Shown: positions 1 through 64,000 of the stretch, one piece after another | Position numbering within the stretch: position 1 is the stretch's first letter | How the letters are laid out: the number at the start of each line of letters is the position of its first letter | Assembly: GCA_054600435.1 (NCBI GenBank) | Contig: BAAIJX010000080.1 | Location: 1-64,000 of the forward strand | DNA from: Neophaeotheca triangularis | Taxonomy: Eukaryota | Direction: 5' to 3' | Length of the DNA: 64,000 bases | Notes under the pieces: model-generated | Seen by the model: the letters and a program-made list of their open reading frames with translations, nothing else | Database searches by the model: none | Told to the model about the DNA's origin: nothing | Position numbers and translations under genes: made by a program

Positions 1-1292
1 CCCCCCAAAAAAAAAAATCAGAACAGTAGCGCGCGCTCACCTCAGAACAAGGTCCATTCCTCCTTGCGCTCCTCCGGGTCATGCTGGCCGGCGATCAAAT
101 CACCCGGACTCGCGTGACCGATGTACTTGCCGCAGTAAGGGGTGATTTCGACGCCGGGCAAGTTGCGCTGCATGAGGTTGAAAGTGTCCAGGACTTCCTT
201 GTGGTGGGGCTTGTCGTCGTCCCAGCGGCCGATGGAGATGGAGACGTGGCATTTTTTCTTGTCGTCGCCCTGGGAGGAAGCACGTGGTGGGGTTAGTGGA
301 TGGGTTTCGGGTTTTGGGGGTGGCGGGTTTTCTTTCTTACCTTGTCCCAGTAGTCGTTGTCGGGCATGAGGTTGGTCTTCTTCTTGTCCTTGTCGCGGCC
401 ATTGCAGATGGGACCGCCTTTGGGGTGGCCGGTCATGGCCGTCGGGTCGTCGTAGTGGTCATACTTCTGCAGCGCCGTCCAGGCCCACTTGTAGTCGTCG
501 AGCTCGCAGGGCTTCTTCCTGTTGCCACCGATGTTGACGGAGAGGAAGGAGCCGGGCTCGATCAGGCTGGGGTAGACCTTTTCGCCGTTGGGGTGGCCAA
601 AGGGCTGGGACTCAGCAAGTACGGCGTCAATCACCATTTTGGCAATCTCGACTTGGGTCTCGGCTTCGGCTGGTGGCGAGTTGGTGTCCCAGGCGCGGAC
701 GGCGCCTTGGTTGGCGCTGATGGCGATGGCCGGGTATCCCAGCTGCGCCGCCATCTTGGCGGCTCCGATGACGCCGTACTCCTTTGTGGGACCGCGACCG
801 ATGTTCAAGCTGCCTTGGTCAGGGCCGATGACGGCCAAGGGGTGCGCCCCGTGGAATTTGAAATCCTTGCTGAGCGTGTTGAGACCGTAGAAGAGCGCAC
901 TGGTTGGCGGACCGTGGAAGTACTTTGGAGTACATTAGCATGGTTTTGGAAATCACGAGCAGTGCGCAAAAACTGACGTTTATTCTGTCGTCCTTCTCGT
1001 CGGTGCCGATGGGTGGCGCGTCTTGGTCGCAGGCGTGGAAGTCGCAGGTCTTGTCGCCTTCGAAAGGGCGCGCATCGATCACGGCTTTCTCGCCCCATTT
1101 CTTTTCGTACTTCTCGACCGACATGTCATACGGTGGAGCAGAGAGGACGACGTTGTGCTCGGCCTCCCTCAAGGCGTCGTACATCTTGCGGATGGTGTAA
1201 TCGGCGAAGCCATTGTCGTTGGTGAGGACAATGTCGTGGCAGTGGGCGAGCCCGCTCATGGCGAGGAAGACGGTGGCAGTGAAAGAGCGCAT
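1..1292 (-). CDS. Secreted SurE-like (5'/3'-nucleotidase/acid phosphatase family) protein, divergent; 3' end runs off the window
   Basis: ATG 1292. Signal-peptide-like MRSFTATVFLAMSGLAHC, then IVLTNDNG..VVLSAP..GPDQGSLNIG..GAAKMAAQLGYPAIAIS..CHVSISIG. Introns 977-923 and 340-270; a third donor (GTGAGC) near 40. Confidence 0.75.
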
Positions 1293-1789
1293 CTTGTTGG
1301 TAATTGACTGGGGGTTGATGGTGGTTAGTGGAAGAAGAAGGGTCTCGAGATCAAAGGGATTTTTTGCGTTATTATAGTCGGCGCACACTGCGTATACCCG
1401 TGAGGTCGTATCATCACGTCGAAAGGAGATTACTAGAATCGAAGTGCGATTCGATCAGAATTGATGGCGGCCACAACGAAGCTGAGAAGCACTGCCAACA
1501 GCCATCCGAAAGCGATGCATATTTGACGACGCGATGATAAAGCCGCGTAGTATTGTCATCTCCAAATCCGCGCCATTGTGACTGGCCACGGACAGCCTTG
1601 TTGCAAAGGGTAGCTGCGTAGCCCTATTGATCTGTCATGGAATAATGCCTCGGCCAACCGCAAGCAAGCCAGAGTAATCAGACCAAACCCAACGCAGTGG
1701 GGGTCGTACGTCTCCCACATGGCTAGACATCCGTTGGACCTAATTCGCAAAGCAAGGTGATCTTGTTCCGAAGCCCTGGATCGTGAATT

Positions 1790-4183
1790 TCATGAAACCG
1801 TCTTGATGATTTCCCTAGCTTTCTTCCGCTCTCCAGCGTCAAGCTTCCAATCAATCCCGCTCTCCCTCGTCAACTGCGGCCCATCGAGCTTACTGATCTC
1901 ATCCCACTCATCATCTTCCATGTTGATAATCAGAGCCGTCTGCAGACATCTAGCGAAGGCTTCTCTCAGCTCGTATCTGCCACCTCTAACAGCTGCGTCG
2001 CGGATGCCAGCAACATCTCGGTCGAGCCTGATGGCACCTAGTTCGTTGATGCGCCCAGTAAGAGACTGGAGCCGCTTTTCTAGCATCCGGGCCAAGTGAT
2101 TGACTGTGACAGCGAGGAGTCGCTCATAATTCTGGGCTGTGAGAATGCGCTTGATTGGAAGCGTGAACGCTTGCCATCCTCGCTCAAAGCGCTGAACCAC
2201 TTGGTCTTCAGAAGCATCTGCGTCGTCCTCACGGTTGCTCGACTCCGTACTATCGGGCATGTAGTCGACGTCCCTAAAAGTCTCGATGAGCACAGGGCGC
2301 AAGCGCGGTCGCATCACTTGCTTGAGCATGACTTCGGTGGCTTCGTTGATGAGTTGGGTGGTCTTGTCTTCGTAAGCACTTTCCAGGTTGCGGAGTGTCT
2401 TCTCGACAAAGACTGCCTCGTTCCCGAATGGAAAATTGTTTGCCAATGGACTCTCCGGGTGCCCCTGGTCGGATGCTTGAGCGAGAAATGACCTCACAAT
2501 ACGCTTGACGTAATCTGTAGACACGTCTAGGTTATTCATTAAAACAAGAAAAGAGATGATAACGCTCTCTGGCGGCATTGCTCCTTGTATTGCAGCTTTC
2601 GGGTAGCTTTCGTCGCGCATCTTGCGCTGGATCATGCCGAAGAAGTCGCCGCTAAGAACTCTGCCGACAGACTGGGCTACGTGAGCGACCACTGATCTTT
2701 GCGAGGTCGTAAGGGTTCGCTGCAGTACCTGGTTGACAATGTACATTACATCATCCACTGCCGAGGTGATGAATGGGGGGCTGGAGCCCAGTGGTTTGTT
2801 GGGTGAGAGTGAGAGCCCGGCAGGTGGATCATCGAGCTGAAAGGACTTCTCAACCGAGCGCCGGAAGAAAAACGTTCCCATAGTGTTGAAGGGCTCAATG
2901 AGAAGATCGTTGACCTTTTTCTGCAGCGTGCTATGTAAGACGACAGACGGCAAAGATAGCTTGCTGTTGAGCTTGTCATCGGATGGTGCAGCAGATTTGC
3001 TGGCAAGGAAGCGAGTGTAGAGCGACCACTTGCCAAGCATGAGCGTGCTTTCATTCAACAAGGCGTCGATCTCCTTCATGTCAACGCCCTCGTCTTCACT
3101 GGCACGGCCAGAGCCTGGTGCAGGAGACCCATCCCGCGAACTAACATTGCTTGGTTTTTGGGAAGGCATAAAGCTCTGCACGAGGAAGTTGAATGGGTAG
3201 CTTTTGACATCAGTAAGCTTTCGACTGACTCTTCTCTCGTCCGACCAAGTCTCCAAAATGAGGCCCCCTTGCTTATCAGCTTCCATCTGGATGCGTTCAA
3301 TGACCTTCATCATGCTGCCACTCCCGTAATGCCGTTCTACCAATGGCTCATGCCCATCCACAATTTGGGCAATGTGCTCAAACAGCTTGGTCAAGTTGTT
3401 GGCGTAGAAGATGCCGTCGCTGCGTTGGGCCGTGTTCATGTTGCTGCGTGCCCGAGCAGCGATACCCGAGCAGACGTAGCGACCGTAAGCGTCGAGACCA
3501 ACATCTGAGCGGCCAATGAGCGGGAACAGCTTGAAGAATCGAGTTACACGAGAGCCATCTCCCTCCTTGGCGGCCTTTTCAAACTCTCGCAAGAACAAGC
3601 CGCACAAGCTTTCGGCAGCAGAATCGAGAGTCTGGCGTGGTGGATCCGGCACATCGGCCGTCGGGACAATTTCTTCAGCAAAGGCACCATCAATGACGGC
3701 GTCTGGGATTTTGGAAGCTCGATGGAGGTAGCTGGCGGCAGTCTCCCAATCTTGCGGTGCTCCCATGGAACCAGTGACGCCGAGTACGCATGATTTGAGC
3801 TCGGCTACCTGCTCGACAACCTCCAGAGTAGCCTTCACAGCAGCCTGCTCCTGGTCTAGACGCTTGACTGCTCCTGAGATGCGGTTGGCAGTTGAGGCGG
3901 CAGATGAAAGCATGCCATTGCTGATGGATCTCGCGGCGACGACTTGTGAGCCAAGCTGAGCCCTTGCTAGATCCAGACGGCTAAGCTGTCGATTCAGATC
4001 GCGCTGGGAAGCTAGCAATGAGTCCAGTCGAGAGGTTACAGTGGCTTCGCGTTTGCCCAGGTCCTGGAGAGCGGATCGAATTTCCTCGACCGACATGGCA
4101 TTGTAGACGGACGGCCTCGGGGGTTCGTGTTCGGGCTCTGATGCTTCACCATTGGCGGCGAGTGTTGGGAGCGGTATTGCCAT
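1790..4183 (-). CDS. COG4: Conserved oligomeric Golgi complex subunit 4
   Basis: Intronless ORF of about 797 aa from ATG 4183, with motifs MGAPQDWETAA, RFFKLFPLIGR, VDDVMYIVN and GAIRLDRD. Confidence 0.9.
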   Translation of the reverse strand: MAIPLPTLAANGEASEPEHEPPRPSVYNAMSVEEIRSALQDLGKREATVTSRLDSLLASQRDLNRQLSRLDLARAQLGSQVVAARSISNGMLSSAASTANRISGAVKRLDQEQAAVKATLEVVEQVAELKSCVLGVTGSMGAPQDWETAASYLHRASKIPDAVIDGAFAEEIVPTADVPDPPRQTLDSAAESLCGLFLREFEKAAKEGDGSRVTRFFKLFPLIGRSDVGLDAYGRYVCSGIAARARSNMNTAQRSDGIFYANNLTKLFEHIAQIVDGHEPLVERHYGSGSMMKVIERIQMEADKQGGLILETWSDERRVSRKLTDVKSYPFNFLVQSFMPSQKPSNVSSRDGSPAPGSGRASEDEGVDMKEIDALLNESTLMLGKWSLYTRFLASKSAAPSDDKLNSKLSLPSVVLHSTLQKKVNDLLIEPFNTMGTFFFRRSVEKSFQLDDPPAGLSLSPNKPLGSSPPFITSAVDDVMYIVNQVLQRTLTTSQRSVVAHVAQSVGRVLSGDFFGMIQRKMRDESYPKAAIQGAMPPESVIISFLVLMNNLDVSTDYVKRIVRSFLAQASDQGHPESPLANNFPFGNEAVFVEKTLRNLESAYEDKTTQLINEATEVMLKQVMRPRLRPVLIETFRDVDYMPDSTESSNREDDADASEDQVVQRFERGWQAFTLPIKRILTAQNYERLLAVTVNHLARMLEKRLQSLTGRINELGAIRLDRDVAGIRDAAVRGGRYELREAFARCLQTALIINMEDDEWDEISKLDGPQLTRESGIDWKLDAGERKKAREIIKTVS

Positions 4184-4193
4184 TGGGTTAATA

Positions 4194-4222
4194 AGGTAGG
4201 TAGGTAGGTAGGTAGTAGGTAG
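4194..4222. repeat. (TAGG)n microsatellite just upstream of the COG4 ATG
   Basis: aggtaggtaggtaggtaggtagtaggtag. Confidence 0.85.
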
Positions 4223-4904
4223 ATGAATGAAGCACACGTAAAGCACAAGTATCTAGGTAGGTACAATATGATTGTTACTAGTACAGTTGGATACTAGTAG
4301 TAACTAACAAGGGTCGTGAGGTGTCCCGAGAAGCGACCGTGAGAGGTCAGAGCGACGACACGACACGACAGAACGCGCGTGCGTCGATCGATCTGGGGAA
4401 GCGCAACTCAAACTTGACGATTCAGGGAGCGAGCGAGCATTGTCGAAGGTTCAATTGTTTACTCGCACTCGAAACCTTCTCCTTCTGCTTCCCCTTCCCT
4501 TCCCTTCCTTCTTCATACTAATACTACTGTACCTTACTCTCTTCTCCTCGGATACACCTCTGGTATTGCCACCTGCATGCACCGTTTGGTGGTAGAGCTG
4601 CACCAATTACCGCCCCATATCTCGACCTTCATCCCACCAAAGCATCTAAGCGCCGTCTCACTGCCTCGAACAAGGCTGTCTTGGACACCGGCAGCTTTTT
4701 GCCCATCGTACTACTGCACATATATAGCAATCGAGCCACTCGCCCATCCAACGCCTCGCTTTACGAGCAATCATCGCCGGCACCAAGCACAGCCTCTAGC
4801 GTCAAGGACCTGCTACCCTTCAGTCGACGCCGCTCATGTCCTTGCGATAAGACTGCCCACTTCCCCCTCTCTCTCCTTTCTATCGCCCGCTGGCCCCCTA
4901 TACC

Positions 4905-7197
4905 ATGGCCGGCGCAACCGACCTGGCGGGCCAGGCCCTCTACCACAGCCTCAACCTCTACCTCAGACAGGAAGAAGCAACAAGGACGAACAATGCCGCC
5001 AGCACCTCCACCCCCACGGTCTCTGCCTCCGCTTCCGCTTCAGCCACATCCGAAAGTGCCGAAGACGCTCAGGAAGGACGACCAGGGTATTACAAAATCG
5101 TCGGTATAATACTCGCAATCTGCTCCGGTCTCTTCATCGGTGTCTCCTTTGTCATGAAAAAGTATGGTCTATTGAAAGCCAACGTGAAATACAACGAGGA
5201 AGCGGGCGAGGGCTATGGCTATCTTAAGAACTTTTGGTGGTGGGGAGGAATGACACTCATGATCTTGGGCGAGATTTGCAACTTCGTGGCTTATGCCTTT
5301 GTCGATGCTATCTTGGTGACGCCGTTCGGAGCGCTGAGTGTGGTCATCACGGCAATCTTAAGCGCCATCTTCTTGAAGGAGAGGTTGAGTTTCGTGGGCA
5401 AGGTCGGATGCTTTCTGTGCATTGTCGGCTCCGTGGTTATTGCCCTAAACGCGCCGGATCAGAGCTCAGTGTCTACGATTCAGCAGATGCAGGACTATGT
5501 TGTAGCGCCGGGCTTCTTGACGTATGCTGGGATCATTATTCTCGGCTCCGTCTTCACGGCTTGGTGGGTGGCACCAAGGTATGGGAAAAAGAGCATGCTG
5601 GTGTACTTGAGTATTTGTAGTCTGGTGGGTGGTTTGTCTGTTGTTGCAACCCAGGGGCTGGGAGCAGCTATCATCACGCAAATTGAGGGAACTCCGCAGT
5701 TCAATCAGTGGTTCTTATACGTCTTGCTGGTTTTTGTGATAGCCACACTGTTGACGGAGATCATCTATCTCAACGTAAGTGGATCTATCAACGAGATAAT
5801 CGACGACGCGCTGACCATTTTCACAGAAAGCGCTCAACATATTCAACGCCGCCCTGGTGACGCCGACGTACTACGTATATTTTACGTCAGCGACCATCGT
5901 CTCCAGCGCAATACTGTTCCAAGGCTTCAAAGGCTCGGCCATGTCTATAACTACTATCGTGATGGGCTTCCTCACCATATGCTCGGGTGTCGTGCTACTC
6001 CAGCTGTCCAAATCCGCCAAGGAGGTGACCGATTCCAAGGTCTTTACTGGAGATCTAGACGACGTGCGTACCGTTGCCGAGCAGGAGGAACCCGAGTCAG
6101 AACCACGCGCAGACACTATCAGAGGCGGAGCATCCATCGTTCGGGGGATGAGCAGGGTTCGTACGAAGCGGCAAGCTAAAGAGGCTCATCGCATCTATGA
6201 GGAGCGAATGGCACCAGTGGCAGAGAACGAGCAGTTTGAGTGGGATGGTTTGCACCGAAGAAAGACTGTCAGCGATGCAGCCCCTGGGTCGCTAAGGAGG
6301 CGAAAGACGGCGCACCCGCCTCTTGGCATGAGCCATTTTCCTGAGGACGATGATAATGTTAGCGATGCCGACAGCGAAGTCCATCCTGGTTTCTTTGGTC
6401 GCATAGGACGCAAAGCGCATCAAACGAGCCAACGGGTGACACGGAGCGGTCGCAGCCCCGTACCAATGACCAATGTCTCCCCCGACAAGCGCGAAAGCCT
6501 TGATGATGACGATAACTCGATAACCTCCGAGCCTCACGATCATGTCTACGGTCTCGCCCCAGGTCTACGCCGCGTGGGCTCTAACGAGGTCGACACCTCG
6601 TATAAAGGCAACCAACACATCCAATGGGCAGGCTCGGATGTTACGAACGCGAAACGCGAACGCGCAGACTCCGACGGGTCTTCTTTGGTGCCTCCTAAAC
6701 CCCCGCCGCACGCTCACGGTAACAAGCGCCAATTTTCCCTGACGGACATATTCCGAAACAAATCAAATGCCCAAGCGCCTGATGTGCACAGCACAGCGGG
6801 TGACTCCGCAGACCGTCCCGTCTCTCGCGGCGCTCTCAGTTTTGTCGATCGCAGAAGGACCAGCGGCAAAAAGATGGCCGCTGCCACGCCCACCGAAGAA
6901 GAAAGGCTGGGACTCGTGCATGGAGACTCGTCCAAAACTCTGCCACCTTATGACACGCTACCCATATATGAAGAAGAGGATGAGCGACGCAATAGCCGCG
7001 AGGGAAGCGACGAGTGGCAACAGGTCTCGGGCAGATCGCAGAGTAGCAGCCCCCACGATGTCTTGGGCGATCTGGGCCGGCAGCGGCGAAGGGATCCGTA
7101 CGATGATGACAGTGATGAGGAGTGGAGGTACGGTCAGCCTTTGAGGAGTCCGCGAGATTCCGAGGGAAGGGCTGGAAGCAGAGGGGCTTTTGTATAG
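4905..7197 (+). CDS. NIPA/DUF803 family Mg2+ transporter with a long disordered C-terminal tail
   Basis: GYLKNFWWWGGM, GEICNFVAYAFVDAILVTPFGALSV and EIIYLN|KALNIFN across intron 5775-5826; multiple hydrophobic helices. Confidence 0.9.
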
Positions 7198-7847
7198 CAA
7201 GACCCGTAAAGCGTTGGAAGGATATGGGTTCACTCGGTTCGTTTTGCAGCGTTCTGAGCGTGGTGCTTGTGCTGGTTCGACGGCGTACACATGGACTTGG
7301 ACGGATTGTACACTTGGCTTGGGAGCGATGATACCTTTTGTTTATAGCGCTTGGATGCGTCCGGTAGTGTATAACTATGCACAAAGCGACAGACACCCGA
7401 AGCTTGCTCGTCTGCTTCACATCTGTGAGTTCGTCTTATTAGTAGGTCAACTAATAGTGAACGCTTGATTGGATGGGCCCGTGCGCATGTTACTGCCGAC
7501 CTCACCTCCAGCTTCGGCCGGCTTGTTGCACTACCACCTATATAATACTACCTTACCCTTGACAACCCGCCTTGCACAGGGTATCCTTTCTTACGCCGGG
7601 TCCGTCTTCTGTGTGTCCGGTTGCATTTCAATTCTTGTCACTCCTTTGGTTCCACCGGCGGGACACAACTGCGCGTCCCTATTGCTCGCCAGCATCGATA
7701 CCTCTGTCCAACTGTCTATGCGATATTACTGAACCCCAGCATACACGCGCAAAGCGTGAAATTGCTTCACCGGAGAGAAGAGCTATAGTACCGGGACAGC
7801 GTACACCAACCGTACCTCAAACAAGCACATCACTCCAACCCGCAATC

Positions 7848-8719
7848 ATGGCCGACATCAAACGCAACACCGCCGCCGGCAAAGTAGCCACGCCAAAAAC
7901 CACCCCATCCACCGCGCCAACCGCATCCTCCACCACCCCCACCCCTTCCACTTCCACCAGAGAAGGCCTAGTCAAAGCGATAGGAGCAGGGTATGGCCGC
8001 CGGCACTGCAAACGCCTTTGGCAGCAACTAACCCTCCATACCAGCGTTAAACTCACTCTAGCCGCATCTTCCACCCCGCAAACTCTCGAGGGCACAATTT
8101 ATACCGTCTGCCCCAAGTCGAACGTCCTAATGCTAAACACACGCACCACCGACCCAGCCGCCGCTGCCAAAGACCCCGTCGGCGACTACCACACCATCCC
8201 GCTGTCCGGTGTGCAGAGTTTCCAGATTTTGGCGCTCCCTGAGGGCCCGCCCCAGCCCCTGCCGCCTGTCGACGAGCAGAGGCTTGAGGCGAGACTCGCG
8301 GCACGCGTCCAGGCGCTCAAGGAGGAGAAGGAGGAGCGTCCCAAGGGCGTTTCCAAGGAGGCGCAGGCGATTTTTGACGCTTTCAAGCGCATGTACGTGT
8401 TCATCGCTCCCTTTCGGGTGTTGCAGATGCTGTTTTCTTGTCGATGGATCGGGCTGGGGTTTTGCTGACATATTGCGCTTTTCACAGCAACATGCCCGTT
8501 CGCTGGCACGGCGGCAGCATCATCGTTCATGAGGCGGTGATTATTAGCCCGCCGTACGGTGTCGAGGATTGTCGGGGTCCGTCGGACAAGAAGGATGCTG
8601 TCTCGCAGGTCAAGAGGGCGTTGGAGGGGGAGAAGAGGAAGATGCGGGAGAGGGAGGAAAGGGACAAGAAGGGCGCGGCTGGTGCTGGTGCTGGTGCTGG
8701 GCATAGGAAGGGAGGTTGA
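7848..8719 (+). CDS. LSM12-like protein (LSm fold plus anticodon-binding/AD domain)
   Basis: LEGTIYTVCP..GDYHTIPLS..QSFQIL and KGVSKEAQAIFDAFKR|INMPVRW..VIISPPYGVEDC. Introns 7991-8044 and 8393-8487. Confidence 0.8.
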
Positions 8720-9120
8720 AGAGACTTGAGTCTAGGATATGGAATGTGGTTATCGTCGAATTGCACCGCGGCTGGAAACTCTAGCATACGACATGGAGGG
8801 TCTGAAATGGTGCGCGGTGAGATATTGCATGAGAGTCGCAGGCGCCTGGGAAAGTCGACCTTGACGACGGCATGAGGTTAATCAGTTTGCCGTCTAATGT
8901 GCGAGACGGGGCGAGCGCGAGAGACTGGAAATACCCTTCGCTGCAGACAGATTCCCACACCAGGCGTCTGGGGAGGCGGCGTAGTCTTAAGTAGATACCC
9001 TCGACGGAATAACACCGAAGCTGATATTGTCCAGTCTTGACCGGATTCCCATCCGTCCCCGAAGTGGGTATCATATAAAGACCGGAAAATAAAAAAAGAA
9101 AGGAAGGCGACAGCTACGCA

Positions 9121-9876
9121 TCACCATCGTCTCGCCATGTCCATAATACCCTGCTTCGCAGCTTCCCTGTCCCTCCTCCAAATCCCCAACCCAGTAACCA
9201 ACCCCACCCACACCAGTGCCCGCTCCAACCCCTCCTCCACCCTAAACTCCCCCACACGGTGCCAGTCCCGTCTAACCAACAGCGCCGAATTCAAAACCAT
9301 CAAAACCCTCCCATCGCCCTCGCCCTCGCCCTTGGCCTTCTTTGCCGCTTTCCGCCCCGCGTACGCCCCCTCAACCAACCGATAACAACTGGCACTCCAC
9401 CTGCTAGCGCCGAGCAGGGCGTCGTGCGTGCGCTCCCACGAGTACCAGCAGCCCCTGAAGGGAAATTCAAAACAGCACTCGGTGAAACCGCGACAGCCGA
9501 CGGCGTCGGCCGCCTCAACGCCGCTGACGGGATCCGCGACGCGGAATTCAAACTCGCGCGCCGTGGTGCTGCGGCGCACTTCGGCGGTCGCGGTGAAAGT
9601 TGCGTCGGGCCCCGTGGCGTCGACGGTCGCGCGCAGCTGGACTTGGGGTCTTTGGTCTTGGGTTTTGAAGGGGACGGTGGCTATGAGGGGTGGTTGGGTG
9701 GGGTCCGAGGGGTTGAGGCGGAGGTTTTTGTGGCTGAAGGGTCGCGGCGAGGTGAGGGTGTAGGTTTTGTAGTTTTTGGGGTTCGGGGGCGAGGGGGAGG
9801 GGGGTTGTGGGGTTTCTGGGTTGGTGTGGGTTTGTTTGCTGTCGTTTTGGGGGTTTCGGGACGGGGTGGTATTCAT
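9121..9876 (-). CDS. Hypothetical fungal protein (251 aa)
   Basis: ATG-initiated ORF with a globular-looking core (FEFPFRGCWYSWERTH, VGEFRV, VWVGLVTGLGIWRR). Family not recognised with confidence. Confidence 0.65.
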   Translation of the reverse strand: MNTTPSRNPQNDSKQTHTNPETPQPPSPSPPNPKNYKTYTLTSPRPFSHKNLRLNPSDPTQPPLIATVPFKTQDQRPQVQLRATVDATGPDATFTATAEVRRSTTAREFEFRVADPVSGVEAADAVGCRGFTECCFEFPFRGCWYSWERTHDALLGASRWSASCYRLVEGAYAGRKAAKKAKGEGEGDGRVLMVLNSALLVRRDWHRVGEFRVEEGLERALVWVGLVTGLGIWRRDREAAKQGIMDMARRW

Positions 9877-11026
9877 GGACTGGAATGTGGGAGGCTGGTG
9901 TTGTGGGAGGTTTTTGGGACTGCTTATGGTGTAGTGAGAGGTTGTACTGCGGTTTAAGAGCAGTATGCTTTGTTGTAAGGTGCGTACTACAAGGTATCTA
10001 TATCTAAAGTATCAGCTCCGCGGAGGGAGTCAGAAGGTGGTTGTGGCGATGCTGAGCTAGTGTGCCGATGGACCGAAGTCGCGAATCGCAACAACTCGGG
10101 CAAGATGCAGCGATGATAATGCATGAAATAGGAATAAATCTTTCACGCATTGTTCGTTCGGAATAGGTGCTTTATGTATATGAGAGAGGGTGAGAGAATT
10201 GTCCAAGAAAGCTTGGAAAGAGCTTGGCGGATGAGTGAAGTGAATTAAGCAAGTGAACTGACTGACATGCGATGATATCGCTCTGGTTCCACTCTCACTT
10301 CGCCAACACAGCTCGGGGCACTCCACCGTCTTTGGATTCAGCTACAGCCAGTCTGCGAGCGTCGGTGAGCTTGTTTGCAAATCAACATTGGCCGTTGACC
10401 CTTTCGATAGCCAACAGGACTGTTTGGCTGGACTAAAATGTCATGTGCTCGATTGCATTGGAAGTCGTCACCCTCAATGAGGAGCCAACTGTCGAATTCG
10501 GAAGACATTGAGGAGCGCTTTGCCAGATATTATCACGCCTTTAGGGGCAACATCTTCTCAACCACGACGGATCACCGTTAGTCGATGGCAAAGCCAAGGC
10601 AGCATGCTCTGTACCAAAGACTCGAAATCCACGTGCGGCAGCATTGTGTCCGTTATTGCGGGACTCTCCTGCGCACGGGACGACACACAGGTGAGGTAGC
10701 AATCATTGTAATTCTTCGTAGAACGCGATGATCACTGCCCACGCCCTCTCGTCATCACTGTAGCAAGTTTCCCATGCATTTTTTATCAAGACAGGAGAGA
10801 GACTTGGGAAGGAATTACATTCTTCATCCAGCGAGTTCCAACGCTGCCGCACGTCTATACATCCCTTCCATCGCCATGGACACAAAAACCTTGCATACAA
10901 CATCGCTGGGTATCAAATAACCGCATTGCAACCCACCACGATCCGTAAAAAGATCAAAACGCCATTCTCCCCGACTTCGAAGAACTAAAGCGAGAGCCAA
11001 AGTACCGAACAGTAAAACCAAGCCCC

Positions 11027-14000
11027 TCACGCAGCCGCGCCTTCGACGACCTTACAACCATCGGACACCATCTTAGTAATCTCCTCGTTCTTGTGCGGCA
11101 GCAAGCCCAGCGCGTAAGCGACATCCTGCCACTGGCGCTCAGATTCTGCTCGCAGCAAGCGCGGCGCCAGCTTCGAGGCGAGCTGTTTGGCGTGTTTGTC
11201 CTGCAGCAAGAAAAGTCAGTAAGGGGTACATGCCAAAATCCCCAGCCAGCATGACCGGCAGGGTCAGGACTCACCTTCTCGATAAACCCAGCCAAGAACT
11301 TGACGACCCGCCTGAACCGCTCCTCCTCCAAACCCTCATCCGACGACAGCAGCGAGAACATGTCGACGAAATGGTTGTAAACAGCGTTATCCTTGCCCGC
11401 GAGCTCGGCGAAGAACATGCGGCTCATTTCGCGCAGCTTGTCGTCCGAGTCCTCGACGCACTTTGCCATTTCGCCCAGTTGGCCTTTGACCTTGACTTGG
11501 CCGGCGAGAATCAGGAACGTCAGCGTCATCAGACACGTGCGTCGTACGGGTAAGCTCTTGTCGCCGAGGCGCCGATATAGGAAGTCGGTGTTTTCGTCAA
11601 TGAGGTGGTTGAAGCAGACGGCCATGTCGCCTAGGGCGACGACGAGGTTGCTGCGCGTCGTGGCACTGGGGCTGCGCTCGAGCATTGTGATGAGTAGGCT
11701 GAGGTGCGTTTCGCAGAATTCGGCGCTCACGCACATGAGTTTGGCAAGGCAGAGAGCGGCTTGGGCTTGCAGCTCGGCGCATGGGTAGGCAGTGTTGTTG
11801 CTGCAGATTTCGTGAACGAGGGGGCCGAAATTGCTCAAGAGGGAGTTGGGGCCGTAGAGGAGTTCGCGCTCACGGATGTGCGCCAAGGCGTCCGTGAAGT
11901 CGTCTTCGTTTGTGCCTGCCATGAGGTCGAGCTCATCAGCTGCTTCTTGCTCTTCTTTTGTCTTGGCGTCGGTTGCGGAGATGGATTTCTTGCTTCCAGG
12001 GGTCTTCTTCGTTGGGGAGGGGGTGGGCGCGATCTTCTCTTTGGCGGCTTTGCGGCGTTTGAAGTCTTGTTCGCAGAGCTCGAGGTGTACGATCTGCTTC
12101 AAGGCAATGTGGCCGACTGCGAACAGTAGCTGAGATAGTGGAAGAGCGGAGCTTAGGATCTTTTGCCCGTACTGCTCTTGAGTACTGGCTACCTCCGGAG
12201 CCTGTTCTTCTTCCGGCGGAGTGGGTGGTAAGTCGCTCATTTCAACATCACCTTCTTCGTCCACTGGGCTTGCACCTCTCCCCGCTTGCTGTGTCGGAGC
12301 AGGCGTAGTCGAAGCAGCAAACACAGCCTTTGTCTTCTTCTTCAAGACCTGAGAGCATAGTACATCGGGGTGCTTGCTGAGAGCGTAGATCGCACCGATA
12401 GCCTGCTCAGCAAGCCCATACCAATCGCGGCTTTCACTCTGAATCTCAAGCAACGCAGCCAAACGAACCAGCACAGCGTGGTCATTTGGCAGCCTCGTGC
12501 TCGGTTTAATCTCCGTCCCTTTAGTCGGCTTATTGTTAGTCATTCGCATGAGGGCCACGCAAGTATACCGCGCGAGTATAAGGTCTTTGCGGCCAATCGA
12601 GCCTAGACCGATGCGGAGGCAGACTTCCATTTCTCTGATGACAACCTCTGGGTCGGCCAAAGCGAGCATGCCAAGAACGATGATGGCGCCTCGCCTTTGC
12701 TGCTTGCTGATTTCCTTCTTCTGAACGCCGTAAACTTGCCACAACTTTTGAATTACCAGATCACTGACAGCTTTTTCTCGGTACATTGTAGCCAGTAGCT
12801 GCTCTAGACTGGTGAGCTCAGCGTTGCTCGCGCCGAAGGTTAGACTGATCATGTTGCGTGCGACGAAGTTTGCAGCATCGTTGGCGCTGAAATTCCCGGG
12901 CGCATCAAAGAAAAGTCCTTTGTAGCACTCAATGAGGTGGTTCTGCACGCCCTTGCCTTCGTCAGAATTGCCCTTGGTCCAGATGAGCTTGAGCATTTTT
13001 CGAATGCCAGTTTTGGCGCTCTGAAGATGATAGGCATCGGCTACCACGAAGAAGTCCATGGCTTCGATGACCTCCGATTTGTTCTTGCTACCGAGAAGTT
13101 GAACGATGTGTGGTGTAGCCTCGTGTAGAGTCTCGATAAAGCGAATGGCCTCGATATAGTAGCGTCTGGTGAGCTGCAGCTTGTTCATGGCTTCTGCTGT
13201 AGCTGCGTCTTCTTGGGCCTTCTGAAGAGCAGCCATCTTCTGCTCCTCTGTCATGGGTGCTCGCTCCTCGACTTGGGTAGCTTCGTCCAAAAGGCTGCCG
13301 TCGACAGTCTGTTCATCAGGATTCATCCCTTCCGCCAGTCCCGGCGCGCCCTCGGGGGGTTTCAACGCATTGAGCTCACTCTCGCAAGCCTCGAGGCGGT
13401 CATTCCACTCCTTGTAGCCGAGGAGCCCGCCGTGAAGAACAGCAAAGGGGTGTGTTGCGATGAGTTTCGCTAATAGCTTGATGGCATTCTTCCTCACATT
13501 GCTGCTCTTGTCCTCCAGACTCCGCGTTGCCAGCTCAGCCGCAGTCTCCCTACGCTTGGGGAATTTCGTTTCCAGATCACATAGCCGGACGTAGACCTGA
13601 ATAGTTCTACATCTGCAGTACGGGTTGATGTCGAGAAACCGCTCCTCGAGCACGTCGAAGAAAGTAGCGATCTGCCCCTTGTGATTCTCGCTGCGGTCGC
13701 CCTCTTCGATTTTGCTCAGCATGGAAATGAGATTTCCGCATACTTCGATGATGGCGCATCGTAGTGTGTAGTTCTCACTCTGGAGAAGCTTGGCCAACAG
13801 CGTCCCTTGTTTTTGCACCAGCCTCGGTGCCAGCTCGCTCAGCTTGATCACAAATGTGCTGACACTTTTCGGTCCACGGGTGTCGCTTTCGCTGAATTCC
13901 TTGTTGCTCAACTCTTTCATAACCTCCTCCGCAAGCTGAGCATAGTCGTATTGCTCAGACAGAATGTTCAGGAATTCCGCCATGGGCTCCGCTAAGTGTT

Positions 14001-14862
14001 CGAAGTAGGTTAGATTCTGGATGATGCTCGTTTGGGCTCCGTATGCATGGCCATGATGTTTGATAGCGACACACAGCACCTTGAAGGCGTGCATGCGGAT
14101 CGCAGTGCTCTTCACGCGCGCTTCGGACTCCAGGAGTTGGTAGACGGGCCTAGTAAACAAAGAGATGAAAGTGTCCCGCTCGCTCGTAGTAACAAAGATC
14201 TTTGCGAGCTTGAGCTTCATCACTTTTGTCATGGTCTCCAGGGAACTCTGTATCTGCATGGAAGGGTCCCATGGTCCATCCTTTGTGGCTTTTTTGCTTG
14301 ATTTACCGCCCTTTCCTCTTCCCGGGGCGCTCGCGGGCTTTTCAGCGCTCTTGGCTTCAACCGCAGCAATGCACCACTGTAGTAGAAATGCGAATGCTTC
14401 CAATATGTGCTTGTGGTGCGCAGTCTCCGATTCACCGTCTTGTTCTTCGTGATGGACAATCTCCGCTTCGGCTCCCAATCCGGACACGACAAGGTCTAAG
14501 AGTTTGCCGAGTGAGGCAGGCTGTATGAACGAGGCTTGTCTAGATTGCGCGAATAACATGCAGTCAGTAGCGGCTACTTGAGGAAGAAGGACTGCCTGCC
14601 GGGGTGGCAGGAAAGTAGGTACGCACTTGAGGAGGAAGATGATGCTATCGAGGTGAGAAGATCTCAAGATAGCTTCCGGATTCTCTGCGACCGCTTCAAT
14701 GATGGGATTCAATGCGCTGCTGACCAAACCAGGCGTGAGGGCATCTGGGTCGCTTTCGCAGTCTACGAGCTCAGAGTCGGCTTCGAGACATGGTACTGAT
14801 TGAGGGTCGTCCAGGTACGACTTGAGGGCAGCGTTGACGTCGAAGTCATTGGAGTCGCCCAT
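11027..14862 (-). CDS. YCS4: Condensin complex subunit 1 (Ycs4/Cnd1/CAP-D2)
   Basis: ERFLDINPYCR, SKNKSEVIEAMDFF, LILAGQVKVKGQLGEMAKC. Introns 14626-14540 (87 nt, in frame) and 11274-11201; last exon DKHAKQLASKL. Confidence 0.93.
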
Positions 14863-14966
14863 GCTTGCGATCAAAATGCGCTTGTATGCGCCAGATCGTG
14901 TTGTCGTCTTGACCTTGCTGTAATCTCATGCGCGGTCTGATGTCAAAGTTGTGTGTTATTTTGCTT

Positions 14967-15024
14967 CCTAATCGGGATGGCTTTGTTTGTTTGCCCCGCG
15001 TCTTCCCGGCGCGTCGTTTCCGCG
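14967..15024. promoter_or_regulatory. Putative cell-cycle elements (Mcm1/CArG-like site and ACGCG MCB cores) in the YCS4-CDC7 divergent promoter
   Basis: CCTAATCGGG 14967-14976; CGCGTC at 14997 and 15010; TTTCCGCG at 15017. Confidence 0.45.
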
Positions 15025-15207
15025 CAAAGCTCCCTCCCCAAACTCCTAGATGCGATAGGTACGAGTGTTACTACACTTCCCTGTACGCTGCAAGGTACCC
15101 GCTGCATCTCTGCTCTAGGGAGCTCACATATTCGCGACCCATTACTTTTGCTCCTTACTCAGGCCATCTCCGCATCTTGGTGAAGTGGTAGAAAAGCAAG
15201 GCAAAAG

Positions 15208-16596
15208 ATGGCTTCAAATGCTAGGAGAACACGCGAGCCTGCACAACAGCAGGCCGTCAAGAGGGAGGCATCTAGTTCGGAAGAGGAAGAAGACGACGAG
15301 GTCATGCACGAAAGCGACAGTACTCTCACGGACGACGGCATGGAAGTTGACGACTACGTTCTAGACGACATGGAGAAATTCGAGGCCAGTTTCAAGAACA
15401 TCAGCCAACGATACAGACTGATCAACCGCATTGGTGAGGGCACTTTTTCGACCGTCTACAAAGCTGAGGACCTGCTATACGAGCACTACGATAACCGCTG
15501 GGACGTATACGCCGATTGGGAGGCACGGGATACTGGTGTACCCAAGTCTGCGAGGCCTCATCTCGTCGCCATCAAGAAGATCTACGTCACCTCCTCACCG
15601 ATTCGGATTTTCAACGAACTCGAGTTGTTGTACGACCTACGGCATTCGCGCAATGTCGCTCCCTTGATCACTGCTTTCCGACACCAAGACCAGGTCATTG
15701 CTGTTCTACCTTACTTCAAGCACAAGGATTTTCGGGACTACTACCGCACCCTCAGCGTAGGTGATATGAGAGTATACCTGCAGTCACTCTTCACAGCATT
15801 GAAGGCAGTGCACGAGGTAGCCATTATCCACCGCGACATCAAGCCGACCAACTTTCTTTACTCCCCCGAAACTCAACGTGGCGTTCTTGTCGACTTTGGT
15901 CTCGCCGAGCGCGAAGGGACAGACTACCATCACTGTGCCTGCGTGCTTGAACCCCAGGAACGTGCCAAGAAAATCGCCAGCTCGACCTTCATCAAGACAC
16001 AGCAAGCACAGCGAGCCTCAGGACAATCCCAATCAGGTCCAGCCTACCCAACTAACGATCAACGCCATTCTCGCCGCGCCAACAGAGCAGGAACCCGCGG
16101 TTTCCGTGCCCCAGAGGTGTTGCTGAAATGCACTGCACAAACCGTACTGATAGACGTCTGGTCATGCGGCGTCATTCTGCTCACGCTCCTCTCTAAACGT
16201 TTCCCCTTCTTCCACTCGGCGGACGACATCGACGCCTTTATCGAGATGTGCACAATCTTCGGACGCAGGAGGATGGAGAAGACTGCCCTACTTCACGGCC
16301 AAGTTTTGGAGACTAACCTGCCGACTGTGACGGAGAACGGGCACAGCTGGGAGAAGCTCATACTTTGGTGTACAAACAGGAGTAAGAAGGATGGCACGGG
16401 TAAACTTACGGAAGAGGAGCTTGATGCGATAGATTTCATGCAGGGATGTTTGGAGTTGGATCCCGAAAAGAGGATGACCGCCGTGGATGCGTTGGAGCAT
16501 CCTTTCTTGTACGATGCGCCAGTCAGGCGGGAGAATGGCGTCGAGAAACAGCAGAATTCCGGTGAAGAGGAAGCGCTTGAGAGTGAGAATTACTGA
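15208..16596 (+). CDS. CDC7: Cdc7/Hsk1 DDK catalytic kinase
   Basis: IGEGTFSTVYKA, VAIKKIYVTSSP, HRDIKPTNFL, LVDFGLAE, RRANRAGTRGFRAPEVLLKC. Confidence 0.95.
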   Translation: MASNARRTREPAQQQAVKREASSSEEEEDDEVMHESDSTLTDDGMEVDDYVLDDMEKFEASFKNISQRYRLINRIGEGTFSTVYKAEDLLYEHYDNRWDVYADWEARDTGVPKSARPHLVAIKKIYVTSSPIRIFNELELLYDLRHSRNVAPLITAFRHQDQVIAVLPYFKHKDFRDYYRTLSVGDMRVYLQSLFTALKAVHEVAIIHRDIKPTNFLYSPETQRGVLVDFGLAEREGTDYHHCACVLEPQERAKKIASSTFIKTQQAQRASGQSQSGPAYPTNDQRHSRRANRAGTRGFRAPEVLLKCTAQTVLIDVWSCGVILLTLLSKRFPFFHSADDIDAFIEMCTIFGRRRMEKTALLHGQVLETNLPTVTENGHSWEKLILWCTNRSKKDGTGKLTEEELDAIDFMQGCLELDPEKRMTAVDALEHPFLYDAPVRRENGVEKQQNSGEEEALESENY

Positions 16597-18381
16597 TTGA
16601 AGCTGGTCATGTCGTACTCTCGTTGGTCGGTTGGAGGCGAGCAGTATGCCGGTCGACAACATGTTGTGAGAGGCTGTGCACAGCTGGGAGGGCGCAGCTT
16701 TGGCAAGGCGTCCTGTCTTCGTGGCTGTGGAGGAGGATTTGCTTCGTGAACCAAAGATACCCAATTTCGTTACTAGGTAGCTGCATACCTGTCCTGTGAT
16801 CGTTACTGTTAGTGTATTGTTCTCAGCTCCGTCGGCCGCATCCATGAATGTTCGCTCCACTTTCGGCCATGGGTGAAATAGTGACACCTGCGCCGAGATG
16901 GAAATCACGCTCGCATGCAAACCTCGCAAGCTGCGAAGTTGAACCTTGAATACGCCTCGTGCGCTCTACACCGGCGGCATTTGCAAAAGTCAGTAAAGTA
17001 TGATTCCGCCATACCTTATCGTATCGCGATGACCTCGGAGTGATGAAGTGGTGGTAGGGTCGGGGTGGATCTCATCACGGCAGGCGTTTGGTGGAGCGGA
17101 CATTGCGGAGCGGGCAGACGGATCAAAAGACCCGCCCTCGTCTCGAGCTCCTTGCGAGTCGCACCTCAAGTAGCAACCGCCAAGCCAGCAAATCCACCTG
17201 GGCAAGAAGGTAGTGAAGGTAGGAGGTAGTAGTAATTTTCAGGTGAAGGATTTCTACCTGACTTCTGGGATCCACTTCCAAGGCCACAAGGCTGAGTGAG
17301 ATTGGCTCCAAGAACTTGGTCGGCCTCGGGGCGCAAAGCATTTCCCACATTTTTGTCTCAGCCTTATGCAGGCCCGCCTTCGGCCGTCCACGGCCGTCTC
17401 AGCCTTGCGTAGGTAGCGATCAAGCGGCTCCGGCCTCCCGTTCTGCCCCTTGACGTATTTTGTTATTTCTGCCCTGACTTCAGCTGCCCGTTTTTCTCGG
17501 ACTACTACCAGCTACCACCTCCTAAACACCCCGCCGTGGCAGAGCTTACTTCGAATCCATGGCCCCTCACCTGTCGTCTCCTTCCCTACCTCGCGTACCC
17601 AACACCTTACACGTCACACGAGTCAGCCCAGCGCGCTTGGTGAGCGTCTCATCAGCAAGCTGAACCTTGAGTGCTGATAATACCTAAATTATTGATCAGC
17701 CTTGCAAGGCTGAGCGCCACCATCACCGGCAGTAGTAGCGCAAAGTAGGACATGTCCTCCCAAGGTTCTTGGGGTGACTGCCGGCCACTCGGTAACATTC
17801 CACGGGCCTCTTGGCATCCAAGCATGTTTGCACGAGGCACTTCCTGGTGAAGAAGGTTTGCTCTCCCGTAGCCACCGACGCATGCGAGCTTTTACTAGCA
17901 CTCCTTCCAAGCCTCTCATTCGCATGTTAGGTTATTATTATTGTTACTACCTTTTTACTCTCCTGGCGATGAAGACCCGCGCGACTGCCACTACGGCCAA
18001 CGGCACCACTATCAAGGCAGTCCTGACTCCTACCAAGCACCTAGGGCTTGACCAGGTGGGTGTCCTCACGCATCTAACCATGCGTATATATATACAAGTA
18101 GTGCTATCACGCGTCCCGCCCCGATCCTCCACTCGTCGCTGCCGTCCTCCAGAGACGTGACCCAATACCTATAATAATAACTACGAGCCACGCCCTGATC
18201 CATCAACACGAAAGCACATGGCAACCGTTCCTGTCTCTTGATCCACTTCGTTACTTCCTCAGGACTTGATACTCCTACCACCTCTTCCCTGCTTGCCTTT
18301 CTTGCCCTGCCAGCAAGTACCCAAGCTACTACTGACTAGCATTCGAACAATCATTCCACCGAACCGCAAGCAGTCTTATGC

Positions 18382-19668
18382 ATGGCTTACCAAACATTTA
18401 ATCCCAAGGACTCCCTACCTCACCACATCCAACATGTCCGCCGAACCTCTCCCACACGTCGCGCGTGGAAGCGCGGCGTGCCTCGCGCCGCTAAGCTAGT
18501 CCTATGCGCCCTCGTTGCGGTTTTATTTTTCGGACCTGTATGGGTGAAACTGCAATCATGGTGCGACAACTCTCTCAGGACACTGCCGACCATCTTCCCC
18601 GGCGCTCACAAGGCGGTTCCAGCACCGAGTGAACCAGTGCGCCAGCAAAAAGGTGGCCGAATCGACGACCAGTATCTTTTCATGAAAGAGCTCGGCAGCG
18701 GCATGGAGGGAAGAGCGGCGGTATACTCGGATCTCGCGAGCGGCGATCAAGTGGTTGTGAAGATTTACACGCAAGATGCTCGAGACCCTCTCCCTGAGGA
18801 GCTCGAAGCCTCCTTTTCCAATGTCACTTCCACCTGGCCCTCGGAAATTGAGGTCGAGACCCATCTTAGCAGCCTTCTCCCTGCCAACGACTCCGGCTAC
18901 GTCCACATGCTCGATTACTTCATCCTCAAGGACACTGATTCCAAAGCCGATTCTGCGGCCTCCGATTCCTGGTCCTGGGCTATGGTGACCCCTTTCATGT
19001 CTTCGGGCACCCTAGTTAAACTCGCCAGCTCCCTCAACATCGACAGCCCTACGCCTGGCAAAATCGACAAAACCTTCCGCCCAGCCTTCAACAACATGCT
19101 CGCCTCCCTCGCCCTACTGCACAAAGCTGGCATGTGTCACGACGACATCAAACCCGACAACGTCTTCATAGGCAAAGAGCAAGAACACTGGCTATTGGGT
19201 GATTTGGGCAACGTGCGACATATGGACCACCCGTGGCACAGCACACGGACATGGCGGAACCGCAACCAGTGGGCAAACTGCCAGCTCAACGACGTGAGGC
19301 GGGCCTTGAAAACCTACCTCTCCTTCATTCGCGACGCATCTCCGGATCAAGAAGCTTTCGACACGGCTTTCTACGCGGAAGAAGAGCCTTGGAGTCGTCT
19401 TTACTGGCAATTCATGCGCTGGCCGGCGACTGTGAACCCCCTGCTAGAAATCTCCAAGATCCTGGAACCTGACAACGAGGCTTCTGAACCTACGCCGTCG
19501 GAAGGGAGTCAAGGGCAGGAGGACCTGCATTTGAGCTTGGCAGTGACGCGCGAGCTCACGTGCACAACGCTGCCTCCGGGTATCTTGACGTGGTGGAAGT
19601 TGGGGGGTTGGTGGCGGGAGCATAAGTTAGAAACGCCGCCGGCTTGGCCTGTTGAGCGGGTTGTTTGA
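18382..19668 (+). CDS. Atypical protein kinase-like protein with an N-terminal transmembrane anchor
   Basis: Basic patch followed by LVLCALVAVLFFGPVWV; GSGMEG loop, VVVK, HDDIKPDNV, LGDLG. Confidence 0.8.
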   Translation: MAYQTFNPKDSLPHHIQHVRRTSPTRRAWKRGVPRAAKLVLCALVAVLFFGPVWVKLQSWCDNSLRTLPTIFPGAHKAVPAPSEPVRQQKGGRIDDQYLFMKELGSGMEGRAAVYSDLASGDQVVVKIYTQDARDPLPEELEASFSNVTSTWPSEIEVETHLSSLLPANDSGYVHMLDYFILKDTDSKADSAASDSWSWAMVTPFMSSGTLVKLASSLNIDSPTPGKIDKTFRPAFNNMLASLALLHKAGMCHDDIKPDNVFIGKEQEHWLLGDLGNVRHMDHPWHSTRTWRNRNQWANCQLNDVRRALKTYLSFIRDASPDQEAFDTAFYAEEEPWSRLYWQFMRWPATVNPLLEISKILEPDNEASEPTPSEGSQGQEDLHLSLAVTRELTCTTLPPGILTWWKLGGWWREHKLETPPAWPVERVV

Positions 19669-19890
19669 GGGGTGATGTGGTTGGATGATGGCTTTTGTTT
19701 CCCATCAACGGTCGCCTGGTTTGCTGTGATACCCTCCTTGTATGTATTTTAGCGCTCTTGTAATGCGGTGCTTTCGATTGTGAGAATAGAACCTAAGTTG
19801 AGTGGTTACACACTTCGTTGGCCTGAGATTGTATTCAATAAGGAGATTCGAAATTACATGTAGTGTGCTCTCAATGCTCTGTTAATGTTC

Positions 19891-20023
19891 GAACCCTGGC
19901 TCTTGATCAAGGGTATTCACTATTCTCCTTATTAATCTACCGTTGATCGCTAACTTAGGTACCTTTGCACTAGTTACTTGATCAGCAGAAACGGCGACGA
20001 TCACCTCGAAAGAGCCAGGGTTC
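19891..20023. repeat. Perfect 14-bp inverted repeat spanning 133 bp
   Basis: GAACCCTGGCTCTT (19891-19904) and AAGAGCCAGGGTTC (20010-20023). Confidence 0.8.
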
Positions 20024-20149
20024 TCTTGGCAGGGACGGTGAAGTAAATAGCTACATCATGCCAACTGCCTCGAACACCTTTCCAAGGTTGCACTCGATCA
20101 GACTGTTCTAATTGCACCGCTCGAAGCTCAATCTCCCAATTCATTCACA

Positions 20150-22059
20150 ATGTCAATCACATCAGGTAAGCAAAACCTTGCCAAACCTACCAAACTCAGC
20201 GCCCTGCAATACTAACCCCCCCACCAGAAGCAGTCTGGGCAGCAACCCCGTCGACCACCCGCGGCGCGCCCACCCCCCTCCACAGCGACAACAAAGGCCA
20301 GCGCCTGACCTACGCCTCGAACAAATCCATCTTCGTCCGCTCCATCGACGACCCCTCAGTTTCCAAACAGTACACTCAACACACAGCGCCCACGACAGTC
20401 GCCCGCTTCTCGCCATCAGGCTTCTACATCGCCTCGGGCGACATCACGGGCGCCGTGCGCGTCTGGGACGCCGAGGGCGCCGAAACCACAAAGGGCGACT
20501 ACCACATTATCGCCGGCCGCATCAACGACATCGCCTGGGACGGCGACAGCCAGCGCATCATCGCCGTCGGCGACGGTAAGGAGCGCTATGGGCACTGCAT
20601 CACGGCCGACAGCGGCAACAGCGTCGGCGAGATTAGCGGGCACAGCGGGCAGATCAATAGCGTGGGGATTCGGCAGCAGAGACCGCTGCGCGCCGCGACG
20701 GGGAGCGATGATACCAGTTTGGTCTTTTATCACGGCGCGCCGTTCAAGTTTAATACTAAGATTGGGGGCAAGCATGAGCGGTTTGTGTACGGGACTAGCT
20801 TCTCGCCCGATGGCAGTTGGTTGGTGAGTGTGGGGAGCGATAAGCGGATTTGGCTGTATGATGGGAAGACGGGGGAGGCGGTGAAGCAGGTTGGCGAGGG
20901 GGTGCACAAGGGGAGTATCTTTGGGGTTGCGTGGAAAGCTGATGGCAAGCGGTTTGTGACTTGCAGTGGGGATCAGACGGTCAGGGTTTGGGAGGTGGAG
21001 AGTGGTGAGTGTGTGCGGTGTTGGAGGATGGGGGAGGACGGGAAGGTGAGTGTGCCCGATCAGCAGGTGGGGGTTACGTGGCCGTTGGGGAGGAGTGATG
21101 GATTGATTGTGAGCTTGGATTTGGAGGGGAATTTGAACTATTTCAGGGAAGAGGAGGAGGCAGGACCTGTGAGGGTTGTTAGGGGCCACCAGAAGGCTGT
21201 GAATGCTGCGGGGGTCTTGCAGGAGGGCAAGACGCTATGGACGGGCAGCGCTGATGGGAGGGCGAGGTGTTGGGATCTCGTTACTGGCACTGCAAAGACT
21301 GTCGATGGCGAGATGCATTCGAACTACGTCTCTGGCGTCGCCGCGTCGCCGCAGGATGGACGAATCTACACCGTCGGTTGGGACGATACCCTCCGGACGA
21401 TCGACGGCTCCCAATGCTCCTTCACCGGCAACGTTGCAAAAACCGACGGCCAACCAAAAGCCACCGCCGTAGCTAGCATCGGCTCAAAAACCTTCACACT
21501 CGTTGCCACAACCAACGGCCTCCGAATCTTCTCAGAAGGCACCCAGCTCGAAAATCCCAACCTCCCCAACCCGCCCACCTGCGTTGCAGCGAGCGGCGAA
21601 ACGGTAGCAACAGGCTCCGACGACAAAACCATCACGATCTCAAAAGTCACCTCCTCCGGCTCCCTCGAACGCCTCACCGAGCTCAAAGACGCCACCGCAC
21701 CTATATCGACCCTCGCCTTCTCCCCCGACACCACACACCTCGCAGCGGGCCTCAGCAACGGCAAGATCTTCGTCTACGGCGCCTCCTCCGGTAACTGGGT
21801 GCTGGAGACGAACAGGTGGTCCGCGCACACGGCTCGCGTCACTACTGTCTCATGGTCGCCGGATGGCAGGAAAGCAGTTAGCGGTGGGCTGGACACGAAT
21901 GTCTTTGTCTGGTCGCTTGCGGATCCCGGCAAGAGGGTCAAGGCTATGAATGCGCACAAAGAGGGCGTGGGCGCTGCTGTGTGGGTCGAGGATGGCAAGG
22001 TAGTGTCTTGTGGTGCCGATGCTGCGGTCAAGGTTTGGAGGGTTGAGGGTGTAAATTGA
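20150..22059 (+). CDS. AIP1: Actin-interacting protein 1 (WD40 double beta-propeller)
   Basis: ATG 20150, intron 20166-20227, then AATPSTTRG, WDGDSQRIIAVGDGKERYG, DSGNSVGEISGH, GAPFKF, RWSAHTARV. Confidence 0.93.
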
Positions 22060-22115
22060 AAGGGGCTGGAGGGTGGTTTCAATGCTCTAGATTGTTCTTC
22101 TCAATGTTCTGGGAC

Positions 22116-22143
22116 TGATAGCACGTGATAGCACGTGATAGCA
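22116..22143. repeat. 10-bp tandem repeat (TGATAGCACG) of about 2.8 copies in the AIP1 3' region
   Basis: tgatagcacgtgatagcacgtgatagca. Confidence 0.8.
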
Positions 22144-23217
22144 TTTGTGGCTGCATGGTGGGCTTTTCTCTACATGGATAGATCGAGTCTTTGTGCAAGG
22201 GCAAGGTGACATTTAGCAAGCCGAATGTCTCACTCAATCGTCGCATAAGAGACAACAATTCACCAACCTATACCTTATCTTAAGACCTCGGCAATACAGA
22301 CACATAGTGGATCTGCGCACGTGATGCGGTCCACACGGAGACAGTACATTTCTGCTCGGCAAAGGCCCGCGAAGTTGTGAACCATTGGGGGCTTGGCAAG
22401 AGTGGAGCTATATAAAAGTATGAAGTGGAGTTATGGAAAACACTCCACCACGCTCATCCGTTTGTAGGGTCCAATCCTTTGTAAAGTCACTGGTTATTAG
22501 GTAGGAGCCGTCTTTGGACAAATATGGTCTTGTTATGTGTCTTGTTTTTTTTTTTTTTTACATGGGGCCATGACATTGTTGTCGAGACAATACCTAGAGG
22601 TACTACTACTATAGGTACAGTCGATGCCTTACCCACCAGCTCCACGCGTGCTGCATTGCCAGCGCATACCTTACCTTAGCGATGCATTGTCTTGCAGCTT
22701 GCATGGAGCTGAGAGTGCATACCTCCTAAATGACCTTGATCAAATCAGCATAAATCGAAAAAGGAAGCATCGAGCCCTCCAACGTGGCCCCCCCCCCAAA
22801 CATGTGCCAAGGCCATCGCGTCAACGCCTAGTCACGTACCTACCTGACCTATCTAACCTAGGTACAGTAGAGTAGGTAAGGTATGACAAGGTAGCAAAGA
22901 AAGACCCAGAAATACTTACCTCGCCTTACTTGGAAAGGTGTGTGCAACGTGAGCTAAGCTAAGGTAGTATCGTGTGTTTGTGAAGCTGGGCTGTTGCCTA
23001 CCTACCCCCAACTTATCTTCACAAGCAATCTTCACTCCAAGCTTCTTCCTCACCTCACCTCACCTTACCTTACACTACTTCCTTTCTACTTGTTTCGCGA
23101 GTACAACAATACCACCATCTTGCCCTGACTTCTCTCACCAGACTTCATCCTTCATACCCGGAACAAGCACACCAACCAACCAAACACCCGTTCTTGACCC
23201 CTTCACAACCACCCATC

Positions 23218-24691
23218 ATGGGCTTCTTCGACAACATGGTGAAGAAGTTCGACGAGCTCACGAACAAGGATGACGACAAGCAACCCGCCGGTGCTGCTGG
23301 GGAGGGTACACGCGCAGGACCGGGAGACTACGGTGGAGGCGGTCCACCGCAGCACTATGGCGCCGATTATGGCGGCCCTCCCCCACCTCAACAGTCCCCG
23401 TATGGTCAGCCCCCTCCACCCTCTCACTCGCCATTCGGCGCTGGAAGCCCAAGCCCGTACCCTCCACCATCTGGATACGGACAACCTTCTCCCTACAGCG
23501 GCTCGCCCGGACCTGGTGCAGGGTACGCGCCACCCGGTCCGCCTGGGGGTTACGGCCAGGGTCTTCATGGCGGCTCACATGAAGGTAACCCGGGATATGG
23601 AGGCGGACCGCCATCCGGCCCTCCCCCACAAACTCCCTATCCCTGGATAGCTCGCTGGGACACCCAAGCCAACCGCTACGTTTACATCAACGAGGAGAGT
23701 GGTGAAAGAAGCTGGAAGAACCCAGGCGAAACGAACTCTGGTCCTCCAACTCCTGGGTACGGAATGCCGCCGCCACCGGGTGGGGAAAGCAGTCGTGGCC
23801 ACGCCGATAGCTACTACAGCGGTGCCGATCAAGGGCCAAACCAGTATGGTCAAATGCCACCCATGCATGGTGGACAAGGTTATCCTCCTCCTCAACACAG
23901 CTACGGACCTCCTCCTGGGCCACCTCCCCACAGCTCTGGACCTTACGGCGCCCCACCCGGTCCACCCCCAGGAGCTTATGGAGCGCCACCCGGACCGCCT
24001 CCAGGCCCTTATGGAGCGCCGCCGCCCGGTTATCCAGCTCCTTATGGAGGACAGCCACAAATGTACGGGGGTCAACCTCAACCTTACGGTGGTGCCCCCC
24101 ATGCCTATGGTAGCGATCAAGCCCCCGCCGATACCGACGCATCCAGAGGCGACAACCAGCAAAACGACAGCAGCAGCGGATGGAAACACGGCTTGATGGG
24201 AGCAGCGGGAGGAGCAGCTGCAGGTGCTGCAGCGATGCATTTTTTGGGTGGTGATGACAGCAGTAAGCCCAGTTTTGCCCCAAATTCCACGTAAATGCTT
24301 TTCCTCGCGACTCCTTGCTAACGAAAAATTTTCTTTTCAACTCACAGGTGACAACGAAGACAAGGCCGCAGCCGCACCTGCCGATCCGGCACCTGCCGCC
24401 GCGCCCGCCGCCGCTCCCGTCCCCGCCGCCGACGACGACGACGACGCTTCGAGCTCCTCTTCCTCTTCGTCTTCTTCCTCATCCGACCAGGATGAAGACG
24501 ATGGCGGGGGTGCTGCTGGCTGGGCCGGCGAGCAGGTAGGCTCTGTTGAGCAGGGCTGGGACGATTTCAAATCTGACTTCAATCAGGGAAGGGAAGATGC
24601 CAAGGACGAGGAGGAAGAGGAGGATCGCAGGAGCAACTCGAGTTCTAGCTCCAGCGATCACGGTGGCGATGATGGGGATGATGATGATTGA
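23218..24691 (+). CDS. Gly/Pro/Tyr-rich WW-domain protein (Wwm1-like) with an acidic Ser/Asp tail
   Basis: WW motif PYPWIARWDTQANRYVYINEESGERSWKNP; GLMGAAGGAAAGA; intron 24263-24347 joins the acidic second exon in frame. Confidence 0.8.
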
Positions 24692-26002
24692 GGTGGCTTC
24701 GCTGCTCTCTGCTCAGGCGAGCAACAGGTGCGAATGGACTCTCATGCCGCGTCCGGCATGTCGTGAGAGTCCGCTAAGAGCATGGGTGCATAGCTTGTGG
24801 AGTTTTCGGGCATACTTTTCCCTCGTACGTGTGAGCTGATGAGCTCAACTCATGGGATTTTGAGACGAGTCAACGGCCAAATGAAGAATACCTTACTACC
24901 AGCCGTGCTCGTGTGACGAATGGATGATGGTGGGTATATCTTTGTAAGCTGTCTTCGCCTTTGTGATCCTAAAGATCACCTTGCTTCTTCTCCTACCGTG
25001 TGTTACTGAATTACTTCCTCCCCTCTATTCCCTGAGAACGCTCCATCAATCAACTGTCAATGTCACTGAAACTGCCGTCACTCTCTCCGAGCAAGAGGTG
25101 CTAGATTCCTTGACTGGAACAAATGCAAACAGCGCCTCTGTCGATAACGAACCCTGGTAAGATTAGACGAAACTGGCATATGTCAAATTCAGCATATTGA
25201 CTAGTAGCCACATCGCTAAAACTCCAGATCAACAACTCCAAAACTCTGCAATCGCCGCTCGACGTGGCCGTGAAAGCCGCCTCCAAGCCCGGGGAAGTGG
25301 CCATTCAGCAAGCCTAGAGTCTTCGCTGCGAGTAAATCTTGTCGCTCGTCTTACCACCCTCCTTCCTCTTTCGTGTGAGGCGGGGGAGTAGAGCAACTGT
25401 AGCGGACGTGGTGTGCCGAGTGCCCGTCCGTGTGGAACGGCTGGATCGTTAAAGGGATATGCGCAAGTGAAGAGATGAGAGGGCATTGAATCGCAGAGTG
25501 CTCTTGAGGCAGCTCCGGACTGAGAACGTGAGTGTGTGTAGCCAACTTGGGGCGAGACATAAGAGAGAGAGAGAAGGTCTTGGAGGTCAAACCCCTCTTA
25601 AAGCAGACGCGTTGCTTCGTCCGCAGGCACAGATGTGCTTTTCTCCCCCCTTCTCTGGAGCCTTTGCTCCTGCACTACCGTTTTACCTTTCAGACATTGA
25701 GGATGTGTAGCGCTCGACGACATGGTATGTCTGGTGAGGGTATACAATGGGGCAATGCGTTTTTTACAATTACACCAAAGAGAGATTGCCGGTACGCTCA
25801 GGGGTCCTTGGGAGATTTTTTTAAGGGAACAGTGCGAATTGGTCTACCTGAACGAAAAGACGACGACCAGGGACATGAAAGAATCTGGCGAGGAATCTTT
25901 TTAAGAGACACGGTGGGAGTTGAATACAGATATCCACCGCATTCACAGTTACTAGACTGCAGCTTGACACGTCATCACGATCACAGTCAATCATGCCTGG
26001 CA

Positions 26003-29000
26003 GCCAAGAGGGTAATAGTCGTCTACCACTGGCACCACTAGTGTCGGATCACGCAACCAGTAGCAGCGTGGCTTCCGTCTCCGCCAACCTATCACAAGCA
26101 GCTACTGCATCGCCAAAGCCTCTCATCTCATCCGTCCCGCTGCCAGTGAAAGGGCTGATCACAAAAGAACAAAAAAAAAAGAGCAAAGAAGAAACGCATT
26201 GACGCTCTATAGTCTTCTACGCCGCGGCCTCAGGCAAAGATGCGCAAAGCGTGATGACGGGTTTGCTGATCCAACCCGTGCTCCAAAAAAGCTGAGCCGA
26301 ACCGAAACAACCATTTTTCGGTCCGTGAAGTCAGAGCCGTGAGCCGACACGACCGAAGTCTGCCAATTGTGACCAGTGCCAGGCTGGAATGTCGTGATGG
26401 CCCAGAAAGCCAAGCTCGTCTCGCCGCCCAGCCCCCCCTTCCCCCTTGGTACTTGAGTACTCATTGAGGGTATGGTGGACAGCCGACGCAGCGGGTGGAC
26501 TCCCAGCCATCAAGTCACGACTCACCAAACACCCCATTATGCACTGCGAGGCAGTCCGTCGTCCACCGCGGCGAAGGCAAAGTGCTAGCAAATGTTTGGC
26601 CGTTGTGCTTGACCGAAGCGGACACGGGGGGATATCGAGGCTTGGAATTGGTTCTCGGCTGTCACCCTTTTGCGTGTCCTGCCGCCAAGTTGGTTTCGGC
26701 GGTACCAAGGGCTTTGGCCCGTTCCATGATGGACAAGCCTGCTCTGCTTGGAGGTGCTTTTCTCCATTCAGTAATAGGCTCGGATGCTGTGATACACGGC
26801 AACTTGTCGAATGCGAAGCAGTCGTTGACTGGGGAGCGAAGCCAAGTGGAAGCATCGTGAGCGTCGTGTAGCTTCCTAAGCATTCGACTTGATAGAGCTC
26901 AGGGCTATGACAGAGCGAAAGGTCCGACCGAACAGGCAGAACGAAAAGTGAGCTTGAAGGAATATTGCCGCCGGCCTAGACGCTAGCAGCTTTATCTCCC
27001 TAGACCAACCGGCGAGTATTCTTTCACTTTACAAGTTATCACTTCTCAGGCTTCGACAATAATGTCTAGGATAGCCCCAGAAAGGATAGCCGACTCGGGA
27101 TAGCGACGCTAATAGTACAGTCACATTCCAGTCATTTAGTAGTGATGATACACAGGTTGACAGGAATGGAGGGATCTCCCAGTTCAGTAGCAAGCGCCCC
27201 GCCAAGCTCGTTCTAGGCTCGCCAAAGATCTGGGCAATCCTTGAGTGTGGGAACTTACTCCGCGGTCCCAAGGCTTGTCGGTCAAGGCCAGTCAAGAGTC
27301 TCAAGACTTGATCCCGAGGAATGTCACACGTGCGCCATGAAAGTATAACGTACGTACGCCCTATGCCGGGCGACGGTGTTGGCGTGCTTGCGGGGCTTCG
27401 CTAATTGGCCTTGTGCTATTCGTTGGTGTTACAGACCAAGGGGAGGGGGCTGAGGTAAAGCGAGCCGATTGCGAGGGGAGTCTGACTTTCAAGCGAGATG
27501 GACGTCTGTTTGACCGAGTATGAAGGTGCTCTTTCATGGTCTCGTGGGTATGGTACTATCTCTACGACCACGGGACCATGAATCTCTCTTTTTGCGGATG
27601 AGATGGAGGAGGTTCCGATGATGATGATGATGATTTCCCAGCTACCTTGGTATTCGAGCGGGCTGCGGGTGGTGCGGTTCAAGCAAAGCCCTTGGATAGA
27701 GTTGATATGCTTATGCTTATCGGCGCTAAAATGTCCACATCACACATGGAAGAGACTTTTGGACAGGTGAACACTTCCAGACTATACCTCCGAGACCTCC
27801 TAGGTATATGTACTACTAACAGCCTTTGTGGATCAGGCCAGATCCGCTCTTTCCCGAGCTTTGCGTAAAGGGAAATCACGGGAAGACGTAAGCAAACCAA
27901 TACTCCGCGGGAGCACAGCCCTGGTCATTAGTACGCCCGATCAATCGACCCGACTGCCATTCGAAAAAATCATGTTAATGTCAGTCATCGAGGCACGGCA
28001 TGAGCAGGAAATCATTGGAATGCAGGCGGTCGAATGAGAATGACGGGCGAAGGGTGCAGGTGCGTGCCGTGCGTACCACTTACTACTACACTACACTACA
28101 CAGTCTACACTACACTACACTACGTAGGGCTGAGAGCGCGGAGACGACTGGTCGCTGCTGTGGAGAAGCAGCGATTACGCGGCTCCAACTTGCCAAGCCT
28201 TGACGGGGCTTGCGCAGACGAGACTCAAGGCTCAGGCTAAGCAACTCGGCTCGCCGCGTATCTTGGCTTTCTTGGCTTTCTTATTGGAAAAGCTCTACGC
28301 CTGCAGAAGCTCTCATGCCTCTTGTGCCCGGACTGGGCAACGAGGCTCGGCGAAGGAGCGTCGCCATCCTTATTGGCAGATACAGTACCTACGGGAACTT
28401 TCCTCCTAGCTCTGCGTCTCGCCAAGCCGACTCCCGCTTTATTACCACCTGCTGCCTTCTTCTAATGCACTCCAGTCTCCCGGCTGTGGACTCGGATGAG
28501 CAATGAAAGAAGAATAATGCGAGGGGCGCGTCTTGCCCTCGGTGTGACTTCGCCCCGGGACGACTCTGGGTAGGTAGATTTTGCAGAAGATTCGCAAGAA
28601 GAGCGATGGCGGGAATAGTCCCCTTTCCTTTCTCTCATAGATAGGTAGAGCAGGCTCCTTTCCCCCTTTCCAGCGAATGATTACAGCGCAGTCAATTAGA
28701 AAAACTGGGCTGCTCAGGGTGGCATAAAAGAGGCGTGACGCCCATGAGCAAAACCATGTCTGCCATGCTGTGTGGCTGTCTGGGCGGGCTCCAGACCAAG
28801 CGTTGAAGCGTGCCCACTGCCCGTCCTGAAGGTCCACTGTGGCCCACGTACTTGGAAGAGCCAAGCACACACAAGAGCCCAAAGATGCGTCTCGGCTGAA
28901 TCAACTCTAACTCTCGTGTGCATGACTGCGCCGACGGCCAAGATAGCGCCTTGGCGGGGGTTTGTACTACCAGCGCCCAGACGGTGCAGGGTCTTTTGGT

Positions 29001-29348
29001 CTAGGAGAAATGGAAGTTGTCGGGTGGTTTATGGCCTGGAAGGATGATAGGTAGTCAATAATACATTGTTCTCTTGTTCATGACTTGGGAATGGTAGCCG
29101 ATTGACCGCTGTGGTGAGTAAACATGGTCTCTTGAATGGGCGCGAATAATGGGACGGTCCATTATTACAGTACGGTACCTCGTACATGTCAGATACCCTA
29201 AGACGGATTAGCTCAAAAGGTACCTAGGTGTGTGGGTGGGTAGACAACAATAATGTACACACTACATGCGTTAAGCAATCTCCAGCTTTTTTGGGGCCCA
29301 AGAAAGTCTACCTTATAGCTTATGCTTGAGTGCGCACGGCCCGCCAAG
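26003..29348. promoter_or_regulatory. Cluster of 13 PacC/Rim101-type GCCAAG sites upstream of pac2
   Basis: GCCAAG or CTTGGC at 26003, 26409, 26684, 26841, 27201, 28192, 28262, 28271, 28421, 28860, 28937, 28950 and 29343. Confidence 0.55.
28086..28123. repeat. Interrupted (CTACA)n pentanucleotide repeat
   Basis: ctacactacactacacagtctacactacactacactac. Confidence 0.75.
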
Positions 29349-29734
29349 GTGCAAGGTGCGGGTCCCATCGTCTTGTATCCTCCTCTCCCAGTCCCAGTAC
29401 CTTCGTGCCCTGCTGTCCTTCCTCCATCATCCCCCTTCTCTCTTCACCTTTCTCCCTCTCCACAACATCCACAACGCAACACAAGCCTAGTCATTATTGA
29501 GCTTGTCGGTTACTTGCGACTTCAGCTGGACATTACCTATCTTCAAGTCGCATCACACCAACAACAGCCTACCATCGACGACAATAGCTTGAGCTTTGCC
29601 TAACCAGTGAAGACCAGCATAGACTAGACTGCCCTTCCAAGGACGTCTCCTCGTCCCCGAAACCCTCTCTCGCTGCGAAAATATCCCACTCGCTATCCGG
29701 TGGGCGTCTGGGCAACTCATCTTCGCTCCTCGAC

Positions 29735-31213
29735 ATGGAAACGTACAACGGCCACGTGCGCACGCCGGCCGATGCCATCATACTCTTCGAAGCGTGCCGC
29801 ATCGGTCTGCTACCTCGTGTGCAAAGACGACTGTCGGAGAAGGAGCGCCAATCTATCAAGTCCGGCTCGGTTTTTGTTTGGGATGAGCGCGAGGCTGGCA
29901 TGCGACGATGGACCGACGGAAAGTCGTGGAGCGCCAGTCGCGTCTCGGGCAGCTTCTTGACCTACAGAGAAATGGAGGGTAAGCGCGGAGGCAACAACTT
30001 CGACAAGACTGCAAGCGCAAATCGCGACGGGATTCAAGGCAACGACGCAGATTCTGACGGCTCGCCTGACGGCTATCGCTACAAGGTTGACGGCCTAATG
30101 AAGCAGTCCTTTTCCATCACAACCAACAACGGCCAGCACCTTCACTTGATCAGTTATTTCTCACGTTCGGCAGCCACAGCCCAAGGTCTCATGCAACCGA
30201 CAAATGACCCGCAGCTGAGGCACATCAGACCTGAAAAGGGCATGTACCCTGAGTCGACCGTGCATGAGCAGAGCAATATCCCGGCTGTCACAAGGGGTCC
30301 GATGAACTCGCCAGGTTACTCACACAACCAACACCCACCCAATCCATACGGTCGCATGCCATATGGCTACCCTCCGCAGTGGGCGCCTCCAAGCCCTATG
30401 CACACACCGCCACCTCACCCTAACTATGGCCCTTACGGCTACCACCCTGGCTACCCACCCTACCCGGGCCAGCACCCGATGCACCACATGCAGCCGCCGC
30501 CCCACCCAGCAGCATATGGTCACCCTTCTATGAACCCTTACGAACGACCGCATCCCATGGGCCCTCAAGCTTTTCCACCTCCACAATACGGACAGCCCTC
30601 CGGACAGAACGGGTACCAGACTGGCTACAGCCAGCCGTACCCTAGCCACTACCAATCATATCAACCTCCGCCGCTTCATAACCCCAGCCAGGCTCCTGCG
30701 TACAACCCACCACAGAGTGCCCGAAACCAACAAAGCCCGCAAAATGCACAACAACAGCAGCCGTCGCAGTCCCTGCCGCCTCCCCCACAACACCAGTCCC
30801 AGCAGACCCAGCCGCAACAGCAGGCAACAACGCAAAGTCAGGCTCATCCACAAGCTCAGGACGCAGCTAGCGTGCGCAAGGACTCGGAGCGTCACGACTC
30901 CCACCAAAGCAACCCGGAGCAGATTCCAACCCAAAGCCAACCCCAAGACCAGAAGAGCGATACCCAGGCCCAAGCCGGCGCTCAACCCCCAAGCACGCCC
31001 GCGCCGCTCTCGAGCTCGGGCACTACTATCCCAAGCATCTCAGCCATGCTCAACGGCGGCGCGCAAGATCCACCGCCACGTCCGAGCAGCAAGAGCCCAA
31101 ACGGCTCGCTCAGACCGTTGCAAGACATTCCCAGCCACAAACTCGGCTTCGAGGCGAATCGGGATATGCAAGCGCTGAGGAACCTTGACAAGTCTACTTT
31201 CAAGGGGTATTGA
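29735..31213 (+). CDS. pac2: Gti1/Pac2 (WOPR) family transcription factor, Pac2 clade
   Basis: METYNGHVRTPADAIILFEACRIGLLPRVQRRLSEKER..RRWTDGKSWSASRVSGSFLTYREME..GLMKQSFSIT; P/Q-rich tail. Confidence 0.9.
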   Translation: METYNGHVRTPADAIILFEACRIGLLPRVQRRLSEKERQSIKSGSVFVWDEREAGMRRWTDGKSWSASRVSGSFLTYREMEGKRGGNNFDKTASANRDGIQGNDADSDGSPDGYRYKVDGLMKQSFSITTNNGQHLHLISYFSRSAATAQGLMQPTNDPQLRHIRPEKGMYPESTVHEQSNIPAVTRGPMNSPGYSHNQHPPNPYGRMPYGYPPQWAPPSPMHTPPPHPNYGPYGYHPGYPPYPGQHPMHHMQPPPHPAAYGHPSMNPYERPHPMGPQAFPPPQYGQPSGQNGYQTGYSQPYPSHYQSYQPPPLHNPSQAPAYNPPQSARNQQSPQNAQQQQPSQSLPPPPQHQSQQTQPQQQATTQSQAHPQAQDAASVRKDSERHDSHQSNPEQIPTQSQPQDQKSDTQAQAGAQPPSTPAPLSSSGTTIPSISAMLNGGAQDPPPRPSSKSPNGSLRPLQDIPSHKLGFEANRDMQALRNLDKSTFKGY

Positions 31214-31846
31214 ACATACTCCCGCGACTGGTGGAGCCGGGCGTAAAATTGCTACGAGTGCCATGTTTTTTTTTTATCTATCTTTTTCGGTGTGGCTTGT
31301 GGGAAAGGTGGATTGACGACTTAGCCTGGCGTTTCGGAGGGAATATCGAGTATGAATTCGATGCTCGGAGTTATGAATTGTTTACTAGCTAGCTAGCAGG
31401 CCGGTTCGGCCGTGTTATTCGAGCGGGATGGCTTAATGACCGAGTGGATGCTTGCAGAATGGCCACTTAGCTTAGCTATGGAGAAAAGCGTCGCGCTATT
31501 GGCATGCGCTTTACATTCAATCTTGCCTCTTGCCTCACATCACAAGGGAATCAGACATGCCAGAATAGTGAAGCCGGTACTCTCAATCCCTAGTATTAAG
31601 CCCCAAACGCCAACGTGACCTTCGCCGGGTGTAGTAAGAGTGAAATTCGTTCGCTTCATCCGTGGTATCGTCGTCAACATAATTTTCGTAACGTGGTTCA
31701 TCCCCCATCCCGTAGCCCTGCCGGCCGAGACCGAGATGCAAGTACACACGCCTCCAATCCCGGCCCAATCATCCCCATTAACCCATGCCTCCCACCATGA
31801 CGTCCGCTCAAAGCTTCACCCCCTTCGCCCCCAGCAGACCTGAAAC

Positions 31847-31995
31847 CTACTTGGCGCGCTGCTGCGGCTGATTCCACCCAAGCCTCGACTTGTAATTCGG
31901 AAACTCGGCCTTACTCCAGGCATCAACGAGCACACTACACACGAACGAGAAAATCAGCACAACGTCCTCCTCCCAACCCCACCCGAACCCCCACC

Positions 31996-32036
<41 letters not shown>

Positions 32037-32315
32037 CGCAAACAACTTCTCCCCACAAGAAGAAAGGGCAAGAGCACCTCTAAAAAAAAAAACTTACTTC
32101 TGCGTCCGATCGGCATACTCCTCGGCCCCCATGTCCTTGACCCCGACCCGCAATCCCCCGTCTTTGGTGAAGGACATGTGTTTCTCGCCCATTTTCGCTT
32201 TGCCCTTGTCGGCTAGCTCGTTGCTCCAGAGGTAGAGTTGGTAGCCCACGAAGGCCGCGCCGCTGACGAAGAGGAGGAGGAGGATGAGCGGGAGTAGGGA
32301 GGTGAGGGTTGCCAT
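31847..32315 (-). CDS. Small single-pass membrane protein (about 101 aa), function unknown
   Basis: ATG 32315, N-terminal hydrophobic helix, FTKDGGLRVGVK..YADRTQN|VLVDAW across intron 32097-31935 (GTAAGT..GCTGAT..TAG). Confidence 0.8.
31995..32036. repeat. (CAA)14 microsatellite inside an intron
   Basis: 14 perfect CAA units. Confidence 0.95.
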
Positions 32316-32857
32316 TGTTAGGGGCGTTTGTTTGGTTTTGGTTGTTTGGGTTTTTCGTGTGTGCGCGCGGCCGCGCTCTGGGAGTTTGTTGGGATGGGGG
32401 ACGTGGGTGGGCGTGAAGGGGGCGTGGGTGTTTTGGGTGGCTCTTGTCGGTGGGAGGGGGGGTTGGTGTGGCGGAGGTCGAGGTTGGATGTCGTGAGGGA
32501 GTGAGGGTGCTTTGGGGCGAACAATAGTTTGCTGGGGCTCGGTTGCAGTGCTACTGCTGCTTCTGGCGAACAATAGTGGGCTCTTGATGTGCACGCGTGC
32601 GACTGTTGTGTCTGAGGTGAGGTTCCTCTGGTGCAGGTTTGGTGGGGCGCATAGATGTGGTTGCCGTCCGGGTCTTGGCAGGGACAGCTTCGGGCTTCTC
32701 ACGTGAAAGAAGCGAGCAAAAGGCGACAAGCACACGAGGTTGACATGCGATCGTTCAATTTTTCAGATATCTAGTACAGTCCCGACCAAATAACGCGAGC
32801 ACTCGCTCTATGAAACATTCGCTCTATTGACGCCTTTGATAGGGAGTGTGCTCAACA

Positions 32858-33703
32858 CTACTCTTCCGGGCGTTCCGTCTTCGTACGTACTTGACCTCCA
32901 CCATCACCAGGACTCCCCAGCTCCTGGCTCGCGGCGTCAGAGGTGTCGCCTTTGGCTTCTTGCTTTTCCACCTTGGGTAATCGGAAGCCTGCTTGAAAAT
33001 ACATGGCCGCAACCGCCACCTCCATGGCGAATTGCATAAAAGCTTGGGCGAAGATGTTGATATGCCTCCACCAAAACAAACCGCCCGGTTCCGAGTACAC
33101 AACCACGACATTGTAGACGATGCGCACGAGCAAGAAAGGCAGAGCTGCCGTTGCGCCGTGTACCAGCCTCGTCTCGTTAAGCGGTACCCAGCAGTGGCCT
33201 ATAAGCGCCCAGAAAACCACCGCAGCCAAGAGGACGAAGATGACGAGGAAGATTGTCCCCGAAGCTTTCCGCAGAGTGTGTGAAGTCTGAGAAACGGAGT
33301 ACGGGTCGTCCAGCGCGGTCACGACTCCGATGATAGCCAGGATGAAGTCGGCCAGGGTGGCGAGGTTGATGTACCTGAACAGCCGCGCCGGTGGTCCCTT
33401 GTCCCCCATGCTTTCCGCGACGCGCTGCATGAAGCCCAGCAAAGCTAGGAGCAATGTCGCTGCGCCGAAGAGGTTGTTGGCTGCGTAGGTATGTTCCAGG
33501 GCTTGCGGCGGGTCTGGTAGGTTCTGTGACACGACGAGGCATATCGAGGCTATGATCCGGACGACGGGCAGGACGATCAGGTAGACCCAGCCTTTTTCCA
33601 TCTCGAAGCCCTGACGTGTGCAGATGTAGATTGCTAGGCCTAGGATCGGGGTGAAGGAAGCGAGCTCGACTGCTGCGAGGATGCCGTGTTCGTCGAGGGC
33701 CAT
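32858..33703 (-). CDS. Fungal multi-pass (about 7 TM) membrane protein, RTA1/DUF7702-like
   Basis: ATG 33703; GWVYLIVLPVVRII, ALPFLLVRIVY, FMQFAMEVAV. Confidence 0.75.
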   Translation of the reverse strand: MALDEHGILAAVELASFTPILGLAIYICTRQGFEMEKGWVYLIVLPVVRIIASICLVVSQNLPDPPQALEHTYAANNLFGAATLLLALLGFMQRVAESMGDKGPPARLFRYINLATLADFILAIIGVVTALDDPYSVSQTSHTLRKASGTIFLVIFVLLAAVVFWALIGHCWVPLNETRLVHGATAALPFLLVRIVYNVVVVYSEPGGLFWWRHINIFAQAFMQFAMEVAVAAMYFQAGFRLPKVEKQEAKGDTSDAASQELGSPGDGGGQVRTKTERPEE

Positions 33704-34040
33704 CGCGGTTGTTTGGTTTGATTGATGAGTATGGCTCGAGACAGGTGCTGGGACAGCAGGTAGGTCTTGATGATTTTCTAGGAAGAAGAGTTTGACAGTG
33801 GAAAAGAAAACAGAGGGCATATCAAAAAGTAAGCCCATACATATATGTATTGACAGCAGAGCAACCAGCAATGGCATTCAGCTCCCCGAGTCGCAACAAT
33901 GCCTCAGCATCGTCGCAACGCTTGGAAGCGACGACAAGACCGACAGCTTGCAGCAAGCCATGACCTCGTAATGCAGAGTCCTTCTACCAGATCGGCGAAG
34001 ACCAAAGCATTTTCTGATCAGGCCACACATACAACAAGTA

Positions 34041-34101
34041 AGCTGCGAGACGAGACACTGTGTCGGCTGTGTTGCGCTGTGATTTGATTGGCCAGCGCAA
34101 G
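34041..34101 (+). repeat. Diverged 61-bp direct repeat, copy A
   Basis: Ungapped 51/61 match to 35848-35908. Confidence 0.85.
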
Positions 34102-34554
34102 GAATACCCGAATCGGCATAGCGTCTCCGGTCATCTTCACTTCTAAATAGTTCCAGGTTCGTCGTAGCCGTGGATGTCTATCAACGTCAGGAGAGACCTG
34201 CTTCTGACGAGTAAAGCCTTCGCTCCATTTACTCAAGTTCGAGACAAATAATTACCTCAATCATGGTCAAAGCTTAGAATAATCTGGAACGAGCGGACAA
34301 CGCGCTGTCCTTGGTGTCGTACCTAGTCATCACTTTGGTTCTGACGACCGCAAGTATCGACTTCAGGTCTTTTCATCACCTTGATCTAAAAAGTTGTTGT
34401 TCAGCAGGCTCTCTTCTGAACATCTCCTTACCAAATAAGTGGGCGAGGGCGACACTGCTGGTTAAGTCGCCCTTGAACACTTAACAGATCGACAGTGCAA
34501 AAGCCACGAGGTGGGTCCATGTATTCCCTCAACACTTCAAGATCTTTGGCTACA

Positions 34555-35691
34555 ATGAGCGCCACCTCTACACCACAATTTGTTGCACTGGGCGGCATTT
34601 GGATCGATGAAATACACTCCGGCGACACCGAGCCTCAAAATGTCATTGGCGGTTCAGTGCCTTTCGGTAAGCAGGCCTCTTCACCGTATTGCATGGAAAG
34701 CTTTCAACTGACTCTTTAACTAGCTTCAATCGGGGCCCGCATGTTCGCTGGATCCCTCAGCGATGTCGGCATGTTCCTCATGGTCGGCAAAGACTTTCCC
34801 CAAGATGCCATGGAGCAGCTTGAAAGCCTGATGGTCGAATGCGAAATCATCACACTAGAGGATAAGCCCTCAGCCAGAGGCCGCATCGAGTACTCCAAAC
34901 CTTCAGACGAAGGAGCATTCTCCACTCCAGGAGAGCGAAAGCCATACCAGCGCCTCACAGCGCCTCTGAACGTCGTCCCTGAAGACCTCAAGAAGACTCC
35001 CAAGCTACTCCAATCAAAAGCCTTCCACTTCTTCGACACGCCAGAAGCCGTGCACAAGCAACTCTTCGCTCTGTACACGCTACGTGCCCAGGCACTCCCC
35101 GCCACCGACCTCGACCGCCCCTTCGTCGTCTGGGAGCCACACCCACGCTCCTGCACGCCCGAGAACCTACGATCCCACCAGCAAATCTCCATGCTCGTCG
35201 ACGTCTTCTCGCCCAACCACAACGAGCTCGCCGCCTTCTTCACTACAACCCCGGACCAGCCCTTCAGCCGCCAGACCGTCGAAGACCACGCCCGCGCTTT
35301 TCTCAAAAACAATGTAGGCCCCGGTCACAGCGGCTGTCTCGTCGTCAGAGCTGCCGAGCACGGCTGCATGGTTTGTCAAGTCTGTAGCCCAGCCGTCTGG
35401 TTCCTTCCATACTATCCCCCGGGCTCGAATCAAGTTGTCGATCCCACGGGAGCGGGCAATGCGTTTCTCGGCGCTTTCACTATAGGCTGGCTGGAGACGG
35501 GGAGTTATCGCGAAGCGGCCAAGTATGGTAGTGTCGCGGCTAGCTTTGTAGTTGAGCAGATTGGCCCGCCTAACATGAGCTGGAAAGCTTCGGTGGGGTT
35601 GTGCAATGGGAAGTCGATTAGGAAGCGGTTGGGGGAGTACGAGACAATGGTTGTTAATGATGTCTCGTCTCGTCTGATGACACCTTTGTAG
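34555..35691 (+). CDS. PfkB/ribokinase-like protein, Mak32-like subfamily
   Basis: FVALGGIWIDEI..IGGS, intron 34667-34723, VVWEP, VDVFSPNHNEL, VVDPTGAGNAFLG, SFVVEQIG. Confidence 0.85.
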
Positions 35692-35847
35692 CAATCGGAT
35701 CGGGCGATCTTCACTAATAGAGCGAAGAATTCGAGGCAGTTCTGTAGAGCTGTTTCCAAAGTAGAATATCAAAGCGTGATCCAGCTTGACTTCAGAATCT
35801 AGGCCACTAAATCCACATCATGAGCCAACGATAAAAAGCGTCGTGTG

Positions 35848-35908
35848 AGCTGCGAGACATCTCGCCGTGTTGGCTGTATTGCGCTCTGATTCGATTGGCC
35901 AGCGCAAG
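35848..35908 (+). repeat. Diverged 61-bp direct repeat, copy B
   Basis: Ungapped 51/61 match to 34041-34101. Confidence 0.85.
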
Positions 35909-37170
35909 CAATTGCCCGGCAAGGCTTAGCATCTGCGGCCATCCGAGTAGTAAAGACCGGTGGAATCGTTCTGCGTTATCTTGTGGATATGGCACATAGA
36001 AGTATCTTAAAGAATATATACAATCGAACAACAATAGTGAGCACATACGACCACAGCTCAGTGAATCTAAGGCATCCGCAAAAATCGCCGTAGGCGAGTT
36101 TTGCCGTCCGCCACATGTACTAAAGCCAGAACATGTGGTAAATTAGGGTCCATACAAGGCAATAATTTCTATGCCATTTCTTGCTTATTTCTTGCTCTCA
36201 ACACGGCGATCCCAAATCTTACTTGCTCCATGCACTACTTCATGGTAGTGAATCGCCCTCGCAGCTCCCGATATCTTGAAGTAGATCTCTATAGAGTTAG
36301 TAGCGCTCTTTTTCGCGATGTCGCCTAGTACCAGCCAGTCACCCAGTAGACTTCCGAACATAGAACCAACGTAGTACTGTATATGGAGTCGCCGTGTAGC
36401 CATATTCGGTAGTAGCGACTGCGGTTCTTTGGAAGTTGGCTACAGTAGAGAGTCGTTGTCGGATCTTAGTGATTGATCTCGGGAATGGCGGGATCGTTGT
36501 TGGACCTTTCAATATCACGTCAAGCGTCCACTCTAGAGCTTCTATCCATACGCATGCATACGAGATCAGCAGTTAGGTGTCCACGATCTTCACCGAGGCA
36601 AGCGGCTGCTTATACTAGCTCTGCCTTGAAAGTCTTTACTCTGACAGCATTCCAGCCGCCTGAATCTACACCACTCGTGAGCAGCAGCTTTCCACACAAG
36701 AGCTCTGGCATTCACTACAGAAATAAACGGCAGCTTGCATTACTAGCTTCATTTCGATTACGCTCGCACTAATAAACCCAGGATCCAAAATGCCCACTTC
36801 CCGTCGTCCAATGCTGTTTCCGGCCCCGCCCGACCAGTCTTAGGGCGACGACCTTGACTTTCGAAGGCTGCCGAGCGACCATCAGCATGATCCTGCGAAT
36901 GAGAAAGCCGACCAGCTTGACGCTGGCGACCAACCACCCGTTCAACCGCCAGTCCCAAAATGTCGCCCACCTTCAGCCAAGAGTCAGAAAAAGCCAGAGG
37001 ATGTTGAATATCCAGGTGCCGAATGGCATCATCGCTGCTCCGATCGTGGCTGTTATCGTAGCCGCAGTGCTCAGTTCGGGGTTTAGCACCAACAAACCCT
37101 CTGGAACCCCTTCGTTGACATAGCGCAAATCTATGCACTCTTTTGACGTCGTGTTGTCGCGGGTCTTCGC

Positions 37171-37785
37171 TCAACCATTACCCGCCTCCCCATCCCTCGG
37201 ATACCCGTTCGCCTTCTCAACGAACCCCCCAAATGGCAACATAACCAGATAAGTAGGCGAATTGACCAAGCCAATCGCAATGTCGCAGTCACGCTTGGGA
37301 AAACCGCAGGGCATCGAGTCGGATGCGATCTTAGCCTGGTTGCTCATGTGGTGCAGTTTCTCGGGCCGAATCCTGGTCGGCGATAATTGTCGATCTGGGG
37401 CTCGCTCGATCTTCTTCTGGTGATGGGCTATGGCTTTCGTTGTCGGGAGAGGCTCTTTCGGGATCGCTGCGTGGGTCTGCTGATGCTGATTCGTGGAGGG
37501 TAGCTGGTATTGGGTCGTGTAAGTCGAGCTTAGGACTGCTGGATGGATGGCGGTGTTATGTGTCGTAGTAGAGGGTGCCGGCATGGTGGGCTTGCTGTTA
37601 ACATGATCAGAGGCAGCTTCGGTTTTGACGGCGTTTTGACCGTGCTGATCGGTAGGGTGGTATCCGTCGTAGGGTGGGCCGGTTTCGGGCTGAAGTTCAC
37701 TCATGCGCGCAACAGGTGCTCTGCCCTGGGCGGGTAGAGTGAGCATATCATCCAGGGTCTCGCTCTCGCTAGCAAAACTTACCAT
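37171..37785 (-). CDS. Hypothetical low-complexity orphan protein
   Basis: 204-codon ORF. The ATG is followed by a well-formed 57-nt in-frame intron (GTAAGT..GCTCAC..CCCAG, 37782-37726). No recognised domain. Confidence 0.45.
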   Translation of the reverse strand: MVSFASESETLDDMLTLPAQGRAPVARMSELQPETGPPYDGYHPTDQHGQNAVKTEAASDHVNSKPTMPAPSTTTHNTAIHPAVLSSTYTTQYQLPSTNQHQQTHAAIPKEPLPTTKAIAHHQKKIERAPDRQLSPTRIRPEKLHHMSNQAKIASDSMPCGFPKRDCDIAIGLVNSPTYLVMLPFGGFVEKANGYPRDGEAGNG

Positions 37786-38546
37786 GACTCCTGCTATCTA
37801 TCGTAATATGACTTAAAGTAATATTGTCGAACGGCTCCGAATCAATACACTAATGACAGCCGCAATTAATTGAAAAAGAGGAGAGGGAGAGAGATCTGTA
37901 GTCTTTTGGCTGGGGTATGGTTGTTTGTTTGTATAATTGCAGGTGAGACCAGCGTTATGTAGGTGAGAGCGATCGCGATCAAGCTTGTGAAAGGCAAGCC
38001 CACACCGTACTTCACATGCTATGTCGAAGCAAGTGAGGATCACGCCTAGCAGAGTTCTACGAAACCAGTAAGAGGGTTGCGAATAGCTGCCGGCAGTGTT
38101 GGATCTCGACAGGAAGTTTCGCGCGCGTATTGCGGCGTGACCATTGAACACCGAAGTGAATCGTCTCCAAACCGTGAGCGTAGTGGCGACGGAGGATGAG
38201 CAAGGTGAACTGGCAGAGAGTGGGGCGTTCGACAGGCCCATTGTGCTGCAGCTTCTTCCGCACGTGACGCTAGTCGATCTGTCACCGGGATCTCCGCTGT
38301 CTGCAAATACTTCTTCGAGAGACCCTAGCGTGAATGCTCTTCCACTGGATCGCACAAGACTTCTGACTCGGAGGCTTCCATGAAAGAGCTGTCCCATATT
38401 TCTCAGGTCATTGAGATCCCTGTATCTCTGGCTGGGACTGATCGATCTGTCTCGACCAAACACGGGCTCTCGGTCCAGTATTTCAAAAGTCGTCGCATAG
38501 CTCTGGGGGCGAGTACTAAACTTAGTCGTCGTCGTTATAGAACAGC

Positions 38547-39186
38547 TCAGAGCAAATCGAAATCGTCCAGCTTGTCGCGGTACTTCATGATATTCCTCTT
38601 GATCTTGGAAGAATCCACCCAAGTAACAAAGTCCTCCATATTTCTGCACTTTCCGTTAGCATCAAGCCCGAACCCAAACCAACAGCAGCAGGATCCTCAT
38701 AGATCAAGCAGCAACTCACCTCGTAACCAAAAAGGCCCCATCGGTAACCACCTCCGTACCGACCCTCACATGCCCTTGCTCCACAAACTTCGTCGCCGCC
38801 GTAACATTTTCAGCCATTCTCAAACGGGTCATGACAACCGCCAATCTCCTCCTGCAAAAAGCGCTCACAGTGACCTTGCGCTCAACATCGCTCAATTTCC
38901 CCCTCCCTCCGCCCCCGACACCCAGCAAGCCCATGTCGTGCAGTTTCTCCAAGAGCGCATCCTCCTGTTTCCGACGGAAAGCACTCTCTGGCGGCAAAAG
39001 CGCTAGACGATGCGCTAGGTGTCGCAGCTGTCCGGCGAGCTTGTTGTAGGAGCTGTAGTCTGCTGGGTTCGTGAGGGAGTAGCGGCGGATGATTTCCGCT
39101 GAGCGATGGTGCGGGTCCGAAGGGTAGTTTGTAAAGTCTACTTTGCGGAGGAGCTTGTTCTCGTGGTGCTTGAGTTTGCGGACCAT
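38547..39186 (-). CDS. IMP3: U3 snoRNP protein Imp3 (S4 domain)
   Basis: [37 protein letters not shown]; intron 38719-38644; exon 2 [31 protein letters not shown]. Confidence 0.95.
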
Positions 39187-39636
39187 ATTTGCGACGGTTG
39201 TGGTGGCTGTATGGAGACGGATGAAGGAGGTAGTATTGCAAGGCGGAAGTTGCGCTGAAGTGCAAAGCGCTGCTGGAGACTTTTTAGTGGGGACGACGGT
39301 GCGGGCCGACTTTCGCACTATCTTGCCCAGGGCATCGCCAGGGCGGCATGTGACGGCGACAGCAACCCTGAGGATAGAAAGTCGGCAGTGCTACATGTCA
39401 GCGCCACGTGGTTCAATATATCAAGACATTCGTGAAAGGCACACGCTATCAGTAAAGGTAGTGCCGTGCAAGAATTACGCGTTGAAGTACGCTTTCAGCA
39501 ATGCCCTCTCTATGCATGCTCGTCTATGGTACAGATGGATATGCTCGTAGCAGAACAGATACTTGAATCTCGCCGCTCCTCGCAGCCACCGGGTAGCCAG
39601 GTCTCGAGAAGATGATTTGAAGGCGCAACAGACCCC

Positions 39637-41299
39637 TCACATTCCCTCGAAGCCACCCTCGTCCCCATCACCGACGTCGTCGTCTCCGTCAATAATTTCC
39701 TTCGCCAACTCCCTCTCCCTTTCCCTGGCCTTGGCTGCTTCCGCAATTTCCTGCCTGTGTTTGTGTTGAGGGTATCTCATTGCACGAACGCACTCATCGC
39801 GCATCCCCAGCAGTGCTTCGATGCGCGCGTGAAATGCCTCGCTTGGCTCGGTGGTACTGTACGCATCCTTCGCAGGAGTCGTGAGCATGTGACCGTTCTG
39901 GTGGTCCAACGAAGCTTCGATAACACCGTCGCGAATGGCCTTGGCAGTAATGTATTCGGCGCTCTCCTCACTGGAGATCGATAGGCGTGTGCAGATGTCT
40001 CGGAGAGAGATGCGCGAGTAGGAGAGCGAAAGCATGCGAACGCCCGTCTTGATGACGTTCTGACGCAGGCGAAGGATGAGAGTGTACGTGCCGTCAGCGC
40101 GGAACTGAGTCACGTTGTTCTCAACACACTTGAGGAAAGCCTGCAAGTCGCCTACGCGCACCGCCTGCACCAGCTTGAAGTAGGGTTGAAGAGAGAGCTC
40201 GAGGTTGGCTTGGCGGAAGATTGAGCGCTCTGGGATGTCTCCCATAAGCAATTCGACCACAATGAGGAGCTTGTTGGCTTGCTGATAGAAGCCGGCCGCT
40301 GATGAGCTCGTAGGCGACTTGCGAGTGGCGGATGTGAGGTGCTCGTGCGCTTGGGTGTATGCGAGCTGGATTGCGCGAATGCGACCTAGGTAGTAGAGGT
40401 ACCTGCATACCTGGTTGTTGGACGCAGTGCTAGGAAACTGCGTCTGGGCGATCAAGAGATCTGCTTGTGTGATATCTGCAGTGCTGATGTAGTTGCGTAG
40501 GAGCAGAACAGTTACCGCCGCTTGAGTGTCACTGTCCTTCCTCAGCACTGACGAGCGGAGAGCTGCCAGAAGTTTGGGTCGGATCTCAACGACAGGAGAT
40601 TGTTTTGAAGGCGGCTGAGGATCTAGCTTTTCGTGGAAGAGAGAGAAGTAGTAGTAAGCCTTCGCGCCGATGGGGTCGAGGGTACGTCGGTTGAAAGAGC
40701 GGATCTTATCCACGAAGCGATCGCTGAACTCGGCGCCCTTCTCGTACTGCTCAGAGTCGTAGAGATAGACCTTGTGAAATTGTCAGCATTGTTATTTGAC
40801 GCTCACCGCCAGAGCGCTTGTTCTCAGCTCTCGGCCGCCACTCACCTGACATAGCACGCCCAAGTAAGCCCAACTTTCCGGCAATTGATCCTCACCAACA
40901 TCTCCCTTAGTTCCAGTGGTAGGCGCGGACCCATTCTGCACCTGCGTGTACTGTTTCGGCAGCACGCTCTCCAAGACTCTTCTCGCTGGGTGGGCCGGCT
41001 TCGGGTACAGCGTGCGAATGCCGATAGCTATTGGCTCTGGATTGTTGGGTGCTTTGCGGATGGTAGAGATGGATCTCAGAGCTCGGAGGGTGAATCGTGG
41101 GTCGAAGGCATCAACGGCAGCGTTGAGCAGGGAGAAGTTGTTCGTGACAACTAGAAGGGGTACTTAGATCAGCGGTGATACGAGGAAGCTCGTTCAGACA
41201 AGACAACGTACTTCTCTCAGCTGGCAGCTCTGGCGCAGGCCCGACCTTCTCCTCTTGCTTATCGGCCGCGACGGCATCGATATCCATCTTGTCTGCCAT
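39637..41299 (-). CDS. RPN3: 26S proteasome lid subunit Rpn3 (PCI domain)
   Basis: FDPRFTLRALR, RYLYYLGRIRAIQL, LRLRQNVIKTG, AKAIRDGVIEA. Introns 41211-41151 and 40845-40771. Confidence 0.95.
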
Positions 41300-41475
41300 G
41301 TTGAGCAGAATCGGAGGTGATGGGGGAGTTGTGAGAGAACACGGGTGAGCTTGGGAGGGTGTTTGTCGGAGGCAAGGCAAGCTCGCTGGCGTTGCTTCAT
41401 CGACCGGCGTCTCGTGCTTGGCAAGCATCATCAGAAAGTAGAGGGTCAGGGTTCAGTCGCGCCTTCCATTCTAAC

Positions 41476-41486
41476 ACGCGTAAACA
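41476..41486 (+). promoter_or_regulatory. Overlapping MCB (ACGCGT) and forkhead (GTAAACA) consensus sites upstream of SPC34
   Basis: ACGCGTAAACA, about 140 bp before the SPC34 ATG. Confidence 0.5.
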
Positions 41487-41624
41487 CTTAGACGAAGGAT
41501 ACACAAACCTATAGTAGTTGATGAGCTATACAAGCAATACTTTACATGCACTCATGTAGTCTCCGGACTTGAAAGATATCTCGAAAATCTCCGAGACTAT
41601 TGTCTACGAACACCGACCGGCATC

Positions 41625-42463
41625 ATGACTACCCTACTCTCATCCCATCTAGACCAAATCTCCCTCTGCAGCAATAGCATTGGCTCCCTGTCCTTTTCGG
41701 CCCCAAAACCTTTCACAAATGCCTTGCTATCCAACCACGACATAACAGCCCTGATCCGCGATACCGAAGCTCACGAACGTGCCCTCTTCCATCTCGCACC
41801 ACCTCCTCTACCGCCCAAGACCGGCGCAGCTACAGACTTCGGCACTTCTTTCTCGGCGAGCGCGGCAGGCAGTGCGCCGGTTGAGAAGAGGAGAGCAACG
41901 TTTGCTGCCCCGAGGCAGCCTCGAAATCGAGCCGTCGCTGCTGTGCTGGGTGGGGAACTGTTTCAAAGAACACGAAAGGAAGCTGCGGCTGTCAGTCAAG
42001 CGCAGGTCAAAGGGGAGAGAGTTAAGGGGGAGGTAGATGTTGGGGTACTGCTCGAGGGGGCCGAGAAGCTTGCCGCTGTGTAGTAAGTCATTCGAGACAC
42101 GACGGTGTGCGAAGCTGCGTGATGCTAACACTTCACTGCAGCCCGATCCCAGGCGCAAATGATCGCATAGCTCAGCTGAGGCGACGGTATCAACAGTTGG
42201 CAGCAAACATCGCACATTACGAAGGGAGAGTTGCGCTGCAGTCTCGAGAGCTGGAAAGGATGTATGGACCCTCGGGTCGCGGAGACTATGGCGAGCATGC
42301 GGATGACCTGGAGGAAGCTGAGGATGTCGAAGCACCGGCCTTGCACACCAAGGATGATCTTTTGCGTGAAGAGATCGAGGTTGAGGAACTGGAGAGGAAG
42401 AAGCGCGCGTTGGAGGAAAGGGTGTCTGGAATGGAAAGAGATCTCGGTGGCCTCATGAGATGA
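41625..42463 (+). CDS. SPC34: DASH/Dam1 complex subunit Spc34
   Basis: LSSHLDQISLC..FTNALLSNHDITALIRDTEAHERALF, LLEGAEKLAAVY|PIPGA; intron 42083-42141; coiled-coil C-terminus. Confidence 0.9.
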
Positions 42464-43194
42464 AACTCACCTGACTTACGATATCACGATATGGAACGAC
42501 AACCCTCCCACCCTTCGAGAAACGATTCTTTCTCGGATGAGAGAAACGTTTTCAGCCGGCCGATGGACAAGCTTGTCCGCCAACACGCAGCAACGGATTA
42601 TCAATACCTTCGCAGCACAATTGCTGAAGACAAGGCGATTTAACAGAAGTGGGATTCGCGGCGAAGCTAGCACGGTGGGATAGGTGGCAGAGCGTAGGGC
42701 GAAGCGCCTCTAGACAGGTCTTGCAGTCAGACTAGACGGCATCTGTGAGCTGGGTGGAGAAATGTCGCCGAGCAAAGGACGGGCGGCGAATGAGCCGTAT
42801 AGTGGCCAGTTGACATTAGATACCAGCCAGTATTGTTGGTTCTATCTCCCAGGTGTTGTATTCAGATCACATGAGACCAATCAACGAGAACCGTAGTGTA
42901 ATACAGTTGATCTACCTTTTTGCCAAGAGTTTCCGACTTCACATGGGACGAGACGAAAGCGAGCGGGCAGCTTCACTCCCAACGTGCACCACACGCGCCT
43001 GCCAACACGGGTTCCCTACTCATTTAGTCCAATAGACACATGGTCAATCGCCAAGTAGTCTCTTGAGCTCTGTTCCTATTGACTCAGTCAAGGATCACAT
43101 TGGCGCCCCAACGAAGAATCCGAGCTATTGCGACAGCGGATCAGTCGGAAGTCATACAGACTGTTCCGCCAGCTGTTAGGCAACACAGAAGAGC

Positions 43195-44505
43195 ATGGCT
43201 ACAGGTGGGAACAACGCCGGTGGTGGCGACGCTCCAGGCGGTAGCGGAGGCATGAAAATCCTCAAACCGAGTGAAATCGATGGCCTGCCCATCCTACCCC
43301 CCGAGACGAAGGCTAAGGCGAAGGGCCACCTCCAAAACGCATGGCAGCAGTACAACAATAATGCCGAGGGTAGCGAAGAGCGGAATCAAGCGAAAATGAG
43401 ATTGCAGCACATCAGCACGCAGATATACAAGGAACTCTCGAAGGCGCGTAGACCTCAAAGTCAGCAGCAACAGCAAGGGCAGCCGCACGATAATGGCCAG
43501 CAGCCTCAGCAGCAACCGCAGCAACCGCCACAGCAAATGCCGCAGCAACAACAGCAGCAGCAGCAGCCGACCAATGGTGTTCCGAATGCGCAGGGCCCGC
43601 AGCAACAGCAGCAAGTGCAACAGCAGCAACAGCAAGGCGGAGCCGGAGGTGGTGGTGGAGGACCCAGCCAGATCAGTGATGCAGTTCGCGATAAGGTGTC
43701 GAACGTCAAGCTTGCTCCGCCGTTGAATATGACTCAAGAGCAAAGAGGTGAATGGTTGGCAAGGTGGAGAAACGACGCTGGTAGTGCCTTGACCAAAGAG
43801 CAGAAGGCCAGGCAGTTTGGAAGCAATGCTCAGGGTCAGATCAAGCAGCTGAAGAGTCAGGGACAAGAGCCGCCCCCACAGTTGGAGAACCAGGTGAAGC
43901 AGGCTCACAGGGCATTAGTCGAGGCGCAGCAAAGGTGGACCCAGTTGTTGCAGGAGAACGCGGCTAATATTGCGGCGTGGGAACAGGCGAAGCGCCAGCA
44001 GAGTGGTGGGCAACAGTCGCAACCCCAACCAACGCAACAAATGCAGAGTCAGGGTCAGGGTCAAGCTCAGGTGCCAGCACAAGGTCAAGGTCAAGGTCAA
44101 GGTCAAGGTCAGGGGCAGCAGCAGCAGCAGCAGCAGCAGAGACCTTCCACTCAACAGGGTCAAGACGTGAAGATGAATATGGATGCGAGTAATACGGCAA
44201 TGTCGCCTCAGCAGTCGCAGCAGAACTTTCCACCTCAGCAGTCGCAGCCACAGGGTCAGCAGCAACAGCAAGCGCCTTCGCAGACACCACAGAATCTTCC
44301 ACAACAGCGTCAAGTGCAAGGCGGACCACAACAACAACAACAACAACAACAACAACAGACTCCCCAGCCATCCTCAACGCCTCAAGTACAATCATCGATC
44401 CCTCAGCAGACACCAAATCCACAACAGCAAAATCAGCAGCAGGTTAGACCGCAGCAGCAAGTCCCTCAGCAAATGCCTCAGCCGCAACAACAGCCGCCGC
44501 CCCCA

Positions 44506-44545
<40 letters not shown>

Positions 44546-45375
44546 AACCTCAGCCTCAAGCGCCAAACAATACGGGACCTCAGCGCCCTCAGCCATTGAA
44601 CCACCAAAGCGCCATAGCGCAAGCGACACAACAGTGGGGTCAGCAACAGCAGCAAGCGGCGCAAAACGGTCAAAATATCCCTCAAAATCAAGGACAACCT
44701 CCGCAACCACCCCCAGCTGCCCCAAACGGCCTGCCGTACAACAACCTCCCCCCTCAAGCCAACACCCCCACCTCAGGATTCCCTTCCATTCCACCCCAAC
44801 AGCAATTTCACTCGGCGCAAACCAAAATGCCCATTCCCAAAACCCTCAACCTAGGTCCCCAAACTCAGACACCACAGTACACCGGTCCCGCGCGTCCAAC
44901 CATGGGTCCGGGTCAAATGGGCATGGGCGGCCAACCGGGCATCCAACGCCCACCTCACTTCACCCTTGAAGGTGAAGGTGACCGCGTACTATCCAAGCGC
45001 AAACTCGACGAGCTCGTCCGCCAGGTGACCGGCTCCACCGCCCCAGCCGACAACACCAACGCCTCCTCCGATCCCAGCGGCGCCCTCTCCCCAGAAGTCG
45101 AAAGCGCAGTCCTCCACCTCGCCGACGACTTCGTCGACAACGTCATCGCTTCTGCGTGCCGCTTGGCGAAGCTCAGACCCGCGCAGACGCTAGAGCTTAA
45201 GGATTTGCAGGTCGTGCTGGAGAGGAACTACGGTATTCGCATTCCCGGGTATGGGTTGGATGAGGTCAGGACGGTTAGGAAGTTCATGCCGAGTGCCGGT
45301 TGGCAGAGCAAGATGCAGGCGGTGCAGGCGGGTAAGGTTATGAATGGTGCTAGTGGGAAGGAGGGGGAGAAGTAG
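43195..45375 (+). CDS. TAF12: TFIID/SAGA subunit Taf12 with a long Gln-rich N-terminal region
   Basis: C-terminal histone fold RVLSKRKLDELVRQV..LADDFVDNVIASACRLAKLR..LQVVLERNYGIRIPGY. Confidence 0.92.
44050..44548 (+). repeat. Coding microsatellites in TAF12: (CAAGGT)n, (CAG)n, (CAA)n
   Basis: QG repeat near 44080-44112, (CAG)8 near 44116, CAA run 44329-44355, CAG run from 44506. Confidence 0.85.
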
Positions 45376-46099
45376 AGGTAGCTGCATCCAATGGCTCTGG
45401 GTCGAGAATGTGTGTAATGGTGGGAGGAAGGGCTGGCTGTAAATTGAGGGTTCTGACGATGGTTCTACGTAAGTGTTGTTTCACTAGCGAGGAGTTTTTC
45501 CAAGGCACGGTTCTGGCGCCTGAGGACTACAGGGGACTTGAGAAGATTGTAACGCGACTTGGACTCGGGCGGTTCGATGCGTAGTCTTCTTAAAATGTAC
45601 CATGACCGATCATGCAACACAGCCATTACCTTTTCCGCTTCCGTTCCTCCTGTGGCAATGGATTTGTGCCTCGAATAGCTACCAGATTGCCCCGACTTCT
45701 CAACGCCCTGGCAGAACCTGGTGAGCTTAGGTGGTATGCTAGTAGTGCCTTGTAGGAAGGGTACAAGTCTCTTCGCCAAGGCATGCAATACAGAATCATG
45801 GCTAAGAAGTACGGTGCAGGCGGGGAGCGAAGTGAGGATACTAACGTAGCAGGAATTTTTACCGCCGGTTCGCCCCTTTTTATTTTTGTTTTTATTCATT
45901 CTCCCCCCTTGCCTCGCCTATGCTTTTCCTGTCATGGTCCTTGACCTGTCGCCTTGAAAGTACGGTGTTTGTGACACCATCGCACGGAAGCATTCTTGGA
46001 GTCTCGCGGCCATAGCTAGTGAGTTCAGACTGCACACGGCCGGCGCTTTGTACTGTGGCTGCATGCCTCTCCACTCAACCCTACAGTGCATCATTACGA

Positions 46100-46985
46100 C
46101 CAGTTCAAGCACGATACAGCTTCCTGGCATGGGCGCTTCAGCTCGTCATCGTGGTCTTGGGAGGGACCCACGATCTCAATCTCCTCGTCCAAAACACCCG
46201 CGTTACCGTCGTCGACATTGTCCCGATCTTCCTACTCCTCCACCTCCAGTTTCTCAGAGACTGGCACGTCTATGCCCCGAAGCTCTCGGCCTGGGTACTT
46301 TGAGAAATGATGCCAGTGCCACTCTGCGATGTTACACCTGGCAATGAACAGACGTCAGGTTGTCACCGCCGAATAGAGGTCCGCCGATAGTGAAGCGGTC
46401 GACAAACTGAGCCATGGCGTAAAGACAAGTATTGCGGATGCTTGTGGCAGCAGTGTCAATGCCCACGAGCTTGTTAGCATTGGTACCCATCTTCGCCGGT
46501 GTGGTATACAGATTTGGCAAGTGTGGACACTGGATCTTGAAGTCGGCTCGAAAGCTCTTTGAGTTGCGCGGGCGATACTCGGTTTCTTTCAGGCTCGTCG
46601 GGTTTCTTAGGCCCATCTTGCAAATTATCAGTCATGCTCATCGCGTTCCATCTCGCATCTACATCGGATGGGAATCCAGCGAAGCTCTCGTCTACACTTT
46701 CCGTGACGATTTCCTGGCGTTTCTGATCACTGCCAATTTCCTCATGCGAGGTCTCGAGTTCGCTGTTCTTGATATTTTCTTTTGACCGTTTCCTCTGCTC
46801 CTTTCTTTTCTCTAGGGTATCCGAACAATTAACAAGTGCATCAACGGCGGCGAGCAGCTTCTTGATCTCATCTTTCTTGTCACGGCCTTGTCAATCCCTC
46901 TTTGTAGTTCTTCGCGAGAGCCTCAGCTTTCTGTTTGGCAATCCTATTCTCGGCCGCTTTTTAATCAGAGCTCTCAGCCTGTAGA
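46100..46985 (-). pseudogene. Probable decayed protein-coding relic (charged, E/K/D-rich)
   Basis: Protein-like frames broken by TAA (46963-46961), a frameshift near 46890 and TAG (46234-46232). A 138-codon open stretch at 46890-46474 has no start codon near its 5' end. Confidence 0.4.
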
Positions 46986-47293
46986 CCGCTATGCCTTCCT
47001 GAACCCGTAATAAGTACAATGGCAGAAGGAACGCTGGCAACGTCAACTCACAGTGGCATCCAAGCTGCCTTCCATTACTGCTTAAGGTGTGTTATAACTA
47101 CTAACATCAAAGCAACAGCTATAGCGCCAAACACAACCGCACAAGCCATTGGGTATCTCTGCCGCAAAACCAGCCATCCGACGCCCACAGCAGTGAAGCG
47201 TCCTTAGAAGAAAGAAACAAAGACGAGGCTCTATGCACCCGTAAAACGCCGCCCCTTTGCACCACAAGCAATGAAAAAACAAAAAAGAAACTT

Positions 47294-49774
47294 TCAAATA
47301 CCGACATCCACGCCGGCCCTTTTTTTCCGCATCTTCCACTCCACCATAGCCACCTTCATCAAAATATCCTCATCCTTGATCGGGATGAAGCTCGTCAGCA
47401 CTTTCATGGCGCCCTCAAAATCGCTATCGAGCACAATCTCCTGCGTCGCATCCATAATGGCCGCCGAAGTCGCGTGCAGCACGTCGAGATCCGCGCCGCC
47501 AAAAGCCGGATTCGCCAACCGCGGAGTCGCATCGCCGAGGAGCATGAAAACGTCCCAAACGCGCAGTTGCGCCGCGTACGGGATACTCAGATTGAACAGC
47601 GTCAGGTACCAGCGGGTACCGTAAGCAGTCGAAGTGATGCCGTATTCGTCGAGTTTTGCGGCGACGGGGCCATGGCCGAGCCAGTCCTTTTCAAATTCTG
47701 ATAGTGCGGCCATGAGCCCTTCGAAACCCGCTTGGAAGAGCTGTTCCAGGCCTCGTAGCGTCCAGAGGCGCACCATCATGACGAAGGCGAGTTCTTCGTG
47801 GTAGTAGACGAGGAGTGTGGCTGCTAGACTGGCCATGCCTTGCACGTAGCCCGTGTCGGGGCTCCAAAGAGCTATGGCGTGGAGGACGCGGAATAGCGTT
47901 CGTTGCCCGCCGCGGTAACGGCGCCGGAACATGATGTGCATGTTGATGGTTCGCGGGACGTCCACGTCAATTTGCACGTCGTCGGCGCAGTGGATGGATA
48001 GGAGGCGCTTGTAGGTCGAGATGAGCTCCTGGTCGGAAGGGCAGTTGCCGCGTTTGCGAGCGCTGCTGGTGAGGAAGCAGTACCATGCTTTTGCGCGCCA
48101 GCTTTCGGGGATACCTTTCCATGTCCTTTCTATGAGCTTCGGGTCGCTTGTATCGAATTCAAATTCCATGCCACCGCCTTTCTCGCTTCCGGGTGCGCGA
48201 ATCGGTCGTGCCATCTTGGTCCACTTTTTTTCCCGATCAGTTTCCTTTTGGCGAGCAGCGATGGCCATTTTTCCCTCGTCGCCCCGTTCAGAGACATCTG
48301 CAAGTCCGGGAGGCAGTCTTAGCATATCGCTAGCCCCGTCCGTGACACGTCTGGCTCGAGATCTGAAGAGACTCGAACTGACGGCCCGCGAAGTGGCAGA
48401 TTGATAGCTGTGAAGCGAACTGGGACCGCGACTGCTGGCTATGTCCATGCTCGGTTTCGGGGGCACGGAACGAGAGGATCTAGCTGTCGATATTTTACGG
48501 CGTAGCTTTCTTTCCCGTCGTGGCTGCGCGGATTCCAACTGCAAAGCAGTCGCAACGCGCTGTATCTGGCCCCTCTCAGTCGTAGCCGGGGATGCGTCCG
48601 AAGCTGGTCTCCGCGGATCGATGAAGCCAAAGCGGTCCGTTGCTCCATGATCTACATCGTGCCAGTCCTCGTAGCCACCAGCAAGTTCAGTCGGCTCTTT
48701 GACGTAGCTGATGCGGGCTTCGGAGCTCGCAGACGTCAACCAGCTGGGTCTCTCTCGTATTTTTTCTGCTTTCAAGTCTTGACTGGCGCCCAAGCTCGGA
48801 GTACTTGTGTCTCTGTTCGATGCCTCGAGGGTACTTTCGTCGGCGCTATCGTCGCTCTTCGTCACGACCCATTGTGCGGCATTCTCATCCCCATGCTCGT
48901 ACATGCTGCGGACTTTCATCGAAAATGATATTTCCTCGGCAGATAATACCCTTCCACCCTGAATTGCAGCCTGCAGCATTTGTACACTGGGTGTCCGTCT
49001 CCCTGACTGTAATCCGGTCTTTTTCTCGTCGGCTTCGGGTGGATGCCCAGCTGTGGTTTGCGCTTGTGCAGTAGAGGGCTCCTGGACCACGGGCTCCTCG
49101 CCAGGCGTTTCCTTGTCACCCTCCGCAAATGAGGGAGTCTCCTCCAACCTCTTATTCAGCATCTCTTGCATCTTCTTGCCTCCAAACAGCAGACTGCCTC
49201 GGTTGGAGAAAGTGACCTTGTCCGAGGCGAGATCCCCAAAGTCGTCAGAATTGCCGGTCGGTATCTCAGCTTCAATGCCGTGGAAGCTCCTCAGCCTGTT
49301 ATGTGTAGGATGTGCCGTCTTGGGTCGTTCTTCTCCTTTTGAACGCGCCTTGTTGATCGCAGTGAATAGTCCGCTCCTTTTCTCGCCTTTCCCATCCTGC
49401 ACCACTATAGCAGGCAAGCTGGGTTGTTCCGCCGGTCCCGACTCGACGTAGCACTCACTTCCAGGATTGAGCAGAGAAGGTGCAACACCCGAGTCTCGCT
49501 TGATATCGTCAAGGTGTGACTCGCGATCTATACGGTTTGGCGGGTTGGGTGAGGTTCGCGGTCTCTTCCGGGCACTTCCCACGTCACTTGTAAGAGAAGC
49601 TGTGGCCGATGGTCGGGGAGCTTTCAGTGCACCGATAGAGTCGACGGGTACGGGTAAGGATCCATTTGCGACGTCCTCGTAGCGAATAGACTGCAAGCGG
49701 ACGGGAGCGTGAGGGGGTGGATGGGGTTCGCTTTCGCTGCTTGCCGCTGGCTCGCGGCTGGCCGTTGCTGCCAT
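47294..49774 (-). CDS. TBC-domain Rab GTPase-activating protein
   Basis: WKGIPESWR, QIDVDVPRT (Arg finger), GYVQGMASLA (Gln finger), RWYLTLF, LRVWDVF. Confidence 0.92.
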   Translation of the reverse strand: MAATASREPAASSESEPHPPPHAPVRLQSIRYEDVANGSLPVPVDSIGALKAPRPSATASLTSDVGSARKRPRTSPNPPNRIDRESHLDDIKRDSGVAPSLLNPGSECYVESGPAEQPSLPAIVVQDGKGEKRSGLFTAINKARSKGEERPKTAHPTHNRLRSFHGIEAEIPTGNSDDFGDLASDKVTFSNRGSLLFGGKKMQEMLNKRLEETPSFAEGDKETPGEEPVVQEPSTAQAQTTAGHPPEADEKKTGLQSGRRTPSVQMLQAAIQGGRVLSAEEISFSMKVRSMYEHGDENAAQWVVTKSDDSADESTLEASNRDTSTPSLGASQDLKAEKIRERPSWLTSASSEARISYVKEPTELAGGYEDWHDVDHGATDRFGFIDPRRPASDASPATTERGQIQRVATALQLESAQPRRERKLRRKISTARSSRSVPPKPSMDIASSRGPSSLHSYQSATSRAVSSSLFRSRARRVTDGASDMLRLPPGLADVSERGDEGKMAIAARQKETDREKKWTKMARPIRAPGSEKGGGMEFEFDTSDPKLIERTWKGIPESWRAKAWYCFLTSSARKRGNCPSDQELISTYKRLLSIHCADDVQIDVDVPRTINMHIMFRRRYRGGQRTLFRVLHAIALWSPDTGYVQGMASLAATLLVYYHEELAFVMMVRLWTLRGLEQLFQAGFEGLMAALSEFEKDWLGHGPVAAKLDEYGITSTAYGTRWYLTLFNLSIPYAAQLRVWDVFMLLGDATPRLANPAFGGADLDVLHATSAAIMDATQEIVLDSDFEGAMKVLTSFIPIKDEDILMKVAMVEWKMRKKRAGVDVGI

Positions 49775-50618
49775 AGCCGCGGCGGCACCGTCCCTTACTT
49801 CTCAACTACCACTCCCCAGGCACGCGATCCTTGGTCGATGGAAAGCAGTGTTATTGCGCTGGGAGCGGAAGGTCAGAACTCAGAAGCTGGTAGCGAGTAC
49901 CTTACCCTGAAAATCGTAGGAAGCGTCAAGCAGGAGTTTGGACCTGGATGAGGATGCGATGCGGATGCAGGAGCGGGAACTCGGATGGTTGCGTCTTCGA
50001 CTTTGGTGGACGAGTACCGTGCGATGTACCTAGTAGTGTTCTAACGTTACGCCTCCGTAGCACGTGCTGCGAAGTTCTTCCTTTTGAGATGATCCTCTTA
50101 TACTGCGTCGCGCATTATTGCGACTTGGACACGCTGTTGAAGCAGAGCTCGAGGTAGGAGGGACGGGATGGTCACGAATAAGACGAAGGAGCTGATGCAC
50201 GTCTCGCAACTAATACTAACCCAACCGCGAGTAGTAAGTATTGTTTGGAACGTAGGTAAAGAAAGGGGTCTACGTTAATACCTTAATGCCCTGGTCATGC
50301 ATATTCAATGCAGGTTTGATTAGTGCTCCCGGGGTCTGCAACGGATACGAATGACCACTACTACCCGACGTTATAGGTACTGATTCCAGGCCCACCAAGA
50401 CTCCGCAATCTGCACGCTTGATACACAACCATGACTTTTCTACACGCAGGATCTGGGTCAACGAGACAGACCTTGGCACATCACCTCGAGGCCATCGTCT
50501 GAAGTATCAACCATTGTAAGAAGGGGGACATCACGTGGAGCATCAAGAAGACAAGAGGTTTCGAGCTCCATCTTGAATGCTCCAACGGTGGAGTCGCGCC
50601 CCCCTTCAGTGCCACACA

Positions 50619-52215
50619 TCACGACGTAACAACACCATACCATACCAAGCCTGCAACAGCCCCGAGCACAATAGCCAGGGGAGGAGACAGCCCAAAATGC
50701 TTGCCCCCAACAAAGCTCGTAGCCACGACAACCACCCACCACGGATCCCTCGACAAACTCCCACCAGCTTGCACATCCGCATCCAAATACCCTATCTCAA
50801 ACAACCTATACACAGCACCGAAAACCAAGCCCACAGCAGTCGCATGTACACCCCGTAGACCAGCCTTGACCGCCTGAATCCTCCTCACCGTACTCCAAAT
50901 TCCCATGAACCCAGTATGCAGCCATAGCCCGGGCGCGAAAATGGCAACGTACGCCAGCACGGCTCCGACGACGCTCGGATAGCTTGACCCCGCCATGGCC
51001 AGGCTGCCGAGATAGACTGCGAAGTTGAAGTTCGGGCCCGGGAAGGCTTGCGTGATGGCGAGGCCGAGCAGGAAGTCTCGCGGGCTCACCCAACCTTCGG
51101 CTACGATGTATTCGCGCAGTAGAGGGATCACTACCGGGCCGCCTCCGAAGATGATGGTGCCGGCTAGGAAGAGGTTTGCGAAGACGTCGAAGGCGCGGGA
51201 GAGGCCGTTTTGCGTGCCGCGCAGGACCATGGTTATGATGAAAACCGTGGCGAAGGACGCGAGGACGGCTGTTCCGACTTTCCAACTCGTCAGAGATTGG
51301 GGAGCTGGTGTTGCGTTGTCTGGAAGCTCTGGCTCAGTAGGACGCTGCTCGTTGGTAGTATGCTCCTTGGCGCCATGTCGAGCGTGCAAGCCGGCGGCAT
51401 TGGCCTCGGGCGTTGAGGGACTGCTAGACCGCGCCAGCTCGATCTCGTTGTCGTCCCTACGCTCATTCGAAGGCTGAGTCTTGACCATGCTCCGGTAAAG
51501 CCGATGCAGTAGCTTTAGATCCCACACAACAGTAACGATCCCCCCAGCCACCAACAACACGGGAAAGTACCACAGCGCATTATAAAGAATACCTGCAGCC
51601 GCTCCAAAAAACACCAAACACCTGGTCAAAGTATCCGTAATAGCCTTATTCGACAACTGCACAGCAGCCAGCGCGACAATGCCCACGGTCGCCGAATTCA
51701 ACCCCGAAAGCAAAGCATACACAGGGCCCGGCAACTCATCCCCAATACTAGCAACCCCTAGCCCGAGCCCAAAAGCCGCGACAGCCATTGGAAGACTCCA
51801 CACCAAGAACGCGCCCACGCCGGTCCAGAACCCATAGTGCAGCGCGTTCACAGCGTACAGCATCTTGGTCGAACCGGGCCCGCACAGCGCCTGACAGAGC
51901 GCGAACATCTCCTGGTAGCTCTGCTCGTCCAGCCAGGCGTACTTTTCCACAAACAGGCGGCGGAATATCTGAAAATGTACGGTCGGGCCACCTTTCTCAT
52001 CATGATAGAGATGTTTAGTTTTCGTCCTTTGTGGGTGGTTTTTTGGTGGTTTTGAGCGAGGGCAACTCACCGAATGAAGTGAAACCCAGGTGCCAGTTGT
52101 GGCAGAGCATGTCCATGGCCGCGATAGATGCGACGGCTTCGCCTCCGGGCAGGAGTTTGTCGCGTGCATCGCGGAAGCCGTGGCGGATACGGCTTATGAC
52201 GGAGAAGAGGCCCAT
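50619..52215 (-). CDS. Chromate ion transporter (CHR family, two-domain)
   Basis: LGFTSFG|GPTVH across intron 52070-51992; GTIIFGGGPVVIPLL; QAFPGPNFNFAVYLG. Confidence 0.9.
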
Positions 52216-52928
52216 GGTGAGCTGTATAACTTGATGAGTGGGTGCCGCTCGAAGTGCCAATGCAGTCTGGAGTGTGCGCGTGGGTGTTGAAAGCGCGGTA
52301 CGCGAGATGGTATCGAGGCACTGGAGGCGCAGCAATGAACGTAAGAGTGCGTTGATAAGTGTTCACGATGAAATATATATGTACATACATTGTCGGCCAA
52401 GATAGGTGTGGTCTGCCTAGCAGCCAGGGTGTTGCAGCCAATCAATCCGGACGAAGATGGCACGCCGTCTACTCTCGGTACCTAGGTACCTAACATATAT
52501 TACCATTGCCTACACAATCAAAGACTTCGTGAAAGGAAGTGAGAGACGTGGTTTGTTAAGGTGTTCCTACCGTGATTCGGCCCACCGGTTTCCCGCGTTG
52601 CTTTGCTCACGCTGTGCGAGGTGGTAAAGAGACGGCGCCCCTTGGTAATAATGCGACAATGGCGTTAGGAGATACCCAGGAGCTTCGACGAAGTGTAATT
52701 GACAGCTATATAGAGCTGGCGATATAGAAGAGGTATAGGTACATGGAGCATTGTGGATGTTATCCGTGACTCGAGATGCCCTGGAAAGAATTGCGTTTAG
52801 TCACGCTTATTAAGAACGATACTCGAAAAAGTAAGGTTGTCATTCACAGGGCGTAGCCGTACAATAAATTAAGTCGCAAATAATCCACCTAGCCTTAGAA
52901 AACCGCCTTTCACGCAAGCCTAAGCACA

Positions 52929-53876
52929 ATGTCATCCCTTCCATTCGTCACGCTGGATGTCTTCACGCAAGACCGCTTTCGAGGAAATCCACTCGCCGTC
53001 GTGGAGCTACCCGCAGGCACCAAGGACGAAAGCCCGCTACCAACAGGTCTCCTGCAAACCATTGCGAGCGAGTTCAATCTCAGCGAGACTGTTTTCCTGC
53101 ACGAAAAAGTCGATAAAGATGAGAGCGGCGTACCTCAATGGCGCGTGCGCATCTTCACGACCGAGTCCGAATTGCCGTTTGCGGGACACCCGACGATAGG
53201 CACGGCGGTCTACGCCCTAGGAACGCTGGCTGGGGTGGAAAAGGGTCGCTTTATCTGCAATGCTGGCCCCATTGACCTTGAACTTGCTGGCGGCGTTGCG
53301 CAGGCGTCTATTCCGCATAATGTGCACGTCCATACCGAGAATCAGGTGACCAGCGACAATGTTTCGAAACTTCAGCCAGCTCTGCAAGGCAAAACCGCAT
53401 CGATATCGAACATAGCCGTGGTGAGCCCAGTCAAAGGCATGAACTTCATCTGCGTGGAGCTCGAAAAGCTAGAAGATTTAGCCTCGGTAGAGACGTCCAG
53501 CTCGAAGCCCCGGGCGAAATTGGATGCCGAATGGGACACTGGCTTTACCGGCTCGTATTTCTATGTGATAACCAAATCGACAAGCCGGGAGCATGGCGGA
53601 AAGGCCTCAGTCTCGGTCCAGACACGCATGATCGAGGGTGCTCTAGAGGATCCGGCAACTGGTTCTGCGGCTTGTGGCCTCTCCGCTTATCTGGCGATGA
53701 GGCTGAAATTGGCGCGGGAGGTATCGTTCAATATCGTGCAAGGAATGGAGATGGGACGGAGGAGTGATATCGGTGTCGATATCGCGCTGAAGCAGAGCAT
53801 GGATGCCGTGGAGAAGGTCGTGCTGAAAGGGGCCGCAATAAAGGTGATGGAGGGAAAGGTGGATTACGACGCCTGA
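52929..53876 (+). CDS. PhzF/diaminopimelate-epimerase-like protein
   Basis: LDVFT..GNPLAVV, EFNLSETVF, ELPFAGHPTIG, EDPATGSA, QGMEMGRRS. Confidence 0.92.
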   Translation: MSSLPFVTLDVFTQDRFRGNPLAVVELPAGTKDESPLPTGLLQTIASEFNLSETVFLHEKVDKDESGVPQWRVRIFTTESELPFAGHPTIGTAVYALGTLAGVEKGRFICNAGPIDLELAGGVAQASIPHNVHVHTENQVTSDNVSKLQPALQGKTASISNIAVVSPVKGMNFICVELEKLEDLASVETSSSKPRAKLDAEWDTGFTGSYFYVITKSTSREHGGKASVSVQTRMIEGALEDPATGSAACGLSAYLAMRLKLAREVSFNIVQGMEMGRRSDIGVDIALKQSMDAVEKVVLKGAAIKVMEGKVDYDA

Positions 53877-53911
53877 GTGAGCGCCGTCTTAGACACCCTT
53901 GAGTCGACCAG

Positions 53912-55444
53912 TTAGAACTCCATGGTGTCAGCGCTGGCAGCTGCATCCCGGTTCCTCTTGTTGCTTGTGCTTTCCTCCTTCAGTAGCGAGGAAACATGGC
54001 CCCTGAAGTACTCAATATACGGTTTGATGCTTGTCTTCTGCCAGTCAGCCACCTGCGCTCTCTGCTCGTTTGGCATTGAAGTGTGCTCTTTGTCCCAGTC
54101 GTCGATCTCTTGCAACAATTGCGTGACTGTAGGAACGTCGAACGGGTCGAAGTCCTCCAAGCTGCGGACGTCAATAGGCACGCAGACTCTTCCAGTACCG
54201 GGATGAATCACAAATGGCGATTTGAGCAAATGGTTCAACTTCTTCGAGACCTCAGCATCAAGGCGAGGATAGGTGTACTCGAGTCGTATGTCTTGCTTTG
54301 CCTCCATGAGTTGCCTTCCGGCCCCTGCAGTGAGCTCCCCAGCTTCAGCCACGGCATCAATGTCTGCCCATTTCTGCACCGAGCTACGATTCGGCGCACT
54401 GTCCCACTTCTTTTGCAGAGCCTTTGTGAGCTTGGGGTCAGGGAGTAACGCCAAAAGCTTCTCGGCTTGCTCTGCAGTCCGCCACGGGTCCTGCTCCTCC
54501 AGAATGTCGCTTTGAAAGTAGGGGTTCAAAACCTTGAGACTCCGATCGATATGAGGGTGTAACGGCCGTCTTATGCTCGTCCTCTTTCCGTGATCACTCC
54601 CTTGAATCAGCGTGAGATATCCAGCCACAGCTTTACGCTTTTGGTCGTCCATCTCGCGAGCTTTCTTGTCACTTATCCAAGCGTGTGCACCTCGACGACC
54701 AGAATAGACCCACAGAATGTGTTGGAAGTCAAAGTCTTCTCTAAGCGCAGTGTCGACAACCTTGATGGCCATGACCATGAACTGCCAACACTTCCTGCAA
54801 ATATTGGCGCCCGTGCAGCACGTACGTATAGGGTCGTAGTCTGTCAAGTCTATGTCGAAGACCAGCTCCTTCATGATTGGCCTGAACGCGCTCGCCTTGC
54901 GGATGCTTTTGCGGTCCTTTGGATTGAGGGTGTACTGTGGACCAATTTCGAAGCGCGTAGGAGTCAAATTGATAGCCTGCTTGCGGAAAACGTCTGCAGA
55001 CGGGAACGCTTGGTATCGAAGGTAGGCATCGTTGGGAAGGACAAAGGCGAACTCGCGGTTCTGGAAATCTGGTTGTGGAGCAGCTCCGTGATTGAGCCAT
55101 TGGAAGAGCGGTCGGAAGGGGAAAAGACGTTGATAGAACTGCTTGAGGTTGTCCGGATCGGAGTACTTGGGCTTAGGGTTTGCCGGCAGTTCAGCCTGAG
55201 AGCTGTCCGCTGCCCGTGTTGGTGCACTCGAGGAGAATTCGTCGTCTTCATCATCGTCGTCGTCGAACATGTCCTCCAGCCGCGTCTCAATCTGCGTCAA
55301 ATTCTCGGCTGGGGCATCCTGCATCGTCTCATCTTGCGCGGCTTGAGAATCGCTCTCGTTCGTGGGCGCCTCTGGAAGTACCGTATCCTCCCCATCTCTT
55401 GGTGAACGTTCGGCCGCCGGCGGCGACGAAGTTGCGTGTGGCAT
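53912..55444 (-). CDS. PRI1: DNA primase small (catalytic) subunit
   Basis: NREFAF, KELVFDIDLTDYD, WVYSGRRGAHAW, YPRLDAEVSK, HLLKSPFVIHPGTGRVCVP; ATG 55444. Confidence 0.95.
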   Translation of the reverse strand: MPHATSSPPAAERSPRDGEDTVLPEAPTNESDSQAAQDETMQDAPAENLTQIETRLEDMFDDDDDEDDEFSSSAPTRAADSSQAELPANPKPKYSDPDNLKQFYQRLFPFRPLFQWLNHGAAPQPDFQNREFAFVLPNDAYLRYQAFPSADVFRKQAINLTPTRFEIGPQYTLNPKDRKSIRKASAFRPIMKELVFDIDLTDYDPIRTCCTGANICRKCWQFMVMAIKVVDTALREDFDFQHILWVYSGRRGAHAWISDKKAREMDDQKRKAVAGYLTLIQGSDHGKRTSIRRPLHPHIDRSLKVLNPYFQSDILEEQDPWRTAEQAEKLLALLPDPKLTKALQKKWDSAPNRSSVQKWADIDAVAEAGELTAGAGRQLMEAKQDIRLEYTYPRLDAEVSKKLNHLLKSPFVIHPGTGRVCVPIDVRSLEDFDPFDVPTVTQLLQEIDDWDKEHTSMPNEQRAQVADWQKTSIKPYIEYFRGHVSSLLKEESTSNKRNRDAAASADTMEF

Positions 55445-55573
55445 GATTAGGTTGCCTTGACAATGCCGTATTCTGCTCTGTGAGATGGCAAGATTACGTT
55501 CGTTGCGTCTGATCGAGTTCAAGAGGTGGATGTGTGTACGTTCAGAATAGACGGGACCTCGAAAAATTGGAGG

Positions 55574-55608
55574 ACGCGACCACGCGATCTAGCGCGCTTT
55601 CCTCGCGA
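55574..55608. promoter_or_regulatory. MCB-like CGCG cluster in the PRI1/DUF1917 divergent promoter
   Basis: ACGCGA at 55574 and 55582, GCGCGC near 55592, TCGCGA at 55603. Confidence 0.5.
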
Positions 55609-55776
55609 TCGCTAAAGCCGAGTCAACTCCGCTCAGGACTTCAGTCAGCCTCTATAGTGCCTACACCAAGCTAGGTACATCCACGTACGCCACGTTTGAC
55701 CTACAATCCTGCGTCGGTGCACATTCAAAACGAACTGGGCAAGCCCGCTCTTGTTCGTGTCACTGCCAGAGGATCA

Positions 55777-56847
55777 ATGCAACACGTGACCGATGGGCTG
55801 GTTGACGGCGACGGCTGGCTCTCGGACGAGTCGACCTTCTACGGTAACAGAAACAGCTTAAGGTACAGTATATTCACTGCTAATGAGACAGTAGGCGACA
55901 GCGCCACGCGAGAAATACTTGAAAGAAAAGCCCGGAGAGAATTGGTCTTGCCTCTCTTTCCGATGTCGTTGAGTGGACAGCCCAAGCCTTCCGCTACCTC
56001 AGTACCAAAAGCGATTGAAATTAAAGCCGACTCGGAGACTGAGGGAGAGCCATCGCAGGACGACGATTTTTCAGCTGATAAGCCGTCGTGGCAAAAGGGC
56101 TCCGAAACCATCGTCGAATTCTTGAGACGCCTCCCCGTCGCTGAGCCTTCTACTGCTCATGTAGGACCATGGCTTTGGGTGTACAATCCAAAAGCAAAGA
56201 CTCGTCGCAAGCCCGACGTACCCGGCTTTATTGATACTGGCTCTCAGCTTCTTCAGACATTCCAGGCTCGACGAACTCGTACAGAAAACGAGAACCCAGA
56301 CAAGAGCGCGGGCGTAATCACGCGGAAAATGGGACCCTTCTTGAAGCAATTACAGGACGACCTACTCGAGGCCGCAGTCGAGAGAAGCGTCACGTGCGGA
56401 AAATGGATGCTGTTCCCAAACCAAGACGATCTGCCTCGATACTGGCGCGTCGTCGCGGAAGCCACGGCAGAGGGTAGACTGGGATCCGCTTCGAAAGTGG
56501 CCACCTTCAACGCCAACGACAGTGGTTTCGGCACCCTCATCTGCGTGTACACTTGCGACTTCACCGACATATCCGACATTCGCCAAGTACTGGACGAGCT
56601 CGTGGCGCTTGACTTGCTTTCGTCGGGCGGTAAGCCGATCTATTACAAAGCTGACGCCTACACTTACCTTGATATCAAGTCGAACAATGCTTATACGTTG
56701 AAGGCGAGCTTGTACTCCAGCCATGAATGGGTGTCGAAGGACAACAAGAAAACGAAACCAAAGGCAGTGAAAGCGTCATTCTTCGGTAACAGTCTGCAAT
56801 CGAATGGTCGAGCGAAGAGTCATGTCGGTGATGGATATGAATTCTAG
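55777..56847 (+). CDS. DUF1917/Bles03-like (eIF4E-like fold) protein
   Basis: SDESTFYG, GPWLWVYNP, CGKWMLF, SASKVA, LICVYTCDF, IYYKADAYTYLDI; in-frame intron 55844-55894. Confidence 0.82.
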   Translation: MQHVTDGLVDGDGWLSDESTFYGNRNSLRYSIFTANETVGDSATREILERKARRELVLPLFPMSLSGQPKPSATSVPKAIEIKADSETEGEPSQDDDFSADKPSWQKGSETIVEFLRRLPVAEPSTAHVGPWLWVYNPKAKTRRKPDVPGFIDTGSQLLQTFQARRTRTENENPDKSAGVITRKMGPFLKQLQDDLLEAAVERSVTCGKWMLFPNQDDLPRYWRVVAEATAEGRLGSASKVATFNANDSGFGTLICVYTCDFTDISDIRQVLDELVALDLLSSGGKPIYYKADAYTYLDIKSNNAYTLKASLYSSHEWVSKDNKKTKPKAVKASFFGNSLQSNGRAKSHVGDGYEF

Positions 56848-57641
56848 ATTGGGTTATGATGATGCTTTCGCGTGTGCGGCTTGCTGTGGTTTTTCTCGGG
56901 GCTTGCGCGTAGAGAACGATAGAATTTTGCTTTCCAGCGAGCTGAATGGTCTGTTATGTGGGTCAGCACGCTCAATGCATCTCTATCCATTGCTCAGTAG
57001 CTGCCACCCTCGAGGCAAACAGATGGCATGAAGACACACTCGGGATGGATGGCCGAGAAGAACGGGAAGAAATTGGCCGCGCGAGTTTTATAGATACCCC
57101 AGCACTCACCAGCGCTTGCTCTTCTACTGAGTAGGACGATGATAACGAACGTCTGTTTAATAAAAGAATGTCTGTGCAAAAATGATCGAAATCCACTCGC
57201 GAGGAGGTAGAGACTGAAGAAAGGAAGAGAGCTCAAGAAAGAACAAAATCGACCCTCAAAAAAGAAGCAATTTCGGCAACTCATGTACATCTGCCCAGTC
57301 GTCGTGATAGTTGCAAAAAGCAAGCCCAGAATCGCTACGCAAACAGACACACTCCAGGGAAAAGCCTCGAAAGTCGTCTGGTAGCTAGCGCCGTCAAACA
57401 GTACGCGAGACTTGTAAACCGGAGACGCATCGACTTGCTCTCGCCATTCGTTTCCACATTCCCTTGAACGCCGAAACTCCGCGCTAAAATGTCACAAATG
57501 CTCTGTACCAGCCACAGCGTAGATCCCACCCGTCATTTTGACCGTCTTTGCCCGTCCTGGCCCATACCCAGACCAGAGAAGCACCCAAGTACGCCTCATT
57601 CTCGTCGTAAGCCATGCCATTGTCGTTCCCGCTTGGCCTTA

Positions 57642-60068
57642 CTAAGACCCTGGACTTCCTCCTAGCCAAGCATCCAAATCCGCTTGCTCGCCCATGTTCA
57701 GCGCCGGCATCTCATAGTCATAGTCCTCGTCGATGCGCCAGAGATCGTGCTGCTGCTCGTGGTGCGACGTAATCCTGGCACCAACGGAACCCGCGAAACC
57801 GTTCTTTTCGCCGAAGTTGAAGCTTCCGTGGCAGCTGGAAGGGACGTCGAAATCGCTGGTGAAGACGCTCGAGCCGGAACTGTCGCTCGCGCCTGGCGGG
57901 CTGAAAGCGTCGCCGCCTAAGCCGGGGTTTGTGTCGATGGCGCCAAAGTTGAAGTCTGCGGCGTCTGGGGCGAAGATGTCGTAAGCTTCGTCTGGGGGGC
58001 TAGAACCACCTTCGAAAATGTTGGCGGTGGTTTGGTTTTCGTTGGCGGTGGTTGTGGCGAGTTTGGCGTGAGGGAGCGGCGGTGAAGAGTGCACGCTCAG
58101 TGCGGAAGGTGAGACACAATTGTTTGCGTTGAGCGGTGCGCTGTTGAAATCGAAAGTTGAAGGGTCTTGCGATTTGCTGTCTGCGGGTGTCTTGTGTTGA
58201 GTGGTGTTCGCTGCGGGCGAGGTGCCACTCACCGGGGAGGTCGGTGGGGTGTCGCGCCATTGCTGCACCGTTGGGTCGAAGGAAGACTGGTCTAGCATGT
58301 CGATGAAAGCGCTTGCGTCGTAGTGGCCGCTGGTGTCTTCAGGTGTCGGCGGGAGACTGCTATGGCCTGAGCTGGAGCTAGCGTAGTGCTGCTGTTGACC
58401 TCGCTGAGAGGAATCAAGCTGTCGAGCGCGCTGCGCCTTCTCAGTCCTCTCATCTATGGTTGGGCGATCATCGCGGATCTTCCTTGGCCTGCCACGAGGT
58501 TTGCGCTCGCTTCGCGCCTTTTCAAAGCCTGGAAGGGCACCCTCACACATGCCACGCTGCCGGTGGCGCGTCAATGCGTCTTTGCGAGCAAACTTCATAC
58601 CACAAACGCATTCGGCGGACTTGTCGCCGCTGTGGATCTTTGCGTGGCGCTTGAGGTCGTGTTGACGGACGAAGCGCTTGCCGCACGGATTGCAAAGGTA
58701 GGGACGGTCCCCCAAGTGAGTCTGAATGTGAGCACGGATGTTCTCCTTACGCCCGAAAGACGAGGCGTTGCACTCAGGGTACATGCACTTCCATTTGTTG
58801 TCTTTGGGATCCTGCTCTGACATGTAATGTTGAATTTGTTCAGAGGTAACCTCGGTCCGGACAATACTGGCGTCGATGTCGAGAGCGTCCAGTGCAGCCT
58901 GGCGAGGCGACATGGGTCTAGGCGGGCCGTTGAGGAAGAATTCTTCATCTCCATCTGCCCCAGCAGTAGCTTGGAGCAGTATGTCTTGTTGACCCATAGT
59001 CGCCTCAGGATCCTCTTCATATAGTGTTGGCATGTGGGGAGTGCTCATTTGCGGTGGCGGGGAGGAGTTCGCAACAGAAGAAGAGTATGCAGAAGATGCA
59101 TAGCCTTGTCCATTCTCAACGAAGCCATTTTGGCCAAAGTTACCCTGAGAGTGGTTGTACGACGCCTCGGTTACCTGAATAGTGGGCTCCATTCCGTACC
59201 CTGAAGGCATAGGCGCAACATCGAACTGGTAGCTTTGACTCCGGGCGTGTTTGGCATGGGGAGGGGGAGGACTGGACCACACTTTGCAATTCTGCGGCGT
59301 GTTCGGCACCGTGTGGGACTGAGGGTGTCCAGAATAGGCTGTTGGTGTTTGTGGCCTAGCAAAGCCCATCGCCTGAAGTTGCTGCATGTTCATACCCGAA
59401 TTCACTGACATCTCGTCCATAGGCGGCTGAGAGTTGTCAAGGCGAGGTACGTTGATGCTGGATGTCGCGGGCAGTCCGGTCGGGTAATTCATACCAGCAT
59501 GGAGATTGGGCGATGCACCGTAGGTTGCCTTGTACCACTCGATGTGATGTTGCAACTCTTGGGCCGCTCTCTCGGGGTCCGGTACAGAGACATTCGATTG
59601 ATGTTGATGTTGGTGTTGGGGTGTATTTTGTTGCGGTTGTGGTTGCTGTGGTTGTTGAGACATTTGGTTTCCATCTTGTCGTCCGTTCAGTTGTTGTTGA
59701 AGATGGCTGGTGAAATCCATCGCTTGATGGAAGCCCGGCTGGGCCATGGGTCTGTGCTGCTGCGCTGCTTGCACGAAATGCTGTGGGTTTGATTGTTGTA
59801 GTCCTGTGTTAGTATCCATACTTACCATTGGCGACTGTAAATGTTGCTGGGGTTCCTGCTGATATTGAACCGGACGAAAGCCGTTGGGCGTCGTCATGCG
59901 GGTCAGACTTTGGTCGAGACTGAGACCGCGACGATGGCCGTGGTGGGATTGAGGTCGTCGGGGGTTCGTAGGAAGGGGAGTCGCCAGTATTGGAACTTCG
60001 AGCGATTGCTGACGGCGGTGTTGTTGGCGCCGCTTCTGGATGCTCGAATGGGGGTTGTTGGACAGCAT
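57642..60068 (-). CDS. Ace2/Swi5-like C2H2 zinc-finger transcription factor
   Basis: FGRKENIRAHIQTHLGDRPY, RFVRQHDLKRHAKIH, FARKDALTRHRQRGMC followed by the AT-hook-like RGRPRK; N-terminal HxRxxS motifs. Confidence 0.88.
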   Translation of the reverse strand: MLSNNPHSSIQKRRQQHRRQQSLEVPILATPLPTNPRRPQSHHGHRRGLSLDQSLTRMTTPNGFRPVQYQQEPQQHLQSPMVSMDTNTGLQQSNPQHFVQAAQQHRPMAQPGFHQAMDFTSHLQQQLNGRQDGNQMSQQPQQPQPQQNTPQHQHQHQSNVSVPDPERAAQELQHHIEWYKATYGASPNLHAGMNYPTGLPATSSINVPRLDNSQPPMDEMSVNSGMNMQQLQAMGFARPQTPTAYSGHPQSHTVPNTPQNCKVWSSPPPPHAKHARSQSYQFDVAPMPSGYGMEPTIQVTEASYNHSQGNFGQNGFVENGQGYASSAYSSSVANSSPPPQMSTPHMPTLYEEDPEATMGQQDILLQATAGADGDEEFFLNGPPRPMSPRQAALDALDIDASIVRTEVTSEQIQHYMSEQDPKDNKWKCMYPECNASSFGRKENIRAHIQTHLGDRPYLCNPCGKRFVRQHDLKRHAKIHSGDKSAECVCGMKFARKDALTRHRQRGMCEGALPGFEKARSERKPRGRPRKIRDDRPTIDERTEKAQRARQLDSSQRGQQQHYASSSSGHSSLPPTPEDTSGHYDASAFIDMLDQSSFDPTVQQWRDTPPTSPVSGTSPAANTTQHKTPADSKSQDPSTFDFNSAPLNANNCVSPSALSVHSSPPLPHAKLATTTANENQTTANIFEGGSSPPDEAYDIFAPDAADFNFGAIDTNPGLGGDAFSPPGASDSSGSSVFTSDFDVPSSCHGSFNFGEKNGFAGSVGARITSHHEQQHDLWRIDEDYDYEMPALNMGEQADLDAWLGGSPGS

Positions 60069-60196
60069 TTTCGTTTTGAGTGATCGGCTCTTCACACGAG
60101 TGTATGAATGCTAGAGATCACTTGTGGCAAGCTGAGTCCGGGGATGTGTTGTCGATGTACGAAGAGCAAGTCAATGCCTCCGCTTTGGATCCGGTA

Positions 60197-60251
60197 CTGT
60201 GCAGGCGGTCAGCGGTGGTGCCTCCCGAGATATGCTTCTCATTCAACGTAC
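60197..60251 (-). other. Predicted 55-nt intron in the 5'UTR of the Ace2/Swi5-like gene
   Basis: GAG|GTACGT...GCTGAC...GCACAG on the minus strand, ending about 130 nt upstream of ATG 60068. Confidence 0.6.
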
Positions 60252-60575
60252 CTCACGCAGTGCAAGCCGCGCTCGCCGGGCGCGTTGTGTTCGTTTAGCT
60301 ACACCAGTAGCGACAAGCCAATGTCTGTCACGAGGATGGGATCAAGTCGGCCTTCAGGCCTCGGAGCTGGAGGCGTTGGTAGAAGTTGCGGCCGGCGAAC
60401 TTGTGTCTCGAGGGTAGGTAGGCAGTGATAGGAGGTGTCTTTGCGGTTGTGAGAGGTTTAATGTGTGTGTGGTATGTTTGAGGTTTGAGGTGTAGTCTTT
60501 CGAAAAGAAAGAGGCTGGGATGAAGCGGCCTTGAGTGAAGGATGAAAGTCTGGCGATGTCAATGTTGATCTGTAG

Positions 60576-61402
<827 letters not shown>

Positions 61403-61502
61403 AGGAGCGAGAGGTAGCGATGGAAACACTGGGCAGCTAGTGCGATAGATAGCAGTCAAAGCATTTCCGTCGCACCAAACAATTACCAATACTACGTGAA
61501 TC

Positions 61503-61577
61503 TTCTACTCGTAGTGATGACCAAATATGCGTCGAATCACGTTTGAAGCTTCCGTGAATGCTGCGCTACGAGTAGAA
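61503..61577. repeat. Inverted repeat (hairpin) between the convergent RPS31 and DIM1 genes
   Basis: TTCTACTCGTAG (61503-61514) and CTACGAGTAGAA (61566-61577). Confidence 0.8.
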
Positions 61578-61657
61578 ATTTCGCACGAAGGGTACTATCG
61601 CTTGAACGCTATGAACTCAGTCCTCCTTCGTCTCATCGTGATCATGCAGCACTCTGT

Positions 61658-62839
61658 TCAGCCGAAATGCAGACACTCCTGGTTGAAAGCATGCAACAGC
61701 TTCAGGAAGTCCGTCTCGTCACACATCCTCGCACGCTTGTCGGCAAGCTGCACGTCGTCCTCCAAAACCTTCCTGACTTTTTCTCTCACAAGCTCGGCAA
61801 CCCTCCCTTTCTTCTTTCTGTTCGGGTTGCCCAGCGCCTTCTTCGCCTTGCGATCCGCCTCCTCCTTGAAGAAATCCGGCACGTCCTCGTCTTCATCCAC
61901 ATCCATGATCCCATCCCACTCCTCCTCAACCTGTTCGGCCCCACCATCCACATCCATTCCATCCGCCTCCCCTTGCTGCTCCAACGGACTATCATCCAGC
62001 ACGACATCGTTCTGCGCGCAAAAAGTCCTGTAGTTCCCCTCCAACATCTCCATAACACTCGTGGTCGCCAAGAACGCGCTCCTCAGAACGCGATTCTTCC
62101 GGACAAAACAGACCCGCAGCAACCCATCCCATTCCTCGTAACTGACCTGTGGCCGCGGGTTCTTCGGCTGAATCCTAACGACATTCGACTCGACCAACGG
62201 CGGCGGGTTGAAATTGTTCCTCCCGACCTTCATCACATGGCTGACCTTGGCCCACATCTGCGCGTTCACGCTCAGCCGGCTGTAAAGCCGCTCCCCGGGT
62301 CTCGCAAACAAACGCATCGCGAACTCCCGCTGGAACATGAGCACGCAAGTCCGTGGGCTCGGGCTCGTGGCTAGCAGCTTGAAAGTCAAGGGGCTTGAAA
62401 TCTGGTATGGTGTGTTGGAGATGCAGACGTCAAAGTACGGCAGCGTTTCCATCTTGATGACATCTCCCAATACCAACTCCAATCGCTTAGCGGCAGGCGT
62501 GCCTTGGAATCGCTTCGTGAGTTCGGCAGCCATGCGCGGATCTTGCTCGCAGGCTATGACCTTTTTCGCTTTTTCCAGAATGCGGGTTGTGAGGTTGCCC
62601 GTTCCCGGGCCGACTTCGAGGACGGTGTCGGATTGTTTGAGGTCGGCTTTGTCGACAATCGCTTGCGCAACACCGGGATTCTTGAGCATGTGCTGGCCTA
62701 TGTCGGTGTTCATTTTGAAGATGTTGTGAGCGGCTTTTTGCGCTTTGGCGGCTTTTTCGGTGGATTTGCTGTTGGTGTTGTTGCCGTAGCGGGCGGTTTT
62801 GGAGACGCCGCCATGGCTGGTCTTGGGTGTTTTTGCCAT
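61658..62839 (-). CDS. DIM1: 18S rRNA dimethyladenosine transferase Dim1
   Basis: GQHMLKNP, VLEVGPGTGNLT, ISNTPYQISSP, LMFQREFA, YSRLSVN; ATG 62839. Confidence 0.95.
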   Translation of the reverse strand: MAKTPKTSHGGVSKTARYGNNTNSKSTEKAAKAQKAAHNIFKMNTDIGQHMLKNPGVAQAIVDKADLKQSDTVLEVGPGTGNLTTRILEKAKKVIACEQDPRMAAELTKRFQGTPAAKRLELVLGDVIKMETLPYFDVCISNTPYQISSPLTFKLLATSPSPRTCVLMFQREFAMRLFARPGERLYSRLSVNAQMWAKVSHVMKVGRNNFNPPPLVESNVVRIQPKNPRPQVSYEEWDGLLRVCFVRKNRVLRSAFLATTSVMEMLEGNYRTFCAQNDVVLDDSPLEQQGEADGMDVDGGAEQVEEEWDGIMDVDEDEDVPDFFKEEADRKAKKALGNPNRKKKGRVAELVREKVRKVLEDDVQLADKRARMCDETDFLKLLHAFNQECLHFG

Positions 62840-63410
62840 GATTGTGTTCGGAACCACTGCAGTCGTCGTGTCGAGGGTTCTGCACCGGGAGGAGAAAAAG
62901 GCCTCGAGCAAGAATCTCTGGAAGCATTTGGCGCTTTGACGCGCCTTGGCGGCAGCGGAAATAGATCCGATATCTCGGGCGTCTGCAGGGGATGAGCCTA
63001 TGAGGCAGTCGCCCCAAGGCGAAACGACACTTTCACATTGCTAGAGACTAACACAGACCCCTATTCAGTGAACGAGAGGATTCAATGCTGATCATGAGGT
63101 CCGACTGTTGACCCGATTATGATGTTGAATCACGTTCGGCCCAAAGCGAATTACTACCAGTAGGGTAGACCTATCGATCTCGGCGAGCTCAAAGAAGTTA
63201 CTCGAGTCTCCTTCATACGGGAAAGGCTAATGAATACCCATGTAATATTAGAGCAGAGATCAGCGTGCAATCGAGGGTCAAAAACCATCCTACTAGTGCA
63301 GAGGCGACTTGGTGCATTAAGAAGCCGCTGCATCAATCACGGCCACGATAGTGAAGGATCTCTTGTGCACCAGTGATGTTTCTTGAGCGTTGAAGAGGAA
63401 ATGGCAAGGT

Positions 63411-63466
63411 AGATAAGATAAGATAAGATGATAAGATAAGATAAGATAAGATAAGATAAGATAAGA
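63411..63466. repeat. (GATAA)n pentanucleotide repeat, 10 units
   Basis: agataagataagataagatgataagataag...ataaga. Confidence 0.9.
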
Positions 63467-63642
63467 AGAAATGTCGACCCCTCCCTCCTTCGCACCTTAA
63501 ACTGACCCTTCTACCGCCCCTCACCTCACCTCATGACTTCGGTACGGTTAGAAACTAACTTAACCTCCGAAATTGGAACGCTTGACACCTAAGTAGTGAC
63601 GCAAAACAGACATTGGTGAGCAGGCCTCCAGATCGCTGCGCC

Positions 63643-64000
63643 ATGACTTTCCTCAGCTTTGGGCAAAAGTTAGTCTTACGCCCACTCGATTAGCACCCAT
63701 CTGATCACAACTCTGAACCCAAAGCCAGGATGCCGCCACGTCTGACGGTGACGGCTGATGACAAAGATTTCGACACGGAGGTTCTCCAGCACTTTCGCGA
63801 TGAAGGTTTCCAAGTCGAATACCTCGCCTACACGGGCAATGAGAAGACGTACAGATCGTTGCTTTCGGGCTTAGCAGATGATCTCGAATTGGGCGAAACA
63901 TACGCAGTGGTTGCCTACGGGGACGCGGCATCAGTAGCTCTGGACCACTACATCAAACCTCAGCCTAAAGTCGCAGCACTTGTCGCCTATTATCCTCTCC
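63643..64000 (+). CDS. Dienelactone hydrolase-like fungal protein, 5' part only (truncated by the window end)
   Basis: Not in the ORF track. ATG 63643 and intron 63669-63728 join in frame to MPPRLTVTADDKDFD..FRDEGFQVEYL..GETYAVVAYGDAA..VAALVAYYP. Confidence 0.7.

Follow-up and report, generated by a model that had tools for sequence, protein, structure and literature searches.

Decoy 5′ splice sites are known from the negative regulator of splicing of Rous sarcoma virus and from the pseudo-5′ sites of the Drosophila P element. Within coding sequence, the PTC7 intron of the Saccharomycetaceae is in frame, a multiple of three in length, free of stops, conserved and largely retained (Juneau et al., 2009, as relayed in the available excerpt of PMC7491326), and exitrons are alternatively spliced, intron-like stretches within annotated coding exons (Marquez et al., 2015; PMC4484396, in excerpt). 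Here we describe an intron-like element inside the coding sequence of an Ace2/Swi5-like gene on the minus strand of the window (the whole 64-kb stretch of DNA analysed; all coordinates below are on its minus strand). It is rare for synonymous sites to be frozen across fungal classes, and those frozen here write out the three consensus words of splicing within an ORF.

The GTAAGT of this element resembles the decoys in being a U1 site placed unproductively and interfering with its neighbours, an interference with the branch site that its spacing alone suggests here; the decoys are viral or transposon sequences helped by dedicated proteins, whereas GTAAGT belongs to the coding exon of a cellular gene and has been conserved in several fungal classes. 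Like the PTC7 intron, in the excerpted account, the Ace2-like element lies within an ORF, is a multiple of three without a stop, occurs across species and carries perfect consensus sites, and in both the retention is puzzling. Both PTC7 isoforms are found in RNA and differ by a transmembrane helix according to that excerpt, whereas the Ace2-like element is seen in its retained form only; it is moreover 30-54 nt long, with a branch site crowding the donor, and its branch site and acceptor outlast the donor in three clades. Exitrons were defined by RNA in Arabidopsis and human (excerpt of PMC4484396), whereas our element is an intron-like coding stretch that contigs show only as read-through. 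The term exitron was absent from the fungal literature among the matches listed, in the portions available, and likewise no such element was found described for Ace2/Swi5 genes, so that a splicing-signal module in Ace2-like genes is apparently undescribed so far.

An Ace2/Swi5-like gene and its upstream intron

Ace2/Swi5-like factors are central to fungal septation, conidiation and morphology. The ORF that harbours the element (57642..60068, 808 aa, uninterrupted) appears, from the ORF list, Pfam and homologues, to encode such a C2H2 transcription factor: its zinc-finger region at residues 445-479 (58632..58736) matches PF00096 (zf-C2H2; 31.9 bits against a cut-off of 25.2) and PF13465 (zf-H2C2_2), and it has 1106 homologues at E<=0.001, with source names, which are annotations only, such as SWI5, ACE2-like and 'metallothionein expression activator'. 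Three NDR/Cbk1-type consensus sites, HRRQQS (residues 17-22, 60003..60020), HRRGLS (residues 45-50, 59919..59936) and HARSQS (residues 274-279, 59232..59249), are invariant or near-invariant among 23 aligned homologues, HRRQQS being near-invariant; in the HARSQS block R276, S277 and S279 are invariant, as is K273. The earlier note had pointed to HxRxxS-type sites in this protein, and these three conserved sites agree with the Cbk1/NDR kinase consensus Hx[RK]xx[ST] as given in the excerpt of PMC4428629. In the excerpted literature, Cbk1-controlled Ace2 of S. cerevisiae is likewise a C2H2 factor with conserved Hx[RK]xx[ST] sites. The 808-aa protein differs from it in that the [YF]xFP docking motif has no match anywhere in its 808 residues, and its kinase control is putative; docking motifs are younger than phosphorylation sites (PMC4428629, in excerpt).

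Upstream of the ORF, the separate 5′UTR intron that the earlier note had read from the sequence as a source of an upstream donor exists and is active. This 55-nt intron (60197..60251, GTACGT..GCTGAC..ACAG), with 42 nt from 5′ splice site to branch A and 12 nt from there to the 3′ end, is spliced in an RNA contig (X1 record 5) in which 60252 is joined to 60196, skipping exactly 55 nt, and a second contig (X2 record 12) has a loose end that coincides with the end of exon 1. The RNA data are Logan contigs from four metatranscriptome runs (two samples, one study); contigs drop rare forms, and they demonstrate the presence of the retained form while implying nothing about the absence of others; gene segments left uncovered in some runs are uninformative. 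In these two contigs, both from one sample, the 5′UTR intron is spliced and both the ATG and the element are read through. The only joint in the RNA contigs, which can miss minor forms, is 60196/60252, with none at 59804, 59825 or 59781. Exon 1 as covered (60385-60252) contains no ATG when read by eye.

Purifying selection on splice signals within the coding sequence

Positions 59825-59804 read GTAAGT-ATGGA-TACTAAC-ACAG, with GTAAGT at 59825-59820, ATGGA at 59819-59815, TACTAAC at 59814-59808 and ACAG at 59807-59804, all four parts as earlier described. The earlier note took them for a perfect donor, branch and AG cassette read as VSMDTNTG, and both the letters and the frame hold, the 22-nt stretch encoding V82 S83 M84 D85 T86 N87 T88 G89 within the uninterrupted ORF. 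From sequence and codon conservation, GTAAGT (59820..59825, V82-S83) is a consensus 5′ splice site (U1) signal and TACTAAC (59808..59814, (D)T86-N87) a consensus branch site with its branch A at 59809. The acceptor proposed in the note was the proximal AG (59804..59805), 5 nt from branch A. What the note missed is a distal CAG (Q96, 59781..59783), 28 nt from branch A and 23 nt beyond 59804, which is better conserved as an acceptor and is marked by conservation, an AG-poor tract and gene models as the likely 3′ splice site. The signals of the 22-nt cassette are real, and the natural unit is the 45-nt, in-frame, stop-free, intron-like stretch of 15 codons (VSMDTNTGLQQSNPQ, 59781..59825) that runs from GTAAGT to this CAG. 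Removal of 22 nt would indeed shift the frame, as the note held, and the new frame runs for about 38 codons before it meets a stop (judged by eye). We accordingly rejected dual coding after a 22-nt removal, both in the window, where the frame closes at that point, and in loci with CAA GTA GCG, where the shifted frame meets TAG about 12-15 codons on (by eye).

Within the window, the case for a non-chance cassette is marginal. The 59825-59781 element is the sole perfect GTAAGT..TACTAAC..YAG on either strand, and the pattern GTAAGT N0-30 ACTAAC N0-12 AG occurs once, with at least one match in 7 of 100 dinucleotide shuffles. Comparison with orthologues decides the question. The set comprised 40 non-redundant loci found via uninterrupted tblastn matches, by virtue of which broken copies of the element were possibly missed. 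The earlier note had proposed that invariance of GTAAGT and ACTAAC at synonymous positions would support the cassette, and such invariance is strongly evident: in aligned columns V is encoded by GTA in 26/26 loci and S by AGT in 25/27, while in the branch site T is ACT in 34/34 and N is AAC in 34/39; G is GGA in 35/38, and the distal Gln is CAG in 39/40. The same genes use GTA at 12.5%, AGT at 7.3%, ACT at 23%, GGA at 21% and CAG at 51%, and the invariant HRRQxS and HRRGxS columns, which serve as a control, are each encoded by 2-6 different codons. In 32 sequences, the 18 columns spanning residues 78-113 have a normalised codon entropy of 0.24, compared with 0.77 for 184 columns from the rest of the gene (Mann-Whitney p=7.5e-10).

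The signals also persist where the protein changes. The motif [AG]CTAAC is found in 38 of 40 unique loci, including seven that lack a local donor; in one Chaetothyriales-like locus (L076) the branch site reads GCTAAC, the amino acid being altered yet CTAAC kept, and in locus L079 the donor reads GTAAGC, again with an altered amino acid and a preserved signal. L076 is also the locus in which CAA replaces the distal CAG. Conversely, the cassette-less L062 encodes a similar peptide, LSTANPG, with other codons (CTT TCG ACC GCC AAT), showing what protein-level constraint alone would permit. Ahead of the distal CAG lies a tract poor in AG (5 against 32.9 expected in 526 positions), with an AG at 5 or 8 nt from branch A in 35/38 loci. 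The distance from donor to CAG in donor-bearing loci is 30, 33, 36, 39, 45, 51 or 54 nt (5 nt subtracted where the pattern began at an overlapping GTACGG), always a multiple of three and stop-free.

At the level of aligned codons, we thus show that purifying selection on the nucleotides, rather than on the protein, has preserved the splice signals, and that they are kept in Dothideomycete-, Leotiomycete-, Lecanoromycete- and Chaetothyriales-like orthologues. That the VS..TN.G peptide alone is conserved and its codons are accidental could draw on the 7 matching shuffles in 100 and on the conservation of T-N and G as amino acids. We regard this reading as refuted by the codon comparison and leave it almost no probability: the codons are invariant despite background use of 7-23%, L062 keeps the peptide with other codons, and the comparison over 40 loci excludes chance, codons elsewhere varying freely.

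The constraint reaches beyond the signals themselves. Codon entropy and nucleotide consensus delimit an island of synonymous constraint over residues 78-113 (59730..59837) that takes in the element together with about 12 nt on its 5′ side and about 50 nt on its 3′ side ('block B'). Splice signals are unexpected in these flanks, which would suit some other nucleic-acid element that spans the 108-nt island and only looks like splice signals; it might be an RNA or DNA motif bound by a protein, an antisense feature or an internal promoter, and GGTAAGTA and TACTAACC form near-inverted repeats as read from the sequence. We find such an element improbable: the halves lie anywhere between 0 and 18 nt apart, a variability that speaks against a hairpin or a dimeric DNA site, RNAalifold found no conserved helix over the island (-1.3 kcal/mol, a single 3-bp helix), no Rfam match was found in 59500-60400 at E<=1, and the three best-conserved words are the fungal splice consensus in its proper order. 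DNA-level readings (Fkh/Mcm1-type, dimeric site) were dropped on the same half-site spacing.

Geometry of the element and retained-intron readings

Three local introns were verified, of 55, 56 and 59 nt, consistent with the earlier statement that the other introns here measure 51 nt or more. Against the comparison of these three introns (55-59 nt), both the length and the branch position of the 45-nt element fall outside the organism's range: its 5′ splice site lies 16 nt from branch A, versus 42-47 nt in the local introns, and branch A lies 28 nt from the distal CAG or 5 nt from the proximal AG, versus 11-12 nt to the 3′ end locally. The same crowding recurs among the orthologues, where most loci bearing GTAAG[TC] have 10-16 nt from 5′ splice site to branch A, and where GTAAGT, 5 nt ahead of TACTAAC here, mostly precedes it by 0-6 nt. 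The minimal spacing between 5′ splice site and branch site in fungi is gauged here by the three local introns. Because the proximal AG is 5 nt from branch A rather than the 11-12 nt of the local introns, it is probably too close for use, and the CAG at 59781 is the likelier acceptor. In Fusarium, introns range from 42 to 529 nt, with a 42-nt minimum for core genes, and CTRAY is the branch motif in 91% (PMC5677156, in excerpt).

One possible though doubtful reading of the element is a self-contained, exitron- or PTC7-like mini-intron, in frame but inefficiently spliced, running from GTAAGT at 59825 to CAG at 59781, whose retained product would be the 808-aa protein and whose spliced product would be 15 residues shorter; the 45 nt fall in the linker between the N-terminal NDR-kinase sites and a conserved QH..Q.AQQ.R.AQPG block. 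The element has the marks of an intron, namely a GTRNGT 5′ splice site, a CTRAY branch and a YAG behind an AG-poor tract, and those of an in-frame retained intron, namely location in a coding exon, a length that is a multiple of three and no stop, here and in orthologues. The three signals are correctly ordered and conserved, the AG-poor tract reaches up to the CAG, and the length is a multiple of three without stops in every donor-bearing locus. Three Teratosphaeriaceae-like loci (L002, L019 and L007) carry a second ACTAAC 7 nt before the CAG, giving a normal 51-nt geometry. The element also exceeds the 42-nt minimum of Fusarium core genes (excerpt of PMC5677156), and yeast PTC7 provides a precedent (excerpt of PMC7491326).

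Gene models add to the case for such a mini-intron. Intron-aware NCBI models end an intron at the distal CAG and remove exactly this stretch (P0008, P0106, P0110, P0123 and P0129-P0131, with P0106 verified against the DNA of L018), as do 12 of 67 gene models in one comparison set. All of these are predictions, however, and intron-unaware callers (Logan, ENA, JGI) yielded no protein without the stretch; the RNA contigs hold only the retained form, the spliced form occurring in predicted models alone. The branch A of the element is 16 nt from the donor (10-16 nt in most lineages) against 42-47 nt locally, totals of 30-39 nt are under any documented fungal intron length that we found, and L076 has CAA in place of CAG. 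A mini-intron also does not predict that three clades should have long lost the donor while keeping the branch site, tract and CAG.

The perfect signals and crippled geometry would also suit a non-catalytic platform, in which U1 and/or BBP/U2 would be bound but the geometry would block splicing, and the mRNA would be held in the nucleus or decayed, timing or limiting Ace2 production, much as with detained introns or spliceosome-mediated decay. The yeast literature offers the idea that unspliced RNA is kept in the nucleus by U1 and BBP, and it also describes spliceosome-mediated decay. Such a platform would agree with the retention of the element in an mRNA that has had its other intron removed and with the keeping of the branch site without a donor, but the conserved CAG and AG-poor tract point to a second catalytic step that is truly chosen, and we give a platform little credence.

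A proposed distal 3′ splice module and its possible partner donor

Twelve of the 40 loci, spread over four Dothideomycete clades, have a lost or altered GTAAGT. Seven of the 40 unique loci, which belong to three clades, lack any GT within reach and nevertheless keep ACT AAC CTA G.., the AG-poor tract and the CAG; no substitute donor was found in them, in that a consensus scan, with the printed stretches read by eye, gave no consensus-like GT in the 60 nt, or even the 150 nt, that precede the branch site. We take the acceptor module to be the core of the element because these seven donor-less loci keep its branch site, tract and CAG, and its survival after loss of the donor fits pairing with a different, upstream donor.

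The element is probably a selected splicing-signal module that works through the splicing machinery. Our best explanation, which we hold tentatively, is that it is a distal 3′ splice module that can be joined to an upstream donor and is masked by U1 bound at GTAAGT. In this explanation the invariant part (branch site, AG-poor tract and CAG) would be the 3′ splice module, and its partner would be the 5′UTR donor at 60251, the only candidate seen and one verified by RNA. If 60251 were joined to the module, the exon bearing the ATG and both N-terminal NDR-kinase sites would be left out of the mRNA. With GTAAGT 5 nt ahead of the branch site, there would be no room for U1 and BBP/U2 together, so that U1, when bound, would mask the module and yield full-length mRNA by default. 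Here the skipped form would start at M108, without HRRQQS and HRRGLS, while in many other lineages it would be non-productive, such that the module would in general determine how much productive Ace2 mRNA is made, rather than yield a single conserved short protein. If mediated by the spliceosome, the module would add to Ace2/Swi5-like factors a layer of post-transcriptional control not found in the literature, and would offer a natural case for studying the minimal distance between 5′ splice site and branch site and the fate of mutually exclusive sites.

Several lines of evidence point to a distal module: the synonymous constraint on the signal codons and the persistence of signals as amino acids change, the core kept without a local donor in 7/40 loci, the steric crowding of 16 nt from 5′ splice site to branch A versus 42-47 nt in local introns, and an active upstream donor behind an exon 1 that, as covered, has no ATG, with M108 next and in frame. 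The competition between U1 and the branch site that the earlier note envisaged is mechanistically reasonable, because GTAAGT sits 5 nt (mostly 0-6 nt) before TACTAAC, but the exact 60251-to-59804 switch that it proposed is unsupported: no such junction was seen, both covering contigs (one sample) joining the donor to 60196, and a joint to 59781 is equally absent from them. Against a distal module also stands the competing 55-nt intron, which is well signalled and transcribed earlier, such that a site lying 430 nt downstream would be expected to win only rarely. Candidate 5′UTR introns in 17 of 40 loci speak for an upstream donor, but they are predicted by regex alone, and the other 23 loci gave none in a scan with at least 170 nt of upstream sequence for about 34 of the 40. 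The distal module leaves unexplained both the constraint on the roughly 50 nt after the CAG (block B) and the upkeep of the proximal AG at +5, and no start codon is conserved downstream. The multiple-of-three distance from GTAAGT to CAG suits a mini-intron, although it also follows from the stretch being coding.

An extended and unlikely version of the distal-module explanation, which we offer as speculation, would make the self-blocking cassette ancestral to most filamentous ascomycetes, its perfect U1 site and perfect branch site being too close for both to be occupied; the signal that happens to be occupied would decide between inclusion of the ATG exon and its skipping by a joint of the 5′UTR donor to the CAG. 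The skipped exon, in its lariat, might circularise via the same GTAAGT, and the supply of spliceosome components would set the dose or form of a master regulator of cell separation. Such a mechanism would have been preserved for hundreds of millions of years.

The start codons downstream of the element bear on what a skipped mRNA could encode. M108 (MAQPGF; ATG at 59745..59747) is the first ATG after the element and is in frame, as the earlier note held in naming it the next in-frame Met, but it is not kept in homologues as a conserved start. HRRQQS and HRRGLS do precede it and HARSQS follows it, as that note supposed. Of the 40 loci, 26 have their first ATG downstream of the element in frame, a pattern that follows clades, and we therefore rejected a conserved alternative start as a general feature; outside the Dothideomycete-like clade of the tree this ATG is out of frame in 13 of 14 loci, 12 of those 13 having kept the cassette. 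A short protein is accordingly not the general function, and the short, kinase-insensitive isoform that the note proposed fails as a general role, the frame of the downstream ATG not being conserved across clades. One predicted protein, P0001 (701 aa), begins at M108; its start reflects the gene caller's choice of codon, and we set it aside as an isoform. Public models of the gene disagree on 10-18 codons, an annotation discrepancy that the element already explains.

Codon constraint on splice-like signals within an Ace2/Swi5-like gene

The cassette lies in an uninterrupted 808-aa ORF on the minus strand (60068-57642), whose neighbours in the ORF list are a 393-aa ORF (61658-62839, minus strand) and a 356-aa ORF (55777-56847, plus strand). 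The predicted protein carries C2H2 zinc fingers at residues 445-479, and its homologues bear the source names SWI5, ACE2-like or 'metallothionein expression activator'. Three of its sites, HRRQQS (residues 17-22), HRRGLS (45-50) and HARSQS (274-279), match Hx[RK]xx[ST], which PMC4428629 gives as the consensus for Cbk1, and are kept across 23 aligned homologues; the docking motif [YF]xFP has no match in the 808-aa protein. As the earlier note had described, GTAAGT (59825-59820, V82-S83), an ATGGA spacer, TACTAAC (59814-59808, branch A at 59809) and ACAG (59807-59804, ending at a proximal AG) follow one another on the minus strand in frame as V82-S83-M84-D85-T86-N87-T88-G89. The pattern GTAAGT N0-30 ACTAAC N0-12 AG has one match in the window and at least one match in 7 of 100 shuffles, and this single occurrence proves nothing by itself.

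Scanning metagenome contigs by protein alignment yielded 80 orthologous loci, 59 of which matched N-terminally by tblastn (E<=0.001), the cassette region being covered in nearly all; the non-redundant set comprises 40 sequences, window included, whose first 135 residues are 29-62% identical to those encoded in the window. For Sordariomycetes the comparison covered protein sequences only. In a tree with named NCBI proteins, these loci fall beside Chaetothyriales, Lecanoromycetes, Leotiomycetes and several Dothideomycete families, and the window adjoins Mycosphaerellaceae and Teratosphaeriaceae. Across this range the cassette codons are nearly fixed: the V codon is GTA (26 of 26 loci), the S codon AGT (25 of 27), the T codon ACT (34 of 34), the N codon AAC (34 of 39) and the G codon GGA (35 of 38), against a background in the same genes outside the region of 12.5% GTA among Val, 7.3% AGT among Ser, 23% ACT among Thr and 21% GGA among Gly codons. 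As a control, the amino-acid blocks HRRQxS and HRRGxS are invariant, yet each of their columns draws on two to six codons. Over the whole gene (32 full-length sequences, 202 informative columns), residues 78-113 (59730-59837) have a normalised codon entropy of 0.24 versus 0.77 elsewhere (p=7.5e-10), and 10 of the 13 columns with codon entropy below 0.15 lie inside these residues. Two loci alter the amino acid and keep the signal (GCT AAC in L076, GTA AGC in L079), and L062, the sole lineage without the cassette, encodes a similar peptide with different codons. Together, the invariant codons, the signals kept despite amino-acid change and the other codons of L062 indicate that the constraint acts on nucleotides. 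The orthologue comparison, in which the earlier note had said that invariance of GTAAGT and ACTAAC at synonymous positions would support its reading, favours hidden splice signals, and conservation by chance or at the protein level only is refuted.

The conserved unit extends beyond the 22 nt that the earlier note had delimited. A Gln codon 23 nt past its proposed acceptor (59783-59781) is CAG in 39 of 40 loci, and from 10 nt past branch A to this distal CAG we count 5 AG dinucleotides in 526 positions versus 32.9 expected, counts that are not phylogenetically independent and come from a tract that is A/C-rich overall. From GTAAGT to the distal CAG the window has 45 nt, or 15 stop-free codons, and other donor-bearing loci have 30, 33, 36, 39, 45, 51 or 54 nt, all multiples of three; the natural unit is therefore 45 nt, ending at the conserved CAG at 59781.

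Donor loss, spacing and annotation of the element

Signals upstream of the branch site differ among the 40 unique loci. GTAAG[TC] adjoins the branch site in 26; five Teratosphaeriaceae-like loci have GTACGG only, 18 nt before the branch site and in frame as V-R; seven, in three clades beside Rachicladosporium, Elsinoe/Myriangium and Zymoseptoria, are donor-less, the 60 nt upstream of their branch site containing no consensus-like GT donor; and two lack the branch site. Among culturable fungi, the element is complete in Aureobasidium pullulans, Botrytis and Sclerotinia, whereas relatives of Zymoseptoria and Cladosporium carry it without the donor. In three of the five GTACGG loci (L002, L019 and L007), ACTAAC recurs 7 nt ahead of the CAG, which gives the element the proportions of a normal 51-nt intron. 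L028, L039, L050, L051, L059, L061 and their relatives read AGT ACG GTA AGT, in which donor-like GTACGG and GTAAGT overlap, 5 nt apart. The seven donor-less loci retain ACT AAC CTA G.. together with the AG-poor tract and the CAG, although in the same genes CTA makes up 8% of Leu and ACT 23% of Thr codons; the branch site and acceptor therefore have a role for which the local donor is not required. As judged from these alignments, the putative local donor is accessory and dispensable.

Spacing sets the element apart from local introns. Our reference is three verifiable introns: the RNA-confirmed 5'UTR intron and two in a ubiquitin-ribosomal protein fusion gene on the plus strand (60820-61400), where removing 59 nt (60842-60900) and 56 nt (61257-61312) restores the reading frame and gives a complete 154-aa frame. 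These introns are 55, 59 and 56 nt long, with 42-47 nt from 5' splice site to branch A and 11-12 nt from there to the 3' end, whereas the element has 16 nt and 28 nt, respectively, and its proximal AG (59804) is 5 nt from branch A; in most other loci bearing GTAAG[TC], the gap between GTAAGT and ACTAAC is 0-6 nt. The signals are thus perfect in sequence, but the donor-branch spacing is tighter than in any local intron. During spliceosome assembly, U1 and BBP/U2 can hardly occupy both of two such closely spaced sites together.

Gene prediction programs disagree over the same stretch. Among 120 proteins, the intron-aware public models P0008, P0106 and P0110 remove exactly this stretch as an intron (P0106 and P0008 were checked on the DNA of L018 and L002), as do P0123 and P0129-P0131 in a second protein set and 12 of 67 models in a third; P0224 removes an intron with a later acceptor. 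JGI 'DRAFT' models in the second and third sets all keep the stretch, and no protein from callers that ignore introns lacks it. This conflict shows that the element looks like an intron to programs and is no proof of splicing. The disagreeing public models are P0008, P0106, P0110, P0123, P0129-P0131, P0175, P0180, P0181, P0185-P0188, P0192, P0206, P0208, P0213, P0214 and P0224; 10-18 codons or more of the element are cut in some and kept in others, an inconsistency that spans Aureobasidium, Helotiales, lichen fungi and Sordariomycetes.

RNA evidence and readings of the element

Five public runs contain part of the stretch, and the RNA evidence comes from four runs of two samples in one study, in contig form. 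A 716-nt contig (X1 record 5) joins 60252 to 60196, so that the 55 nt of the 5'UTR intron (minus-strand GT..AG) are precisely missing, and continues without a break from 60196 to 59615 across the ATG and the cassette. A second contig from the same sample (X2 record 12, 610 nt) spans 59604-60198 and shares this junction, since its loose end corresponds to the last bases of exon 1. The cassette is therefore retained in RNA from which the upstream intron is already gone. No joint other than 60252/60196 is listed among the contigs of the four runs, though contigs lose rare forms and may miss minor isoforms. What the earlier note had observed holds, and its interpretation finds partial support: the splice signals are genuine and under selection, but the switch that it had proposed, from the donor at 60251 to 59804, does not appear in the RNA contigs and is partly contradicted. 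Across 57300-59924, contigs of runs X1-X3 show 11 single-position differences from the window (e.g. 59924 G>T and 58120-58121 TT>GA), and between P0001 and the protein encoded in the window a single residue differs, which is strain-level variation between the window source and the sampled population.

Taken jointly, three readings that invoke the splicing machinery probably include the correct one, and the evidence among them is nearly balanced. We tentatively prefer, at rather less than even chance, a model in which the branch site, tract and CAG act as an acceptor for an upstream donor, for which 60251, the only one known, is the candidate, and in which the adjacent GTAAGT would mask this acceptor. 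It is close to the idea of the earlier note, with 59781 a likelier acceptor than 59804, and it accounts for both the donor-less clades and the tight donor-branch spacing. In N. triangularis translation of the resulting form would begin at M108, without the HRRQQS and HRRGLS kinase sites; in many other lineages that form would be non-productive. Against it, no such junction is seen in the RNA contigs, the proximal 55-nt intron should be kinetically favoured, and the 40 loci share no conserved start codon past the module: 26 of them have the first ATG in frame, and 13 of the 14 loci outside the Dothideomycete-like clade have it out of frame. By analogy with PTC7, the element might instead be an in-frame mini-intron, an only slightly less likely reading that accounts for signal order, multiple-of-three length and the gene models and leaves unaccounted for both the donor-less clades and the splicing of a 30-39-nt unit. 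That the signals form a non-catalytic platform for retention or decay seems to us improbable.

Working analogies for the element are found in exitrons, in decoy 5' splice sites and in detained introns or spliceosome-mediated decay. The closest known case is the PTC7 retained intron (PMC7491326), and the titles and abstract openings of the top-listed papers in literature searches yielded no description of such an element in Ace2/Swi5 genes. The element is a coding-embedded splice-signal module that is very deeply conserved and whose unusual layout is apparently self-interfering.

Further codon-constrained patches

About 50 nt past the CAG, which we call block B (59730-59780, minus strand, residues 97-113), are also frozen at synonymous sites, with the consensus CAG CAT ....TG CAA G.A.CG CAG CAG CA. 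AGA ... CAG CCG GGC. Ala is GCG in 24 of 24 loci, Gln is CAA in one column (30 of 31) and CAG in another (30 of 30), Pro is CCG in 35 of 38 and Gly is GGC in 35 of 39; one column is almost always ATG, GTG or TTG across the loci, CTG being confined to L062, which lacks the cassette. Because this segment is constrained as well, we retain the reading that some other element covers the whole 108-nt island of residues 78-113, at a low probability; block B has neither a conserved helix nor a match to an Rfam family. Codon choice is restricted in one more small patch, beside the start codon (60068 region): 37 of 38 loci have CTG as the second codon (alignment column 2), and TCG encodes the Ser at residue 8 in 21 of 25.
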